Shown here: positions 1 to 64,000 of the stretch, piece after piece | How positions within the stretch are numbered: the first letter of the stretch is position 1 | Layout of the letters: each line of letters begins with the position of its first letter | Assembly: GCA_025201805.1 (NCBI GenBank) | Contig: MU619286.1 | Span: 1-64,000, forward strand | Direction of reading: 5' to 3' | DNA length: 64,000 nt | Source of the DNA: Parasitella parasitica NRRL 2501 | Taxonomy: Eukaryota; Fungi; Mucoromycota | Program-made: the position numbers and the translations under genes | Notes under the pieces: generated by a model | Databases searched by the model: none | What the model was told of the DNA's origin: nothing | Seen by the model: only the letters and a program-made list of their open reading frames with translations

Positions 1-1606
1 TTGAGTCTGCTGATATGTAGGTTAGCACAAAGTTAAGATGCTAGTTACGCAGTATTGTCGTACATGTTAAATTGCGAGAGTAGAACATTTATCCACAGTT
101 AAAGTATATAAAGGCTCATCTACCTGGCCAGTAGATGAACTGCAGCTTTATACACCTGTCGATTTGATAATAAAACCTATACCTTATCAAGTTGACTTTA
201 TTGTTTTTTTATTATAATTTTTTTTCCGTGAATCCATATAACAATTTATGCAGATTCCACAAAGGATATTACAGTATGTTACTTGCAAATTACTCTTATC
301 GATTAGTATCGACTAGTATTTTAAAGAAGTCGTCAAAAATTTACGTAGTTGTAAAAAGTATAAATAGCAGATGCAAAGTTGAATCTTTAATAAAGTAATC
401 TCAAGTTTTCGTATCTCGTTAATTCAAAGTTTTATTTTATATTTTTCTTATTTTTGATCTTGCAGATCTCAACGCTTGCAGCTTATCCCTTGTTTGTAAA
501 AGATTTACCAACAGTTAATATCATGATCCGTACATTATTATAATTATATTAGAAGATATGACATATGTAGCCTTTATATGGATAAAACATTTACACTACT
601 ATGCTCACTTGCTGCGACAATCTCTATTTTTAATATATTATTATTGTTATATTAATAACAAGAACACAGCAAAATAAACACAATTCAGCAAGGAATAGAA
701 TTTTTAATTCCCATTCAAGTTTCGGATTTTTGAACAGTCGGTGTTAAATCAGGTATATCTCATTTTTAAAAACTAATTAAAAATATATATAAGCTTTAGA
801 AAGCTATAAAAAAAAATATGTGCGTATGCAACAAAGCGTGAAAGAAATGGTCATGTATTTTAATTTGAAATAAAAGCTTTTTCAACAGAGTAAATCATGT
901 TGAAAGTCGGGCGAAATAGCTTGAATCAACCAAATTAGGAGATTCGAAATCCAAAAAAGGCGATTTTTTAAGCTGAACACTCTGTTCTATTTAAAAATAT
1001 GTTAATATTTATACTACTTTGCAGCAAGTGAATATACTAGATTGTACTAGCGCAATCCAACCAGTAATAAGCAACCTGAACTTGATTCTTTTTAGATAAT
1101 AGTAAACATTCAGGGCAAGACAGAAAGTAAAACATATTGCGATCATCTTGAAAGTGTTTTACATTATTAGGGACTACCTCGTTGTGACATCCGTCGCCTG
1201 ACAAAGTCAGTATGCATCAATACAACTGCCATATATATTCCATGCCCGCAGACAATTCAAACTTCATGCCCGAATCCATAGCAATATCATTATTCGTAGC
1301 AATATCATTTAGTATTAATACCTTAACAGTTTATAACAATGAAGAAACATCCATTTCAACTATAAATCTACTTATAGCAACCTTTCAAATATTACACTCG
1401 TTGAATAGAATGGGCGAATGAGAGTGCGATATTACAATTTTTAGTAGAATAAATATACAATAATAAATAGTCGTTAGATCATTTAGTTGCTAAATGTACA
1501 TATAGCGGAAGAGAGGGTCATAGAAGAACTCACGATGATTGACCCATAAACCTAAAAAGAAAGTATGAATACATTGTTCTGTATTCGATGTTACATGTTT
1601 ACTATA

Positions 1607-1729
1607 TGATAGAACATACGACGATATTTAACCATAGATCCGATCAGGAACGGTTTATGCAATGATAACTGAATTGAAGTATCATGGTAGTCATGGTCAT
1701 TCTATGGATAAAACTCTAACTCACAAGAT
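1607..1729 (+). repeat. Dispersed non-coding repeat, copy A
   Basis: Aligns over ~110-120 bp with the reverse complement of 34372-34487. A 19-bp core GATCCGATCAGGAACGGTT is identical (1637-1655 vs 34439-34457). Confidence 0.8.
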
Positions 1730-2153
1730 AATACATGGTTAATGTAATGATTTACATTATATGATGTCTCATTTTACATGAAACATCCAATTATTATAAA
1801 TAGGTTCAACTTTCACCAGCTGTTGGAACTTTACTGAAAATATCTGCTTAATTCTAATTCTTCTAATCTTGATCTTATTTATCACTATAATTGAAAAGCA
1901 TAGTTAGTTTCATTATGCATACAATTGATCTGCCACTTCTGATCAACATCTACCATTGTAAAGGAGTTTATCGCCATAAACTTACCTGTACACATTGCTG
2001 TCAATTACTACTTGTCCAGTAATATCCACGAATATTATTTAGTAAATAATGACCCAGATAGTAATGTCAGCAATTAGAAATGCCAACTTGCTATTAACAT
2101 AGTTCATCATTCTACCCTTTTGCTACTAGATAATTGTACTCCATCACAATTTA

Positions 2154-2226
2154 TTCTATTTTTTATATAAAATAATCGGTAATATTTATTGGGTTCGATC
2201 GGGGACGGTTGCCATGACAACCAAGT
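2154..2226 (+). repeat. Dispersed non-coding repeat, copy B (shorter)
   Basis: ACGGTTGCCATGACAAC (2205-2221) is identical to the reverse complement of 34428-34444. Flanking AATAATC/ATTTA/CGATC blocks also align. Confidence 0.7.
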
Positions 2227-2692
2227 GCTTATATGGAATATAATGTATAGAGCATATACACTTGAAAACAGTAAAATTTGTAAAATTAAACTTTGAATCA
2301 GAACCATTATATTATGGATTAAGCCAAATTACTGGGGACATGATTTACCCTCCATAATATCATGGTGAGTATCACTAATTGTCAATCCCCTAAAATTATG
2401 GTAAAAATACTTACTCCTTTTCCAGCTTGCGCCGCAGTGTTAACCGCCTTTTAACTGTGGTGCAAAATAGGATAGGCTTTGGTGAGGGCACACCAAGTAC
2501 ATTGTCATTTGCGAAAATACAATGATGGGATATACTCAATAAAAAGCATTTATTATACAGATCGACATAATACCTGATGCAGGTTTTCCAGTGTTTAGCT
2601 AGCCACAGAACATAGACTGCTTTTACTGCCTGATAATTAGCATAGCTTTTCTTTTTTTTTTCGAATATTGTTTATTTCCTATTAAACTTGAA

Positions 2693-3735
2693 ATGACAGA
2701 CATTGTAGAAACTGGGAAAAAGAGAGGCTCCTCCGCGTTGGATGCAGATCAAGACAAAATTGCAGAAAAAACTTCAAAATTTGGATCAAGACTGTTAAAA
2801 AATGACAATGATGTTTTTTCTCACAATGCTTGGTAACGTATCCTGTTGCAGCTTGCGAAAATATAGTATTAATCAAACATAAGTGCAGGGATCATGTTGA
2901 TTGGGATCAAGAGCAAGAAGATATGGCAAAAGAAAAAGTGTCTCAGCAGTTGGAGAACCCTGTTCCTGAAGAAGAGCAAGGTAATATTGGACGCACAAAT
3001 AAGACAACCTATTGATATGGCCACATTGCAGAGCAATATTATATAGAACCTGCCGAGTACTGGAACAAGTTTTACGAAAAAAACGAAAACAAATTTTTCA
3101 AAGATCGCAACTGGTTAAAGAACGAATTTCCTGAACTGTTTGAGACAAGCCTAGAAAATGCTGGTAAAAAGCGAGTGTTTGAGATTGGATGTGGAGCAGG
3201 CAATAGCATGTTTCCATTGTTGGATCAAAGTCGAAACCCAGACTTGTTTGTGTATGCAGCAGACTATTCTTCAAAAGCAGTGGATGTTGTTCGCTGCAAT
3301 CGACACTATGATCCCACAAGGTCATCAGCATTCGTTTGGGACTTGGCTAGTAAAGAGATACCAAAGGAGATAGAACCTGAGTCGCTGGATATGATTGTAC
3401 TCATATTTGTATTATCGGCATTAGCACCAGATCAATGGGATCAGGCAATCGAAAACATCTACAAAATGCTGAAGCCTGGTGGAATGGTCATGTTTAGAGA
3501 TTACGGTAGATACGATCTTGCACAGTTAAGGTTTAAAAAGAATAGACTTTTAAAAGAGAATTTCTACATTCGTGGTGATGGGACAAGAGTTTATTTCTTT
3601 ACGCCCGAAGAGATTGCCAAAATTTTCGAAAGATTTGTAATCAAGCAAAATGCTGTAGACAGAAGATTGATTGTGAATCGACAAAAGAAATTGAAAATGT
3701 ATAGAGTTTGGCTTCAAGGCAAATTTCGAAAATAA
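2693..3735 (+). CDS. TRM140: tRNA N3-methylcytidine methyltransferase (Trm140/METTL2 family), 3 exons
   Basis: Spliced translation gives FGSRLL..VFSHNAW|DHVDW, WNKFY...FFKDRNWL..EFPEL, SAM motif FEIGCGAGNS, FRDYGRYDLAQLRF and YIRGDGTRVYFF. Confidence 0.93.
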
Positions 3736-3784
3736 AACGCCTGTTTGTCATAATCGATGTATAGCACTTCAAATAGGACATTTA

Positions 3785-3950
3785 GAGCATCTCCAACGGA
3801 GATGCTAATTTTAAAAGAAAATTGGTGAGAGGATGATACTTTCTTTTTTTTCTTTGGACAATTTTAGTCACCTGTAATGGTGTATAGGATAAACCGAACA
3901 CCTATGGCGTATCAAAGAGTAATATCAATGACACACAATGCTTGCAATTA
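3785..3950 (-). ncRNA. Candidate Fanzor omegaRNA scaffold region
   Basis: ~165 nt between the Fanzor stop (3951) and the element end, the usual position of omegaRNAs. Short hairpins on the minus strand: ATAGG..CCTAT, CACC-ATTACA-GGTG and the palindromic TIR. Positional inference only. Confidence 0.45.
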
Positions 3951-5019
3951 TTATTTTGATTCAGAATGCTGGAATGGTGAAAGACAAGCGTCATTGTATC
4001 TTGTTGCATGTAAAAATATTTTGAGGATGTTTTTTGCAGCCATTCTTTTTTGCAGTTGTTGCAGACATGACTGGTGAGGTATTCGTCTACCATTTGGACT
4101 GTAACACCACGATTTTCTTTACATTTTTGAAGAGCTTTTATGATAGTCTTTGTAGGTCCAGATCTTTTGCCTCTCATGGTAGGTGAAAATCTTCCATCTT
4201 CATAGGCAATGATGGTTTTATTTGCCTTCACTGAGCCATCAAGTGGTGGAGGGCGGGAGTAAGAATTGTTGTTTCTCATTGTTGTCTTCACATTGGTGGA
4301 CGCACCCGTACGATATTTGATGCTATCATGAGTAAACATCTTGACTATTTCGCTGAAGGCTTTTTGCTTCTTTCTATAACATCTAAACTTTAATTTTGAA
4401 GACCTATTCCATTTGGTTAACACATTTTTAAAATTTGTGCAAGAGTTTGCTACACTCACCAAAGGCCTCTGTTATAAAATTCATACATTGTATCGTAGGA
4501 TTGTATACGCTTTCTGCAAGCAATCAAGAATTTTGAAACTTCTCCGGTTTTTAATGAATCCAGTTCTGTTACCATTCTATGAGTGTTTGTGTGCTTCGCT
4601 TGATGAATCTTTCGAATGTGAGCTGCATCATTAAACCCACACAAGTGATAATACTCCTTTTGACTATAAGTGATCTCACTCTACCAGCTTGATCAACTAT
4701 AGTAAAAACCGTGCTAATTCCAGGGTCTACCGCCCACACTTGGCAATCATTGTCAACATCTGTTTTCAGGTCAGATGGCTTTACGGGAAGAGAGTCTTTC
4801 TTCTTTTTTGCTGTAATTCTTGAGAAGAGAAGAGAAACTGAATAACCATCCGTGTAGATAGCATTCCTAATATAACTTGATTAGTTCTAAGGCATTACTA
4901 AATTAAAACTATATGAACTTACTTAAAGATCTTCTTTCCATTGTATAAAGTTTAACCAACTATACAAACTTTATTAAACATTTTCTAAAATGGCCAGTAT
5001 TTCTGTCCTGAATGCTCAT
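3951..5019 (-). pseudogene. Fanzor1 (TnpB/Cas12-related RuvC endonuclease) pseudogene with 2 introns
   Basis: Reassembled translation: KKIFK|NAIYTDGYSVSLLF...VWAVDPGISTVFT (RuvC-I)...SQKEYYHLCGF...GLW|SSKLKFRCYRKKQKA...IIAYEDGRF...VDEYLTSHVCNNC...MAAKNILKIF. Introns at 4867-4922 and 4404-4459. Frameshift near 4672, internal deletion near 4045, N-terminal lobe largely missing. Confidence 0.88.
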
Positions 5020-5406
5020 ATTAATGTTAGAAGTGCGAGGTTCATAGTATGAGATATATAAATGTGGGTTGAATAAAAGTAATGAGCACCAGCTCCTGTT
5101 TTGAAAGTAGAGCGACTTTGCGTATAGAAGAAAAGATAAGAGTAAAATAGTAAAAGAGACTACAATGGATTCAAGAGCCAGAGACAAAAAAGCAAAGCAA
5201 CAGTAAGTAAGCAGAGACAATTACCAAAAAAGCAGACAAAACATTTCCGGGTTGTAAAAAAAAAAGGTTGCTTTAAATGGCTTTTTGTTTAGCATCTCCG
5301 ATGGAGATGCCCTTAATAAGTGAAACAAATCTTGAATTTTTTTCATAGAGATAATGTAATTCTCCCTTTCTCTCTGTCACCCTTCTTTTGTCCAAATATG
5401 CACATA

Positions 5407-8246
5407 ATGAGCAAGTCGACGGGTGCTTTATTTTCTAACAAAGAGCTGCTCAAACGCCGTCGTAAAGACTACAATTTTAATGACAGTAATTCCACAATCG
5501 ACCATGTCAATAGCACTTTTACCAAGGCAGATAAAGTAGCTACTGATAATAGAAAAGATTGGTGCATATCTACTTTACTGACTATGTGGACATGTTATAT
5601 CAGATTTTGGAAATTATCGCAGCCATCATCCGTAGTGTAAATGTGCCATGTCACTTGTGTACCAGCCCCTAATTGAAAATTCATAGGTTCGACGAGGTAC
5701 ATTTTGGTGGTTTCGCCACCAAGTACATTAACAAAACCTTTTTTATAGATGTCCATCCTCCTGTAAGTCTAATTGTTAAGTTCACGCTGACATATATTTA
5801 CAATATGTATAGCTGGCAAAGATGATGATCGCCTGGGCTGCTATGGTTGCTGGATTTGATGGAAAATTTGAATTCAAAAGAATTGGAAGGCAAGTAAATG
5901 TAATGCGACGGTAGCACCAAATATGCTGAAAATAGGATAGCGATTATCTCGATCCCAAAGTGCCTTATGTACAAATTCGTGCGTTCTGTGCATTTTATGG
6001 CATCTTGGTTGTTCCAATTTCCTATTGGAGCATGCGTGCGTGTGATCTGTCCATTCCCACCGCTTTCTTGACAGCCATTTTGCTTTGCTATGGTAATAAT
6101 GTGCACATTTATATTGCTATATTCATATTTATGCCAGTTGTCTTTTTTTTTCTTTTTTTTATTAGAGAATGGCCTTGTTATGAATAACCGCTTAATCTTA
6201 TTGGATTCCATTCTGCTATATTTCACTGCGTTTACCCTGTTAATGTGGTTTAATTTCCGTAAACATAAAAATCGCGCCTTTTCTGTTTGGTGGTGGATTT
6301 GGCTTACATTGACTGGCGTTGGATTAGGTGGTACTGTTAGTTGCAAGTGGGTTGGGCTACTTACCATTGCGACCGTTGGCTTAGCTGTCGTGTATGAATT
6401 GTGGAATATGTGGGGAGATGAAATGGTTTCCAAGGTGGGTTTCTGACATTTTTAGAAGTGTCATCTGAGAGTCGAAAGTATTTAATCCATGTTTACAGTG
6501 CAAATTCTTCAAACATGTCTTTGCTCGTGCGGTTTGTTTAATTGTCATCCCTCTGGTCATCTATATTGGCCTTTTCAAAGTTCATTTTGATATGCTTCCT
6601 TTGTCAGGAAGCGGGGATGCGGCCGTGTCCTCCGAATTTCAGACTTCCTTGACAGGGCACAAGTTTCCAAAATCATCTCAAGCAGGTAAGATAGACTTCA
6701 AGGACCATACAAAATGTCTAAATACATGATTGTAGATGTTGTGTATGGCTCAAGGATCACTTTGAACCACTTAGCTTATCGTGGTGGTTACCTGCATTCT
6801 CATGAACATCAATATCCTCATGGAAGTAAACGTGGGTGGGTTTTCATTGTTTTCAAAGTGCACTATTTCCTTACCCTGTGCTTTCTTTTATAGAGCAACA
6901 AGTAACTGTATATGCCCATGTGGATGAGCAAAATATATGGATCATTGAGGAGGCACACCGAACCAATTTCACAGTTCCAAAATTTGTTAAAAATGGGGAT
7001 ATAGTGCGTCTTGTACATGCCAAAACTTATAGACGTCTTCATACTCATGATATCCGCCCATCTACAAACGACAAAAAGTATCAACATGAAGTCAGGTATA
7101 TATATATATATATTGTCTGTTTATTGCATACTGTTGATGCTCAGTTTATTTATTTAGTGCCTATGGCTATAAGGGGTTTGAGGGAGATGCAAACGATAAT
7201 TGGCGTGTTGAAATCATCAACAATGGGTCTAATATTGCTGTTGGAGATCGTATTCGTGCTCGTCGTTCCGAATTCAGATTGATTTCTACAACTCAAAAAT
7301 GTGCCTTGTTTTCACGTAAACTCAAACTTCCGGATTGGGCATATGGTCAACAAGAAGTAACATGTATGAAGGATGCCCTTTATACAAGATCTCTTTGGAG
7401 AGTGGAAATGTCAACTAGCGACCTTTGTAAGTAGACTGATAAGAATAATTTGAAAAGAAAGGAATCCAACCTGTAGGATAGTGCCCGAAGATACTGAAAT
7501 GATTGAGTATGAAAGCAAAGGATTCTTGGCTAAAGTTTGGGAGCTGCACAAGGTAATGTGGAAGGTTAATGCAGGTTTGCCCGCAAATCATAAATTTGCT
7601 TCTAGACCCAAGGTAATTGGCACAGACAACATATAAATTACTGGATTTGGAATGAAATTGTCATTAGGATTGGCCCTTTCTTCGCCGTGGTGTCAGCTTC
7701 TGGACTAAAGACAACCGTAAAATATATCTACTGGGCAATCCTGTTGTATTTTGGAGCTCTACTACTTGCGTTATCATATATATCGCATTAAAATGCATTA
7801 TTTGCATACTCGAAAAGCGGCAAATTCGTACTGATTATTTCAGTGGAAATTGGCCTAAATACGACGCTGCTGCTGGTTTGTTATTTGTTTCTTGGGGAAT
7901 GCACTTCTTTCCTTTCAACTTGTTTGGTCGTCAGCTTTTCCTTCATCATTATATGCCTGCGCTTTATATGGCCACACTCCTTGTTGGTGTCTTTTATGAG
8001 ATGCTTACTTACAAAATGTCAGCTAAAATTCGTTGGACTTTGGTTGTTGTGGCAACTATTGTTGTCATCTACGTCTATCGAATCTTTCTTCCAATTACAT
8101 ATGGTGAGCCTTGGTCAACCAAAAAGTGCTTGGAGGCTACATGGCGTCCCACCTGGGATATGGGTTGTCCATGGTATGATCTCAAACCCAGAAAGACAGT
8201 AACGGGAAGACTTAAACCAGCATATGTTCCCAGTATTGAGCATTAA
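5407..8246 (+). CDS. Dolichyl-phosphate-mannose:protein O-mannosyltransferase (PMT1-like), multi-exon
   Basis: PSSVV|FDEVHFGGFA..FFIDVHPP|LAKM, LILLDS, SCKWVGL, MIR-domain motifs (YLHSH, RRLHTH) and RQLFLHHYMPALY. Confidence 0.93.
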
Positions 8247-8806
8247 GATGTTGATTATGGACTCCTCAATGTCGCTGAAGCTAAAGATCAAGATCCTCCG
8301 GGTGTGGATACAAAAGTACCCGCAAAAAAACCTAAGAGCTCCTATGATAAAATCGAGACTAAAAGTTTTGAAGAAGCATTAAAGAGGGGCATTTTTCTTT
8401 CTAATAAACCTTTTTTTTTTATTCTTATTTTGCACTACAAGATGTTCGATGCTTATACCACAAAATCATATGATCTTGAAAGGTATACACTTTTTGAAAA
8501 AGAAAACCAATGGCAGCAAAAACTTTCTACAGTGTTGGAATGTTGCTCTTAATTATCTGAAAAGAACGATATCATAAAATATTGGCCTTTAAGAACTACA
8601 AAATCATATTTTCGTTTGATGAATTCGAGTGCCAAAGTGTTAGTAACTATTTAAACTATTCCTATAACTACTACCATGTATAATTACGACCGGTGTGTCT
8701 TTTTGACACTGCATCCGAACCGGACATTTGCATTTTTTTCGAATATTTCATTTGTCTCGCTTTTCAAGAATTGTCTTCTAGTCTTTTTTCATGTGAAATA
8801 TATACA

Positions 8807-9322
8807 ATGAAACAATCGCAGCAAAAACCACGGCATAGGAAAAAGGTAGCAATAGGGGACGAGTTATATCCATACGGACAAGCGCAACATAAAGATCGGT
8901 TCATTGATCTAGCGCAGGCAGCATTGGAGGAGGCCAATCTAGAAGAAGAACGAAAAGGCGTAATACATGAAGTGATGGAAGCACTTATAGCAAAATCAGG
9001 AGCACCACTTGTTGCCGAGGTTATATCAGAACAACTACGTAGTCAGGATGTTATTGAGAGGATAGCTGAGAATCACGAAGAAGATCGACAACGTAATACT
9101 TCAAGCCCACATATGACACGAGTTGATTCAACGGACAGCGTAAATTCTTTAAAAGCGCCTGACGATGAAGAATTGGAACAGACGGATGAAAAATCCACAG
9201 TGAAAGAACAAGATGACCGACCTGAAAGATTGGTGCTGTTTGCAGAATATCTGTGGCGATTTTTCCGAGTTTTATTGTTGGCTAGTCTGGTTGGGCTTGT
9301 ATACCATTTCTTGAATGTATGA
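8807..9322 (+). CDS. Hypothetical protein with C-terminal transmembrane helix (tail-anchored-like)
   Basis: Open 171-aa frame, acidic/charged composition, hydrophobic C-terminus (FRVLLLASLVGLVYHFL). Confidence 0.65.
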   Translation: MKQSQQKPRHRKKVAIGDELYPYGQAQHKDRFIDLAQAALEEANLEEERKGVIHEVMEALIAKSGAPLVAEVISEQLRSQDVIERIAENHEEDRQRNTSSPHMTRVDSTDSVNSLKAPDDEELEQTDEKSTVKEQDDRPERLVLFAEYLWRFFRVLLLASLVGLVYHFLNV

Positions 9323-9409
9323 TGTTTTTATATTAAAAAAATGACCAAGCGATTACATTTGGATACATAGTGGCTTGATTACCATTTTGAGACAGGAAAC
9401 CGACATACT

Positions 9410-9530
9410 TTATTTATTGAAATTATGTTGATGGTGATGAGGAGGAGGAGAAAGAGGAGCAGGAGCAGGGAGAAGGGGAGGGGTCATGAGAAAGGGATTA
9501 TTCGTATCAGGGTTTTCTGTGTTTGACTGT

Positions 9531-9565
<35 letters not shown>

Positions 9566-10162
9566 TTGCTCCAGCTTGATCTGCTTGACTATCTCTGGAG
9601 GATACTGAGGGTTGTGATCGCCGTATTTCTTGAGATAATCCTTCTCTCTTTTGAACAGCAAGATGTGGGGTTCAGGCTTATATACCATGTAATGCTCCCA
9701 GCCCGTTGATTGATGCACTCCAAAATCAATCCACTGCTTGGGTTGTAACAATTGGCCTTGCGGTAGCCATCTGGCTAGATTGTTTGGCAATACGACATGT
9801 CTATATTCAAATTCGTCATCAAAATAGTATTTTGAATACACAATGTGTTGTGGCAATTCTTTCAAGTCTTTTTCCCTCTGCAGTTTCTCTAGCTTCAGCT
9901 CTTCTTCGGATTTTTGGGGTTGATTTGGCAATCCAAGTCGAGATTTCTTGATGTATTTTTTTCTTATGAGCAATTTGCGTCCTCTTGCTTGAATTTCTTT
10001 GATTTCATCGATTGTCTTGGGCATGAGATTATTGTATTCTTTCAGATTAGTTCCTTCATTTTTTGCTGTGGAAGCATTACTTGCAGCCTCCTTTGTATTT
10101 GGTGTGGGATTTTTGCTTGTATTTTTATTTTCACTGCGAGGGTTATTCTCATCGTTATTCAT
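9410..10162 (-). CDS. CDK regulatory subunit (Cks1/Suc1 family) with long N-terminal extension and polyQ/Pro tail
   Basis: CKS domain: YSKYYFDDEFEYRHVVLP...GVHQSTGWEHYMVYKPEPHILLFKR. Start codon uncertain (10162 chosen). Confidence 0.88.
9528..9566. repeat. (CTG/CAG)n coding microsatellite (polyQ in the Cks1-like protein)
   Basis: Run of gctgctgct... Confidence 0.9.
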
Positions 10163-11010
10163 ACTGGAGACAAGGTGTATTTGGAGAAAGAAAAAAAACA
10201 AGCCCAAACTTAAGCAGTCCATGTCATAACTCTTTAGTTGACGCGTCTGTTTAGGCTTGTACATGATAGCATGGCATGGCCCCAATGCCCAGCAGCAAGG
10301 CGCTTTTTGAGGATTCTAGAGCAATCCTACAGATGGTTTCTACTTCACAGAAAAATTACATCAAAACACAAAACAAATAAACGTGCCAAGACAGATTAAA
10401 AAATCAGTGTAATAAATCATGATGACTAAATATGCAGATATTGAATGCAAAGCACTGGATTTGGACAACAGAGACGAGACAACATTTGTGAGAAAAATAA
10501 AATAAAAATATGAGTATAATTGCTACTGCAAATTGCGTGCTGCTGGATGCTTCACTGTTGTAAGCTCAAGCATGCTAACAAGATGTCGAAAAAACCAAGG
10601 CACCCCACACATTTATATTGCACATTTTGTTTGTATACCCAGAAATAAGGGATCGGAAGATCGACAGATATGGTAATCTAGTGTGCTCTCAACCGTCGTG
10701 GCGTGTTTTCTGGTCCCCCCATTGTTATTTCACCATGCCAATATGAACTTTAAAATGCTGCAAGCCCAGCTTTTTTTCAACTCACAAGGGAATCATTTCA
10801 TTGACAATATTGCCACCTAATCTCCTTTTTTCCTGCTTTTGATATGTGGCGAGTGGATTTTTGTTATATAAATACAGATCCAAAAATTGAATTAAAAAAA
10901 AAGCCCTCTTTATTTCCCTCTTTATTTAATATTAAAAAAAACAAATTTTATCATTGTAACCCCACAAATACACACACACAAACATTGTTGATCTGTCAAA
11001 AAATAAATTC

Positions 11011-11433
11011 ATGAACATTTATCCCTTGTCCTATTCTTCATTAAATCAGCTTTTTGTCAAGTCAACTAGTGATTTAAATTGGATGCACCAAGCAATGTCG
11101 CTCAACAACAGTAATAGCTCTAGAAAACGCCAGGACCAAGAAGTCTGCAATGCGATCGACAAGTTCCAAAATGACCTGGATCACTTGTTTTATGAGTGGA
11201 ATACAATCAACATTGTATTAGAATCTACTCGAAACGCATTCACTGTCAATGAAAATTCATCTGAAGAGCATTTGGATCAAGTTGACAAGGAGCTGAGCAT
11301 AGCGTATGACGATTTGATGGCGCAAGTCAGACATCTGGATCGAAGACTAAATAAAATGACATTGGAAGTACACCAAAAGTTGCTTCAGCAGCCGCCATCT
11401 GTGTCACCACAACCCCCACTCAACCACTACTAA
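11011..11433 (+). CDS. Hypothetical helical/coiled-coil protein
   Basis: 140-aa ORF with heptad-like pattern and a TATA-like element at ~10866. Confidence 0.65.
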   Translation: MNIYPLSYSSLNQLFVKSTSDLNWMHQAMSLNNSNSSRKRQDQEVCNAIDKFQNDLDHLFYEWNTINIVLESTRNAFTVNENSSEEHLDQVDKELSIAYDDLMAQVRHLDRRLNKMTLEVHQKLLQQPPSVSPQPPLNHY

Positions 11434-12128
11434 TTATTTAGCCCCTTTAAGAACCCACACTGCCTATTATACGCTCCTTTCTTGTGTCGCACACTGTATT
11501 TTCATGTCCTATTTTATACATATTATTCTTTTTTTGTATATGCCTTGCTCTGCCATATATGTTTTCTATCTATGACTTATATGATGATTATCCAAACCAC
11601 AATATCTCTATGTATTTCTCCTCTCCAATTACCTATGCTGTCTATATATAAATAAATAAACATATACATATTAAACTTTGATTGGTATTCCCGAGTGTGC
11701 AGTGCAATGTAATGTATCCCAATTAAACCACCAATCATAATTGATCAATAATGGTACCTGAAAATGACATGTAAAATATTACTGTCTATCCATCCAAGAC
11801 GCAATATGAATACATTTATTGTGTAAACATGCTCTTATTATTTCAAGAGATCGTCGTTCAGTTTGCAATTTTACATATATTCGGCCAAAGGAACGGTTCT
11901 TTTTAGAAACAAGTCGGCCTAATTCAAGAACATCCCACTCGAGCTCCCGTAGCCCATCGATTGTATAGTATATGACGTTGATGCAACTTTACATATATAT
12001 ATATGTATTGCGAACTATGTATATGGCATCAGCTTTTTCTTTCTCTTTTTTATTTTACTTTATTTTATCTTATTTTTTAGTTTTTATTTTTTTATTTTAT
12101 CTCATCTAGTTATATACAAATAAACACC

Positions 12129-12920
12129 ATGGAGCCTTCATCAGCGTATGATGACAGAAGAAAGTCATCTTGTGCTACTATTGTTCCTCCCTCTCACTCG
12201 AAATTCAATGCAAGAAAAATATCCTTGATCCCACTTCAAATTAACACTTCTGGGACCAAGGCTCTGTTTTATGATACTGGGAGCATGGCCGAGATATCGC
12301 CTACCACAGTCGTATCCTTCAAGAAAGAACAAGCACAAAATACCCAGGAATCTAGGGACACTTGGATCCGAAAAATAAAGCTAAAACTAAAGCTGGAGAA
12401 ATGTCCAAAAAATACAGATAAAGGTATCCATTTCAATAACTCCCATACTCAAGAAAAGCAACACCAGCAGAACGATCAGAGCAGCAGGGTTGTCCGACAT
12501 TCTTATAGTGATCCTCGGCTTTCTCCGGGTTCTACTGCTGTAGGCGACGACGACGAAGAGCAGGAGGGTTATTTCACTTCAGTATCCAGAAAAAAGTCCA
12601 AGAAAACCCCTCGTGGATGGATTGCTGCTGTACTGATGATTGTTTTTGGAGCATTGATTGCGGTAACATTTGTCTTGGTAGGCCTTGGAAAAGCACTTGG
12701 TGGAAATAGTGATGCAGCGAGTATCCAAAGCAACTCTACTAGGACGCCATCCTCAAAAATAGCAACTCATAGTGGCATTTCAGTTGCTACAAGCAAATTC
12801 CTTGCTTCGCCAACTTCAATACCATCTTTATCAAGCAGCCCGAAAGAAGCTGTTGTGAAAGTGACAAAGGCCATTGCACTAATCCATAAAGTTATCAGTC
12901 CAACTCCTATTGCGTCTTGA
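12129..12920 (+). CDS. Hypothetical single-pass membrane protein with Ser/Thr-rich C-terminus
   Basis: 263-aa ORF, one TM helix (WIAAVLMIVFGALIAVTFVLVGL) after a basic patch. Confidence 0.7.
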   Translation: MEPSSAYDDRRKSSCATIVPPSHSKFNARKISLIPLQINTSGTKALFYDTGSMAEISPTTVVSFKKEQAQNTQESRDTWIRKIKLKLKLEKCPKNTDKGIHFNNSHTQEKQHQQNDQSSRVVRHSYSDPRLSPGSTAVGDDDEEQEGYFTSVSRKKSKKTPRGWIAAVLMIVFGALIAVTFVLVGLGKALGGNSDAASIQSNSTRTPSSKIATHSGISVATSKFLASPTSIPSLSSSPKEAVVKVTKAIALIHKVISPTPIAS

Positions 12921-14683
12921 TCCTTATAATATTAATGTAAATATACACATATATAATATCATAAAATGCGGGTTTGCTATCGGTATATACCTGATTGCTA
13001 ACTTGTCGCTGTCAATTAAACCGGTATTTCAACGGTGTTGATTGACATCATTTTCTCAATGCATCGTTGTTACATAAGCAAAATCACTTATATTCTATCA
13101 TGTTATTCTTCTTTGAAAGGCTGGCTGAAGAGATAATTGATTCAAATTGGGAATATAAAGCCCCTAAAATGAAAACCATCTTGTTAATCATTTGATGGCA
13201 ATTATGTCTTGATTCCAGGATTAGACATGTTGGATCTTGGCACAACAAAACAAAAGTACCGGATAAAAATTTTAGTGATTTCTCTCCATTCTCCTTATTA
13301 GTACTCTGTCCCCCACCCCCCCCCCCATTACTCCCGTTCAACCCCTAGAAACACAGGGACGTTTTTAATCCTTACACCCTTGGCATATGCATATGTATCT
13401 TTGCCGAGAGATCTGCACGATAGAGATGAATTAAAATACATGTGATTTTACAATGGACGCAATAGTTTTTAGTAAATTTTAATCAATTTTTCGGATCTGC
13501 AGATCGTTTGGGTTTAGTGGATTTACAGTCAAGCTGGTTGATTTTGGCAGTTTAAAAAAAATAAATGTCGTTAGTAAAAAAGTGAATGTCCTTTGGGCAA
13601 AAACAAATGTCACTAACCTAAAAAAAAACACCAGTATGCCAAAATTCATAATATAGGTTTGACTATATGCAATGTGCAATTATTAAGAATGAACTTTTTC
13701 ATTATACTTGTATCCATTTTAGAATGGAATACAAAATGTGATATGCTCCACAACTCATGTCGCCATAGGAGATATCTAGTCAGACCCACAGACTTACCTG
13801 TGATTCCCACAAACATTGTAGTAAACCCAATCTGTATACATGCCCAAAAAAAGAGCCCCCGAAGACCAAACTTCTCGTTTTATGGTTTGACGAAGAAGGG
13901 TGAGATTATTTGCATACAATATGTGATATCTTCACACAAATGAAAATTATGCTATGCATAAGCCGTAACTCAAGCCAAGAAATGAGCATATAGATCTGTA
14001 GCAACGTTATCAGCTTCTAAAACCGACCTTGCTACTTGCACCATCAGCATACAAGGAAGAGTAAACGAAGATTGACTGCAAGTTACTATCCTCAATGTAT
14101 CTATTCAGTGCACTTAGATATCTTTTTACGCTTTGGATTGTATAGTAATATACCTGTCTTGATGCCGCTCTGTTTAGATAATGTAAACAACATCGCTTCC
14201 TGTTATGTGAATTATCCGTAAAGAACTGTTACCAATATGCATATCGTAAAAGAGTGTAAAAAAAAAAAACTTGATATGCCCAGCTTTAAGCGTAAAGAAT
14301 TTTAAAAATGGGGTGTTTTCAAAGGTTTATCATTGATACACTAACCAATACTTGATTTTCGATATGTATTCTAGAGCAAAGAATCCCCTACACATTCATC
14401 TCACACTGCTTGAATTCATTGTGTTTCATCAGCGTCGGCATCTCGAAACAGCGAGAATTATGGTTAGATCTCTCATATGAAGCGAATGACTTGTCAGATT
14501 CCTTATGCTTGTGGGAGGGAGTTTTTTTATGTTTGTTAGAGTTGAAATTATGCTCTATTAATGCATAGTTGTCCTTCGCTTCAAGTGCAAATATCAAGCA
14601 TATGATTGGCCATACCGACCAACATACTCTTCTATTCATCACACTCTCTGAATACACAATGATTATGGCTTCTTATACACTAT

Positions 14684-15278
14684 TTATTTGAAAAACCAAT
14701 AATAGAAAAAAAACACAATACAGACAACAAATAGAGTCAAACAACACCACATTGATCCTGATTCTTTTGAGGCCATCATCTTGAAATTGTTCATTGTTTT
14801 TCCGAGTACAGATCCAGTATTTGAAAATTGATCATTCTACAAATGCTGTTAACGCATCGCTCTTTATCCATTCTCAGTTGACTCACCATTTGATCAATAA
14901 AGATATTTCCAGACCGTATTTCTTCTCCAATTTTACCAGTAATCTGCATACAATACACATTGTTACTTGCCACAACACTTCTAAACTTATCAAAAGCCCT
15001 ACATTTTTCAAAATGTTGACTTTTGCTGATAATCCAGATATTTCATCGTCATTTTGGCTCTCTAAATAGTCTAAGTCTTTATCATTCATGTCCAATGCAA
15101 CAGATTGCTGAGCTCCATGCGCACTTGTATCATCATGTTGCTGTGCTCCCGCGAATAAAGACGACCTGTTGTGTAAGTTTTGATAACTCCTATGGTAAAC
15201 TGTGAGCACGTGAAGCTGGATTACTAGGTGTGTGTTTAAGCACCTTACACTCCTTCTATTCCCAAACTGTCTCGACAT
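14684..15278 (-). CDS. BET1: Qc-SNARE Bet1/Sft1-like, multi-exon
   Basis: LESQNDDEISGLSAKVNILKN|ITGKIGEEIR...NDQFSNTGSVLGKTMNNFKMM plus a C-terminal TM ending YWFFK*. Confidence 0.88.
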
Positions 15279-15366
15279 TAAATAAGACCTGTTGAAGTAG
15301 AAAGAAGAAAGAAAGGCAATTTATTTAGAGAAAAAAAATAGGAGAAAGAGTGTATGTAGCATAATT

Positions 15367-16922
15367 TTACAAGGCTTTATGTGGTTTTAATTTGGAAGCA
15401 CAGGTAGCTGATTCTGTAGACCACATCTTGACCCAATCAATAGCTAAAGCACGCTTATTACCTTTACCCCAGGTGGACAGCCACTTTTTTTTTGCATTGT
15501 AGAATGCGTTAGGAGCATGAGGGTCATCGTTTTGCCATGGCTTGCTCTCATCTTCCGGCCAATAACCATTAACGCCACCAACAGCTAGATTGAGAATGAG
15601 ATAAAATTCTTGATCGAATGGTGCAGAGATATCGCCACCTTTCCAAGGATTCATAGTGGGCTTTGTAAATTCACCGCGTTGCCAAGACGTCTTGTCAAAG
15701 TCAACCTGCAAGATGGTTTCGTCGTCGACATACGTTCTGAGTCCTTCTTTGGTCCATTCTAATCCATAAGTATGAAAACTGTCTGCCCAAGTGGTGCCTC
15801 TTTTCGCCATCAGTTGCTCCGTAGTCAACATGTACTTGTTCTGATAAGTGTTGGGCCCCCAATGCAAGGTCGACATGATTGTGGACGTATTACCGTGAGC
15901 ATATCTAACATTTCCCTTCGACTCGAGCTATATGTACATAATATATAAAATACTTAGTATGCATATTTCAAACTTGTCCAGTTGTTCATAATTACAATAT
16001 CAATCTCACCTAATAAATGTATGTGGATTTTAGCTTACAATATAATGATTGTTGATTTTTTTTATTTCTTACCACTAGCTGGCCAACTGCCATACGCAGA
16101 ATATTTGGGGAGCATCCAAATGGCTGGCCTGTGGTACATTAGCTTTTTTTTTTTGTTTGTTTGACGAGAATAGCTTACCATAACCAATCTCCAGTGGGTA
16201 ATTTAGCTCTCACTTCGACTTTACCATATTTCAATGTAACCGAATCAATGGTTCTGATTCTAGCAGATTGGATAGGATTGAGATAATTTCCATCGGCTGC
16301 TGCACCTGATATTCTTTCACAGCCTATGTTTAAATATTATAAATTATTCTTGACGACTGATTGAATATTGCTGTATTTACCATAATTTGAATTGTCTAGA
16401 GAATAGTAGATATGCATATTAGCCACCGTGATATCATTCCAAGACAATCATCCTTACCAGTACAGTCTTCAGAAGGTGATCCCGAGTACAGATTCATTCT
16501 ACCACCATTTTTTAATGCTTCTTCGCCAATCGTGTCTGATGTCATTGTAGGTTTCAAGTATAGGATACCATCTTCAACAAAACTATTTGATCTGTTATTG
16601 GTGTAATATTGAAATTCCCAATTTCCACCTTTGTGTATGCATACAGTCAGAAAGGTTCCTTAATTGCACTGAATTATATACCTCCACTAAGACTGATTTC
16701 ATGTTGCCAATTCTTTAGATCGAACGTATTAAAATGATCCTCAAACACAAGGCAGTAATTGTCCTCAGAACCCAAAGCTTGAGCAGTAACAAAATTTGGC
16801 TCCAAGTTTGCTGCAGTTGATGCAGATGAGGATCTCATCGTATCATCAAATCGATACTCGAAGCCATAAGCTGAACTGGTCAACACAGCTAGTAAAATAC
16901 AATACGACGAATGAATAAACAT
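15367..16922 (-). CDS. Secreted GH16 beta-1,3-glucanase / glucan-binding-protein-like, multi-exon
   Basis: Signal peptide, LVFEDHFNTFD, NPIQSARIRT, GDWL|WPAIWMLP, WPASG|EIDI|LESKGN (catalytic EIDxxE), FHTYGLEWT and APFDQEFYLILNLAVGG. Confidence 0.9.
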
Positions 16923-18521
16923 TTTTGTTTAAATTTACTAAACAAAATTATAAAAAAGGCCATCTTATATATAATAAAGCAGACTGCATTGTTTATTCAT
17001 TCCTTCCAACTCGAGCTGTACAATGCAAATAAAATGTTTAATATGCATAAACATTGTTGAACTACTACGACCATATAAACACTGGAAGAAATTTAATTGT
17101 ATGCAAACCTATTTTAAATGACATGCAACCTATTTTTTTTATTCTGGCCAAATTTTCAGAGATATTATTATTGAATCGCAAGCTTCAAATTGGGCATGTC
17201 TTGCCTTGTACTCATCGATTTCGATTTGAATGTAGGTAACAAATCAAGCGCATTCTTCAAAATAAACAACCTGGCATTTGGAGACAACATATACTTTATT
17301 AACAGCAATTGCGAAAAATATGAGGCTCTACGAAAAGCAAACACCTATTTACAAATAACTAGCTTGATTTCGCAACTGCTGGTAACTGTCCATAATCAAG
17401 ATTATCCTCTAATGGATATTGACAGAACCTGCAAAGCCTATTTTCACTTCTATTCCGAACCATGTCCGGTATTTTACAACATTGATTGTGATTCGCACCA
17501 TAAACATGCGCAATTGTAAGGTGACATACTTTGACAGCCTTTTGTATATTTTGATCTCATGTTCCAACAAGGCAGGATAGTTTGTAGGCTTAGTCACCGT
17601 ATATAGTAATCCTTTATTATGAATATCTGTGCTTTTCCTTTCTTGATCTGAGCAAATGATGCTTGGCAAGCACCTCTGAAAAAAAGTAATTCGAACGAAA
17701 TCTGTTTGATGTTAAAATAATTACGCTACCACAATGAAAAAAATGCTATTGTGAAACATCTTTTGTTTTTTCTTCTTCTTTTTCCTTTCTTTTTTCTTTT
17801 GCATCTTTTCTGTGGTTTTCGTTTTATAAATGCATTGATCAAAGTGATATTCAAATCTCTTGTGATGACAGAATCATGTATATAGAAATTGCATGTTCTT
17901 TTTCGAGTGAAACTATCCTATTCAAAGAGTTTCACCCGAGCATTATTTTTTATCAAATGTTTTTTCCTTTCAATGATGATTGGCATTTGTGTCATATAAT
18001 TTTTTTTTCTTTTTATTCCTTCTCTTTTTTTGGTTTTGCATTGTACGGTTAAACATCCTCTTTTTGCTCAAACTCTCCAGTGTTTTATTTTTTTATTTTT
18101 CGTCAACTTTGGTATGTACTATATACTCTCACATGTCTAGTTATTGATGTACGACCATGCGTCTAACGTTATGGATCGGATATCAATTTTGAAATGGAGA
18201 GAGAACAATAAGGAATTTTTTAAACTGACCGCTTTTGCCCACTCTTTCAACTATTATATTCTCATACAACTTTTGGATTTCTTTTCTTCTTCTTTTTCAA
18301 ATTTCTTTTGTCATAAACAATGATAGTGAATATAATTTTTTATTAGTCTTCTCAATTGAATCAAGCGAATTTATCAAAGGTTTGTATATTTTTCTCGATT
18401 CTGCGACTGATTCGGCAGGTTGACATTTAATCACATTTTATTTGGTAGAATCAGCACACAAATTACAGCACATTACATTTAATAGGCACATTTGAGCAGA
18501 TATATCAAGAATTTAGTGGCC

Positions 18522-20209
18522 ATGTCACAAAGTAAGCATTACAATCCAAAGAGCATTAGATCGACAGGGTTTAATTTTAAATTTAAGGTTTCGATTTGCC
18601 GAATACAACAAATGCAACAACATCATCTACATCAGCGACAACGCCGCAAATACCAGCAATGATAGAAAGCAACGTCAACAAATGGATTCCCCAGCCATCC
18701 ACAAATATGTTTAAACCACCACAAATAATTGAATACGGTCCGTTGCAAGGCAAGGCTGGGGATAGCTATCGTGTTGATATAAACTTACAAAACTTGAACG
18801 CAAGTTTGTTGAGAATAGCATTCAATTCTTGTTTCACAGCATGTCATTTCGCACTAAATACGGTTACTCAAATCATTACAATCCATACAACCGTACCAAG
18901 TGCCACAATTGTCGCTTGCAATGACATGTCTAGAATTCCCATTTACATAGTGGTTGTACAAGAGGGCAAAATACTCGACAGTTGGTTCATTGGTTATTTT
19001 GCATATCAGGTCTCGAGAAAACGAGTTTCAACAGAGTTTGATCCTATAGTGGTGCATGCTGTGAACGAAGATTCTAAACGACCGAGGCCTGATCCGTTCA
19101 GTTTGGGCTATCAAAGCACTTCTTCATCACCTTCGCCTCAACAGCAAAACTATTACGCATTGTCTTCTCATCAGCAGCAGCATGCTCCCTATGTTGTGAT
19201 GCCTCCAACTCAGCCGTCACCAAGGCAACAAAGGGAGTTCTACGACGATCCTTCCATTTATGCAAACACCAACAATACTGGCTCAAATGTGGCTGCTGCT
19301 GTGGCTGCTGCTGCGGGCGTGTACAATACATCAACATCAACTGATCCAAACCAATTTCAGTCTTACAATCCCAACTATCCTCCTCTTTCGCAACAAACGC
19401 AAGATAACTACATGATGCCCAACATCATGGATTCAATATCGCAACCGTCGCAGCCACCTCCTCCCTCGGTGCCAGCAGCATCAACAGCTTCTTCAGTTAC
19501 AGCAGCAACAGTTCCACCTATTCAAATGAAACCAGCATTTCCATTACCGATATCTACCACACCAACAATGTCCCATAGTGCTGCTATGCCCAACGCAAGC
19601 ACGGCGACAGCATTACAGCAAACGTCGCCCACCAGCAATCCGTTTGCGAACCTCTTGAACAAGGCAAACCTGATTATCGAAGGCGATTTAGCTGATGTGC
19701 TAAAGGATTGGTCGCCTGAAGAATGGGAAAACCAGCGTCGATTAGTGCAGTTTTTTAGGAAGCAGGAGGGGAATGAGGTAACGTGTCGGTTTGAGACTTT
19801 TTGCTTGCCCGCAGAGAAATCCAAACAACCTGATATGAACAAGGTTATCGTTGTTTCATGCATCTACTGGGAAGATAAAAATGAATACTTTGTAACATCT
19901 GTGGATTGCATCTATCTTTTGGAGCATTTGATTGGTGTCAAATTCACTGTCGAAGAAAAGAACCGCATCAGGAGAAACCTCGAGGGATACAAGCCATTGA
20001 CTGTGAGTAAGATGAAGCCAGAATCCGCCGAATTCTTCAAACTGATCATGGGGTTCCCAAATCCTAAGCCAAGAAACATCGAGAAGGATGTCAAAGTGTT
20101 TCCGTGGACAACGTTAGGTATTGCATTGAAGAAGATTATCAGCAAATATACAGCAAGCTACAGTAGCACTGCCAGCGTCAATTACGACGTATTTCAACCT
20201 GAAAATTAA
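18522..20209 (+). CDS. MedA (Medusa)-like developmental transcriptional regulator
   Basis: C-terminal domain VSCIYW..YFVTSVDCIYLLE..FTVEEKNRIRRNLEG..PLTVSK..FFKLIMGFPNPKPRNIEKDVKVFPW. Proposed ATG 18522 with intron 18532-18587 joins in frame. Confidence 0.85.
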
Positions 20210-20307
20210 CAAAAATCTGGTTACAAACAACAACAATACGTACATATTGTTGCACTAATCCTACTACACAAACTATTGCTTAATACATAATACGTAATTT
20301 CTATTCT

Positions 20308-20364
20308 ATACATACATACATACATACATATATACATACATACATACATACTACATACTACATA
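20308..20364. repeat. (CATA)n microsatellite
   Basis: Imperfect tandem CATA units between two convergent genes. Confidence 0.9.
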
Positions 20365-20411
20365 CAGATATAATATATAATTCTTCTACTTACAACACGT
20401 AATAAAAACAA

Positions 20412-22413
20412 CTATGTTACAAATATTTTATTTACAATCATATACGAAGATATCAATTTCTTGATTTGCATTAAATACGGCGCGTTGGAAGCAAATGCAT
20501 AATCTGATCCATGTCCTACGTCGTTCAGTTTGTTACGCAGAACCTGGCTTAGCTCTGCAAGGTTGTCTACTGCTCTCTGCTTGACAGGCACATTAGCTGA
20601 GCAAGAGAGCATTTTAAGAATATCCAGACACATGGTAATCCAATGCAGCTCGATTCCACATGGCATCACTGTATACAATACCTTGAATATCTTGCTGGCT
20701 GCATCAGAACAGATGGACGTAATGATCAGGGCTCGATCTCCATCAATCCTCGAAAATACGGCTGCTGTCAGGTCGGTTTTGTGAGGCTTTTGCATTGTGC
20801 GAGACTGGAAGTTCATCCAATATATGTAGAACAAGAGGTTAAATCGAAGGACGCTGGCGTTGTTGCATGCCTCAGCACATTTCGGATCAAAAAGTCTGTA
20901 AGGCCCTGATCCTAGTCTTAGCGATTCGGGAACACTATCCCACAACTGCATCAGCGTATATTCCAGAAATTTGATAATATTTGACGGTACTGTGTCAATA
21001 ACACCTGCCATTAATCGAAGACCTAGGACTTCAGTGTCGCTGCCTGCTGAGTGTGTTGTCAATCGAGACACATAATGGTAGCAGAGCACGGCTTTTGTCA
21101 AGAAGTCGTCCTGCACTTCACAAGGCAATAATGAAGGCAGGTCAATATCTAAATGATGTGCAATGTTGGAAAAGTCGGTAACACCATCGTACGACATGCT
21201 GAAATTGAATTCAATAAATCGAGCAGCAAAAAACAATCGTCTCCATACTTCTGCGTTGATCATGATTTCCAGCGTGTCGGGCAGCGTTCGATGGAGATAG
21301 GTTGATTTCAGCTGAATCACCATTTGCCAGCATAAGCTTGATTGTATCCGAGCTTCTTTTTCTTTGAGCGATAGTCGGCTGACATAGCACATCACCCACA
21401 ACGCCAAGCATGTGTCAATGGAAGGCTCCTGGTCAAAGAGAGCATCCTGCAGCATCTCTTTGGCCTCCAGCCTGCATAATTCTGCAAACTGGATCCTTGA
21501 GAACGGCAATCCAATCATATCGATATGCGTGCAAGCTGAGAAGGCTACATACGATGCAATTGCTGTCGATAACAATGAGTCTGGACTTTTCTGCAATTTC
21601 CGATAATGCCATGTATGAATGAACACCGGGTTAAGCAACGCATAGCAGTTGAAATAAACCCAGATCATTTGTAATTTGAGATACTGAACTTGTTTTCGCG
21701 GCATTGCTTCGTCTGCATCTTGCGACAGCAGTGGCGGCGGCGGCGGCGGCGGCAGTGGCTCCTGCTGGAGACTGAATACTATTTGAAAAGCTTTTTCGAT
21801 TGCTAATGATTTGTGGGTGACCGCTAGCACTTGCTTTGAATCCCATCCTTCTGAGACATCTTGGTGGACTGGCAGTTTATCACCAAACACAAATGCAGAA
21901 AAGGCTTCTTGGATAAAAGACGAGAGATCAGATACAGATCGTATTGATGTTTGCAGTTGAATTCCACGACAGCTGTTTGAAATGGTCAGGTTCCAAGTTG
22001 CGGACGGTGGATTAGACGTAGGCAATAGTGATTTTATATGCTGACAAGCGGTGGGGGTTTGACACTGACAAGGCGTGCTAGTGCCATTTTGAAGCTGTGA
22101 TAGTTGCAATTGTACCATATCTGCCTCTTGATTCAAGAACCAGATCGTATCGAACAATTTGTTCCGCCTCGCTGGTGATATAACGCTTGGCTTGGCTGAT
22201 CTGCTTGGCTTTTCTGTTGATTTGAATATACACTCGAGACTAAGCTTGCTGCAACGTTCACACATGGAATTGTTCAAACTGACGCATTTTCGTCGATGTG
22301 TTCGACAATTCTCACCTATAGTCTAATTAGCCAATGTTCTGTTTGCTTTTGGAAAAACAAGCTTATATACATGGTTTATTTCTCTTTGGTCTAGCGTTGA
22401 AAGAGTCTTTCAT
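20412..22413 (-). CDS. Zn(II)2Cys6 fungal transcription factor
   Basis: Spliced N-terminus KPC|ENCRTHRRKC...CERCSKLSLEC gives six Cys. Middle region has an EVWRRLFF motif. Confidence 0.88.
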
Positions 22414-22710
22414 AATGTACATACAAAATAAAACTAAAAATAAAAAATAAATAAAATATTCATGTATAAAAGAAACTTTGTACTCCAATTCGGAATGGTG
22501 GGAAGCTTTATGTTCAAGTGAGTTTTCTCGGGGACGAATCAATGACAAGGATAGAAAGAATAGGCAGTAGTCTACACGTTTCGCTTGAGCCGCTTTTTTT
22601 CATTTGAATTTAGCACCCCCCCCCAGTTAGTTGACTTAATTCAAGCTGAACATTGTCACTTTTGGAAGCCCAAATCTTAAAAACTTGAGGCCCGCTTTAT
22701 TGACACATTT

Positions 22711-25700
22711 TTAGAGTTTGATTGCAAGTCTTTTCAACGGATATTTGCGTCTAGTCCACTGTCTTACAGGCCCTAAAACAATAAATCGCTCCCAAATGTG
22801 AACCAAGAGCATATTCCCAATAGAATAAGCCCAGAGTTGGTATCTAAATGATTTTGGTAAAACGTTATGACCCAGAGGATTGTTGTATGGCTCAATATAA
22901 AACGTAGGTTTCTGGTATCCAAGAGATACCAAGACATCCGGATTGCCACAATTCAGTCGTACCAAGCAGCCAAATCTATTTGGATCTACATACACACACA
23001 AAAAAGGGGTCGTTACTCCATAAGCCTACTGTAGCCTCTTGTAATGCGTTACCTGCCAATTCCCAGTAACTAACAATAGCAATAAACACTGCCCAAACAA
23101 TGATTAAAAAGTAATTGCGATACCATCTTTCTCTAAAAATGTATCCATAATTGAAAGTCATGGCACAGTTGATAAACTGGAATAGCGATATGAACGTCAG
23201 GATAACCGCCTCAAAACTGTCGCCCAGTAACCACCACTTGTATAAATCTGTTGCTCTTGCGTCCCATTCACGGCAACGGAAAAAATCATCTCTAGTATAA
23301 ATCCAGATAAAAGCACCGATCAAGAACCACGCATTGATCCACAGTTGGCCTAATACAGATAACAATACTTCAGGGCCTAAAATACGGGCAGTCGGACGAT
23401 GTCTTGAAAGCTGTTTAGCAGCACCGGCTTGAGTCACAGCAAACGCACAAAATACAGTGATGAAGGCGTCAATTAGAATAAAGTTCCACTGAGAAAACGA
23501 GATGGAATAGTAAAACGTACAGAATTTAACAGTTGCCATAGTCTCGCCATACATGATTAGATACTTGTAGCTAGCAAATGATGTTGCAAGAGCTGAACGA
23601 CCTTGAATTAACAAATCAACGCAAGCTTGAACAGACCGATTGGGGGTACTAAATGGAGACACAACGGACGCTTCTGCTTCTGACATGGCAATTCCTACAT
23701 GAGCAGACCTCAATGCACCACAATCATTGCCACCATCACCACACATGGCAGTAATTGCCCTTTCCATCAGCAATTCTACGCATTGCATTTTATCAACAGG
23801 TGACATTCTAGCAAATATACGGGTAGAAAATAGATAATCTCTCATTTTTCCAGTCGAGACTAATAACTGAAAGGCTTTACCAGTAATGGCTAATTCGCAC
23901 CCACTTGCAATAGCGGCTTCTATATTATGCACCGGATTTCCTGTATTGGAGTCTGCCCACACTACTTCATCGACACGATGTTTTCCCGAAATGACATCGC
24001 CCACGATAACAGTTGTATTTGGTGGAACAAGATTACACTGCTGACCGATAAATACGCCTGTCAAGGCATTATCACCAGTTATCATCACAACCCGCACATT
24101 GCCTTGTTTGATTTGCTGGATAGCATTGGCAGTATCTTGTTTCAACAAGTTTTTAAATAGCACTAGACCAATAAACTCCAAGTCTGATTCCAATTGATCG
24201 CGGGTCCACTGTGAAGCAAGTTGATCTTCTTGTTCCTTTGTCAGAATACCAAGGTCTCGATGAGCCATACCAAGTACATAACATCCAACTTTTGCATTTT
24301 GACTAGTAATTTCGTCAAAGTTGTTTGGCAAGCCCTTCACTGAAACATCAGCAATTCTTTCAAATGATCCTTTGCAAAACACATGGACACGACCCGTTGT
24401 CATATCTTTGACAGCAACCGACATGGATGCACGAGCATGCTGAAATTCAAACCGTTGAAGGACTTGCAATATCGGTGCATGTCGGTTTGCCGCTGTTGGT
24501 ATGATCATATCATGGCCAGATTCGTCACTACCCAAAGAAGCACTCGTTTCTTGAAACATGACCAAATCAACAGGATTTCCCACGTACTCTCCATTAACCA
24601 TGGTAACCGAATGACATGATGATAAGCCCATCTGTAGCAGGCGTCTGCTGGTATAGTGTAGCGAATCAACTTTACCAACATCCGATAAATCATCAAATGA
24701 CGAGTAAAGATCATTAAAGGTGCCATCATTTACCGGATAGACTCCATAATATTCCAATCCCTCTTTGGTTAAAGTACCTGTTTTGTCAAAGCAAAATACT
24801 TGCACTTTACCCGCCATCAATATTCGAGGAAAATCAACGCAAAAAACACCCTTCTTTTTCAGCCTTCCAGCTGCCACGGACTGGCCAATAACCAAAATAG
24901 CTATGCATACATAATTTTTTTGTGAACAAATATAAAGCCTTGTTGCTTCTTTTTATAATACCTGGAAGCAATGGGTTCATTACTTGAGCTGCACAAACAG
25001 TGCCATAAAACCAAGCTGTCATGCCACTTCCACCTAGCCACCAAGCACCAAATCCCAGCAAAACCAACGCCCATAGCAATAGGAGCAAAAAAACCAGCTT
25101 GAGCTGCTCGTTAAAGATGAAAGAAACTGGCTGAGGAAACAAGATTCTTTGCACTAGCTGTCCTTTATCAGTGTCTGTGCGAGTCTTTAGCACGAGTGCA
25201 ATAGCGTTGGAAGTGCATTGCTTGATAGTCGTGCCAGAGAACAAGCTATTCGTCTTGCCTGTAGAAGATTGGCAATCAAAATCCTTGGCTATGGCACACT
25301 CATCAGTTTGACGCAGTGGGAATTTTCTTATAGGTAATGGCTCGCCTGAATTATAAAAACGGCAGGTTTGATTATGATCAGCATAAAGATATAAACATAT
25401 TAAACACGCGTTACCTGTGAGTGAGCTTTCGTCGACAACAATATCCCCACACAAGATGGCAGCATCTACAGATACGATTTGACTCGCTTCCATTTTGATA
25501 ATATCCCCAGGCACCAACTCAGCAGTCGATAGGCTTGTCCAGACAGAGTCTCGTAGAGTCTGACATGTATCCACATGCTCTGCCATTTGCTTGACTCTTT
25601 TTTCTGATCTTAAGCGCACAAACACCTTGATCAATGCGGCTAATAAAATGACACAGGTATCAGAAATGCCAATTTGCCAATAAGCCAAATAGAAATAGCA

Positions 25701-27424
25701 CCATAGGATTTGTAGTTGATAAATGTAAAAAAACCCGGTCAATTCTTCCCAAAGTGCATGAACAAAACTTGGTACTTTAACCTGAATAAAGTTGGGGCCT
25801 AGTGATTGTAAACGGACCTGAGCTGTGTTGGAATCGAGACCTTGACTCATGTCAAGCAAAGCGCGAGGCTTCATACTAAAGAACTTTTTGATATCAACTG
25901 GTTCAAACCTCTGTTGATTTGCATCATAGTGGTATCGAGTAGATTGAAATTCAAAGTAATGCTGACTTTCAGATTTTACAACAGGCACAGTTGTAGTCAG
26001 AGTATCAAATCCAAGCAGCTGTCTAGTCATTTCTTCTACTTTGGATAGAACTGGCATAATGACGCTGTTTGTGCCTTCACTCTTCATCTGAATCACTCGA
26101 CGAGGTTTTTTGATCTGTATAAAGTCTGCCTTTGCAAAGCTTGTTTCGACCCGAAAGTAATTTTTAATCTTGGTTCTGAAAATATTGACAAACAAGTACC
26201 ACGACGTCGAAAGCATCCATGCAACACAGAATGCCTTGCTCGACAAATCGTACGAATTATAGAATAAGCCAAACGGTGTATCCTTGACAACCTTGAATCA
26301 GGAGAATCGGTCAGTAAAGTGTCTTATTTGTAGTACTTATTGTACATATACCCACATAGCCGTAGTAATCCAAAGATAATACCAGCAAAATTACAAGCCA
26401 AAACAATGATATAAGACCCATGTATGCTATCATTACGTCTCCAATTCTGCTTCTTTTGAACCCTTTCTGGCTCAACACATCACTCTCTACATTGCCTCTT
26501 GCAATGCTTTCATCTATATCAACTTGCTCTGGAAACCTTTTTTCATCAGAAATTTTATCATCATGGTGTATAATCTCTTTGCTACTGCACGGACTCTTGC
26601 TCAGTTCGTCTGGAGTTAGTCTCCCACCATCAACAGCAATTCTCTTTAGATGCTACTGGCGAGCTTAGCATTCTGATCTATTTAGTGTCTGCGCTTGACG
26701 TACCTTTTCTTTGGTATATTTATACAGTGCCCATAATGCCCATAGTGGGAAAAAGGCTGCATAAACTGATAGAAAAGTGATTACCGTCACGGCTATTACA
26801 TACTCATTGTTACAACTTTGATCATTTTTACTCGATGGAATACACTCTTGCTAACCTTTTATAGGAAAAGTTATGCCCTGAGGTGGGTCACATTGATTCC
26901 AGATCATGATCTCTGTGGCACCTTGGTTTGCTGAAAGACTTGCCCACGTATTTTTTATTGTGGCTGTTGTTTGCATGCCTGCTGAACATGCTTCGTATTG
27001 CTGCATTGTCATGTTCGTGGGGTCGTAGTTTGGTATGTCAACATGGAACGCACTGCTCTTGCAAGCCTTTAGGACAAGACCGGGTTGCGAGGGGCATGAA
27101 CAAGGGGAAGCTGTTGCAGTCAAACAGCTAGCACGACACGATCCATCAAGGCATAGGTTTAGCCCCGTTGAGCATGAATTGGGTCCAAACTGCGGTGGAC
27201 ACAATGCTTGATCCGTGACACAAAGGACAGGGCAGAGAACATTCGGTCTTGTAACAGCAGGACATGTTGTGCCGTTGTAAAAATGTCCGTTTACTGAATA
27301 AGCGGGTTGCAGTTAATACGTTGGATAGCACATTGAGTCGAGGCAAACCTGTATGAAATTGCGGTATAGCGTAGGCCTGGCGCTGCAACAAAACTAGAAG
27401 AGACGCAAGCGTTAGCTTTTTCAT
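22711..27424 (-). CDS. P5-type ATPase with signal peptide and Cys-rich N-terminal extension, multi-exon
   Basis: ELVPGD, VDESSLTG|EPLP, CFDKTGTLT, KGSFE, MITGDNALT and MCGDGGNDCGAL. Upstream exons give a signal peptide, a Cys-rich segment and TM helices. Fusion of the 5' exons is inferred. Confidence 0.85.
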
Positions 27425-27613
27425 CTTCAAGCACGAAAAGGGAGAGAAGAAGAGTATGAAAATGCTGGTTGAGCCATAGAATAATAATACTCCCGAAAAC
27501 CTTTCGACACGTGTGGTGTATGAATTGCTACGGGAAATTATTCAATGCAAGCCAGTATCACTATTCAAGCTTTTTTTTTTTTTTTTTTTACGTATATAAA
27601 CATACAGGCTTCT

Positions 27614-27642
27614 GGCACAGGCACAGGCACAGGCACAGGCAC
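27614..27642. repeat. (GGCACA)n hexamer tandem repeat
   Basis: ggcacaggcacaggcacaggcacaggcac, upstream of the P5 ATPase. Confidence 0.85.
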
Positions 27643-27946
27643 TGCTGTGCCTCGTAAACGGAAACACCGTAGTCTGGAGCTTAAATTGCAGTACTTTGTC
27701 ATATGAGAGAATCGATTGATCAGTAGTTGTCGGCATTGCTAATTCCAGCTGTCAGAATACATGTAGATCAAACTATGACACTTAATTTATGCAAAATAAT
27801 GCAATAATATTCAGTTAAAAAAAGAAGGCAAGATGATCGAGAAGGGGAGTAAACACTATAAACAGAGCGAGACAGTCAATGTAGACATGGGCACTTTTTT
27901 GCAGCAACTTGAGGAGGAACATTGACACAGGACGATCGTACCAAGC

Positions 27947-29809
27947 TTACTTGTCGAACCGGCAACTGTAAATATGTTGATTGCCGATAGCATTAGAAAC
28001 TGTCTTGATACTCGTGCAATTCACACTCACCTGTAAAATTGCTGTTTCACTCAGAGTCAACCGCCTCTTTTGATATTCATACAACGTCAAACTATTATGA
28101 CCAGCAAAATACATTGTACCAGTAGTCATAGTTGTGACCTGAAGGTATACCTCTGATATGGAGCTAGAATTCTTGGTATCGGTGAATATCAGTGTGTTAA
28201 GCAGCGTGGTTGGCATATCAATTACTATAGTTCGCATTGTGCCCCTAAAATAAGCACAATCGACCAAGCTCAAGTGCTCCAGAGCAGGCATGCTAACAGA
28301 GATCCTAGTCAAATCATCTTTTTCAAGCTGGCAATGGCTCAAAGAAAGTCTTTTGGCCGAACTGCTCCTTGTCTGGCACGTAGACGTGGCGTGATAACCA
28401 AGTAGCGAGCAGCCTACCATAGTCAACGATTCTAACGAGGAGCAGTAATTTAAAGCGTCATTGAAAAGGCAGCCACCAATGGTTTCAAAGTCTTGTATTG
28501 CTTTTTGATTAGCAGTATTAAAGGATAAATGATGAATGTAGCTTCCAGATGCTCTCAGCATGGCCAAGTGTGGTAAACTATCAGCTTCTTGTTCTCTAAT
28601 CAACGCTTTCTCATATTGCGTTGCTCGTTCGAAAACTGCAGAAATCTTGTTGCTACCCAAACAAGATGAACGATAGAAATCAAAGTGTAGCATTGGATTA
28701 TCTGCGCTGATATACGAATGATCTTCCGTCTTGTATTTGATCTCAACAGACCCTTTGAAGCTTGATGTATTGAGAAATTTGGCAAGAAAATCAATAGCAT
28801 TCGCCATGTAGACGTTGTGGAATTTAGCTGATTTCATTTGAGATAGACAAACTAAAAACTGCACGGTAATCTCGGGCGATAGCTCATCTTCTCTGGTTTT
28901 GATATCAGCTACAAGCTGATGGTCTTGACTGTTGGTGTTGATTTCCAAGTATTGCAGCCGAGGAAACTTGAACATAATGTATTTGAGAGATTCAGTAGAC
29001 ATTAACAGGAAATTTCCTTTGAATGACCTGATTCTGGGCCGAGCTCGGATTTGCTGCAAATCTACCCTGGTGTAGACATCATCGCCCAGGTGATTAAAAA
29101 AGCCAATGCTTGCTATTCTTTTCAAGGAATATGTTGTAAAGCTGAATGAGTACAATTGAGGGCACTTTTCGATAATGTCGTCAAATTCAAAAATATATTT
29201 ATCAGTGTGTTTGATGAGTGACAAACTCTTCAAATTAGTGAATTCGTCCAGCTTCTCCACCATTTCATCCATAAAATCATCTTGAAAAATATCATCAAAA
29301 TAGCATTGCCTGTTGGTTGTGTCTCCAATTGTAATCCGTGTCAATTTCTTGCGCATAGCCATCACACATTGCATATAATCTCGAAATACAGCCCACCCTT
29401 TCGGGACAGGAATATTTACGAGAAGCTGAAAGTGCCCTTTTTGATAAGCAGGCAACAGGCTTTTAAAGAATCCACTATTCGCATCATTTGTATTCAAATA
29501 TTTGACATTGGGACACAATTCAGCCAAGCGTAATAAAATTTCGAATCTATCGGCAGAAACTGCATAAAATGGAGGCAAAAAGACATGATCAAGATCAATA
29601 GACTCTGCGAGTAGTCCAAGTTCTTGGAGAGTGGAGATGGTACCAATATATTTCTCGGCCTGGGCTTGATATTTAAGAAGAATGTTCTTGTAAGCATATT
29701 TTTGAGCAGGCCAATACCAACATTTGCAAGATTCTTGGCATTGAAAGAGATCACTCCTTGGTAAATAGCTAAACACAAGGTACTGAATCTCAACAGGTAA
29801 ATCATTCAT
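27947..29809 (-). CDS. F-box protein with LRR-like C-terminus
   Basis: N-terminal MNDLPVEIQYLVFSYL..DLFQCQESCKCWY, plus repeated CPxLxxL / LxxLxL units. Confidence 0.85.
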   Translation of the reverse strand: MNDLPVEIQYLVFSYLPRSDLFQCQESCKCWYWPAQKYAYKNILLKYQAQAEKYIGTISTLQELGLLAESIDLDHVFLPPFYAVSADRFEILLRLAELCPNVKYLNTNDANSGFFKSLLPAYQKGHFQLLVNIPVPKGWAVFRDYMQCVMAMRKKLTRITIGDTTNRQCYFDDIFQDDFMDEMVEKLDEFTNLKSLSLIKHTDKYIFEFDDIIEKCPQLYSFSFTTYSLKRIASIGFFNHLGDDVYTRVDLQQIRARPRIRSFKGNFLLMSTESLKYIMFKFPRLQYLEINTNSQDHQLVADIKTREDELSPEITVQFLVCLSQMKSAKFHNVYMANAIDFLAKFLNTSSFKGSVEIKYKTEDHSYISADNPMLHFDFYRSSCLGSNKISAVFERATQYEKALIREQEADSLPHLAMLRASGSYIHHLSFNTANQKAIQDFETIGGCLFNDALNYCSSLESLTMVGCSLLGYHATSTCQTRSSSAKRLSLSHCQLEKDDLTRISVSMPALEHLSLVDCAYFRGTMRTIVIDMPTTLLNTLIFTDTKNSSSISEVYLQVTTMTTGTMYFAGHNSLTLYEYQKRRLTLSETAILQVSVNCTSIKTVSNAIGNQHIYSCRFDK

Positions 29810-30399
29810 TTTTTCAAGCAAACTGATTAAAGGGTAAAAAAAAGAGTTATCAGATTCTTTTCCTTGAATAAAATAGATGAAAGTTTGTAGCACAAGATTC
29901 TTATCAGATTTTAAATTTTCCCTTGGCGGGGTATTTGTTATCCCTCCGCCTCCCCCCCCTTTTTTATCATTTTCCTCTAGACAACCCTATAAATCAATCA
30001 CTTGAGGTAGAATAACATTTGCTAAACGATTAAAAACACATTCCAATTGCCAAGAAAAGGTTTAGAATAACTATATATGATCCCGATTCCTGCTATCCTG
30101 TTCATAAAGCCTAATTTTTCTTTAGGATTATCGCCTCGTAGCTCCTCTTTAATGCGGTTATTTGTGGTTTCTGTACCTTTTTGAGTTGCTACATTGACAC
30201 TATAATTATTAAAGTCTAGAATATATCCAAGGCCTTGGGGCGACATTGATTGCCACTGATAATGCTTGATGCAGAGAAATGCTTATTATACCATTTAGTT
30301 ATTTGAAAACGGAAATGAAAAAGACGAGCAGATGGCAGGAGGCCATTTTTTGTTAAAAAAAAAATGCATGATGCATGGTGCTGACAATATCATACCTCT

Positions 30400-33249
30400 C
30401 TATGTCTTCTTTTCTTTGAAAAACTTGGATGTTTTGACCATAATTAATCCAAATTTATCCACATGTTCTACATGCTCCCCTATCCATCTCGGCAGCTTTT
30501 TACCAATGCGCGGGGTAGCATACCGTTTATCAAGTAGAATAATTGCGGCATAGTCTCCCCGATGACGAATAGCACGACCAATAGATTGATTTACACCACG
30601 CATACAGAGGTTTTCGTAATATTCAGCACCTGCGTTGGACTTTCCTTTCTGTAGTGGCTGTTGGTATTTAATTTGATTCAAGGAATATCATATTTACCGA
30701 GTATTGCTGAGCATATTTCATCTTTTCAATTAATTCAACAGATCCTCGATTGGCAAACGGCAATCCAATCATAATGACGCCTCTTCCTAAAGTATCCGAA
30801 AAATTGATGCCTTCAGACATTTTGCCATTCACGACACACAGTAGCAATGCACCCATTGTTTTATCTGGCGTGCTAATCTGTAAAGCATAATCTCGCAATG
30901 TATTTTCTACTTGATTGCTCTCTCTAGGTTCTTTAAACACCTTTTTTCGCTTTTCGATTTGCGTCAGTATCTTTCCGTTATCCGCTGTAGCCCAGCGTTC
31001 ATACACTTGGTCAAGATAGGTAAAACTAGGAAAAAAACAGACAATGCCATCGGGAATGACGTTACTTAGATTTGCAATAGAAATGCCAACTTCGTCCATC
31101 TAAACAACGTGTCAGAGCCAATAACGGAACTACCGCAATGTCAGGAGTTTTACCAGTTTCAAATCTTGTCTGCTTTCATAATTGAATATCAATGGTTGTC
31201 CTGACGGCCCTACATCTAATGCTATCGTTGTGAGGTTTTCTGGGGGAATAATATGTCCACAAGAGAAATGCGTAATTCTAGTTTCAGGCACATAAGGAAA
31301 CAGATGGTCCAAGAAATCCGAAATCTGCAAATGTATGTGAGTCATTAATTCTACAAAGAAATATTCTCTGCCTACTGGTTCCATAGTTCCACCCGCCAGG
31401 ACGATGCTTTTGGCCTCTTCTACAATAGGTCTGAATGCATCCGCAGGATTCAGCAACATGTACTTGATAGTAACACCTGGGTTCTCTGCACTTGCAAAGC
31501 TTGTGACAATACGCCCGTCTTTATCAGGGTTTGTCAAGGCCATCAGAAAACTCTCAATTTGAGTCAGTGTCAATGTTGAAGAATTGAGCGACGGTGAAGG
31601 TGGCGCGATAGATGCCTTTGGGTTCTTTAGCTGTTCCTTTTGCCTTTCGTCTTCCTCCTTTTCCCGCGCTTTATCGATGAATCCGTTCAACTTGCGAGCA
31701 AGACTACTGGCCTCCAGATAATTTTGGATTTTAAACATGTTGATGTGGTCGATGGACGAAGCATGCAAAAAGTCATTGACTCGCATAACAGAGTCTTTCC
31801 GCTGTGATTCTTCCTTGGGGGTCAAATGCCGTATCAAAATCTTGATGATGCTCAATATTTGCTTGATATACACCACATTCTTTCCCAATAGCCTTGATCT
31901 GTATTTTTGAATGTACAAATTGAGTTGAGTCCAGGCCAGCTGAATTTGATGCCGTGATAGCGACACCGTGTATATAGACGTCATGGTTTCCAGCAAATTG
32001 TGTGCCTCATCGATAATTACAATATTGTTCTTTAGTGATATGCCCAGTGATTCCCTAGTGTTGGCATGAAGCAAATGCTGATAGGGCAAAACAACTAATC
32101 TGGCTGACTTTACTGTGTTTCTTGACCCATAGTATGGGCAAGTCGAAAGTGTCTCTCCCACCAACACCAAGTCTTCGATGTCTCGCACTTTTGCTAAAGA
32201 ATGGTCGCGAAATTCATTCCATTTGGCTGTATTGTCCCACGCTGGTAAGAATTTGCACGGCCCTTTCTTGGAACCATTCTTTTGCAGGTCTAAACACGCC
32301 TCGTTGATCTTGTTAACATTCCCAAGTTTATTAACGTTGGGATTAATGCATAAATTCTTTCTCGAGGCAAGCGAAATTTCGTATATATTTTTGGCGTATA
32401 TTGTCTTGTTTACTTCGTGTACAAACTGTGAGAGCTGAGAATGTGTTCTGGAAGCATAGTATATCTTGACTTCATTCTCCAATACAGCCCCATCGTCGTC
32501 ATCGTCGTTATCATCGTCATCGTATGAAATAGAGGGCTTCTTCTTCTTGGATTCAAACCTGTGAAACCATCAGCAGCCACACTACACAAACCAGTATTGC
32601 CCTTACTTTGCCAACAGGTCTTGCACTTCTTTAGATAAATTGGATGTAGTGTCGATTTTTCTGCTGGATTTTTTCTCGTCATCGCTCTCATAGTCCTCAA
32701 CAAGAAACTCGTCATCATTGTCGTCTGATTTAGACTTGTCAGGTCTCGGCTTCTTAATGCCTCTTTTTTTTGTTGCTAGCTCAAACATGCCCTGTCTTGC
32801 TTCAATGTCTCGAACACGATCAATCCGTTTTTTGAGCTCTTCTTTCTTTTTCGCCAACTCCAGCTGCTTTTTAGTGCTTGTCGATTGGCTCTGTAGCGCT
32901 GTGATCCAGTCAGGCTGATTTGCTAGTGATTTGCACGTTATACAACTATAACAGCTCTGTCACAACCTAACGTACCTTTTGGCTGAACTGGGGCTTGTGC
33001 GATTTCTGGCCCCTTTTCATCATTATCTTTTAACCACTTTAACGATCCACATATTAAACTCAATGATTTACCCTACAAACTATGTGTCGGCAATCTAAGA
33101 ACATGCCATTTTATAGAAGTCCTTACAGTGCCTGTTGGGCTCTCGAATATTCCAATTTTCCCATTCGACAGGACATCATAGAGCTCCTTCATAAACTCTT
33201 TTTGTATTGAATAAGGCTCAAACGGGAACCCAAACGATTCAGAGGCCAT
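30400..33249 (-). CDS. CHL1: Fe-S DNA helicase Chl1/DDX11, multi-exon
   Basis: [15 protein letters not shown]|[46 protein letters not shown] and [10 protein letters not shown]. Confidence 0.95.
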
Positions 33250-34371
33250 TCTCTTGTTTTTGCTGTTGTGTTGCTTTCAAAACAAGAAAGAAGAAACGCC
33301 AAAAGTCTGTCAATCGCGTGTTAAAAAAACTGATTCAATTAGGGCAATACTTGATGTTCATTGGCACTACACGAGTGAGGTTATATAAATCCCCCATTAT
33401 ACCATAATGGAAACGTTTTTTTGGGTTTGATCTTTACATCAGCAGTATATGTCGACTGTGGCTGTAAATAAGAATCAATTTGAACAAATAATGCACAGCA
33501 ATGTTGCAAATGTTGCTGCAATGCTCGGCTATATACTTTCCTACCAAGTACCTCACCAGTAGCAATCCACATCCTCAAATTTTGTGAGGAATTTCGATTG
33601 TATGTGGTTTGAGACATGTGCATCTTATCTGCTTGGTGTTCCTGGAGGGAGTGTTTTGTAAAATTAGGGAACTTTGCCGAGGGAATTTAAGGTGAATACA
33701 ACATCCTTGCCTTTTATTCTTTTCTTGCCTTGCTTTTGGTTTTATCAAGTTAAAAGCAGTTATGCTCTTTAAATTCAAAAGAAGGTAATATTCGTATTAT
33801 TTTCTAGGGGGGGGGGGTGGTTATTTTCGAAAATCTTGTTTTAATATACGATATAATATCTATTCGAATATATACATTTGTATAAAGATATCAAACTATA
33901 CACAGGGAGAGGGAAAGAGAGATTAACCTTGATTAAAGGGTATAGCTTTAGTCGAAAACCTACCCATAGCATTGAAGCCTTGTTGGTAGATAACTGAGAG
34001 ACTACTCTTCTAAAGGTTGGATCTCTAGCACAGCACCACTCCGGCACCGCTACATATGACAGACCAAACTGTTGTGCCCGTGTGAAGGGTGCAGCAAAAT
34101 GTTGTGTAAATGTTATATTAAAGAAGCAAATAAGACTTTCTTGAATTGAAAACAGATACAAAACTAAAGGCTTTTATTGACATAAGATATAATCTTTACT
34201 TATTACTCTAAAATATATCCTAATCAATGTTTATTTGTATACAACATCTGATGTTTGACAGAAGTGTCAAATATTATAAAATCACAGCATTTCCATGAAC
34301 AGACCTTTTCTTCTATTTTATATTAAAAGAGAAGATGTGAACCAGATGTCTTCCTGACATCCCGCGATCTG

Positions 34372-34487
34372 ATCTTGATGTAATTGTTGTATCCATAGAA
34401 TACCATGGTTACCACTATTTCAACTCAGTTGTCATGGCAACCGTTCCTGATCGGATCAAAGGTTAAATGGCATTGATTATTCTATCA
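34372..34487 (-). repeat. Dispersed non-coding repeat, copy C
   Basis: Reverse complement aligns with 1607-1729 and 2154-2226. Confidence 0.8.
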
Positions 34488-35285
34488 ATTGAATAGAAGT
34501 ATTCAATAGAATGTCTTGCAAAAAAAAGCCATCTATTTGGGTTCTACTTATTCTAAATTGCGAAGCTCAACTTATCGATGAATGATCCACATTCATAACG
34601 TTTAGCTGATTAAATATAGAAATAGGTCTTGCTCTGACTACTACTGTGTTATAATCTTGTTTGACAAGAAGCTGTCTATTTATATTATCTGGATAAATCT
34701 ATAAAATACAATCAAATCAAATCATGTTTGACATTTAATTGTCAATTAATAAATCAATAGTTTTGTATCTGGTAAATTAAGTTTTTATTGCTTTCTTTTA
34801 TTCTTTATATTACATACAATCACCTGCTGTGCTCATTTTCAAGACCTGGCACAACAATATCATCCCTTCGATGATAAAACATAAATGAAACTATTGAAGC
34901 TAATAGGATAATGAAAGAGATCGACAATCTTGCTTATAATGATAATATTAGAATTTTAAAAAAATTGTCTAGCACCACTTTTGATTTAGTGTATAAGATT
35001 GTAAGCTACAAGATTAGAAAAGAGATACGTTGGTTACTTATATCGAGGCAAAAAGCTCGTTCGTTTTGGCTGATCCTGGTAAATGGAGGATAAAATGTAT
35101 GTTTTCAGAATCCATAGGAGAAGGATGAAGTATGCTCCGTTTTATTATATATGCATTTCAAAGCATCACAAGAGTAAACCCTCTTGTCAGTCTTTCTGCC
35201 TTCTCTCTTTTTTGAGAAAAGACACTGATGACATGGTAGCTTTGCCCAAAGTAGAGTTCGAGCAGCCAGTATACGTGACTAGCCA

Positions 35286-36380
35286 ATGGCTCTTTCTTTC
35301 CTCTCTTTCAACAATCAAGTAATGCAAGGAGAACCTGCTTCTACAACAAACCCACAATATAAACTAGTTGAATATAACAGCATTATCTATGAAGTACCTA
35401 TAAGATACATCGATCAAGAAAATGTGCTGCTTCTAAGCGATTTGCAGTGCTTGTTACCCAAAGCAACAGCCGTACTAACAAGCTCCAAGCTCATACCATT
35501 CAAGTTACACCCTGAACATCATACCGAGCTAATACCGAAAAGAATCCCAATACCCGATGTGAATAAAAGCAATGTCATTTGGCAAGTGCATGTCCCTGAA
35601 GAGGTTCCGTCGAATTTGATGGAAATGCAGATAAAAGTAGATCAGTTGGGCGAGAAATTAGATCGTTTGTTGGTATCGCTAGTAGAGCAATCTTCTGACA
35701 GCGATAATGACATAACAACACCTGCGGCTAACGATATCATGAATAATAATACACATAATTTAGAGGATCGCCGTAGCGAGCACAGTAATCACCATGACGA
35801 CCGAAACGAAAATACAAGAAGTAATGAGGTAACAGTTACGGCCGTGAGCTGTTCATCGCGGTCAAATAGCCCACCTCCCGCATTTTCAACGTCCTCGCAC
35901 ATGTCTGCTGCAGATGCCTCTTCCTCAACACCATCGTCATCCTCTACTGTCAATAGACAGCAGCTACAACATGAAGCGCCACCCTCTTACGAAACATCTG
36001 TCCTGGGTACAATTAAAGTCCTGAATGATAAACTACGATTATATGAAGCACATATATCCAATCGACATAAATCACCTAAATGGTTAGCAAAAAGAGATGG
36101 ATGGATTTCGCGAGAGCCCAGCAGTATTGAACAAATTGCATTTCAATTGGTGCAACTAGAAATGGCCTTATTGTGGACTGCAGTTACTGAATCATGGATC
36201 CAAGAACGTGAAACATGGCTAACGTTGGTAGCAAGCTCGCAATCAGAAAGACATTTAGCAGGAGCAATCATTAATTTAGAGAGGCATACGTTGGTTATGG
36301 ATGACAACTGGCAGCAATTAAGAGAAAGATGGCTCAACGAATTATTGGAAATAGTAGTACTGCCTTTAAGCCATGGATAG
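35286..36380 (+). CDS. Hypothetical protein with Ser-rich linker and Trp-rich repeated helical C-terminus
   Basis: Long ORF. True start may be a short upstream exon (~35232). Confidence 0.75.
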   Translation: MALSFLSFNNQVMQGEPASTTNPQYKLVEYNSIIYEVPIRYIDQENVLLLSDLQCLLPKATAVLTSSKLIPFKLHPEHHTELIPKRIPIPDVNKSNVIWQVHVPEEVPSNLMEMQIKVDQLGEKLDRLLVSLVEQSSDSDNDITTPAANDIMNNNTHNLEDRRSEHSNHHDDRNENTRSNEVTVTAVSCSSRSNSPPPAFSTSSHMSAADASSSTPSSSSTVNRQQLQHEAPPSYETSVLGTIKVLNDKLRLYEAHISNRHKSPKWLAKRDGWISREPSSIEQIAFQLVQLEMALLWTAVTESWIQERETWLTLVASSQSERHLAGAIINLERHTLVMDDNWQQLRERWLNELLEIVVLPLSHG

Positions 36381-36643
36381 GCTGGGAAAGGGAAATTCTT
36401 CTGTAAAATAAAGCTTGCTTCTCAAATCATAAACCGTTGTCAAACGTACATGAAACACCAACCTGCAGATTTCTTTGCACGGCATGAACGTGTATATTGT
36501 GAGATGGGCATCCCAAATTTTTAGTTTTGTATTGGATTTCTTATTTATTTTCGTTAGCTACATGATATTTACAAAAACTGGAATCTTTTAATAAAAGAAT
36601 GGAAAGATATACACATGGTGAGAATGAAGACGGCGGTGGATGT

Positions 36644-37552
36644 TTAGTATAGCTTTTCGATTTCACGAAGTGCGTCAGCTGATGATTGAAGTCTTTCCTC
36701 TTCTTCTTTGCTAAGAGGAACATCGTAAACATGCTGAATGCCTTCCCATCCAATCTTGGCCGGCATGGAAAATGTCACACCATATTTTTCAACATAGACA
36801 GAGACAGGATGAACCAACTTTTTGTTCAAAATAATGGTGTGCACTAAATCAGCAGCACAGGCACCAATCCCATAAAAAGTAGCCCCCTTGAGACGGATAA
36901 TCTCCATTGCTTTTCCCAAAACAATCTTTGAAACTGCCTTTTTGTCAATGGCTTGATATTCGGGAAAGGATCCCAAAGGCTGTCCGCCGATAGTAGCAGC
37001 ATCCCAAGCAATCATTTGTGAATCGCCATGTTCACCAAGCACAAAAGCGTTTATGGATTTTGGGTTGACATCAAAGATTTCTCCAAGATAGACACAGAGA
37101 CGTGTAGTATCCAAATAAGTGCCCGATCCAATCACTTGACTTGCAGGCAATCCAGATAGCTTACGAGCAATATGAGTCAAAATATCAACTGGATTTGACA
37201 CCATCAATATGACAGCGTCTTGCCTGATAGGGCACAAACTTCCTATAACATTTTTCAAGACCCAGTAGTTTCGTTGAATAAGTTTAGTGCGAGGTTCGCC
37301 ATCTTTCTGTTTGGCACCAGCAGTAATCACAATGATATCAGCTTGGCCTGCTTCTTCAGGAGTAGCACCTCGAATACGAGTATGACTGACACTGGCAGCA
37401 TCAGCTAAATCGAGAACTTGAGCCTTTACAATGTCAGGACTGACATCAACGATTAGAATTTCGGAGCAAATGTTCTTAAACATCAATGCATAAGCAAGAG
37501 AAGCGCCAACTGCACCAGCGCCGACTATAGCAACTCGAGAGTGTGAGACCAT
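36644..37552 (-). CDS. ldh: NAD-dependent L-lactate dehydrogenase (intronless)
   Basis: [18 protein letters not shown] (Gln at the LDH specificity site), [15 protein letters not shown] and GEHGDS. Confidence 0.93.
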
Positions 37553-37984
37553 TTGTTTAATAATTCAAGTTTTTTAAGAGATTGACGAAAATAAAAAAAC
37601 AAAGACGGAAGGAAAAGGAGCCATATTTTTATACTACCTATACCGGAGTTATCCGTTGTTTGGACGCATGAATCCTCCCACATGGCAAATCAATCTTTGA
37701 GTATGGCTGTTTTGCGCATAAAATTACTAGCCGCGCAATTCTCTCCGCTACGCTCGAAATACGGCGTTGCTCTGCTTTAAATTAAGTTCTCATTTTTGGA
37801 TCTTTGCCTTGCTATGGTGAAGCCTTTTTAGTAAATCAATGTAATGAGTAGCTTAACTGTTATGCACAGAGGATATAGAAATATGATCTGCTAAAAAAAG
37901 TCTAACTTTATAGAAATAAAGACACAAGAACTACTGACTTTATTTGATAAAAATACTGTATGCCTTTTTTTTTTTTTTTTTTTT

Positions 37985-37993
37985 NNNNNNNNN
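37985..37993. other. Assembly gap (N run after polyT)
   Basis: n characters. Confidence 0.95.
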
Positions 37994-38748
37994 NAATATA
38001 TAGATTATTTCTATTGTAACACTATTTGTCATCATTAGGGTTAAATATTGAATTTGGAAGTGTGTATTAACAAGTTAATTACTTGTTTTGTGCATCAATA
38101 GTTTAATTATTGTCATTGTATACAAAGAATCACCAAATCTATTAGTTTACTTAATCTTGTGCCTTTCTGGCTCAGTGTTTTACCCTCTCCCAGACCCCCG
38201 TTCGGTCAATTGACTATAAATAATCAGATCCGGATCCATCGGAGCTGCTGGAAAGAAAACATGAATTATAGTATGTTATATGATGATGATTGCAGCAAGC
38301 TTTTTTTTTTAAAAACATGCGTAAAATGCATTAAGACGTTTCCTACTAAAATTTGGAATAAAAGCTTAGCATGCGAAATAGTAAAATTGAAAACTTCCAT
38401 ATGCTCGAGCTGTAAACGTGGCTTTGGAGTTTGAGAGTAAAATATCATGTCATGTACCGGAAGAAGTTTGTGGGCAATACCATATCCCGTAATCCGCTTT
38501 GCTTTGAATGCATAATGACCCATGATTTATTGTCCAACACTGCTAATTTTTGACGTTCAGCATGTATGTATTTCTAGCCTGACTTTATGCAGATTTTTAG
38601 AATGGCAAGTTTGCATAATAGCGTCCCTGTTCGGTCCGGCAGCTTTTCAGAGTGGAAAGTTTGCAGAAAGCGTAATCAGCAGTTGACGGTACACCATACA
38701 AGCACAGGGCAGATACGTCTCTCTCTTTTTTGGCATACAAAAGCAAAA

Positions 38749-39316
38749 ATGGTAGGGCCTATTCATCCATCCATCCATCCATCCATCAACATACGCAGCA
38801 GTAAACCCAACGCCAGGCATTAATGAACCGACAACTCTATCGGCGTTGATCGCTCTCACGACATGACCAACATTAAGCAGCTGTGCTGTTGTTGTGGATG
38901 GCACTCATGATTAGAAAATATTGTATTAAAAGCTATAAACTGTAGGTCAATATTCCCAAGACCCGTAATACCTATTGCAAGGGCAGCAAGTGTAGAAAGC
39001 ACACTCCCCATAAGGTCACTCAATACAAGGCTGGCAAGGCCTCGCTCTTTGCTCAAGGTAAGAGACGTTATGACCGCAAGCAATCCGGTTATGGTGGTCA
39101 AACCAAGCCTGTTTTCCACAAAAAGGCCAAGACCACCAAGAAGATTGTCCTCCGTCTCGAGTGCACTGGTGAGTTGTTTGGCTAATGTGATTGTGTGGAT
39201 TTACTCATCGACTGCTGTTAGCCTGCAAGTACAAGATGCAACTTGCCATCAAGAGATGCAAGCACTTTGAATTGGGCGGTGACAAGAAGACCAAGGGTGC
39301 TGCTCTCGTTTTCTAA
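38749..39316 (+). CDS. RPL42: 60S ribosomal protein eL42 (L44/L36a), 3 exons
   Basis: M|[74 protein letters not shown]|[20 protein letters not shown]. Confidence 0.97.
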
Positions 39317-40011
39317 ATTGTGTTTGTTATTGATACATAAAAATATATTTGGCAGCACCATCGCTGCAACAGAACCAGGACGTTTTGGATCCAATAAAAC
39401 TAGAGCATACCACCAAACGGTGCATACGGTTAGCAATTCAGTGATGCTGCTTTCAACAACGCTCTGTGTCATGGAACACGACAGCTGGAGCAATCAATAC
39501 CAGCGTAAAATCTAGTCTGCTGTATACGTGCAGACATTTTTTTTTCTTTCTTATGCAAATGCTGCACATCCTGATGTGGAGGAGTAGAGTGATGGTTTGC
39601 CTTATAGTGTAACGGTGGTAATGCCGTATAGTATAAAGACTACTGTTGTAGTTTAAATGGATCGAGTAAGTGGTGGCATCATGGTGATGTTGGTGTAAAC
39701 CCCATCCTTTACATATAACTACAGTCATCTGCGATGATCTTCCTCTTAATATGATTTTCGATGAGAATATTATTAAAAGGCTGTAGATTTTTTCAATGTA
39801 TCACATACAAGCAACAATGCGATATAATGAGCAACCATAATGCTTAACAAGCTTGAAGATTTTGATATTAGAGAGGCAGGCTTCCTCCAATGACAACTTG
39901 CAATTTTCGTACAGTGTCTAATTTTAGGAGCCTCCCCAGGGGTGGCCAAGAAGTTTTGTTCAGCGGTCAAGGGTCACCTTAATCTTCTTTTGCTCTTTGC
40001 AATTACTCAGC

Positions 40012-43198
<3,187 letters not shown>

Positions 43199-43334
43199 TA
43201 GATAATTTTTATAAAGTAAATAGCATATTCACATTGAGTTTGCTTGCTCTTACTAGAGCGCAGTGTCAGCGTGACACCTTACAAGTGTCGTTTGTTTATT
43301 TGAGTAAGGATGCCCATACAATGCATGCGTCAGA

Positions 43335-43998
43335 TCAGCGTCTGTTTCTGTGTGCGTCGTTAATAAACATACCGTAGAACCAATACAGATGCAGTGGAAA
43401 CATTGCCAGGGCCACTAACCACAGCAGTTCCAAGCAGTGGGTTTTCTTGAGAGCGAGTAACATGTACGTATGGAATACAAGTCCTAGCACAATAATCGAA
43501 ACAGTCAACAGGAGATCGCATCGCAAACAGATTTTGAATGAGCCCAATGAAAGCACAGCAGTGTTGGCAGCTCTAGAATACAGCTGATACTTGAGAAGGA
43601 AGACGACTTGCAGCGCAACAACTAGAGCGAAATGTCAATATACAAAGGGTGATGACTCTACCTCGTCAAGACAGTAGTGCGGTTCCTATAATAGATGGAA
43701 CCCAACGATGGGTTCAAAACTAGATAGCTTATAAAGAAGCAAACCAATGCCGTATGCCAGTTGGAACCTATGCTTAGCAAATGTCAGAATCATACAATTG
43801 ACTTGCTTGTTGGTTTTTGCAAATCCACATTTGACACAGCAAAAGAAAAAAGCAAACAAGGGAATCAAAAACTAGCGAAAAAAAGAATTAGAAAACAACT
43901 GGTCAGCAGAAAACTTTGGATATGGTGAGTTTGGGTATTATTTACAAGCAATAGAAATTCAATATGAAGAAGGTGGGAACAAGTGGTACCATATTCAT
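43335..43998 (-). CDS. Hypothetical multi-pass membrane protein, multi-exon (model uncertain)
   Basis: Several hydrophobic ORF segments separated by intron-like sequences. Confidence 0.4.
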
Positions 43999-44021
43999 AT
44001 ATACATGCATATGTATATAGA

Positions 44022-44393
44022 CACTATTTCCAGAAATTATTGGTGCACTAGCAAAAACATTTAGGTGCACTGCCAAAAAACGTTTTGGCGCACGACCAAA
44101 ATAAATTTGGTGCAAAACTAAAATGTGTTTGGTGCACACTCTTTCCTATTATTTTAAAGGAGTTAGTTATCAATGGCTTTAAAGTTTTTCGTAGATACTG
44201 CAATTTCAGATAGAATGGCTGTGGAAAGAAAAATATATGAAACAAAGTTATTCACATGAATCTCTGTGCATTTAACCTTGCACCAAAAATGTTTCAACTT
44301 TGCACAAAATTTATTTTGGTCGTGCGCCAAAACGTTTTTTGGCAGTGCACCTAAATGTTTTTGCTAGTGCACCAATAATTTCTGGAAATAGTG
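44022..44393. mobile_element. CACTA/CMC-type MITE (372 bp)
   Basis: Begins CACTA and ends TAGTG. TIRs are perfect for 87 bp and imperfect to ~115 bp, with internal TGGTGCAC-like subrepeats. 2-bp GA duplication on both sides. Confidence 0.9.
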
Positions 44394-44843
44394 GAAACCA
44401 GTAGATTTGGGGGACATATTTGAGTCCACTGATAAGATGTAAAAGTAGAAACTTTGTCGTTGTTCCTCTACATAGGTATCATGGTTTAAAAAATCCTGAT
44501 TATAGTTTATTTGAGAAAAGAGGATTTAGTGGCAACAATCATGTTTATTGACAAAATTTCTCGTTTCGAATGTTGTACTGTATAAATGAATAACATATCT
44601 CAAGATACGGCAAGTCAGGCAAGTCAATGCACAAACAAGAGCCTCAAATATATAGACTAGGTACACTATTTTGCCTGCTACGTTGCATTACAACACATCT
44701 TTTTTCTCTTTGGCCAAAAGACATGTACCCAAATCATATTGCATACAATAAAAAGTGTCCCGCCCTTGGATGAAGGCCTTTTTATCCCTATCCAACACAC
44801 TCCCTAAAAGTAAAAAACATTCAAGTTTTTATGTAGGTATTCT

Positions 44844-46975
44844 CTAATGATTGACAAGGGCGCCAATCAAAATACAAGGCACAGTTGTTCCTTTAACAAC
44901 CTCTGAGTGTTCAGGAGTCCTTTTGGGCAATTGCAAAAGACCATTTGCTTCAACCATGCTGAGCATGCGACTACTTTGCTGTTTACCAGTAGATGTAGCA
45001 ATCATATTACCTTGAGAACTAATAGACACTTGGACTCGATGGAATTCAGGTCTGGGGTCCAATTGAATCGTATTTTGGATCTGCACAGGCACCAGCACAT
45101 TCTCAGGTTTAGGCCAGCCTGCCATACGACGCAATGCGGGCAATACAAACAAGTGGAATCCAACCGTGGCAGACACTGGATTTCCAGGCAATGCAAAAAC
45201 CAACTTGGGAGGACGTTTAGGTCCTTGAGGGATAGTTGCAAATGTTGTAGGCTTGCCAGGTTTCATCATGACGCGGCCAAAATGGACGGTAGCCTCCAGC
45301 TTTTGCTCCAAAATAGGCTTCATAAAATCAGCTTCGCCCATGGAAACACCGCCTGTCGTCAGCAAGACATCTGTCTTGGTGGTAGCTTCTTCCAACCGCT
45401 CTACAATGTCATCTACATTATCATCAACAATCCCCAAATCAACTGCCTCAAATCCGGCTACTTGGATAGCCGCAAGAAGAGTTATACGGTTGGTATCGCG
45501 AATTTGTCCAGGCTTTAAATGGTCAGTGTGGATATGGTCAAGGACTTCGTTGCCTGACGATAGCACCCCAACACGAGGTTTGCGAAAGACTTTGACATGT
45601 CGTACGCCTACTGAAGCTAGTACACCCAAATCAGCGCCAATACACTGTCCTTTGTGGCCAACAATCTGCCCAACAGAGCAATCGCTCCCAACTTCTCTAA
45701 TATTGTCTCCAGGTCGAGCACTGACAAGGACCTCTACCTCCACCTCTTCATCACCAGAGGGAGAACTTTTCGCAAGCTTGGTATCTTCCACCATGATAAC
45801 AGCATTGGCATTTTCATAGACCATGCCACCTGTAGCAACCCGAGCGACCTTTCCTCTGCTCAAAGTCTTGGGTCGATCTTGATCTATACCTATTTGAGCC
45901 AACGAAATAGACTCGATTTCGTATACACCAGGTCCATCTTCAACTGTCTGGGGATGTTAGCAGATAGAATAAAAATATGACATAATATCAACGTACCATG
46001 AATGGCATAGCCATCGACAATCGAAGCGCGATATCCAGGAACAGGTTCCAAAGAACAAACGTCTTCTGCTAACACATACCCAGGCAAGAATTGGGTAACA
46101 GGCATACTGATTACATTTAGCGTGTTTGCATGTTTTGCAATAATCTTGTGGGCCTCTTCTACAGGAATCAACGGATACGGCGACGATCTGGCACGTCTTG
46201 ATACTGGAGTATCCAATGAAGCAGACACGCCTGTTTGGCTAGGATGGCCTTGTTGGTCATGGCGATGAGAGCACGTATGTCCAAATCCGCCACTTTGGAT
46301 TGTGGCTGCCATTTTCTGTTGCGATTCTTGCATTTGATCATGCATCTTCTTTACAGATCTGCCCAGAATCAAATCTAGCGAATGAGGCAACACTTTAAAG
46401 ACGGCATCCATGTTCTCTTTGCACGCTTTTGGACTGCCGGGCAGCGTAATAATCAATGTCTTGTTTCTGATGCCTGTAATTGGCCTGGACAAGGCGGCAA
46501 AGGGGGTTATTGCCAAAGAAGTAGAAAGCAGCAAGTGCGTTATGCCAGTCGTTTCTTTAGCCAGTAAAGGCTTGATGGCTTCAGGCGTGATGTCCCTTTC
46601 GGAAAACCCAGTACCTCCTGTCAACACAATCGCATTAACACAAACATCGTCTGACCACTTTTTGACAATGTCTCCAATGTCTTGCACTTGATCTGGCACA
46701 ATGGCTTGCTCTTTTACAGAGTATTTCGCGTCTGCCGCAAACAATTCCCTTATAAGCGGCCCACTCTTGTCCTGCATGTTGTCTTTGGAAGCAGTATCGC
46801 TGACTAATTTATTAGGTACAGATCAACACGGGGCTTGAGAATAAAGGACCCCTCCCTTCCACAATAGCAATAGGTGCTTACCTGTCAAGATGCCTATCGT
46901 ATATGGCGCTACTTGATGCTGGTTGTTAGTTGTGTGTCCTACGTCAGCATTGCCTATACAGCGCTTACCTGCCAT
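44844..46975 (-). CDS. Molybdopterin biosynthesis MogA-MoeA fusion (gephyrin/Cnx1/CnxE), multi-exon
   Basis: GILT|VSD...DKSGP, TGGTGFSERDITPEA, LPGSPKA, ASIVDGYA, GQIRDTN, TGGVSMGEAD, MKPGKP and LPGNPVS. Confidence 0.94.
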
Positions 46976-47126
46976 GGCCGGTTAAAAATGAGGTGTATTA
47001 GCGTAAGGAAAAAAGAAAAAGATGTAGAAGGAAGGCTCTTTAAAAAAAAGTTCACATAAATAGTTTCAGGTTTTTTTCTCTCCCTCTCCCTCTCTCTCTT
47101 TCTCTTTCTCAAGATAAATTGCGATA

Positions 47127-47912
47127 ATGACAAGTGCGTTTGCGGCAGTTATCGTTTGCTTGGTGCTGATACCAGCTATACCGCTGGGAATATACGCTAT
47201 TGGGCTTTTGTTGCCTAGCAACCACATAGCTTCTCGCGCTACTACATACAACACGACACCCAAGATTCTTTGGGCTATTCTAACCAGCGTAGAGGATTAC
47301 CCTGCTTGGCGTTCTAATATCGATCGAGTAACAATAAGACGAGACGAATTCGAAAATCAAATCAACCAGTACGACGACGATAGTCGCACTACATTTGTTG
47401 AATATACCAAAAAAGATCGACGCACTGTAGTCATGCATATTGAACAAGAGCACGAAAGAAAGCTGCTGAGAGTGCTGGAGGAGAGGTCTTACATTCCACC
47501 GGGCGAACAAGCGCCACAAAGAAAATCTACGTTTAGCGGCTCGTGGACTTTTCTGATTGAGCCCATTGAAGGCCAAGATAAAGCAGTAAAGTTAAAGATC
47601 ACAGAGCAAGGCGTTATCAACAAGCCGATGGTCCGTGTGTCTCACATGCTGCTGTTTGGATACCACCGAAGAATTGATCGCTTTATCAAGGATTTGGGAA
47701 AGGAAATCGACTTGGGCATCCTCGAAGGACAAGGCGAAGATGAACAAGACCAAAATGACGAGCATTCTCAAGACGCAATGGTGCAGCAACAAGCCGCAGA
47801 AGAATTTGAAGCAGGGCCTGACGATAGCATGTTGCAGCCGTCAATCATCACTGAATCAAAGATTCTCGATAAAGAATGGGATATGGTGAATGAGGTTTAC
47901 GAGAAAAAGTAA
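47127..47912 (+). CDS. SRPBCC/START-like domain protein with N-terminal TM and acidic tail
   Basis: PKILWAILTSVEDYPAWRS, FSGSWTFLIEP..VKLKITEQG pattern. Confidence 0.7.
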   Translation: MTSAFAAVIVCLVLIPAIPLGIYAIGLLLPSNHIASRATTYNTTPKILWAILTSVEDYPAWRSNIDRVTIRRDEFENQINQYDDDSRTTFVEYTKKDRRTVVMHIEQEHERKLLRVLEERSYIPPGEQAPQRKSTFSGSWTFLIEPIEGQDKAVKLKITEQGVINKPMVRVSHMLLFGYHRRIDRFIKDLGKEIDLGILEGQGEDEQDQNDEHSQDAMVQQQAAEEFEAGPDDSMLQPSIITESKILDKEWDMVNEVYEKK

Positions 47913-47918
47913 ATATTT

Positions 47919-49203
47919 TTATGCAAATAAAGGCTTCTTGAAGAAACGGGCTACAAAGAACCCACTTGTGCTACTTGAGATGGGGTCAAATCTGAGGCAA
48001 TTCGCTTCAATTTCATACTGCAGCGCTGGAAAAGCTTCCTGCTGCTTGATTTTGGCCGGTTTAACATTGAAGCTGGGTATCTTTACAAGTGTTGCGTCTT
48101 GGTATTCGTTCAGGAACCATGCCACATTGGCTTCGTTTTGCCGAATGGACAGTGAGCATGTACTATAAACCATAATTCCTCCTGGTTTCAGCATGTTCCA
48201 ACCTTGTTTCATTAAATTGCACTAGCACGAGTGAATAACAGCAGTTGTCACGATTATATCATAATTACCTGCAATTCTGTTATTGTACCTATTCTATTGG
48301 GGTCCATGAAATTCTTTTCAAACGCATCCCATCCCCACTTTTCGTATTTGAGAATATGCGCTATGCTCCCGTCATGCGTGCATTCAGCATCCACAAGTAC
48401 CTTGTCGTAGAGCGAGGGCTTTGTCTGTGCGTCGAATCGAAGCAATCTAGATGACCAGAAGGGTTGAACTAAATCTGTCTTTTGGCGCTTCCTAGGTATA
48501 TCTTCTTGGCTACTCTGACGGATCATCTTGTTTCCCAGCCGAGAGGGTGCTGGGACTTGAAAAGTTGTGCCATCAGCTTCAAACAAACGCACCTTCTCTC
48601 CCACCTTGTACTTTTTCAGTAATGATCTACATGTGGCTAGTCGATGGCCTGCCAAATCAACCCCAGTAGCTGTGCCTAGTCCGTCTCTTCCCAGAATATT
48701 GGCAATCATGCACAATTTAGCTCCTGGTGCGCAGCATAAATCTAGCACTTGCTCGTCTTTTTGTATTTCCAATGCCTCGACCGCAATGGCTGAACTGAGG
48801 TCAATGCCGAAAATAGCTTGATTCTTGTAGCTAATGCAAGTAGTTTAGTGTACCCCCCCCCCTCTAGGATCAGCAAAAAAAAAACTCACGCAGGAATATC
48901 AGATATACGTTGTGTAGTGTCATCTAGCTGTACCTTGAAAAAATTATCAATGCCATCAACTTGATATACCTTGTCCGTCTGGAATTGGCTTTTTAGGTCT
49001 TCAAGGGTGGGTCGCTTATCATCTGGCAAATGAGTATTTGTTCTAACGTATCGAGGCAGAGTTACAACAGTGTAAATTTGTGGATCGATTGAATTGTCAT
49101 GTAAGAATTTCTTGAATGAATCTGGCAGTTTTTCTATATCAAAGCTTGCTCTACTGTCCTTTGTCGTTGGGTTGACTTGGTCGTCTTTATCATGGCTAGA
49201 CAT
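47919..49203 (-). CDS. RsmB/NOP2/NSUN-family RNA m5C methyltransferase, multi-exon
   Basis: VLDLCCAPGAK, YDKVLVDAECTHDG, MVYSTCSL and SGFFVARF. Confidence 0.9.
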
Positions 49204-49565
49204 CTCGACGTTCTTGGAGGAAGAACAGGCAAATTTTTTTTCTCTCTCTCTCTCTCTCGTCTGAGTAACAGGAAGCACAATTCACTTTCTGTCTCAGATC
49301 ATTGCAAAATACGGTGCAATCACTACTATGATGAAATTTGACATCTTGTCAACAAATCTCATTACAAGCAATATAAAGCCGTTGATCTCTTGCAATTCCA
49401 GCTCAAGCACAACTTGCTGTGGCAGCTATTGATTATTGTAATGTACGAGAATCATTGCAATGTCTGCTGGTTTCACGGATATGAAAAACCAAGCCACGGC
49501 TACCACAGCGATAAATTAATACAGAAAAAAGGGGGGATGCATCCTCATCTTTTGGCAAGTCAAAT

Positions 49566-50104
49566 ATGTCTAAATTCACAAACGTCAAAATCATCCAAAT
49601 TGAATACCCCAATGAAATACACAGAGCTCTAGCTGTTCGCAGAAAAGTTTTCATTGAAGAGCAAGGCTATTCCGAAAAGATTGAGAAGGATGGGTATGTT
49701 GTAGCACCCAGCACGTACCCCACGTAAACTTTACTAAATCTTACAAAAGACTAGACGGCGCCTGCCAACATTGGATCGCTACTTGCGATAAAGAAAATGA
49801 AGATGGAACAATTGAGCACAATGTAGACATTGGAAACGTTCGTCTGATCCCTAAATCGGAAGGTGTAGCCAAGTTGGGTCGTCTTGCTGTGCTGTCTAGC
49901 GCTCGTGGTCTTCAAGTTGGACGTCTACTAGTCGAGGCTTTTGCTAATTATTGTAAACATAACAATTACACCACCATCGTATTGCATTCCCAATATCCTA
50001 GACGAGGCTTCTATGAAAAAACTGGTTTTCGAATTGAGGAAGGTGATGATCAGATTTTCGATGAAGCAGGCACCCCCCATGTTCGCATGTGGATGCGCCT
50101 GTAG
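49566..50104 (+). CDS. GNAT acetyltransferase (ElaA/YjcF-like), 2 exons
   Basis: VRRKVFIEEQG, AKLGRLAVLSSARGLQVGR, FYEKTGF and FDEAGTPHVRM. Confidence 0.88.
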
Positions 50105-51568
50105 TGCACTGGCTATTTACCTGTTATAAACGTAGATAAAAGTTATACACTAATAAAGTAGTAGTGACATGTATCAAGAGAGCATTTGTGTATTCCTTCC
50201 ATTTCGGGCTTACATGATCTCCAACAAAATAAAAGGTAATTTAGCTTGGAAAGCTCCTTCTTTTCTATCACTGCTTACAGTCCTTTAAGAAAGCTCCCAT
50301 TTAAAGTTCTTTGAAGGTGCGTGTGTTGTCTTGTTTACTTGATTCATCCACAAATGTACCATATTTGATAGTTGTTTGCAACGCACCTTTATTCAATGAT
50401 GTATCCGTTTCGAATATCGAGTCATTAATGTGTGAAAAAGTTGTTCAAGGAAAATAGAATGGTACGGGGACAATATTGGTAAATGCTGGTATGATGCATA
50501 AATTTAGTACTTGCAACCTTGATGTTCTGATCCAGAATTCAGCGTATAAATGCTTCTGATATAACATTCGGGCTACATCAACTCATTTTGCCCTTGTCTT
50601 GCGCCAAGAGCCTGCGTTGCTCTCTGTGCAAAATTTCTCGTTCTCTCACGGGGATGCAACAAGTAAGACTCTTCAATTCATCTTTCTACTGAATTCTTTA
50701 CTCGCAGCATTGTCAAATTGACTTGAACATACTGCTGTATGACAGCTATTCTCATATGCTTCAAGCACTATTGTTTAGCAACAGTTGCAGACCCTGCAGC
50801 TTTAAAACACTTGATGCTTGACTAATACCGTATATATATTCACCACTACCAGGTGCTTTTTGTTGCTATCGATATTGTATATTTGTTGAAATCTCGACGA
50901 CATGGCTCCTTTTCAACGCTCAGCTCATGACTTTGCAAAGGGTTTGGTAACCATACTAATTGTGAGTCGATAGCAACCACAGAGTAAAGGAGATGCGCAA
51001 ATGTTTATTTTACTGTATCACCTAGGTAGCAGCAAAGAAGAAAAAGGAGGGAATTCACAAAAAGCATGGATAGACAAAGAAGCCCCTTTTTTCGTATAGA
51101 CATGTTTTTGTGTTGTCTTTTTTGCATCAGATAATAATGCTATCGCATTGTATGTGTCTAGTGAAGAAGGAATGGCAGGTCCTGTTTGCTTTTGCAGCAT
51201 GAATCTCGCAGGATATTCTCTATTTATGTGGCACAATGCGCTTTGTTGCCCATGAGAACTATTATGCATTTCTGTTGATGATTTCACTACACACTTGTCT
51301 GCTGCTGTTGCTGTGAGGGCGCAACACGCACACCTATTTATAAGTTTGCACAACCTGGTGCTACCACGTCAAAATCAAACAGACCAATTATCATGAATGA
51401 TATCTTGCATTTGTTCGCCCTTTCATAAGAAAACATTGCACACAAAACAAACCCCTCCCCTTTGACTCTCCCCCCCCCCCCTCATCACCCCACTGTTTGC
51501 TGATACTATAAAAAAGATATTCTTTCTCTTTGTTCAATCTCGAGGCTTTCTTCTCTGTATTCTCTTGA

Positions 51569-52297
51569 ATGTTAAAATCCATCATTTTACTTTCTTCGTT
51601 GGCCCTCGGCGCTGTTAATGCCCAAGTGCAATCTCCCACTTATCAGTACAATGTCACTTCCCCAAGCCCGAATTCTCCCTATGTTGCCAGCCAAATCCTT
51701 CCATGCATCTATGATATTGCAGACAATACAACAGCCGATAGTAAGTAGTCTTTTCAAAGATATGCGGCTAAACCTCATCGCAACTTGCAAATAGATCTCC
51801 AGCTCTCAATCTCATTAGTTGGCGCCAACATGTCTGCTCACCTGACTGCTTCTGCAGACATCTCGCAAGGATTCAGCTACCAAAAGCAGATTGGAGGCGC
51901 TACAGTGTATGAGCATCAATTTAACGTAAGTACCATGTATAGTGTAGCTCTGAGAACATGCTCCTGATAACTGCTTTTTTTGAATTAAAAAAAAAAAAAA
52001 AAAAAAAAATAGTACAACATTCCTCCCAACACAACGGCCGGTGCTTATCAAGTAGTCTTTCTCGATAATGTATCTCAAACAAACGTCAGCATTCCCATTA
52101 CAATTTCTGCTGCACCTGTAACTCCTACTTCGTCTGCTGCTGTTCCTTCTGGATCTTCTGGGACAACTGCAGCAACTACCTCTGTGCCTGCCAGCATCTT
52201 TAACAAGGACAGCTCTTCCGCTGATCCTGCCATTCCACTCTCAAAATACCTGCTTGTAGCCTCTTTCTCAGTAATAGTTGCCTTTGTGCAATTTTAA
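51569..52297 (+). CDS. Secreted, probably GPI-anchored Ser/Thr-rich cell-surface protein, 3 exons
   Basis: MLKSIILLSSLALGAVNA signal peptide, small beta-rich domain, S/T-rich stalk and hydrophobic C-terminus. Two GT-AG introns join in frame. Confidence 0.8.
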
Positions 52298-52561
52298 TCT
52301 TTTATATAATTGCCGTTTTTGCTAGTTTTTCTGGAGCAAAATCTAATCGTATCTTATACATAAAATAATTGTAGTGTTTTATAATAATCAAGTAAGCGGT
52401 GGGGCGAGTGTTTTGACTTTTTGCTGAATCAAGACTAATTTTACGAAAATAAGCAATAGAATAAATGGTTTATTAATTGTATGGTGCAATAGTAATATAT
52501 AAGATAGAAAAATGCTGTGATAATAGATGTTTACAATAGATACAAGAGTGTAATAAATAAC

Positions 52562-54618
52562 TTAAATTGCTGGTACTACAGCTCTGGGAGCTGCCTTTCT
52601 TGCGTTAGACAGGCGTGCAAAAGCACGAGAATAGATGGACACCATTTCAGAGAATGTAGCAGAGATAGCACGTGCTACTGGACCACGGAAGCCATATATA
52701 CAGCGCAAGGCAATCCACTGTTGTTGATGTTTAGGCACTTTTGCACGCAAAGGGAACCCTGGAGCGTTGACAAGAGTAGGTCCAATGGCCATGTAGATTT
52801 CAAAAGCAGCTCTGATGCTGCTTTGCACTTCTTCTGGCAAGCCGTCAATTCCCTTTTGAGCCTTATTTGAAATCTGGTCTGCAAGGCCCAAAATACGGAT
52901 AGAAAAGGATTTGAGAGCATGCTCACCAACTAATAAAGGGTTCCTTGCGACTTTCAAGATGTGATACACATTTTGAGGCGGGTAGGGCATGTACTGAAGC
53001 GGAACGTAGCAACGGCCCACAAGGCTGTCAGCGATTACATCACGAGCAATATTGATCAATTGAAGACACTTTTAGAGCAAAAAGAAGCTTGTTTAGTACA
53101 TCAAAAAAATTATTCTGATTAGCTAATTTGTCTCTCACATACCTGCCCTGTCGCTCTGGCTCTTAATAGCACATGCTCATTCCGTACAGCGTTATTTTTT
53201 GGATTTCCCCAGTTGCCTCTGCCTGTTTTGTACATGATGGCGCAAGTGCACAGCTCACCGAACGTGCCAGAGATGAGAGCAGCATAGTTTAGCAGGTCTT
53301 TTTGCTTCTTGACAGGCTCTCCACGCAGATCATGTTCCCAAGCATCGGTAAGCTCGGACATGGCACGAGGACATAGGTAATGCGAGATGCGGGCAAAGTT
53401 TCTAAATATGGCCAGCACGTCTTGGTTTGGAAGAAGAGCATTGTAATAATCCCAGTTAATGTGTTCGGGTAGGGTCAAGTCCTGGTGGCTCTTGTAACTG
53501 TTGATGGCCTGCTTAGGGTAAAAGACTTCTCGCAGAAACCTTCGAATAATGACCAAATTCTGCTCGCATTGCTTTCGCGTAGGGGCATCATCTACCAGGT
53601 CATCGGCGGTACGGAAGAATGCGTACAAAAGACAGAGATCTTGGCGCAAGTTGACAGGAAACAAGGCAGCCATGGTCTTCCAGGACCTGGAGGCAGGGCC
53701 CAAGACGCGGATTGCGGTTTCAAGGTCGTCAATAGGGGAAGCGTCAAGGTCAGCTTCATTTGGCATGCAAGAAATCAGACGAATGATGGCAATCCAGTAG
53801 GGTAAAGACAGCTGGTCTTGCAGGGCAGCTTGTTTTGACCTATCCTTCTGAACCAGGTGGGGAAATGTATTTAGAATGGTGTCGACATAGTCCAGGGCAT
53901 TGCACGAAAGCACCAGAACAAGCACAAACAGGGCACAATCTAAAACGGTAGCTGCGTATAATTTACTGTGGGTATATGCTGTACGACAAACAAATGAGCC
54001 AAACAACGTTGAGATCACAGATGCTGCAGCGATCACTTTTGCCCTGCGAACAAAATAAGGGCCAGCAATGTACCACATTAGCCCAATGATAGTCAGTGCA
54101 AACGACGTTTGTGGCCGAGAAGCGTATTGGCTAATTGAAATAGTAATTAATTAAAAAGAATGAAATAAGGGGCGGATTCAGACTTACCTGGTGATGGCCA
54201 TCAGAATAAGCGAAACAGACAGACCATGGCGAGCAAAACTAGACACAACAGCGCTTGAACGTGGGTTGATAAAGGTAATTGGGAACTGCCATCTTGTCAA
54301 CAGGCCGCATAGAGACACGATAAAAGTAGTTAGCATAAGCAGAACAAGTGCATCCGAGAATAAAGGGGGGGCTGATAGACCAAATGCAGCAGCAGAGTTT
54401 AAATGTATTAAATCCAAGGCGGATGTCATGTTATTAGTGCTGTTATCGTAGAGGTTTGTTATTACTGCTGCTTTATTGTTGTAATCAATGACAAACGGGG
54501 CAAGAAATGCAGCGCCACCTAATGCACTGTATTTTGCTTTATCCAGCTTTGTTATAAAAGGTCGATATACGCAGAAGACGACCACAAGAGCAGCCAGAGT
54601 GTAATAAATATATGCCAT
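52562..54618 (-). CDS. Divergent CarRP/CarRA/CrtYB-like lycopene cyclase-phytoene synthase protein, 3 exons
   Basis: ASRSW, LYAFFRTADDLVDD, DLLNYA and LQLINIARDVIADSLVGRCYVP (phytoene/squalene synthase fold). The N-terminal hydrophobic domain begins YYTL...RPF like the fungal cyclase domain. Confidence 0.82.
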
Positions 54619-57600
54619 TGTGCGTTGTAGAAAGAAAAGAGAGAATATTTGATTGCAACTATCTCGCAAACCAGTATTTATACCAAATGGATCAGAAACT
54701 ATACCATCCCCTTTTCTCCCTTAAGATTACACAAGAGAAAATGGTTCGCTCTCTGTCTGTCTCTGTTGATGCCGTACAATGATTTACACATACATCTTGA
54801 TCTTTTTTTTAATTTTTTATTTTTTTATTTATTTATTTTTCTATATGCAAGTGCCTCTCGATACGATTGTACACTGCAGCTACATGTATCTTTTTGCATT
54901 TAAAAATCTCTGTAGACAAAAATGACAGGCACAGTTTCATATAAAACCCGCATCATTCATGTACAACTCTTCAAGTAAATATCTTTTTAGATGAAACTGT
55001 TTGTTGTATTCGTCAATTGTACCACCCAGTTGTTAAACTTGTCGTTCTCTTTTAGAAGTATTGCGGCTCCTGCTTTTGAATTAATGCAGCCAAACGGCTA
55101 CTAGATCAGAAGTAGGGGCGGTTCATCCTTCCGGTTTCTAGAGGCTTTATCAAGAATCCTTGTTGGTGCACAGTTTAAAAATAACCAGACCGAGAGACAA
55201 GATGCGGACAACCGTACAAACAGGTTATAAGAATGCACCTTTGTTTGTGTAGTCTATTTTTTTTTTTTTTTTTTTTTTTTTTGCTCGGTATACGGTAGCA
55301 GACTAAATGTTCATGTCAAATCTGCAACTAATTCTCTATCATCTTGATCCTTATCATTGCCCTGAAGACGTTTTTATTTTCATATTATTTATTGTATTTT
55401 AGTCTTTTAAACTCGTTGTCTGACTATAAGAGTCATCATGATAGTGTAAACAACAAAAACAAAAGATCGTTGGCAATCGATTGCATATAATGTCGTCAAA
55501 TGACAAGTACTAGCAGGTCCGTATATACATATTGTACATCATGTACGCTGTCCCCTTGAATTGTACTAGAAACTTGTTACTATTCGGGTCATTCTTTTTA
55601 CATGTCATGTAAGCCAAGTCAACGGGACCATCGAAAAGGTCAAAAAGAAAGGGGAAAAAGATGCGAAAACGCTTTCTCTATTTCTCGGCCACTTTTTATA
55701 CATCAACTCTTGTTATTAAACTTGTTTACGATGATATATATTATTGTTATTAACGAAATAACAAGTTTTTTTTTTTTTTTTTTGTTATAGTCGAGAGCCG
55801 TGTGTAATAACCAAGGGATATATTTACAGCTGGAATGTATCGATATAGCATAAGGTAGAAGGCTGATCAATACATGTATATTAAGACAGATGCGTTCTAT
55901 ATAGCACCATCCCGAATACTGCAAGATATTCTTGACATCTGAGGCAATGTGTTCTCTACCGATCATAACATTCAATATAATATGACGTTAATGTAACTGA
56001 ACTATAAACACGCATCTACACAAATAAACAAAAAACCGGTTTTTTTTAGACCATGTCCTGTATTGTACACATAAACAAAAGCACAACGAGATCAAGAGAG
56101 CCAACAAACACAACAACACCAAAAAAAAAACTGGGCTTTGTTGGCATGGGTGAACTGATAAACAGATCCGATGATGCCGCTTGTTCGGATGCCACATGTG
56201 TGTAAACCTTGTTTTTGCGTTATAGTTTTTAATACAAATGTCAATTATCAAAAACAAATAGTAAAGGTCAGTGGCATCTACTGCACACTTCAAACCATTG
56301 GAGTGCATTATGTGAAAATATGTGTACAGCATACCATACGCTGCATTGTTATTGTAGCAGCATTTGAAAATACATCGAAACCTAGAGTTACACACCTGAA
56401 TATCATAATTTTTTCCGATTGCACCTTTTTGGTGGGAAGATTCACAGCAGTGCAAGTTTTTTTTTTTTTTTGTCTTCTGGATCAAATAAGTCAATTGAAA
56501 AATGTAACACTACAAAAATACGTGGGAAGCAATATTATATTTGCGCTTAGAACATGGATTTTGGAATGTTTGTCGTAGCACCGACCGCTTGCTTTTTTGT
56601 GCCTTTTTTTTGTTGTTGTTATTGTTGAGCAGTTGAGAGCATAGCACAATAACTGACTAAGCTACTAGTAATAAACTCATCATCTTCAATGATGTATGTG
56701 CCAGAATCCTTATGCTTAAATGCACCAGAGAGAATCGGGCTATTATCTGTATTCTATATCATGAAGAGGTTTGCATCTATATCATGTATGGGTCGAGTGC
56801 CATATAAAAAAAAACTCTTTGTTTTTAAAGAGCCTATATCTTGTTACACCTACACAAAATACAAGTTTTCAACAGTTGCTTGAATAGATTTGTTTGCCTA
56901 AAATTTGAAAGACAATATTGAAGGCTGATGAGGAAAACGACTCTAGTCCCAAATGTTGCAAGCTTATTTCGACAATTTAGTATTGGCAACTTTAGCAGAC
57001 GCTGCTGGAGGTACCTACAGAGTAAAGATCAGAAAGGAAAATCCAGACAAGAAAATTAGTCTTGAGATGTAATAGAGGCTTGCCTGGCGATAATTCAAAT
57101 TCCACAAAGGAAAGGTGATATTGGCCAGGCTTGCCAAGAGCAGCCCAAACAAAAGGCGAGATTTACATCAAAATTATTGACTGCCAGAGTGTATGGCATG
57201 TTGTGCAAACAAGTACACAGCGGCCTATGATATTGGGACATGCCTCCAAGGTTTTGTAAAAGCATACAACTAAAAGCGTGTCAAAAGTACCGCCTCTCGC
57301 TGTCATTGCGTGCAAAGGATGCCCACATTAGACACTTGATGTATAAGATCTCTAGATAGTCCGTGCAGCTTAGCTTGAGACCATCTGAATAGCATTTCAA
57401 GATTAGATATTATGACAGTTGATTTATTGCCAGTGAGTGTTATAAGCAGCGTCTCAGGGGTAACGCCTACCAAGTAGAATGCAGAGTACCGTATAGTACG
57501 GTAGCAGAATGTGGATTCTCGTGACTGTAAGCATAGTTTTTTTTTTTCACCTTCCTCTTGGCCCTCATCCCCTTTTCCCTTTTTTTTTGTTTTATCAATC

Positions 57601-57619
57601 ATAATAATAATAAAAAAGC

Positions 57620-60600
57620 ATGGCAGAGGCTGACAAGCTTGAAGACGCGATTCAAACCGAAATTCCATTCGAGCAAGAATACAGCATCCAAAAGGAAGCA
57701 GCATCTTTACACGAGGAATCAGATGCGTTTCGATTGAATATCGTTAAATCTTGTAGAGAGGTTTTTTATGGACAAAGATCAACAGCCAGTTTTGTTAGAC
57801 TCGCGTCTGCTCTCATCCTCGACAAGCAGGACGAGCTCAAAGAGTACAATCTTCCTGTCAAGACATACTACTTTAACAGCATAAAGTCCTATGAGAATCT
57901 CTGGGATGAGGTTTTTGAAGTGAAAAAGACAAACGAGGACCGACAGAACTTGCCAGACCCAGAAAACATACGCAAATACAAATTATACACAACTCGCCTC
58001 GTAAACATAATCAAAGGACTAGTGGTAAAATCTCTCTCTCTCTTTTTTTTTTTTTCCTTTTCTTTAATAACAAAGCATGCCTGGCAACCCTCGTTTTTCT
58101 TTGCGTTATTCTATCGTCGTGTTGACCAATGTAAATCAAGTGCAATAATACTCAACGCAATCATTGCTCATATCGTAGGATTCCGGAGCCATCTCCATCG
58201 GCGAATGCAAGCAGAATTTTCACAGTGGCCTCTTGTTTGAATGTGGATATGTGACAAACCATCGGTTGTTCGACCGTCGACTTGTGCGCTTAAATACAGC
58301 ATTACTGTAAGTCTCGCACTATGAGCCCCTCAAGCATGTTTTTTAATGCTATGCTAGTTACAAGCAAGACAAGTACAACTTGTCAAGAGAAGCGAATGAA
58401 GGCTATGCTAGTCTTTTCAACGATCTTACAACTGCAAGCATCGATAATGAACGCGATGTCAAAGGAAAGCTTGTCGCTACTCCTTTAAACAGGATCCCTC
58501 TGTTTCTGGAAATCATCACAGCACACATGGGCGAATTTCACCTTGATCCTAACCGCGTGCTTGACATTATCCTCGATTTCTTCATTCGACAGCTGACGGT
58601 CAATTACAACTTTTGGGTGGAACTCATCAAACAAGCAGATTGGATCCAAAAGATAAAAAACCAAGATGGCACAATCACTTACAAGCCTAGTTCCAACATG
58701 GGTCAATTATTTGGCTTTAGATTCTACAATTATCATGTAAGTGTCTGACATTTTGTGCAGCACAAGAACCCACTAAGCGCCAAGCACTCTCTAGATGGAG
58801 TACATTTCAGCACCAAAAGAATTATATCTCTCTATCGCAATTCTTTTAAAGAACAATCTGCTTTTATTAGGTGATTTAATACCTTATGTAAGTATTANNN
58901 NNNNNNNNNNNNNNNNNNNNNNNNNNNNNNNNNNNNNGCAAATAGCAGATATTAATCGATTTCGATGGTTTATGCAAAATTAGCTTTTCCCCACTGAGCA
59001 AGAAATGGAGGAAGCTAAAAAACTATACAATACCAACATGAACAAAGAGATTAGCACTAATTCAGCAGGCGCTTTGGCCGTAAGTTTCGCGTCAATTTAT
59101 TACTGGTATAGATGACTCACGCCAAAAAAATAGTTTTATGGTGCATTAGGAGAGGAAGGAGCAACACAAAAGCTTGACAGACGTCAGCAAACAGCTCTTG
59201 AAGAGGCTGAAGACGATGATGTTATGGAAATCACAAAAAAATACGCTGCCAACGATGTGGTTGAACTGACAAGAGCGTTAATATCTATCGGCGATCTCAA
59301 AAATGTAGAAACCATTTTGGCACACTATGACAAGTTGATAGATGTGCATCCAGAATTGGCTCATGACATTTACCGCCTGTGCAAAGCTGTCTTACAGCCT
59401 GCGTTTGAAGCTTTTGCTTCTGCAAAGACCAAGAAACGTGTCAACGTCTTACGAGAACGCGCACAACAATCGCGAATGAAATCAGCATTGACAACAGCAG
59501 AGAATCTCAATCCAACCATTCCTGAAACAATCAATAACAAGCGAGTATTGGTGCTCGACGCCCTCCTGGACGGCACTGAAGATCTTGTCAAAAAGGAAAG
59601 ATATGTCTTTTTCTACAAAGAATGGCGCCAAGAGCTTCCTCAATGCACTCAGGTAGAGCATCTCACATCTCGTTTTTTACCTTTAATGCGTATGGCTGGT
59701 TATAGAACGCATTTGGCAACGGATCTGCTACAAACACTCAATTATATCTTGGAGGGCATAATTGATAGCAGCTCCAGCATTGCTGATGGTCGCTTACACT
59801 GCACAAACATGCTTCGAGAAATCGTATTGCCCTCCATATCATTCAGTGACCACAATCCTGGTACGATTGCGGATGCCTGGGAAGTCTGCTGTCGCCTCAC
59901 ATTCCAAGAGCGCTATGCTCTCTACGGTGAATGGTTTAATGATTTTTACAAAAAGAACACTGAAACAAAACTACTCAAGGCTCGCACCGAAAGAGACATC
60001 AAATACATTATGCGGCGTGTCGCTAAAAATGATGTTCGCCGCTGTGGCCGTGATTTAGGCAAGCTGGCTCATTCAAATCCTACAATTGTGTTTAATATCA
60101 TGCTGGACCAAATCCAACAGATGGACAATCTTGCTACATTGATTCCTGATGCTTGTCGTTACCTGGGTGATTGTGCTTACGATGTACTTGGTTATGTTCT
60201 CACTGAAAAGTGGACTGGATCTCAGGGCCCCGCAAAGATGCTCAAAAAGAAGGAAAAGGACGATGGCATGCCTGCCACATGGTTACGTTCTCTTGCTGTG
60301 TTCACTGGCATGGTCTTCAAGAAACAAAGCATTGACGTTACACCCCTTTTGCGTTATATTGCTGCTCGTTTACGCTATCCAGACTCTGTACCTGATCTTA
60401 TTTTGCTCAATGAATTTGTCACAAAATTAGGAGGCATCGAGATTCTCGGAAGTGCGACTACTGATGATCAGATAATAGCAGCTGGCTGTGCTGAATCTGT
60501 TAAATCAGAGGCCTTTTTAGCTGTTGACGTCGAAAACAGACGTGCCAACCGTCGTGTCCTGGAGCGTCTCAAGGAATCCATGCGTAGAAACAATGTGGGG

Positions 60601-63039
60601 TTAGAGATTCTTATCTTGACAGTCTTCTTGGAGGAATCAGTTCTCAACGAGAAGGGTGTGCCTGCTAGCGATAGAAGTGCAAGACTTGATCGTGTTCATC
60701 AAGCGCAGGCACAGTATTTTCAATTATTCACAGAATTATTCGAAGGAGAAGAATTTGCAGCTCTCATGCCAGATGTTGATGTGCTTGTAAAAGAATATGG
60801 GCTTCCTATGAATGTTGCCTTGAACTTCAATCGACCCAAGATGCAACTTAAACTCAAGAACAGCATTGACGTACCAGTCGTCGAAGGTCAAGTATGGGAA
60901 CCATTTCAGGAGCTGACCAACTCTGTGCCCAGTCTCATGAACAATCCTTTTTGGTTGGATATCTTTCCAGCTGAATTCTATGTTATCTTTTGGCAGCTCG
61001 GCAACTATGACATTTACTGTCCAGAATTGCAATACGAAAATGCAATAAAGATTCAAACTGAAATTATCCGCCAATGCCAAGATCCTCGAAGCCAGCTGTC
61101 CTTGAGCAACCGCCCCAACACTGTATCAAAGAAGGAACGTCAAGCAGAGTCGACATTGGAAGCTATCAAGAAGGATTTACGACAACACAAGGCTCATGTT
61201 ACTAAAATAATGTCCGTGCTGGAGGAATCCAAGAAGCGCTGGTTCCCCAATCTGAATCAACGCACTGCCCAGATTGCAAGCATCTTACAATACTGCTTTT
61301 TACCTCGTAGCCGTCAGTCAGAGATTGATGCCACTTTCTGCTACCAATTCACCATGTTGATGCATCGACTCAATGTGCCTCAATTCTCAAGTTTGACTTT
61401 GTTTGATAAACTGTTCTCTGATATTACGCCTTGCTTTATTGCTTTCTCCGAATATGAAACAACCATATATGCGCGATATATTTTCAAGGCATTCTCAAAG
61501 ATGCAAGCATGGCATAGCGACGAAAAACTGTACATGAAAGAAGCTCATGATGGCGTGGTTGGATTCCAAAAGAACTGGAGTGCTGTTCCTACGCCTGTCG
61601 AAAAGGAGGATTTACTCAGCTTCAACGACTTTCAACGTGTATTGCACAAATGGCACATTAAATGCACAGCCTCAATTACTCAAGCCCTCAAAACCGGTGA
61701 ACAGCATGTTATGAAGAATGCCTTTTTGGTGCTTCGTCAATTTGTTCCTTGCTATCCAGCAGTAGAGGATCATGGCAATATCATTGTTGGTATTGTTACT
61801 AAATTGGTAGAAGAAGAATCCCGTAGTAATGTCAAGGTATTGGCTCGAAGTTATCTTGCTTTGATCAAGAAATACAAGGAAAAATGGGTCAGCAAGAACA
61901 AGTTTTTGAATCTGAAAGAATCAGCACCGCCTGTCGAAATCAGAATCGCCCCAGCAGGTTCCAACTCTCCCAGCATTGCCTCAGCTACAACAGCCGCCAA
62001 TAACAATACATCCACCACTATCGCCACTTCAAGTAACTGCGCAACATCTTCTTCAGAGGACAAGGAAAAGCCATCCAGCAGTCGCCGCGATGAGAATAGC
62101 AGCAGCACTAAGAATGAAGATTCAAGCAGAAAGTGTGACAACACGGATAGTAAACGTTCGTCATCATCATCAAGAGCTGATAGCCCTACCCGACGTTTTG
62201 AAGATAAGCCCAAGAGCTCTACTCAACACACCTCACCGTCGAGATCACCTGACAAAAAACGCTCTAGAGAACAAGAACCTACTAGTAGTAGTCGATCTGA
62301 CAAGATTCTTCGCATTGATGAATCCAGCTCTGACCGTCGTCATTATCGCACTTCAACATCCTCTTCATCTAGCAGAAGAAACTCGCCACGTCGCACTTCG
62401 CCCAGAGATACAAAAGACAACTCTAGCCGTATTCATACTCCTTTACGCAGTAGCAACGATCCTGCTCGTCCGAGAGAAGTTGCCAGAGACGGTGGACGCG
62501 ACACTACCGCTACCCGAGATAGTACAAGAGACTCTAGCCGTGGATTATCAACTCGCGAAAATGACAGAGAATCTTCTTCTCAAGATGCAAATTCTAATAG
62601 AGAGCCAGAGCGTGACAATCGCAAAGATCCCTCTGCCCCTATTCCTCGAGGCCGTGGTGCTGCGTCTCTCACTCAAACCAGCCCTACAACAAATAGCCGC
62701 ATTGATGATCGCCTAAATAGACCTTCTTCGAGGACCCAAACAGACTTGAACAGCAGTAGCGCCCCCCGACGTGATGATCGTAGTGCAACCGCAGTTCGAA
62801 CAGTGACGATTGGATCAAAACGACCAGCTGAAAGTGAGAGAGATCGTGAACGTGATAAGCGTAGAGAGATTCGAGATGTTCGAAACGACCGAGTCAGAGT
62901 TGAAAGACGCCCTGATGACAGAAGAGCAGGAGACGATCGCCGAAGAGATGACAGAAGAGTAGATGACAGAAGATTGGACGACAGAAGAGTGGACGACAGA
63001 AGAGAACGCGAAAGACATGATCGTCGCAGAAGACACTAA
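57620..63039 (+). CDS. THO2: THO complex subunit 2, multi-exon, with an assembly gap inside an intron
   Basis: YKQDKYNLSREANEGYA, GEFHLDPNRVLDIILD, RYALYGEW, LGKLAHSNP, FYVIFWQL..YDIYCP, LQYCFLPR and an R/D-rich tail. Confidence 0.93.
58898..58937. other. Assembly gap (N run)
   Basis: n characters. Confidence 0.95.
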
Positions 63040-63570
63040 CATAGCTGTCTAATGTCATGGTTAGTTAGTTTGTAAATTAGAAAACATTGCTGTTTGCATG
63101 CTTGATAAAATGGTAGAAAGGCCCATTTGTCTGGTGCCAAATAAATGTAATTAAAATAAAATCAATTTCTTCATGATAGACTCAGAGTAAGACGCAAAGG
63201 AGGGAGTGTACATGCTTTCGTTTTATTATGGCCATGTAGCTCACAAATACACGTGTTTTGAAAGAATAAATTGGATAAGCAAACGCTCGTTACAATTTAG
63301 CTAGCCTTGGTCTATTGTTGCTTTGAGGCTTTAAAATTTCGCTTCGTCACAGAAAGAAGCATTTCTTCCTGAACTGCCTGTACCGCGTATACCGTATACC
63401 GTAACAGTTCCCCATATAACAAGATCAATGCCTTCCAACACTTGACGGTGACTGTTTGCCCTTTGTCAAGGATACGATTCCCGTACATACATTGAATTTT
63501 TCGTATTCCCCCCCCCCCCCTCTTTCAAATTATTCTTGTTTCAATTCAAGATACATTTGCAAAAAAAAAA

Positions 63571-64000
63571 ATGAGTAGCGAAGTTGAATCGAAAGGACGA
63601 TTTGACGCCTTGAAGCAGGCTGAAGCAGCAAGAGTATCTACTCGTGCTGGTGGTGCCTACATCCCACCTCATCGATTGCGTCAGTTGCAACAATCTGTTA
63701 AAGACACGAGTAGTGAAGAATATCAACGTATCACTTGGGAAGCTCTCAAAAAGTCCATCAACGGTCTTATCAACAAAGTAAACACATCAAACGTCAAGAT
63801 GATTATACCGGAGCTATTTGGAGAAAACTTGATTCGTGGACGAGGCCTCTACTGCCGTAGTATGATGAAGGCGCAACAAGCAAGTTTGCCCTTTACGCCT
63901 GTGTATGCTGCAGTTACAGCAGTTATAAATACCAAGATACCAGACGTTGGTGAGCTATTATTGACTCGATTAGTTCTTCAGTTTAGAAGGGCATTCAGAC
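63571..64000 (+). CDS. CWC22: Pre-mRNA splicing factor Cwc22 (5' part, runs off the window)
   Basis: TRAGGAYIPPHRLR..EEYQRITWEALKKSINGLINKVN..ENLIRGRGL. Confidence 0.95.
   Translation, partial: MSSEVESKGRFDALKQAEAARVSTRAGGAYIPPHRLRQLQQSVKDTSSEEYQRITWEALKKSINGLINKVNTSNVKMIIPELFGENLIRGRGLYCRSMMKAQQASLPFTPVYAAVTAVINTKIPDVGELLLTRLVLQFRRAFR

Follow-up and report, generated by a model that had tools for sequence, protein, structure and literature searches.

A non-functional, internally deleted Fanzor1 copy from a Harbinger-type transposon family very probably mobilized in trans

Positions 3782-5315 of the window, by which we mean the whole 64-kb stretch of DNA analyzed, very probably represent a non-functional copy, with internal deletions, of a Fanzor1-carrying Harbinger-type transposon that was moved in trans; the host is a Mucorales fungus, almost certainly Parasitella parasitica. 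The element is located between the gene for a Trm140-type tRNA methyltransferase, which shares 99% identity with a protein of P. parasitica, on the left, and the gene encoding a PMT mannosyltransferase on the right. Mariner, Helitron, IS4, Sola2, and MuDR elements have been found to carry Fanzor1, of which ten families were counted in Mucor circinelloides (Bao and Jurka 2013, PMC3627910).

Element ends and target site

The first-pass annotation had described 24-bp terminal inverted repeats (TIRs) identical at 22 of 24 positions, together with a TTA duplication, and both were recovered. The element reads, in order, TTA, a TIR, its inverted partner, and TTA:

3782-3784, no strand: left target-site duplication, TTA
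3785-3808, no strand: TIR at the 3' end of the Fanzor gene, a palindrome
5289-5312, no strand: TIR at the 5' end of the Fanzor gene, inverted partner of 3785-3808
5313-5315, no strand: right target-site duplication, TTA

Each TIR is a palindrome by itself, with a 9-bp stem and a 3-nt loop. These two sequences are the only TIR matches in the 64-kb window (0 expected from shuffles). Genome-wide, the TIR 24-mer was matched 59 times with at most three mismatches, and its reversed control was not matched at all. When the flank was included in the TIR search, 52 of 56 family ends abutted TWA. Among the 38 readable ends, T was found at position -3 in 33, A or T at -2 in 37, and A at -1 in 34, with a weaker preference for A at -5; in roughly half of the family ends, the flank is TTA and not TAA. 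An alignment of 15 copies lost all conservation immediately past the TIR and TWA.

The 3-bp flanks were identical on both sides in approximately 16 of 21 TIR pairs. The flanks of the other five differed, being TAA versus TTA in four and TAA versus TTG in the pair at C71; mutation or exchange between copies are the sole explanations that we can offer for these mismatches. Both neighbors between which the first-pass annotation had envisaged an empty TTA site, TRM140 and PMT, were confirmed. The empty site itself was not found in three DNA runs (possibly from one strain), all of which carry the insertion, with contigs running from both flanks into the TIRs. The orthologous locus of M. circinelloides has no PMT gene downstream and is not syntenic; therefore, it provides no comparable empty site. 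The 3-bp TWA duplication that characterizes PIF/Harbinger elements is present here, as judged from the matching flanks.

Fanzor1 identity

The peptides from which the element had originally been assigned to Fanzor1 were all located on the minus strand, in the order given and spread over three frames:

4833-4853, minus strand: TDGYSVS, WED motif
4719-4736, minus strand: WAVDPG, RuvC-I motif
4633-4659, minus strand: KEYYHLCGF
4070-4090, minus strand: VDEYLTS, with the relocated catalytic Glu
4052-4063, minus strand: CNNC, first CxxC
4026-4043, minus strand: MAAKNI, C-terminal remnant

We built a Fanzor1 profile, A1, from 20 full-length homologs. It matched the solved proteins SpuFz1, GtFz1, and PpFz1 over nearly their whole length, with E values of 5e-68, 1e-58, and 4e-50, respectively. 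Four pieces of the window matched this profile collinearly, and no other match was found across the 64 kb:

4572-4880, minus strand: A1 positions 339-404, E 2e-13
4459-4680, minus strand: A1 positions 412-481, E 6e-14
3905-4471, minus strand: A1 positions 477-572, E 8e-27
3954-4118, minus strand: A1 positions 600-627, E 0.004

The HMMER comparison with Fanzor profiles was thus positive with A1; the Pfam model PF07282 alone scored a window piece at 18.1 bits, under its cut-off of 26.3, and a direct PDB search with the 189-aa piece of the window returned nothing relevant. A sibling with an intact C-terminus reached 38.5 bits with PF07282 and matched the Guillardia theta Fanzor1 protein GtFz1 (9cer) with an E value of 3.6e-5. 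An exhaustive HMMER search with the sibling piece retrieved 563 relatives, the closest named ones being from P. parasitica (82%), Rhizopus microsporus, and Rhizomucor pusillus.

TDGYSVS and WAVDPG fall in A1 positions 339-404, and the RuvC-I Asp is invariant in the 20-sequence alignment. In the same alignment, the canonical RuvC-II site (AxGD) is a Gly, and a Glu located six residues ahead of the zinc finger (VDEYxTS) is invariant, in agreement with the rule that in Fanzor proteins the catalytic Glu is relocated six residues before the zinc finger and Gly occupies the RuvC-II site (PMC13565253). The window reads AYEDG where siblings read AYGDG; hence its E is a private change of this copy. The window element is of Fanzor1 origin, as the first reading had proposed.

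Structure and decay of the window copy

The interior of the element, from its 3' to its 5' end, is organized as follows:

3805-3871, minus strand: 67-nt intron in the 3' UTR (RNA joint 3804/3872), with its AG acceptor inside the TIR and splice sites kept in siblings
3809-3953, minus strand: 3' non-coding region, candidate omegaRNA scaffold, common to transposase-bearing elements
3954-4043, minus strand: C-terminal remnant from MAAKNI to the stop codon (A1 600-627), out of frame with respect to the upstream exon
4044-4046, no strand: junction of a 97-bp deletion; positions 273-369 of the C70 element are missing and A1 573-599 absent
4047-4403, minus strand: last coding exon, with the RuvC-II region, the VDEYLTS Glu, and the first CxxC (A1 477-572; 18.1 bits with PF07282)
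4404-4459, minus strand: 56-nt intron, GTGAGT..AG (RNA joint 4401/4458, cut +2)
4460-4866, minus strand: exon with TDGYSVS and WAVDPG (A1 339-404 and 412-481, in two frames)
4867-4922, minus strand: 56-nt intron, GTAAGT..AG (RNA joint 4865/4922, cut +1)
4923-4945, minus strand: end of the upstream exon (7-8 codons), with the junction of a 1.76-kb deletion at 4942-4945
4946-5288, minus strand: 5' non-coding region, presumed promoter and leader

The introns were identified with the help of run X7, which behaves as RNA, showing GT..AG joints in both neighboring genes. Within the element, X7 contains three joints with CT..AC ends that are absent from the three DNA runs; after the cut offsets, they correspond to three minus-strand GT..AG introns. 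Removal of the two coding introns brings the exons into the expected frames, and at the joint 4865/4922 the supporting RNA contig has 102 letters on its shorter side. Since the acceptor of the 3' UTR intron lies inside the TIR, the last exon consists of the outer 20 nt of the TIR and host flank. The transcript of the neighboring methyltransferase gene also extends into the TIR.

As the reference sibling we used C70:62492-66152 (3661 bp, TTA on both sides), the most complete readable copy. Compared with it, the window copy has lost positions 273-369, which contain the second CxxC together with the RuvC-III Asp (junction at 4045; all four runs show loose contig ends at 4044 and 4046), and positions 1230-2988, approximately the first 520 codons, which cover the disordered N-terminus, the zinc knuckle, REC, and part of WED. 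At the latter junction, positions 1161-1164 of the window element join C70 positions 1229 and 2989. A1 positions 1-338 (N-terminal REC/WED) are absent in the window and present, though broken, in C70. A further ~300 bp of the C70 5' non-coding region is missing in the window, reflecting either a deletion in the copies other than C70 or an insertion in C70. The outer 65-92 bp of the 5' region (5224-5315, including the TIR and duplication) is common to MITE-like and transposase-bearing elements; the 5' non-coding region showed no unusual fold on either strand.

The first-pass annotation had noted that the gene is fragmented among open reading frames. Three real introns are present, and one could imagine a live gene in which their splicing, as seen in family transcripts, restores a working nuclease. 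However, splicing does not rescue this copy. After intron removal, the frame is still disrupted by a 2-bp insertion at 4665-4666, two bases that siblings do not have (sibling L012 reads the 4460-4866 stretch in one frame); the 97-bp deletion shifts the frame and takes away the RuvC-III Asp as well as the second CxxC; and what is left of the upstream exon, without A1 1-338, has no start codon. Alignment to full-length siblings refutes a live gene for the window copy, and we regard this reading as practically dismissed. Siblings keep a C4 zinc ribbon (TNB) that is complete, and they also keep the RuvC-III Asp (RD..NAA.NI), both of which are missing in the window, and therefore the family is a member of Fanzor1 and the window copy a relic of it. 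The window copy is a dead deletion derivative and cannot make a nuclease.

The Fanzor frame of C70 is also broken, by frameshifts and stops, and no intact Fanzor frame was found among the assembled siblings that we read. Runs of N occur within the longest of the other copies, and intact siblings may reside in unassembled stretches.

Candidate omegaRNA at the 3' end

The 3' ~180 nt of the element may act as an omegaRNA scaffold. The 206-nt stretch 3785-3990 folds with a z-score of -2.83, due mostly to the TIR hairpin, and the copies are too alike for covariation. RNA contigs cover the region, although such contigs reveal neither which copy is expressed nor where the RNA ends, and a search of Rfam with this region gave no match.

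Copy number and movement in trans

The first-pass annotation had expected further copies with the same TIRs and TWA flanks. The family numbers ~35-40 copies in the 32.8-Mb genome, which harbors at least 40 Fanzor1 loci belonging to several families. Within this family, we identified four deletion subfamilies of 2-5 copies each, whose members share exact junctions and reside at different loci with their own flanks:

C70 positions 1230-2988 deleted: the window, C50:188843, C122, C86, and C74
C70 positions 1108-2388 deleted: C85 and C96
C70 positions 678-2073 deleted: C231, C4, and C2
C70 positions 557-1988 deleted: C24 and C147

Because these copies transposed after the loss of any usable Fanzor frame, they moved in trans. 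One X7 contig crosses the 4942-4945 junction, which shows that deletion derivatives of this subfamily are transcribed. In addition, five pairs of family TIRs are only 585-643 bp long, all with a perfect TAA duplication, and three of the five contain 92 bp of the window 5' end. These ~0.6-kb MITE-like members are too short for a Fanzor or a transposase gene.

Such copies bear on the possibility that Fanzor homing alone spreads the family and that the TIRs and TWA flanks are relics. TnpB and Fanzor proteins are thought to aid retention of their elements by cutting the empty site (PMC10432273, PMC13565253), which lends this idea some plausibility. However, new insertion sites flanked by duplications cannot arise through homing, and here Fanzor-dead copies with identical junctions occupy different loci with TWA flanks of their own, accompanied by MITE-like pairs that have perfect duplications and no room for Fanzor. 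We consider spread by homing alone highly improbable and retain transposition in trans.

The transposase partner

The Pfam model PF04827 (Plant_tran) matched C71:11558-12230 with 88.3 and 76.7 bits (cut-off 22). These matches lie inside the TIR pair C71:10960-12824 (1.87 kb), a locus known by coordinates and scores only, which contains window 3865-3960 (96 nt) at 93% identity in addition to the TIR. A second set of Plant_tran matches, C49:64865-65555, begins ~600 bp inside an exact family end (C49:66156-66168) whose last 65 bp match window 5251-5315; the distance from the 5' end to the start of the domain is ~600 bp at C71 as well. At a third locus, C98, window 3784-3960 (177 nt) is found at 85% identity ~1.2 kb downstream of the domain matches. 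Subterminal sequence is common to C71, C49, C98, and the Fanzor element, and at all three loci the transposase is oriented relative to the ends as Fanzor is in the window. Hence, a DDE transposase is present and TIRs are common to the transposase, Fanzor, and 0.6-kb elements, the assignment of C71 resting on coordinates.

An autonomous Harbinger, with a DDE transposase and a Myb/SANT protein behind the same TIRs, had been anticipated, and this expectation was borne out in part. Plant_tran matches occur within or beside the family TIRs, but all of them contain in-frame stops, and thus no intact transposase was shown. Of the two Pfam models used for the second protein, PF12776 gave no match and PF13837 gave three, none near TIRs. 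DDE_Tnp_4 (PF13359) was rejected as a partner: its seven loci do not adjoin TIRs, and no such ends were seen in the loci that we read.

An alternative is that the family is a member of a different DDE superfamily, for example Tc1/mariner (TA), Zator, or CACTA (3 bp), with Plant_tran nested or there by coincidence. It would agree with the coordinate-only description of the transposase-bearing loci, with the missing Myb-like second open reading frame, and with copy L063, in which a mariner-like open reading frame is fused to the Fanzor N-terminus. Nevertheless, the prevalence of TWA speaks against it, as a TA duplication does not fit the roughly half of ends that are flanked by TTA and not TAA. 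Furthermore, only a handful of Plant_tran loci exist in a 32.8-Mb genome with 59 TIR matches, and three separate ones adjoin family-end sequence in the same orientation. Another superfamily is therefore improbable. The original proposal of a transposase-less, Harbinger-type family mobilized in trans is upheld by the TWA ends, the amplified deletion subfamilies, and the presence of Plant_tran near the same ends.

Proposed mechanism and significance

We propose that the full-length form of the element is ~3.66 kb long, with a single Fanzor1 gene, interrupted by introns, between palindromic TIRs of 24 bp. These elements insert by cut and paste at TWA with a 3-bp duplication and encode no transposase; most likely, a PIF/Harbinger (Plant_tran) transposase would bind the shared ends and move the Fanzor elements in trans. 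Internal deletions, of a kind typical of abortive gap repair, gave rise to the subfamilies, which kept transposing. In an intact sibling, an omegaRNA from the 3' end, terminating at the TIR, may guide cutting of the emptied TWA site. By analogy with TnpB and characterized Fanzor1 proteins, that cut would restore the element.

A bolder and rather doubtful version is a split selfish system, in which one Harbinger lineage would have given rise to transposase-only and Fanzor1-only elements with the same TIRs, 5' leader, and ~180-bp 3' end. If the 3' end were an omegaRNA scaffold, transposase-bearing and dead copies would also make guide RNAs directed into their own flanks, and a few intact Fanzor genes could protect every family member in trans. 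Such a system would represent the transposase-to-Fanzor link that Saito et al. did not find for Spu-1.

Apart from serving as a marker of the family, the window copy has no function. The family offers a natural set of Fanzor-only, transposase-only, and ~0.6-kb gene-less elements with the same ends, together with dead derivatives that were amplified and RNA evidence, in the organism of PpFz1. This makes the model in which the transposase moves the element and Fanzor restores it testable.

Comparison with known systems

PIF/Harbinger elements and Tourist-like MITEs resemble the present family in their TWA duplication, short TIRs, and extended AT-rich palindromic target. Further points in common with PIF/Harbinger elements are a DDE transposase from the Plant_tran/DDE_Tnp_4 clan and the occurrence of short non-autonomous derivatives that have identical ends. 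In contrast to them, no Myb/SANT second protein was found here, the transposase element is only ~1.9 kb long, the TIR itself is a palindrome, and the cargo of most copies is Fanzor1.

Among characterized Fanzor1 proteins, P. parasitica PpFz1 (9cf0, PMC11423790) very likely comes from the same organism and has in common with the family RuvC, the TNB zinc ribbon, and the Glu six residues before the zinc finger. It nevertheless represents another lineage: family pieces gave no direct phmmer match to 9cf0, which was reached with profile A1 only. The TAM of PpFz1 is ATN. Spizellomyces punctatus Spu-1, the element of SpuFz1, is likewise present in many copies and carries Fanzor1 only; it has inverted repeats, a 3' omegaRNA that extends to the end of the element, and loci without the protein (PMC10432273). 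It differs in that no transposase was found flanked by the same repeats, whereas candidate partners exist for the family described here. Saito et al., who did not detect a transposase between the Spu-1 repeats, asked for further study of Fanzor repeats and gene associations (PMC10432273). Distant Fanzor relatives, at a Rhizomucor locus and on a metagenome contig, showed no comparable TIRs.

Transposase-less Fanzor elements sharing TIRs with confirmed autonomous elements have been reported for Mariner and MuDR (PMC3627910). The closest precedent for a Harbinger association is M. circinelloides MCi-5, which combines Fanzor1 with a Harbinger-type transposase, lacks obvious TIRs, shows a putative 6-bp duplication, and was left without a superfamily (PMC3627910). 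On the basis of MCi-5, a 2026 review counts Harbinger among Fanzor carriers (PMC13565253). Both MCi-5 and the present family comprise an intron-containing Fanzor1 gene in a Mucorales DNA transposon with a Harbinger link; unlike MCi-5, our family has clear TIRs and a TWA flank, with Fanzor and transposase on separate elements that share their ends. The literature already documents Fanzor1 in Mucorales, the capture of Fanzor1 by DNA transposons, and a loose link to Harbinger, and the family described here is a clean further example.

Transcription and structure of the window copy

A transcript of the neighbouring gene reaches the element: an RNA contig at window 3030-3806 covers the gene encoding a Trm140-type methyltransferase, continues past its stop codon (3733-3735), and enters the TIR, which places the insertion within or at the end of the 3' untranslated region (UTR) of that gene. 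RNA depth along the element itself is uneven. In RNA run X7, summed contig depth reaches 4000-6000 at the 5' region of the element (window 4958-5219), while it is approximately 200-900 over the remainder of the element and approximately 340 over neighbouring genes. The high depth may come from a region common to many copies of the family or, alternatively, from an abundant short transcript; no unusual fold was found at window 4958-5219 on either strand.

Alignment of the copies showed that the AG acceptor of the 3' UTR intron (window 3805-3871) lies within the TIR, and the same arrangement occurs in sibling copies. As a result, only the outermost 20 nt of the TIR, followed by host flanking sequence, remain downstream of the splice junction at the 3' end of spliced transcripts. 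The TIR-internal acceptor may be relevant to omegaRNA biogenesis or read-out transcription.

The 97-bp deletion, with its junction at window 4045, is common to the window copy and to a longer copy (locus L005, contig C54), which carries this deletion without the 1.76-kb one. Because the junction is flanked by a short direct repeat, the 97-bp deletion may have originated twice independently or may have spread through exchange between copies.

Variation among family members and related elements

Across the family, TAA on one side of the element is paired with TTA on the other in four of approximately 21 element pairs, a rate higher than that expected from single-base changes at the 5-10% divergence between copies. 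Two other TIR pairs have matching TAA flanks: one on contig C89 (127237-129488), with a spacing of 2.25 kb and neither a Fanzor nor a Plant_tran match found between its TIRs, and one on contig C8 (351939-362014), with a spacing of approximately 10 kb.

The family copy located at approximately 171441-174920 on contig C2 contains a 290-aa ORF (L063:4072-4944), in which the N-terminal ~85 residues of the Fanzor family are fused in frame to a Tc1/mariner-like HTH and DDE protein. A Pfam search of this fusion ORF returned a weak HTH match only, and the ORF is probably the product of a nested mariner insertion.

N runs of 0.5-2.8 kb interrupt loci L036, L043, L061, L062, L065, and L071, which comprise the longest copies of Fanzor together with two loci matching the Harbinger-clan transposase DDE_Tnp_4. 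These runs inflate the open frame lengths and may represent assembly gaps over young repeats. At L061:5227-7698 (contig C4, 365226-367697), an 823-aa frame, of which the middle consists of N and both ends are apparently intact, belongs to a related Fanzor1 family, with 56% identity in its N-terminal part.
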